Notes: generated by a model not told the origin, from the sequence alone. 11,435 nt of DNA from Myxococcales bacterium (GCA_037441385.1 JBBISH010000162.1:1-11435), one strand, 5' to 3'; positions 1-11,435 are shown, counted from the first letter of the stretch. Numbers and translations are program-made.

Positions 1-2
1 AG

Positions 3-1142
3 TCCAGCTCGATCGGCCACGGCGCCATCGTGCGGCGCTACAACCCCAACCTGAACCTGAACACCCGCCAAGTCAGCGCGGAGTTTGACGGTTTTGGCGA
101 CTACGGCGGCGTGGAACTCTACGCCAACAACATCACCGGCCCCAACGTGGTCGCGGCCATGGGCTTCGTCAAGCCGCTGTCCCTGATCGACCGCGACAAC
201 TACGTGATGCGCTCGTTCTCGCTGGGGGCCACCATCGCCGCCGACCTGGACGCACCGCTCCGCAACAGGCTGGATTTTGCCGACACCGACAACGACGGCC
301 GGCGCAGTGGCGAGTATCTGGTCGATCAAAAGACCTTTCAACCCAGCTACTTGTCAACCAAAGTGGTCGCGATGGGCGCCGACGCCGAGATCAAGCTCGT
401 CGACACGCGGACCACCGACTGGAAGACCTATGTGGACTACTCGGTGCTGGCCGGCGGCATCCCCACCGACCCGAAAGATCCGCGATGGGACAGCGACCCC
501 AGCAAGGCCGGCATCAAGGGCGTGATGTCGTCGGGCATGGCGTGGGGCAACCTGCTGCGCTTGAACCTGGGCGACGATCCGGTGCACGCGCTGCGGGTGC
601 GCGCCGAAGTGCGCCGCTACGATCCCAACTACGTGCCCTCGTATTTCGACGTGATGTACGAAATCCAGCGCGTCCAGTACCGCTTGGGCGCGACCCGCCC
701 CGATCCCAACGGCACCAAGCTGCAGGCCGTGCTGGGCCGCGACAAGCTGCCGGGCGACGCCAAGGTGTTTGGCGGCTACTTCGAAGCCTCGTGGCGCGTG
801 GCCGACTACTTCGCGTTGGCCTTCGCCATCGAGACCAACAACGAGCACATGCCGGACAACAGCATGTTCATCCACCTGGAAGTACCCCATTTCAAAGACT
901 TTCAGTTCTTGGCGACATTGCACCGCCGCGCCGCCGACTCGATCGGCAAGCTGTTCTCGACCACCGCGACCACCCGCGACATCCTGATCATCAAGGGCCG
1001 CTACCGCGTCTTTGACTACTTCCACATCAACGTGGAGGCGCTGACCCCGTACGGCATTGGACCCGACAGCTTCTTTGCCAACACCCTGGATTTCAACGTC
1101 AACGCCGAGCTCGGTTGGAGCTACGGCAAGAAGTCGAGGTAA
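3..1142 (+). CDS. Hypothetical protein, probable outer-membrane beta-barrel (5'-truncated by the window edge)
   Basis: The frame is open from base 3 (SSSIGHGAIVRRYNPN...), so the GTG at 30 is probably not the true start. Codons are strongly G/C at position 3. Many amphipathic strand-like segments (GGYFEASWRV, FALAFAIET, ILIIKGRYRVF, FHINVEA) and a terminal FNVNAELGWSY strand. Barrel call is by pattern only. Confidence 0.75.
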   Translation, partial: SSSIGHGAIVRRYNPNLNLNTRQVSAEFDGFGDYGGVELYANNITGPNVVAAMGFVKPLSLIDRDNYVMRSFSLGATIAADLDAPLRNRLDFADTDNDGRRSGEYLVDQKTFQPSYLSTKVVAMGADAEIKLVDTRTTDWKTYVDYSVLAGGIPTDPKDPRWDSDPSKAGIKGVMSSGMAWGNLLRLNLGDDPVHALRVRAEVRRYDPNYVPSYFDVMYEIQRVQYRLGATRPDPNGTKLQAVLGRDKLPGDAKVFGGYFEASWRVADYFALAFAIETNNEHMPDNSMFIHLEVPHFKDFQFLATLHRRAADSIGKLFSTTATTRDILIIKGRYRVFDYFHINVEALTPYGIGPDSFFANTLDFNVNAELGWSYGKKSR

Positions 1143-1144
1143 CC

Positions 1145-2080
1145 ATGGGCATCCACACGACGCGACTTCTTGTGACCCGGCTGACCGCAACTTCGCTCGC
1201 GCTTGGGGCGCTGCTGGCCGTGCCGGCCTGCTCGTTCCTGGAAGCGGCGGGCGAAGTCACCATTGGCGCCGACCAGAAAATCCCCCGCGTTTCCACACAG
1301 ATCAAGTGGCCGTCGGTGGACCAGGTGTTGGGGGACGCGCTGACCACAGCCACCGGCGGTGCCAAAGCCCCGGCGGGGCTGCCAGGCAGCTTGAATTCCG
1401 CGACCTTGGCGCACGTGCAGGGTCTGATGACCATCGACGGCGAGTGCCACCGGGTGGTGTCGATTCCGCAGGTCGACTCCAAGGCCAAAGACTCGGTGCT
1501 AGAAAACTTGCGATTCGAGCTGACCAATTGCGGCGACCCCACCCGCTGCGTCGAGCGCTGCAATGGCTTTGTAGGGATGAAGATGGAGGCGCGCATCGAT
1601 TTCCAGATGCTCGACGCCGCCAAAGTCAAGAAGTTGAAGGAATTCCTGTCGGATCAGACCAGCACCGCGGCGATCCTGCAGATCCGCGCACAGTTCACGC
1701 AGCTCGATTTCTTTGAGGAGGCGCCCGGCGCCACAGCCGGCCAAACCACGTCGATTGCGCCGCTGTTTGCCGATTCGCAGATGGGGCTGTCGAGCCTGGC
1801 GGGCGACGACGACACCGTAGTCGTGGAACAGCGCTACCTGCCGCTGATTTCGCCCAAGACGCCGCAGCGTTTCGAGCTGGATCCGCACGCCGTGTTCACC
1901 GAGCGGCTCAAGTGGTCGGTCCTGAAGGCCAGCGACGCCGTTTGGATCCAGATCTTTCAGAAGCTTTGGATTCCGCAGAAGAACTTGTACGGCATCACCT
2001 TGGGCGGCGGCGGCGTGAACATCGAGCTGCAACCCGAGTTCGTCATCAACGCGCTCGAAGTCGTCAAGGGCGTGCTGTAG
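1145..2080 (+). CDS. Hypothetical lipoprotein (311 aa)
   Basis: GAGGT RBS at 1136-1140 overlaps the upstream TAA, and the ATG is at 1145. The signal peptide has basic residues, a hydrophobic stretch and a lipobox-like LAVPA|C (Cys29). Four further Cys are clustered mid-protein. No family recognised. Confidence 0.8.
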   Translation: MGIHTTRLLVTRLTATSLALGALLAVPACSFLEAAGEVTIGADQKIPRVSTQIKWPSVDQVLGDALTTATGGAKAPAGLPGSLNSATLAHVQGLMTIDGECHRVVSIPQVDSKAKDSVLENLRFELTNCGDPTRCVERCNGFVGMKMEARIDFQMLDAAKVKKLKEFLSDQTSTAAILQIRAQFTQLDFFEEAPGATAGQTTSIAPLFADSQMGLSSLAGDDDTVVVEQRYLPLISPKTPQRFELDPHAVFTERLKWSVLKASDAVWIQIFQKLWIPQKNLYGITLGGGGVNIELQPEFVINALEVVKGVL

Positions 2081-2105
2081 CTGGCGCGGCCGGCTCGAGG
2101 TTTCC

Positions 2106-4940
2106 ATGCGAACCACCAGAACGAAGGCGAACTTGGCCAACTGCGTCGCCCGCGCCGCGCTGGGGCTGCTTGCGGCCGGCGTGTGCGGTTGCGAAGGCTA
2201 CTTTGACCGCGTTGCCGAGGACGCGGGCAGCAGCGACGCCGCCCCGACGATCGCCAGCTACTACGCGGGCGCGGGCATCGGCGGGTCCTGCAAAGCCGTT
2301 GCCGATTGCCGCCAGGGTTTGGTCTGCGACACCGGCACCTGCCAGGCCAAAGGCACCACGGCCGAAAACGGCAAATGCTTGCTCAGCGCCGAGTGCGCGG
2401 GCGGCTTGCACTGCAGCTGGGCCGGTTTTTGCACGCCCCAGCCCGCCGGCGCAACAGTGCTGGCCGGCCCCTGCGAGAAGACGGAAGAGTGCGGCAAGGG
2501 CCTGTACTGCAAGCAACTCCCCACGTCGTCGTGCACGGCCGGCGCGTCGCGGTGCGGCGTGTGCACCCAACCGGACGCGAGCAACGTGCCCGTGGAAGGC
2601 GAAGAGTGCGCCGCCAGCAGCCAGTGCCCACCCAAGATGGTGTGTGCGATGATCGGCATGTCGGGCACATGCAAGTGGTCGAACACCAAGGGCGCCGACT
2701 TGGGCGGCACCTGCGCCGCCACCAGCGATTGCCTGGCCGGGCTCACCTGCAGTGCCGCGCGCAAGCAATGCGTACCAGGCAGCGTTCTGCTGAACCCCGA
2801 CCTCTACGGCGGCGTGGAATGCCCCGACGACATGGACGACGCCCTGCCCTTTGGCGCCCTGCTCGACGTGCCCAAAACTGGCGTCAAGCAAGACTTTTAC
2901 CGGATGCCGTTCCCGAGCGACGTCTACCGCACGGCCACCGGGCTGGACCTGAGCGCCCACCCCAGCCCAGGCTTGGGCCTGCTCGGGTTCGACACCGTCC
3001 GGCGCGTGATCGAGTCGATGGGGAGCGACATGACCGGCTGGGGCCAAACCACCGGCACCTACATGCGTTTCACCCGCGCCCTGGACCCAGTGACCGTGAC
3101 CATCCCAGGCGGGAGTGTGCCCAAGGATCAGGCGACCGTGCGGTTCGTCAACCTGAAGACCGGCGCCGATGTGCCCCTTGCCTCCGCCAGTGTGGCGGCC
3201 AAGTCTGCACGAAACAAGTACATTTGCCGCGATTGGCTGTACGTGCACGCGCGCTGGGATCAGGTGCTCGAGCCCGACACGGCCTATGCAGTGGTCGTGA
3301 CCAATGGCGTGCGGCAGAGCTGCGGCGATGGCGTGTGCCTGGCCGGCACCGACGACTTCTTGAACTGCCCGGCCGATTGCACGCTCGAGAACAAGAACAC
3401 GGGCAAGGCCGGGGAACGCAAGGCGCCCGAGGCCGGTCGCGATCTGCCGGCCCTGCTGGCCGACGCCAAGCCGGGCGACCCGCTGCTGCTCAATGCGTGG
3501 ACCGCGTACACGCCCCTGCGAGCCTGGCTCAAGGCCAACCCGGCCGTCAAACCCGTGTCAGCAACCGTGTTTACCACGCAGGATAGTCGCAAGGTCATGC
3601 AGCAACTGGTGGCCGCAGCCCAGGCGGCCGGTCCGATCCAGCTGGCTGGACCGCCGCAGCTGTGCAAGACCGGCGTGGTCTCGCAGTGCGCCACCGCCAA
3701 CTGGAAGGACACGGCGGCGGGCAAGGCCGGCTCGCCCGACCCGCGCGACTGCCCGGCCGGCGCCGAGAACCTGCCCTACTACGAAATTCACGCGCGGCTG
3801 CGCTTGCCGATTTACCAAGATGGGTCGCGGCCTTACCTGACCTACGGTGCCCCCGGCGAAAAAGTTCGCCCGGGCGCTCTGCACATCCAAGCCGGCCAAC
3901 CGGCGCTGGTGAGCTACGAAAACGTTTGCATGGCGCTGACGATCCCCAAGAATGGCGCCAAGCCGGCCGGCGGCTGGCCGCTCGTGATGTTCGGCCATGG
4001 CACCGGCGGTAGCTTCCGCTCGGCTGCGACCGGTCTTGGCGCGGGACTGGCCGCCATCAAGGTCGCGAGCTTGGGCATCGACCAGCCCATGCACGCCAAC
4101 CGCCGCGGCGATCCCGACAAGCAGGCGCCCGACACCGACCCTGGGCCGCTGTTCTACAACTTTGCAAACCCGCCGGCCGCGCGCGGCAATTTCTGGCAAG
4201 GTGGCGCAGACAACTATGCGCTGGCGCGCTGGGCCAAAGAGTACCAGGGCGAGCAAACGCCGGCCGGCGTGCCCAGCGTCACGTTCGATGCGGGGCACCT
4301 CATCCTGATGGGGCACTCGCAGGGCTCGACCACCGGGCCTTTGGCGCTGCCCTACATGGCCGGCCTGCGCGGCGCGGTTCTGTCGGGTTGCGGCGGGTCG
4401 CTGGTCTACGGCTTGCTGGGCAAGCAGAAGCCCTACGATGCCTCGGTGGGTCTGAAGCTGGGCCTGCAGGACTTGGGCGTCGATCCGTACCATCCCGTAC
4501 TGAACTTGTTCCAGAATTACTTTGAGGTGTCCGACCCGCTGCTCTACGCCCCGTTGCTGACCGCCAAGGCGCCGCTCGCGCCGCTGCATGTGCTACAAAC
4601 CTATGGCATGAACGACAGTTACACGCCGCCCACCACCAGCCGCATCTTTGCCGCCGCGGCCGGCCTGACCGTGGGCGTGCCCAACCCGCTGCCGACTTGG
4701 TTCGACTTGGTCCAAGACTTGGGTGCCACCAGCGCCGCGCTGCCCATCGCCAACAACGTGAACGTGGGCGGCAAGACCTACACCGCCGCCGTGGTCGAGG
4801 CCATGAACGATCCCAACAACACGGCCACCAAGAAGACCTACGACGGCCACTTTGTCGCATTCAACGACCTGAAGTTGATCGCCCAGGTGCAGGGCTTCTT
4901 GGCCAGCCTGGTGAGCGGAACGCCCACGGTTGCCAAGTAA
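2106..4940 (+). CDS. Cys-rich repeat lipoprotein with C-terminal alpha/beta-hydrolase (lipase/esterase-like)
   Basis: GAGGT RBS at 2097-2101 and lipobox-like GVCG|C (Cys29). Five C-x5-C-x5-C-xn-C repeats, then a PFPSD motif and an Ig-like segment (LEPDTAYAVVVT). Hydrolase motifs: WPLVMFGHGTGG, nucleophile elbow GHSQG (Ser738, codon 4317-4319), candidate Asp837 (GMNDSYTP) and His915 (YDGHF). Confidence 0.88.
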   Translation: MRTTRTKANLANCVARAALGLLAAGVCGCEGYFDRVAEDAGSSDAAPTIASYYAGAGIGGSCKAVADCRQGLVCDTGTCQAKGTTAENGKCLLSAECAGGLHCSWAGFCTPQPAGATVLAGPCEKTEECGKGLYCKQLPTSSCTAGASRCGVCTQPDASNVPVEGEECAASSQCPPKMVCAMIGMSGTCKWSNTKGADLGGTCAATSDCLAGLTCSAARKQCVPGSVLLNPDLYGGVECPDDMDDALPFGALLDVPKTGVKQDFYRMPFPSDVYRTATGLDLSAHPSPGLGLLGFDTVRRVIESMGSDMTGWGQTTGTYMRFTRALDPVTVTIPGGSVPKDQATVRFVNLKTGADVPLASASVAAKSARNKYICRDWLYVHARWDQVLEPDTAYAVVVTNGVRQSCGDGVCLAGTDDFLNCPADCTLENKNTGKAGERKAPEAGRDLPALLADAKPGDPLLLNAWTAYTPLRAWLKANPAVKPVSATVFTTQDSRKVMQQLVAAAQAAGPIQLAGPPQLCKTGVVSQCATANWKDTAAGKAGSPDPRDCPAGAENLPYYEIHARLRLPIYQDGSRPYLTYGAPGEKVRPGALHIQAGQPALVSYENVCMALTIPKNGAKPAGGWPLVMFGHGTGGSFRSAATGLGAGLAAIKVASLGIDQPMHANRRGDPDKQAPDTDPGPLFYNFANPPAARGNFWQGGADNYALARWAKEYQGEQTPAGVPSVTFDAGHLILMGHSQGSTTGPLALPYMAGLRGAVLSGCGGSLVYGLLGKQKPYDASVGLKLGLQDLGVDPYHPVLNLFQNYFEVSDPLLYAPLLTAKAPLAPLHVLQTYGMNDSYTPPTTSRIFAAAAGLTVGVPNPLPTWFDLVQDLGATSAALPIANNVNVGGKTYTAAVVEAMNDPNNTATKKTYDGHFVAFNDLKLIAQVQGFLASLVSGTPTVAK
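2289..2771 (+). repeat. Five protein-level Cys-rich repeats within the hydrolase lipoprotein
   Basis: CKAVADCRQGLVCDTGTC; CLLSAECAGGLHCSWAGFC; CEKTEECGKGLYC...C; CAASSQCPPKMVCAMIGMSGTC; CAATSDCLAGLTCSAARKQC. Confidence 0.85.
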
Positions 4941-5011
4941 AGTTCCGCAAAATCAACGACAAAAAAGTAACCCGCCAGCCGAGCAGAATCCACCATCGAA
5001 ATTCGCGCCGG

Positions 5012-5184
5012 CCGTCGATTTGGGATGCAAATCAAGGCGCAAGGAGCGGAGCGAGTGAGGCGACCCAGAGGTCGCCGCAGGGAGAAGGGCCCCAGCGGTC
5101 GCCCGAAGGGTGAACGGGTCGCCCCAGTGGGGCAACCCGTAGCTGGGACGACGCAGCAACGCCGAGTTGCGCCCAAAGCGGCGG
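5012..5184. repeat. Palindromic multi-hairpin intergenic element (REP/MITE-like or structured RNA)
   Basis: Imperfect terminal inverted repeat 5012-5033 / 5164-5184. Internal stems: 5059-5065/5070-5076, 5091-5096/5142-5147, 5099-5104/5108-5113 and 5114-5125/5129-5140. Confidence 0.7.
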
Positions 5185-5204
5185 ATCGGGGCCGAGCAGC
5201 CACG

Positions 5205-5233
5205 TTTCCAAGTTGGCTGTGCTCGCGTAGAAT
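5205..5233 (+). promoter_or_regulatory. Putative sigma70-type promoter for the transporter gene
   Basis: TTTCCA at 5205-5210 (4/6 match to TTGACA), a 17-bp spacer, and TAGAAT at 5228-5233 (5/6 match to TATAAT), directly upstream of the CDS. Confidence 0.5.
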
Positions 5234-5296
5234 CGTGGGTTGGCGCAGGTGCACCTGGGGCTGGGGCCTCGGTCGAGCCACCGCGCAGGCGAGTCG

Positions 5297-8200
5297 ATGT
5301 CGCAGGCGGCCAGCGCAACTTCCAGCCAATCCGTACCCGCGCTGCGTTCGTCGCGCAGCGTGATGGACTGGCTGTTTCACCAAGTCTTTTCGCTGCGGCG
5401 CATCGACTTGCCGGTACTCTGGCTGCTGGGGCCGCTGTTTGGCGTGGTCACCGCCGCCAGCGTCATCATTGCCACCTTTACCAAGACCGCGTTCTTGGTC
5501 GAATACGACGTGGGCGCGCTGCCCATCATGTTCTTGGCAAGCTCGGTGTTTACGGCCGTCATCTCGATGGCCTACGTTGGGGCTGTCGAGCGCGTGAGCC
5601 TGGCGCCGCGCTTTGTGGGCTTGGTGGGCGTGGCCTTGGTGTCGTTTGGTCTGCTTCACGCGCTATACCCGCTACAGCCCAAGGCCGTGGCGCTGGCGCA
5701 GCTGGTGTGGGGCACGGGCCTTTCGCAACTGATGCTGGTGCAGAGCTGGAACATGTCGTCGTCGCTGCTGCCCTCGCGGCAGGGCAAGCGGCTCTTCCCC
5801 GTTTTTGCTGCCCTTTCTACGTTGGGCGCGGCGGCTGGCGGCGGGCTGGTCAGTTTGGGCCTCAAGGTCGTCGAGGCGCGGCAGTTGATCTGGCTGGTGC
5901 TGCTGCTGCTCATCTACCCGCTGCTGCGCGTGCGGCCGATCATCCGCCAACTGCAGTGGAATTTGGACGCGCACTCCAGCAACGAGGTCGCACCCGCGTT
6001 GGCGGCACCAGAGACCGCGTCGAGCGGCGCCCAGCGCCAAGTCATGGAAGAAATTCTACGTGGTTTCAAGGGTATCGCCTCTTCGCCGCTGCTGCTACGT
6101 CTGGCGAGTCTGGTGTTCTTGCTGCAGACTGCGTCGCTGATCATCGACTTCCAATTCTCAACCGAGCTCAAGCTCCACTACAGCCGCAACGAGATGGCCG
6201 GCTTCTTGGGCACCTACTACGCCATCGCCAACACGGTCGCTTTTTTTGTCGCGTTGATGGCCACTTCGCGCATCGTGCGCCTGGTCGGCATCGGCGTCGC
6301 CATCTCGGCCAGCGCCATCTTTGTGGGCGCCGGCAGCGCTTGGTACTTTGGCGCGGCGCGCTTGGGCTTGGGCAGTCCGTTTTGGGCCGTGGTGGCCACC
6401 TCGTTCCTCGAACGCATTTTCCAATTCGCCTTGACGCGCAACGCCATGCAGATGCTGGTCGCGCCCCTGGACAGCAAGAAGGGCGAGCGCGCCAAGACGT
6501 TGATCGACGGCGTGGTCTATCGCGTGGCCACCGCCGGCACGTCGCTGCTGCTGCTGTTCTTCCGGCCCACCAGCGAGAAGTTGGCCCTGCTGGCGCCCGT
6601 CACCATCGTCGCCTGCATCGGGGTGGTGCTGGTGGGCTTGTCGATGAACCCTTGGTATCGCAAGGCGCTTTTTGAGGGGCTGCGCGCGCGCCGGGTCGAT
6701 TCGGATGTGGATGCGCAGACGCGAGCCTTGCTGCTGCGCTCGGCGATGGGCGAAGTGCGCGAGCGGCTGGCGTCCAAAGAAGTGCGCGATATTCGGGCGG
6801 CGCTGGACATCATCCGCGACTCCAAACTGCCCGTCGAGGTTGCGGATCTGCTGCCCGCCGCCAAGCACACGGACCCCGATGTCGCCCGCCGGGCGCTGGA
6901 GCTGATGAACGAGGTGGGCCTGCTGCCCAGCGAAAGCGCTCTGCTGGACCTGCTGCAGCGCGACCGGCCGCCCGCGGTGCTGCGCGAAGTCCTGCGCTTG
7001 CTGCAGAACTACCCAAACGCCAAGCACATTGGTCCCGTCAGCCACATGGTGGACCACCCCGACTTGGGCGTGGCGCGGCTGGCCACGATGTGGCTGCACA
7101 AGACGGGCGGCAGCAGCATCGCCGAGCAACTGCAAGACCAATTGCGCGCCGACATGCAGAGTCCGGTGGCCGAGCAACGCGCCCGCGCGGCGTACATCTC
7201 GGGCATGTACCGGCAAGAGCCGCAAGAAGGTTTGGTGCAGCTGCTGCACGACGCTTCGCCCGAAGTGCGCCTCAATGCCGTGGTGTCGATGGGGCAAATT
7301 GGCGCCCCCGAATTCATCGATCCGCTTATCGATTGCCTGGGCCGCGGCGACCTGGTCACGGCGGCGCAGGCGGCCCTGGCGCGCTATGGCCCAACCCTGG
7401 TCGCCCACGTGCGCGTGCGGGTGCAGCAGCGGCCGCCGGGCCTGGCCATCCAGCTGCGCTTGCTCCGGGTGGTCGAGCACTTTGGCAACGAGGCGGCGGT
7501 CAAGTTCCTGATGGAACAGGCCGAGTCTCAGGCCTCGGTCGTGCGCAACAACGCCGTGCAAAGCCTGTGGCGCTTGGCCCGCGATCCAGAGGCTCCAAGG
7601 CCGCCCAGTGCCTGGCTGCGCGCGCGGGTCCTCAGCGAGATCGAAGCCTTGCAGTTGCTGCAGCGGGTCGACCTGCGGACACGTGGGGATTCGGCGCCGC
7701 TCAAGTTCTTTGCCGCCGAGCTGGCCGCCCTGCGCCTGCAGAGCGAGATGCGCGGTTTCCGGCTGCTGGGCCTGCTGGGGGCGCGCGCGCCGCTGCACCG
7801 CGCCTATCTGCACTACCGCAGCGAGCATCAACGGGTGCGGTCCAACGCCATCGAACTGTTGGATCAGCACCTGGGCGACGAGGAATTGAAGCCCTTTGTC
7901 GCCCTGGTCGAGCGGATCGAACCGGCGGCGAGCAACGACGGCGATCTGGGCGACGGCAACGTGGTGATCAACCTGCTCAGCGGCGCGGACCCGTGGCTGG
8001 GCCGGGTGTGGGCGTGGACGCAGGCGCCGCAAGGAGGCAGGATGACACGCGATCCCATGGACTTGGTGTTCCTGCTCAAGGGCGTGCCGCTGCTCAGCGA
8101 CCTGTCGGGCGAACAGCTGCTGCCGGTGGCCGAGATTGTCCAGCACGTGCACGTAGAAGGCGGCGACCTGGTCTTTGCCGAGGGGCAGCCGGGCAACCAC

Positions 8201-8458
8201 CTGTATGTGATTCTGGAAGGCAACATCGACATCATGAAGGGCAAAGAGCACCTGGCCACCCTGGGCACCAAAGAGTGTTTTGGCGAGATGGCCTTGCTGG
8301 ATCAGGCCCCGCGCATGGCCAGCGCCCGCGCCCACACCGATGCGGATCTGCTCGCGATTTCGCGCGACGACTTCCAAGACTTGCTGGACATGCACCCGGC
8401 GCTGGCCCGCGGCATCATCCGCGTGCTGACCCAGCGACTCCGCGGCGCCCAGGACTGA
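5297..8458 (+). CDS. Npt1/Npt2 (TLC ATP/ADP translocase-like) MFS transporter fused to HEAT repeats and a cyclic-nucleotide-binding domain
   Basis: About 12 hydrophobic helices up to ~6650, with family-typical motifs (RQGKRLFPVF, IIDFQF, RAKTLIDGVVYR). HEAT-like repeats follow (LLHDASPEVRLNAVVSMG, VRSNAIELLD). The C-terminal cNMP domain has FAEGQPGNHLYVILEG and FGEMALLDQAPRMASA. Start is uncertain: ATG 5297 is preferred, but the frame is open from TTG 5240. Confidence 0.88.
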   Translation: MSQAASATSSQSVPALRSSRSVMDWLFHQVFSLRRIDLPVLWLLGPLFGVVTAASVIIATFTKTAFLVEYDVGALPIMFLASSVFTAVISMAYVGAVERVSLAPRFVGLVGVALVSFGLLHALYPLQPKAVALAQLVWGTGLSQLMLVQSWNMSSSLLPSRQGKRLFPVFAALSTLGAAAGGGLVSLGLKVVEARQLIWLVLLLLIYPLLRVRPIIRQLQWNLDAHSSNEVAPALAAPETASSGAQRQVMEEILRGFKGIASSPLLLRLASLVFLLQTASLIIDFQFSTELKLHYSRNEMAGFLGTYYAIANTVAFFVALMATSRIVRLVGIGVAISASAIFVGAGSAWYFGAARLGLGSPFWAVVATSFLERIFQFALTRNAMQMLVAPLDSKKGERAKTLIDGVVYRVATAGTSLLLLFFRPTSEKLALLAPVTIVACIGVVLVGLSMNPWYRKALFEGLRARRVDSDVDAQTRALLLRSAMGEVRERLASKEVRDIRAALDIIRDSKLPVEVADLLPAAKHTDPDVARRALELMNEVGLLPSESALLDLLQRDRPPAVLREVLRLLQNYPNAKHIGPVSHMVDHPDLGVARLATMWLHKTGGSSIAEQLQDQLRADMQSPVAEQRARAAYISGMYRQEPQEGLVQLLHDASPEVRLNAVVSMGQIGAPEFIDPLIDCLGRGDLVTAAQAALARYGPTLVAHVRVRVQQRPPGLAIQLRLLRVVEHFGNEAAVKFLMEQAESQASVVRNNAVQSLWRLARDPEAPRPPSAWLRARVLSEIEALQLLQRVDLRTRGDSAPLKFFAAELAALRLQSEMRGFRLLGLLGARAPLHRAYLHYRSEHQRVRSNAIELLDQHLGDEELKPFVALVERIEPAASNDGDLGDGNVVINLLSGADPWLGRVWAWTQAPQGGRMTRDPMDLVFLLKGVPLLSDLSGEQLLPVAEIVQHVHVEGGDLVFAEGQPGNHLYVILEGNIDIMKGKEHLATLGTKECFGEMALLDQAPRMASARAHTDADLLAISRDDFQDLLDMHPALARGIIRVLTQRLRGAQD

Positions 8459-8473
8459 TCGGCGCAAACCGCG

Positions 8474-9463
8474 ATGGCGGCCTACCGCAAGGACACGGGA
8501 CACAAGTTGACAGATAATAAGTTGACAAACATCAAGTCACAGCCCAAGACGGCAGCCAAGGCGCGCCAGAGCGTCCCGGCCTCGCAGGTGCGCACGGCGC
8601 TGCTGCCGGATCAGTCGCCGGCGCTGTTGCAGGCGCTGCACCTGTTGACCCGCACGGGCGACCTCAACGCAGACGCCTTGCGCAAACTCAAGCAAATCAA
8701 CCACCTGTACGGTCTACTCCGGCCGCTGCTCGAACCGCTGTGGATCAGCGACGACGGGCAGCCCAGCGGGGCGCCGCTCGTGGTCGACGCGGGCGCGGGC
8801 AACAGCTACTTGGGTTTTGTGTTGTACGAGCTGCTTTGGGGCCCGCTGGGGCGCGGCGAGCTGTGGGGGGTCGAGACGCGCGCCGACTTGGTCGAGCGGG
8901 TGCGACAGCGGGCGCAAGAGCTTGGTTTTGCACGCATGTTCATGGCCCAGTCCAGCGTGGCGGGGATCGGCGAGGTGCCCGAGCTGGCTGGTCGCAAGGT
9001 CGACGCAGTGGTGGCCCTGCATGCCTGCGACACCGCCACCGACGAGGCGCTTTTGCTGGGCCTCGCCCAAAAATCGGCCGTGATTGCCGTGGTTCCGTGC
9101 TGCCAGGCCGAGCTGTCGCGGCTGCTCAGTGGCGGCAGCGCCGTCCGCACTGCTTTGGGCCCGCTGTGGCGCCACCCGATGCACCGCCGCGAGTTCGGCG
9201 CCCACCTCACCAACGTCGTGCGCGGCCTGGTGCTAGAGGCGCACGGGTACCAAGTGACCGTCACCGAGCTGACCGGCTGGGAGCACTCGCTCAAAAACGA
9301 GGTGCTGCTGGCACGGCGCGTGCAAGGGCGCAACCCCTTGGCGCTACGGCAACTCTATCAACTCCTGGCCCAGCTGCCGCCCTTGCCGATGCACCTCTTG
9401 ACCGAGCTGGGCCTGGTCGACGCCGACGGCAACCCTACCCCCAAGACCGAGGTACAGTCCTGA
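8474..9463 (+). CDS. Class I SAM-dependent methyltransferase (Methyltransf_32-like)
   Basis: Motif I VVDAGAGNSYLG, post-I WGVE, and the family motifs ALHACDTATD, VVPCC and EHSLKN. Start is uncertain (alternative TTGs at 8507 and 8522). Confidence 0.88.
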   Translation: MAAYRKDTGHKLTDNKLTNIKSQPKTAAKARQSVPASQVRTALLPDQSPALLQALHLLTRTGDLNADALRKLKQINHLYGLLRPLLEPLWISDDGQPSGAPLVVDAGAGNSYLGFVLYELLWGPLGRGELWGVETRADLVERVRQRAQELGFARMFMAQSSVAGIGEVPELAGRKVDAVVALHACDTATDEALLLGLAQKSAVIAVVPCCQAELSRLLSGGSAVRTALGPLWRHPMHRREFGAHLTNVVRGLVLEAHGYQVTVTELTGWEHSLKNEVLLARRVQGRNPLALRQLYQLLAQLPPLPMHLLTELGLVDADGNPTPKTEVQS

Positions 9464-9465
9464 AA

Positions 9466-10521
9466 ATGCTGCGTTTCTTGTCCGCGACCCTGTTCGCCGT
9501 TCTGCTTGCCCCCCTGATTGTGACGACTAGCCTGGCCGAGCCTTTGGCGCCCCTGGACGCCGCGGGCCGCGCTCAAATGGCCGCGCCGGTAGAGGATCCC
9601 GCGCCCAAGACGCTGCTGGGCCAGGCGCCGGGGCTAGAAAACAAGCACTATCTGGTGGGCAACGAGTGGCATCTGGACCTGTACGCGCCCAAAATCCCAG
9701 CGCTGGGCGGGGCTTATCTGGGGGTCGGCTCGGATCAGGCGTACATCTTCTTGGGCATGGTGCGCCCGCAGGTCGCCTGGCTGACCGACTACGACGACCT
9801 GGTCGTGCAATTGCACAAGATCTACTTTGCCTTCTTGGCCGAGGCCGCCGACAACGACGCGTTCATGAAGCTGTGGAGCGACGAGGCCGCCGGCAGCGCC
9901 ATCTTGGGCAAGCGCCTGGCGGGCGACGCCGAGGCCGCAGAGCTGGGCAAGTTCTACAAGCGCCAGCGCGGCCGCATCTACGAACGCTTGCAGCGGGTGA
10001 GCAAGGGCTTCAGCAAGACCAAGGCGCACTGCTACTTGAACGACGCCGAGACCTACGCCTTTGTGCGCAGCCTGGTGACCGGTGGCCGCCTGCGCGCCAT
10101 GCGCGTGGATCTGCTGGCCGACAAGGGCGTAGTCAGCATCGCCGCCGCGGCGCGCGCGTTGGGCCAACCGGTGCGCGCCATCTACCTGTCCAACGCCGAG
10201 AATTACTGGAACTACTCCAAGCAGTTCCGCGCCAACATGGCGGCCCTGCCCTTTGACGACAAGGCGCTGGTCATCCGCACCGTGTCGACTTGGGACTGGA
10301 ACTACGACTACTCGTACAACCTGCAGCCCGCCCAGAACTTCTTGGGCTGGCTGGCCAAACCATGGGTGCACGGCTACCGCGATTTCGTGCACTGGAAGCG
10401 GCCCGAGGCGAGTGAGTTCCTGTTCTTTGAGACCAAGGGCGACCCCGAGGCAGAGGAGCAGGCCCGCCAAAAACGCAAGGGCGTCAAGGCCCCAAGCGCC
10501 AAGCCGAAATCGGCCCCCTGA
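9466..10521 (+). CDS. Secreted hypothetical protein (351 aa) with Rossmann/methyltransferase-like motifs
   Basis: ATG lies 2 nt after the upstream TGA. Sec-type signal peptide MLRFLSATLFAVLLAPLIVTTSLA|EP. Motifs GGAYLGVGSDQ, WLTDYD, RVDL and AIYLSNAENYW. High GC3 in this frame from 9466. Confidence 0.82.
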   Translation: MLRFLSATLFAVLLAPLIVTTSLAEPLAPLDAAGRAQMAAPVEDPAPKTLLGQAPGLENKHYLVGNEWHLDLYAPKIPALGGAYLGVGSDQAYIFLGMVRPQVAWLTDYDDLVVQLHKIYFAFLAEAADNDAFMKLWSDEAAGSAILGKRLAGDAEAAELGKFYKRQRGRIYERLQRVSKGFSKTKAHCYLNDAETYAFVRSLVTGGRLRAMRVDLLADKGVVSIAAAARALGQPVRAIYLSNAENYWNYSKQFRANMAALPFDDKALVIRTVSTWDWNYDYSYNLQPAQNFLGWLAKPWVHGYRDFVHWKRPEASEFLFFETKGDPEAEEQARQKRKGVKAPSAKPKSAP

Positions 10522-10570
10522 GCGTGGTGCCTTGATTCCGCGGCCGCGCAGAGGCACCCTGCAAGGCATG

Positions 10571-10589
10571 GGCGCAAGCGCGCCTTTTT
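10571..10589 (+). terminator. Possible weak intrinsic terminator
   Basis: GGCGC-aagc-GCGCC stem (5 bp) followed by TTTTT, about 50 nt after the 10521 stop. Confidence 0.35.
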
Positions 10590-10597
10590 GAGGCAAC

Positions 10598-11104
10598 GTG
10601 CGTCGCCCAACCCCTGCGCTTTCCGCTGCGCTCCTGGCCATCGCCACGCTCTGGTCGTCGCCCAGCCACGCCGAGACTCCCCGCGTAAGTCTGCATACGG
10701 CCGCGCAAAGTGCCGACATCATCGTGCTCGCGACCGCAGACCGCAAGCTGACCGAGCAAACCGAGCAGCCCGACAGCGGCACCCCGCCGTTCGCGCGCCT
10801 GCAATGGCGCCTCAATGTCACGCAAGTACTGAAAGGCAAAGGGCTGAAACCGGGCCAGCTGCTGCTGGTCGACGAGCCGGCCTGGCGTCTGGACCTGCAA
10901 GCGGTGCGCGCCTGCCGCGGGCGCACGCCGTGCACCATGCCCAACAAAGTGCAGATGGCGACTACGCTTTCGCGGCCGCCCAAGTCCGGTGATCGCGTGC
11001 TCGTGTTGCTGCGCCACACCCGCGACGGCTGGGCGCTGGCGTTCGAGGCGGCCATGGACGACCCGTCCCGAGCCGGCGAGTTGCGCCTGGGAGGCGGCAA
11101 ATGA
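10598..11104 (+). CDS. Small secreted hypothetical protein (168 aa)
   Basis: GAGG RBS at 10590-10593, GTG start and a signal peptide ending SPSHA|E. The pattern ADIIVLA...NVTQVLKG...GDRVLVLL suggests a small beta/OB-type fold. One Cys pair. The stop overlaps the next ATG (ATGA). Confidence 0.78.
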   Translation: MRRPTPALSAALLAIATLWSSPSHAETPRVSLHTAAQSADIIVLATADRKLTEQTEQPDSGTPPFARLQWRLNVTQVLKGKGLKPGQLLLVDEPAWRLDLQAVRACRGRTPCTMPNKVQMATTLSRPPKSGDRVLVLLRHTRDGWALAFEAAMDDPSRAGELRLGGGK

Positions 11105-11435
11105 TCCGCAAACTCCTGCCCTTCCTTGCTATCGCCGGCCTTGCGCTGCCCAGCGCGGCCCACGCCAAGACCGTGGTCTGCCCAGGCCCCGACACCCTGC
11201 CCGGCATCGACGTGTCGTACTGGCAAGGCAACATCGATTGGGCCAAGGTCAAGGCGTCGGGCAAGAAGTACGTCATCATGCGGGCGGCCCACGCGCTGTC
11301 GGTGGATACGAAATTCGATTTCAATTGGTCGCAGTGCCACGCCCAGGGTCTGCATTGCGGCGTGTACCAGTTCTTTGAGCCGGATATCGACCCCATCAAG
11401 CAGGCCGACCTGATGCTGTCCAAGATGGGCAAGCT
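11101..11435 (+). CDS. Secreted glycoside hydrolase family 25 (lysozyme/muramidase), 3'-truncated
   Basis: GGGAGG RBS at 11089-11094 and an ATGA overlap. Manual translation: MIRKLLPFLAIAGLALPSAAHA|KTVVCPGPDTLPGIDVSYWQGNIDWAKVKASGKKYVIMRAAHALSVDTKFDFNWSQCHAQGLHCGVYQFFEP... The segments GIDVSxWQG.IDW, D..F..NW and GxYxF are GH25 signatures. Confidence 0.92.
   Translation, partial: MIRKLLPFLAIAGLALPSAAHAKTVVCPGPDTLPGIDVSYWQGNIDWAKVKASGKKYVIMRAAHALSVDTKFDFNWSQCHAQGLHCGVYQFFEPDIDPIKQADLMLSKMGK

Follow-up and report, generated by a model that had tools for sequence, protein, structure and literature searches.

Nested in-frame starts that release the C-terminal domain of a larger protein are, to our knowledge, known in few bacterial and archaeal genes, most of which came to light by accident or through ribosome profiling of E. 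coli. In the Methanothermobacter K+ channel MthK, as described in PMC9440719 and PMC2920069, an internal start at Met107 gives rise to free RCK domains, which co-assemble with the tethered ones, a finding that both papers credit to Jiang et al. 2002. In E. coli, ribosomes that start in frame within arcB, at a domain boundary, make ArcB-C; according to the preprint of Meydan et al. (bioRxiv 10.1101/520783), this was demonstrated by Ribo-RET and by Western blotting combined with mutations of the Shine-Dalgarno (SD) sequence and of the start. The same preprint (bioRxiv 10.1101/520783) describes, for rpnE/ypaA, an internal product of rpnE that shares 98% identity with the protein of an independent gene.

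The locus compared here lies in a window of 11,435 nucleotides (the whole stretch of DNA that was analysed, to which all positions refer) from a Myxococcota MAG. It is a single gene on the + strand (5297..8458), which encodes a TLC/MFS-like transporter followed by HEAT repeats and a cNMP-binding (CNB) domain, giving 1053 aa when translation begins at ATG 5297. Residue numbers are counted from TTG 5240, where the open frame starts. The full-length ORF matches the Pfam families TLC, HEAT_2, HEAT and cNMP_binding, and a database protein of 1053 aa (P0002) is identical to it over the region searched (residues 560-1072). The membrane transporter part has its best Pfam TLC stretch at 5732..6619 (residues 165-460, + strand), scoring narrowly above the cutoff of PF03219 (24.5 bits, cutoff 21) and far below that of NCBIfam TIGR00769 (28.8 bits, cutoff 387); the split relatives described below score higher against PF03219 (47-78 bits). 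Judged by these profiles, the membrane part appears to be distantly related to nucleotide transporters. Residues 555-1072 were modelled with AlphaFold2 (mean pLDDT 86.7), and there the helical-repeat (HEAT) domain comprises helices 11-374 of the model, that is, residues 565-928 (6932..8023, + strand, HEAT_2 E=6.9e-20). It is followed by a coil linker without secondary structure (model residues 375-384, 8024..8053, + strand, block pLDDT 74-79), which is flanked on one side by the final helix of HEAT (364-374) and on the other by the initial helix of the CNB (385-393) and holds the SD and the nested start discussed here.

The earlier note on this DNA had proposed a hidden translation start at the HEAT/cNMP boundary, led by an SD stronger than those of the local gene starts and set in codons that break the G/C-ending bias of the gene, and the sequence features that it described were borne out. 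AAGGAGG (8031-8037, + strand) is separated by a 4-nt spacer, CAGG, from ATG 8042..8044 (+ strand), which is in frame ((8042-5240)/3 = 934) and encodes Met935, residue 381 of the model, in the coil that links the HEAT and CNB domains as delimited by AlphaFold2 and Pfam. The duplex formed by this SD, which is conserved in orthologues, has a predicted energy of -11.2 kcal/mol, calculated with ViennaRNA duplexfold against the 10-nt tail of the genome's own 16S rRNA (ending ...GGATCACCTCCTTT) and not strictly comparable with RNAhybrid values. The gene starts elsewhere in the window range from -1.7 to -7.1 kcal/mol (ATG 5297, -3.7; GTG 5249, -4.3; 2106, -7.1; 8474, -1.7; 11355 on the - strand, -2.9); as the SD before ATG 5297 is weak, the exact N-terminal start of the full-length protein is uncertain. 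The codons CAA, GGA and ACA at the site end in A in a gene whose GC3 is 0.853, and this GGA is the sole one among the 76 Gly codons of the gene.

Of the 107 start-capable codons that lie in frame in the gene, 8042 has the best SD energy. Occurrence counts alone were used for the motif itself, since comparing sense and antisense SD-motif counts in coding DNA is an invalid control for depletion: AAGGAGG occurs once in the window, both strands included, and GGAGG once in the gene. Across the 2,884 confident ORFs of the genome, AAGGAGG is found 3-10 nt upstream of 3 of the 17,591 internal in-frame ATGs, 8042 included, and GGAGG upstream of 36 (0.2%). On these counts, the pairing of AAGGAGG with ATG 8042 is evidently not due to chance. 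The organism, as its gene starts indicate, is one that uses SD-led initiation, with GGAGG near the start region of 294/2,772 ORFs (10.6%) vs 28/2,233 internal control blocks (1.25%), and AAGGAGG near that of 17 ORFs vs one control block. At 8042 the 4-nt spacer falls near the lower limit of common spacings, the spacers of the orthologues being 4-8 nt. A scan of 7600-8600 for sigma-70-like promoters found no site upstream of 8042.

If the nested start is real, both a GGAG-type motif and a start codon should be kept at the boundary in homologues, as the earlier note had pointed out, and both are kept there beyond what the amino acids require. An SD of -7 kcal/mol or better together with a start-capable codon (ATG, GTG or TTG) is present at the boundary in 30/31 family orthologues, these being all that the genome collection contains, and an SD of -8.5 or better in 23/31; the thresholds were picked post hoc, save -8.5, which is that of Meydan et al., and the 14-codon search window offers several chances per gene, for which the rates in stretches of 14 codons drawn at random from these genes provide the control (7.8% reach -7 and 4.4% reach -8.5). 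In the aligned start column, 28 of the 31 orthologues, whose reading frames were chosen by tblastn guidance, have ATG (15), GTG (9) or TTG (4); two of the remaining three read GTA, a GTG lying 1-3 codons further upstream, and the third has a GTG one codon off. Hence, a start-capable codon lies at the column or within three codons of it in 31/31 orthologues. When all 1,270 columns of an alignment of 22 orthologues were compared, the start column was start-capable in 20 sequences and carried a 4-mer SD core in 17, the runner-up column scoring 9. The mRNA structure at the site is also weaker than the gene average in 25/26 representatives (mean z +1.0). The exceptions in the close family are L028 (TTG, -4.0 kcal/mol) and the metagenomic L081, in which the ATG is retained and the SD reaches only -5.0 kcal/mol.

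Genomes in which the cNMP-binding domain forms a separate downstream ORF, which the earlier note had also envisaged, were found as well. In a related TLC/MFS-HEAT subfamily, 42/65 loci with the C-end present have a separate CNB ORF just downstream, typically of 137-138 aa, and the start of the separate protein aligns with residue 1-2 or 6 of the 138-aa product predicted in the window. In Pfam searches of the split pairs, ORF1 is TLC+HEAT and ORF2 is cNMP_binding, and 8 of the 11 junctions inspected have a 4-nt stop/start overlap (ATGA, GTGA once); adjoining, overlapping genes are typical of subunits made in a fixed ratio. One split-locus CNB protein is 45% identical to the window product, ungapped, 138 aa against 138 aa. 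These pairs, from Myxococcaceae, Archangium, Bdellovibrio, Acidobacteriota and other MAGs, share all three modules and their order with the window gene, but they are two genes, often with an ATGA overlap and with no tethered CNB, whereas the window locus is one fused gene, and their transporter-HEAT part is only 22-27% identical to that of the window.

A boundary SD and start are also found in distant fused lineages, as GAAGGAGG-N4-ATG in L053 and L093, GGAGGAGGG-N3-ATG in L054, AGGAGG-N6-TTG in L055 and GGAGG-N6-TTG in L050. Further fused lineages belong to a distant subfamily resembling the split type; there the ATG is kept in 4/4 and an SD-like motif in 3/4 (L148, -9.0 kcal/mol; L152, -9.8; L223, -7.9; L175 is without an SD), the boundary in L146, L148 and L152 having been aligned by hand. 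Among 53 unique fused loci, nine have an extra free CNB gene nearby, and seven of these nine lack the nested start, while the nested start is present in 37 of the 44 loci without an extra gene. The extra gene characterises one fused clade in which the nested start is mostly absent, and it sits there within the same operon-like cluster as the fused gene. This complementarity is not strict, since L040 (-12.8 kcal/mol) and L092 (-11.8) have both an extra free gene and an SD with a start at the boundary. Nor is a free CNB universal, as both the nested start and a free CNB gene are absent from the DNA examined of five distant fused loci (L057, L058, L090, L091 and L094). The loci with a free gene amount to one clade and one neighbouring row, so the pattern rests on one or two evolutionary events, and an independent-pairs test of the free gene against the lack of a nested start yielded 1-2 contrasts, with significance unreachable. 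In a tree of the CNB domains of fused genes, free copies and paralogues, 21/41 inner branches are open and one paralogue row (L003) is a wrong-frame translation, so that the tree does not bear on the origin of the free copies.

The nested ORF (8042..8458, + strand; 138 codons and the stop TGA 8456-8458) is predicted to encode a free cNMP-binding protein. Its 138-aa product matches Pfam cNMP_binding (PF00027) at residues 36-116 (E=7.3e-22, 77.6 bits vs a cutoff of 27.5), and the CNB part has both PDB profile matches and fold matches (for example 4muv, TM 0.80 over the target) to the CNB domains of PKG, PKA-R, CRP and MloK1. In the phosphate-binding cassette (FGEMALLDQAPRMASARA, 8279..8332, + strand), as compared in 34 sequences, G81 is invariant and E82, R91 and A93 are nearly invariant; we take these four to be the ribose- and phosphate-contacting residues of CNB domains.

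We consider it probable that the window gene arose by a fusion after which the ribosome-binding site and start were kept by selection, giving both a tethered and a free CNB. The ancestors would have been an adjacent, translationally coupled pair, a TLC/MFS-HEAT transporter gene and a CNB gene of about 138 aa; the fusion would have retained the ribosome-binding site and start codon of the latter, and selection would still preserve both. Initiation near 5297 would then produce the membrane protein of 1053 aa, its CNB attached, and ribosomes binding at AAGGAGG 8031 and starting at ATG 8042 would produce the same CNB as a free, soluble 138-aa protein. We infer that initiation at 8042 takes place in vivo.

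There is a slim chance that nothing is initiated at 8042, and that the purine-rich motif is due to a Gly/Glu/Lys linker or to an SD-like pause aiding the folding of the HEAT domain before the CNB, with Met, Val or Leu being merely the first hydrophobic residue of the N-terminal CNB helix. Many of the linker residues are G, E or K, whose codons are able to spell GGAG, the residues M, V and L at the start column are chemically alike, and in several orthologues the amino acids alone give an SD 4-mer with a probability of 0.4-0.95. However, by codon-level comparison the conserved signal is in the nucleotides, not in the protein. The linker residues vary among orthologues (QGGR, EGKR, RGGK, SGGK, GGKR, KGDK, EGGV, QEAK and others), yet the rare GGA, 1/76 of the Gly codons in the window gene and 1.3-8.6% gene-wide in the orthologues, is found within the six upstream codons in 14/22 of them. 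Leu at the start column is always TTG (4/4, with no CTN), a codon that makes up 10-16% of the Leu codons in three of the four genes (the three for which codon usage was computed), and Val is GTG in 9/11 and GTA in 2/11, never GTC or GTT. When synonymous codons were resampled with the amino acids fixed, an SD with a start was expected in 3.3 of 17 representative genes and observed in 12 (P about 2e-8, a value that assumes independent lineages and is inflated by residual shared ancestry, 17 points for L001/L010), and in all 22 genes it was expected in 3.9 and observed in 17. A pause, moreover, requires no start codon, and the separately encoded CNB proteins begin at the homologous residue.

Another possibility, also improbable in our view, is that the SD and ATG are an unused leftover of the old CNB gene, and that the full-length protein alone is made. 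If split genes with an ATGA overlap became fused, their junction would by itself come to contain an SD and ATG, the independent fused forms in the other subfamily carry both, as recent fusions should, and two members of the close family, L028 and L081, have a weak SD. Against this, 4-fold sites in the family are near saturation (the excess identity is mostly at most 10 points, 11-13 in some pairs and 17 in the closest), so that a neutral scar would not have survived, yet the SD and start are kept in 30/31 orthologues. The motif has also been rebuilt with other residues and spacings, with the rare GGA and with TTG or GTG, which implies purifying selection with turnover and not decay. The earlier note had itself offered a fusion scar as an alternative; this holds as history, the split ATGA forms providing the route, and is unlikely as a neutral remnant at such synonymous divergence. 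We favour the retained, selected start.

As for the role of the free protein, we tentatively suggest that it may be a cyclic-nucleotide-sensing subunit acting on the same transporter, an assignment that we hold with rather less assurance than the start itself. In the split relatives the CNB is separately encoded and must work in trans; a fused gene would supply it both tethered and free, and the two copies would cooperate or compete, in a ratio set by the strength of the SD. A bolder and more doubtful proposal is that the carrier needs two CNB modules, one tethered to HEAT and one free, which would pair as a switch gated by cyclic nucleotides, the equivalent in an MFS-type protein of the gating ring of MthK. 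The free copy would be supplied by one of three interchangeable routes: from a downstream gene that is translationally coupled, from an additional gene of the operon, or from a nested start in the fused gene, with the SD strength of the last fixing the proportion of tethered to free CNB. It is less likely that the free CNB is made and works independently of the transporter, by buffering cyclic nucleotides or by regulating other targets. At least 10 further CNB-domain ORFs are encoded in the same genome, so that cNMP signalling would be broad in this organism, and the preprint cited above proposes that ArcB-C, being diffusible, can find other partners (bioRxiv 10.1101/520783). However, the CNB gene adjoins the TLC/MFS-HEAT gene in the 42/65 split loci, several times with a 4-nt overlap, and the extra free CNB genes of the other clade share its operon-like cluster.

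In summary, a case built from the sequence of an uncultured Myxococcota lineage provides an unusually complete evolutionary series, which leads from split coupled genes to a fusion in which the start was retained and on to one accompanied by an additional gene for the free domain. For annotation it is a warning, as a single gene is predicted to give two proteins, and it suggests that rare codons such as GGA and TTG can mark hidden starts in high-GC genomes. It also offers a first functional handle on the widespread, uncharacterised TLC/MFS-HEAT-CNB transporter family, which appears to be controlled by cyclic nucleotides.

In its architecture, the gene recalls several groups of transport proteins. 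Its membrane part has a weak Pfam match to the ATP/ADP translocase (TLC, Npt1) family (24.5 bits), but TIGR00769 scores 28.8 vs a cutoff of 387, and classical nucleotide transporters are without HEAT and CNB modules. MloK1, SthK, HCN/CNG and SLC9C1, the top structural and sequence matches of the CNB part, are channels and transporters regulated by a tethered C-terminal CNB, as the window protein would be, but, unlike it, they have no HEAT domain between the CNB and the membrane part, and we know of no report of a protein of these types that makes a free CNB from a nested start. A literature search, with subscription journals outside its coverage, yielded no publication that deals with internal initiation in transporters carrying a CNB and none on the TLC/MFS-HEAT-CNB family.

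In its predicted expression, the locus is closest to the systems introduced above, as far as the cited accounts describe them. As in MthK, a membrane transport gene would also supply its C-terminal ligand-binding regulatory domain from an in-frame internal start, here a predicted one; in MthK, however, the domain is an RCK (Ca2+) domain and not a CNB, the pore belongs to a tetrameric channel, where the window gene has an MFS/TLC-type carrier part and a HEAT domain, and co-assembly, solved structurally in MthK, is a proposal for the window protein. As in arcB, a membrane protein has an SD-led in-frame start exactly where its last domain begins; this start is conserved across species and is expected to give a product of about 14-15 kDa, and the features by which Meydan et al. 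compared in-frame internal translation initiation sites (iTIS) such as that of arcB (a start codon at the boundary, an SD of -8.5 or better within 15 nt and preservation across species beyond what the amino acids demand) are all present at 8042; the domain is an HPt domain in arcB, the pathway is another one, and the start at 8042 is a predicted one. As with rpnE and ypaA, the nested product resembles a protein that is independently encoded in other genomes. On these grounds the locus, with its predicted second product, is one more of the known kind of nested in-frame starts to which MthK Met107 and ArcB-C belong.

The window is the entire 11.4-kb contig C162 of a MAG of 6.6 Mb and 66.9% GC, and the close relatives of its transporter protein in a protein database search carry the source labels Deltaproteobacteria or Myxococcales bacterium MAGs. 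Profile searches divided the transporter ORF (5240/5297-8458, + strand) into three modules, namely a TLC/MFS-like membrane part (Pfam PF03219, 24.5 bits for a cutoff of 21), a HEAT-repeat domain (HEAT_2, E 6.9e-20) and a C-terminal cyclic-nucleotide-binding (CNB) domain (PF00027, E 1.7e-20). As the earlier note had stated, the Shine-Dalgarno (SD) sequence AAGGAGG at 8031-8037 (+) is followed by CAGG and by an in-frame ATG at 8042, which opens a nested frame of 138 codons; the CNB domain downstream of it is complete, with a conserved phosphate-binding cassette. In an AlphaFold2 model of residues 555-1072 (34 aligned sequences as input, mean pLDDT 86.7), the methionine of ATG 8042 lies in a 10-residue coil joining the last HEAT helix to the first CNB helix, in agreement with the boundary position that had been claimed. 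The SD duplex at 8042 (-11.2 kcal/mol) is indeed stronger than those at the window's other starts (-1.7 to -7.1 kcal/mol), and the reported break in the G/C-ending codon bias was borne out by codon usage, the GGA at the site being the only one among the gene's 76 Gly codons; all factual statements of the note were thus verified. Ahead of the full-length gene lies a leader of about 350 nt (4941-5296), and none of the candidate starts has a convincing SD (ATG 5297, -3.7; GTG 5249, -4.3; TTG 5240, -1.3). Initiation of the full-length protein may be weak, leaderless-like or regulated, in which case the balance between the full-length and the nested product would be affected.

We examined whether such a site stands out within the genome. 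The 16S rRNA 3′ end is the canonical CCUCCUUU, and SD motifs are commoner at gene starts than inside genes: GGAGG occurs near the start region in 10.6% of 2,772 ORFs, compared to 1.25% of internal control blocks, and AAGGAGG occurs 17 times near start regions, compared to once in the control blocks. The 2,884 ORFs called with confidence span about 1.04 million internal codons. Of their 17,591 internal in-frame ATGs, only three are preceded at 3-10 nt by AAGGAGG, ATG 8042 being one; GGAGG is found once in the transporter gene and AAGGAGG once in the whole window. As a lone site of this kind could be a coincidence across the many windows scanned, the weight rests on its conservation.

The fused gene was found, in every case as a single open frame, in 31 of the 36 other genomes of the family, the sole one of its order; with the window's own genome included, all 24 genomes of 90% completeness or more have it, as do 11 genomes more distantly related within the class. 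Frames were extracted with tblastn guidance and aligned, and the codons were read off at the boundary. The start column of the 31 family orthologues holds ATG (15), GTG (9), TTG (4) or GTA with a GTG 1-3 codons upstream (2), and one gene has a GTG one codon off. Computed against the anti-SD tail of the window's genome, the SD duplex of the best boundary start is ≤ -7 in 30/31 orthologues and ≤ -8.5 in 23/31, compared to 7.8% and 4.4%, respectively, of 2,930 random 14-codon windows from the same 53 genes. Hence, the conserved GGAG and start codon that the note had proposed to look for among homologues are found at this boundary. Of the roughly 100 in-frame start-capable codons per gene, the one at the boundary ranks 0-2 in most genes. 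In a column-wise comparison of the first 22 orthologues (1,270 columns), the boundary column combined a start with an SD core in 17/22 genes, the runner-up reaching 9.

The linker residues vary by lineage, with a GGAG-type motif rebuilt each time. The rare Gly codon GGA, which makes up 1.3-8.6% of the Gly codons of these genes, occurs within six codons upstream in 14 of 22; leucine at the start column is encoded by TTG in 4/4 cases, and valine (11 codons) by GTG nine times and GTA twice, never by GTC or GTT. When the protein sequence was held fixed and synonymous codons were drawn from each gene's own usage, an SD with a start was expected in 3.3 of 17 representative genes and observed in 12 (Poisson-binomial tail about 2e-8), and across all 22 genes it was expected in 3.9 and observed in 17. 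This test assumes independent lineages, which holds approximately: at 4-fold sites, most pairs are no more than 10 points above the identity expected from codon usage (mean 0.42), some are 11-13 points above it and the closest pair 17. In 25/26 representatives, the mRNA around the site folds less stably than is average for the gene (mean z +1.0). In summary, these sequence patterns argue for selection on the boundary motif at the nucleotide level, not the protein level.

Distant fused lineages bear their own versions of an SD and start at the fused boundary: GAAGGAGG-N4-ATG (L053 and the metagenomic L093), GGAGGAGGG-N3-ATG (L054), AGGAGG-N6-TTG (L055), GGAGG-N6-TTG (L050) and a weaker ATG site (L056 and L095). 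A related subfamily with split modules also emerged from a metagenome scan and from a genome scan that used named records; most of the records are from Myxococcaceae, Archangium, Myxococcus and Myxococcales MAGs, with others from Bdellovibrio, Acidobacteriota and further groups. The separate downstream CNB ORF that the note had suggested seeking lies just behind the TLC/MFS-HEAT gene in 42 of the 65 genome loci (of 80) that include the C-end of that gene, while two are fused, 16 have no CNB within at least 600 nt and five leave no room. In three split pairs searched with Pfam, ORF1 is TLC+HEAT and ORF2 carries cNMP_binding at residues 35-116. With a typical length of 137-138 aa, the free CNB proteins start in alignment with residue 1-2 (or 6) of the nested product, with which one of them shares 45% identity without gaps (138 aa against 138 aa). 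At the 11 split junctions inspected, the CNB gene overlaps the upstream stop by 4 nt in eight (ATGA, once GTGA), by 1 nt in one and by 17 nt in two, and several have a GGAGG-type SD. A single-base change at an ATGA junction would yield the fused arrangement of the window, with the SD and ATG in frame. Four more fused lineages of this subfamily keep the ATG in 4/4 cases and an SD-like motif in 3/4. At the metagenomic split loci L110 and L131/L132, the CNB frame directly follows the TLC/MFS-HEAT stop in the same reading frame, which looks like a split/fused intermediate. A gene-fusion scar, offered in the note as the alternative to a working start, is thus the likely origin of the site. As to its present role, the site at 8042 is, judging from the sequence comparisons, probably a functional start.

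Fused genes that are accompanied by a free CNB gene bear on this reading. In one fused clade (class-level families f2, f4 and f7 with related metagenome contigs), the boundary lacks a start-capable codon or SD, and an additional free CNB gene (146-171 aa) lies directly downstream or beyond an ORF of about 540 aa. Taking an SD of ≤ -7 as a nested start, 53 unique fused loci comprise 44 without a nearby free CNB gene (37 with a nested start, 7 with none) and nine with one (2 and 7, respectively); no second CNB gene was found in the window or in the 2-5 kb or so of downstream DNA of each of 18 family loci. This complementary distribution is coherent with a nested start, but the loci with a free gene form one clade (support 99-100) and one neighbouring row, so that the pattern reflects one or two events and is not independent proof. 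In the flanking DNA covered, L028, L081, L057, L058, L090, L091 and L094 have neither a nested start nor a nearby free CNB gene. L040 (G035:C16) and L092 have a strong SD-like motif with GTG or ATG at the boundary (-12.8 and -11.8) despite a separate CNB gene; either acidic, GAG-rich codons produced the motif by chance or both routes are used together.

The ORF of about 540 aa (L038:5439-7058; homologues in L039, L040, L051, L052, L070-L073 and L076), with a weak NACHT/P-loop match (E 6.8e-4), occurs with the transporter gene in several lineages; it is placed either between the transporter and free CNB genes or convergently to the former. In the window, a Methyltransf_32-domain gene (8474-9463, +) begins 16 nt past the transporter stop; it holds this position in 12 of 18 family loci examined, its place being taken in the other family branch by a convergent homologue of the ~540-aa ORF. 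The sole sigma-70-like promoter match in 7600-8600 (8490-8518, +) falls just inside the methyltransferase ORF, whose true start, if the promoter is real, could be downstream of 8474. Directly upstream of the transporter gene, a 944-aa ORF (2106-4940, +) has no Pfam match and a weak NCBIfam match to VolA/Pla-1 phospholipases. As its homologues (38-79% identity over the parts compared) occupy the corresponding place in relatives from the family and the class, the two genes may belong to the same functional unit. Elsewhere in the genome, two adjacent small frames of 195 and 268 aa (contig C34, 35061-36056, - strand) carry one CNB domain each, 32-33% identical to that of the window. At least 10 other CNB-domain matches exist in the genome, which suggests that this organism makes extensive use of cNMP signalling.

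The domain boundary in the coil linker carries an SD and start that are strong and conserved, and CNB homologues of the nested product are separately encoded elsewhere. We propose that, in this uncultured lineage, 30S subunits would load onto the full-length mRNA at 8031-8037 and start translation at 8042, giving a soluble 138-aa CNB beside the membrane protein with its tethered CNB. By analogy to MthK and to the split systems, in which the CNB must act in trans on TLC/MFS-HEAT, the free copy may act on the same transporter; it could pair with the tethered CNB, compete with it for a HEAT docking site or buffer cNMP. A search of the open-access literature turned up no papers on the TLC/MFS-HEAT-CNB transporters as a family or on nested starts in transporters that carry a CNB.

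The CNB of the window is like those of PKA/PKG, CRP, MloK1 and SthK in sequence and fold. The closest precedents of its nested start are found in three known systems. In MthK, an internal start at Met107 gives free RCK domains that co-assemble with the tethered ones (PMC9440719, PMC2920069). The E. coli ArcB-C product arises from an SD-led in-frame start at the last-domain boundary of a membrane kinase, as confirmed both by Ribo-RET and by mutation, and in rpnE the nested product equals that of an independent gene (both bioRxiv 10.1101/520783).
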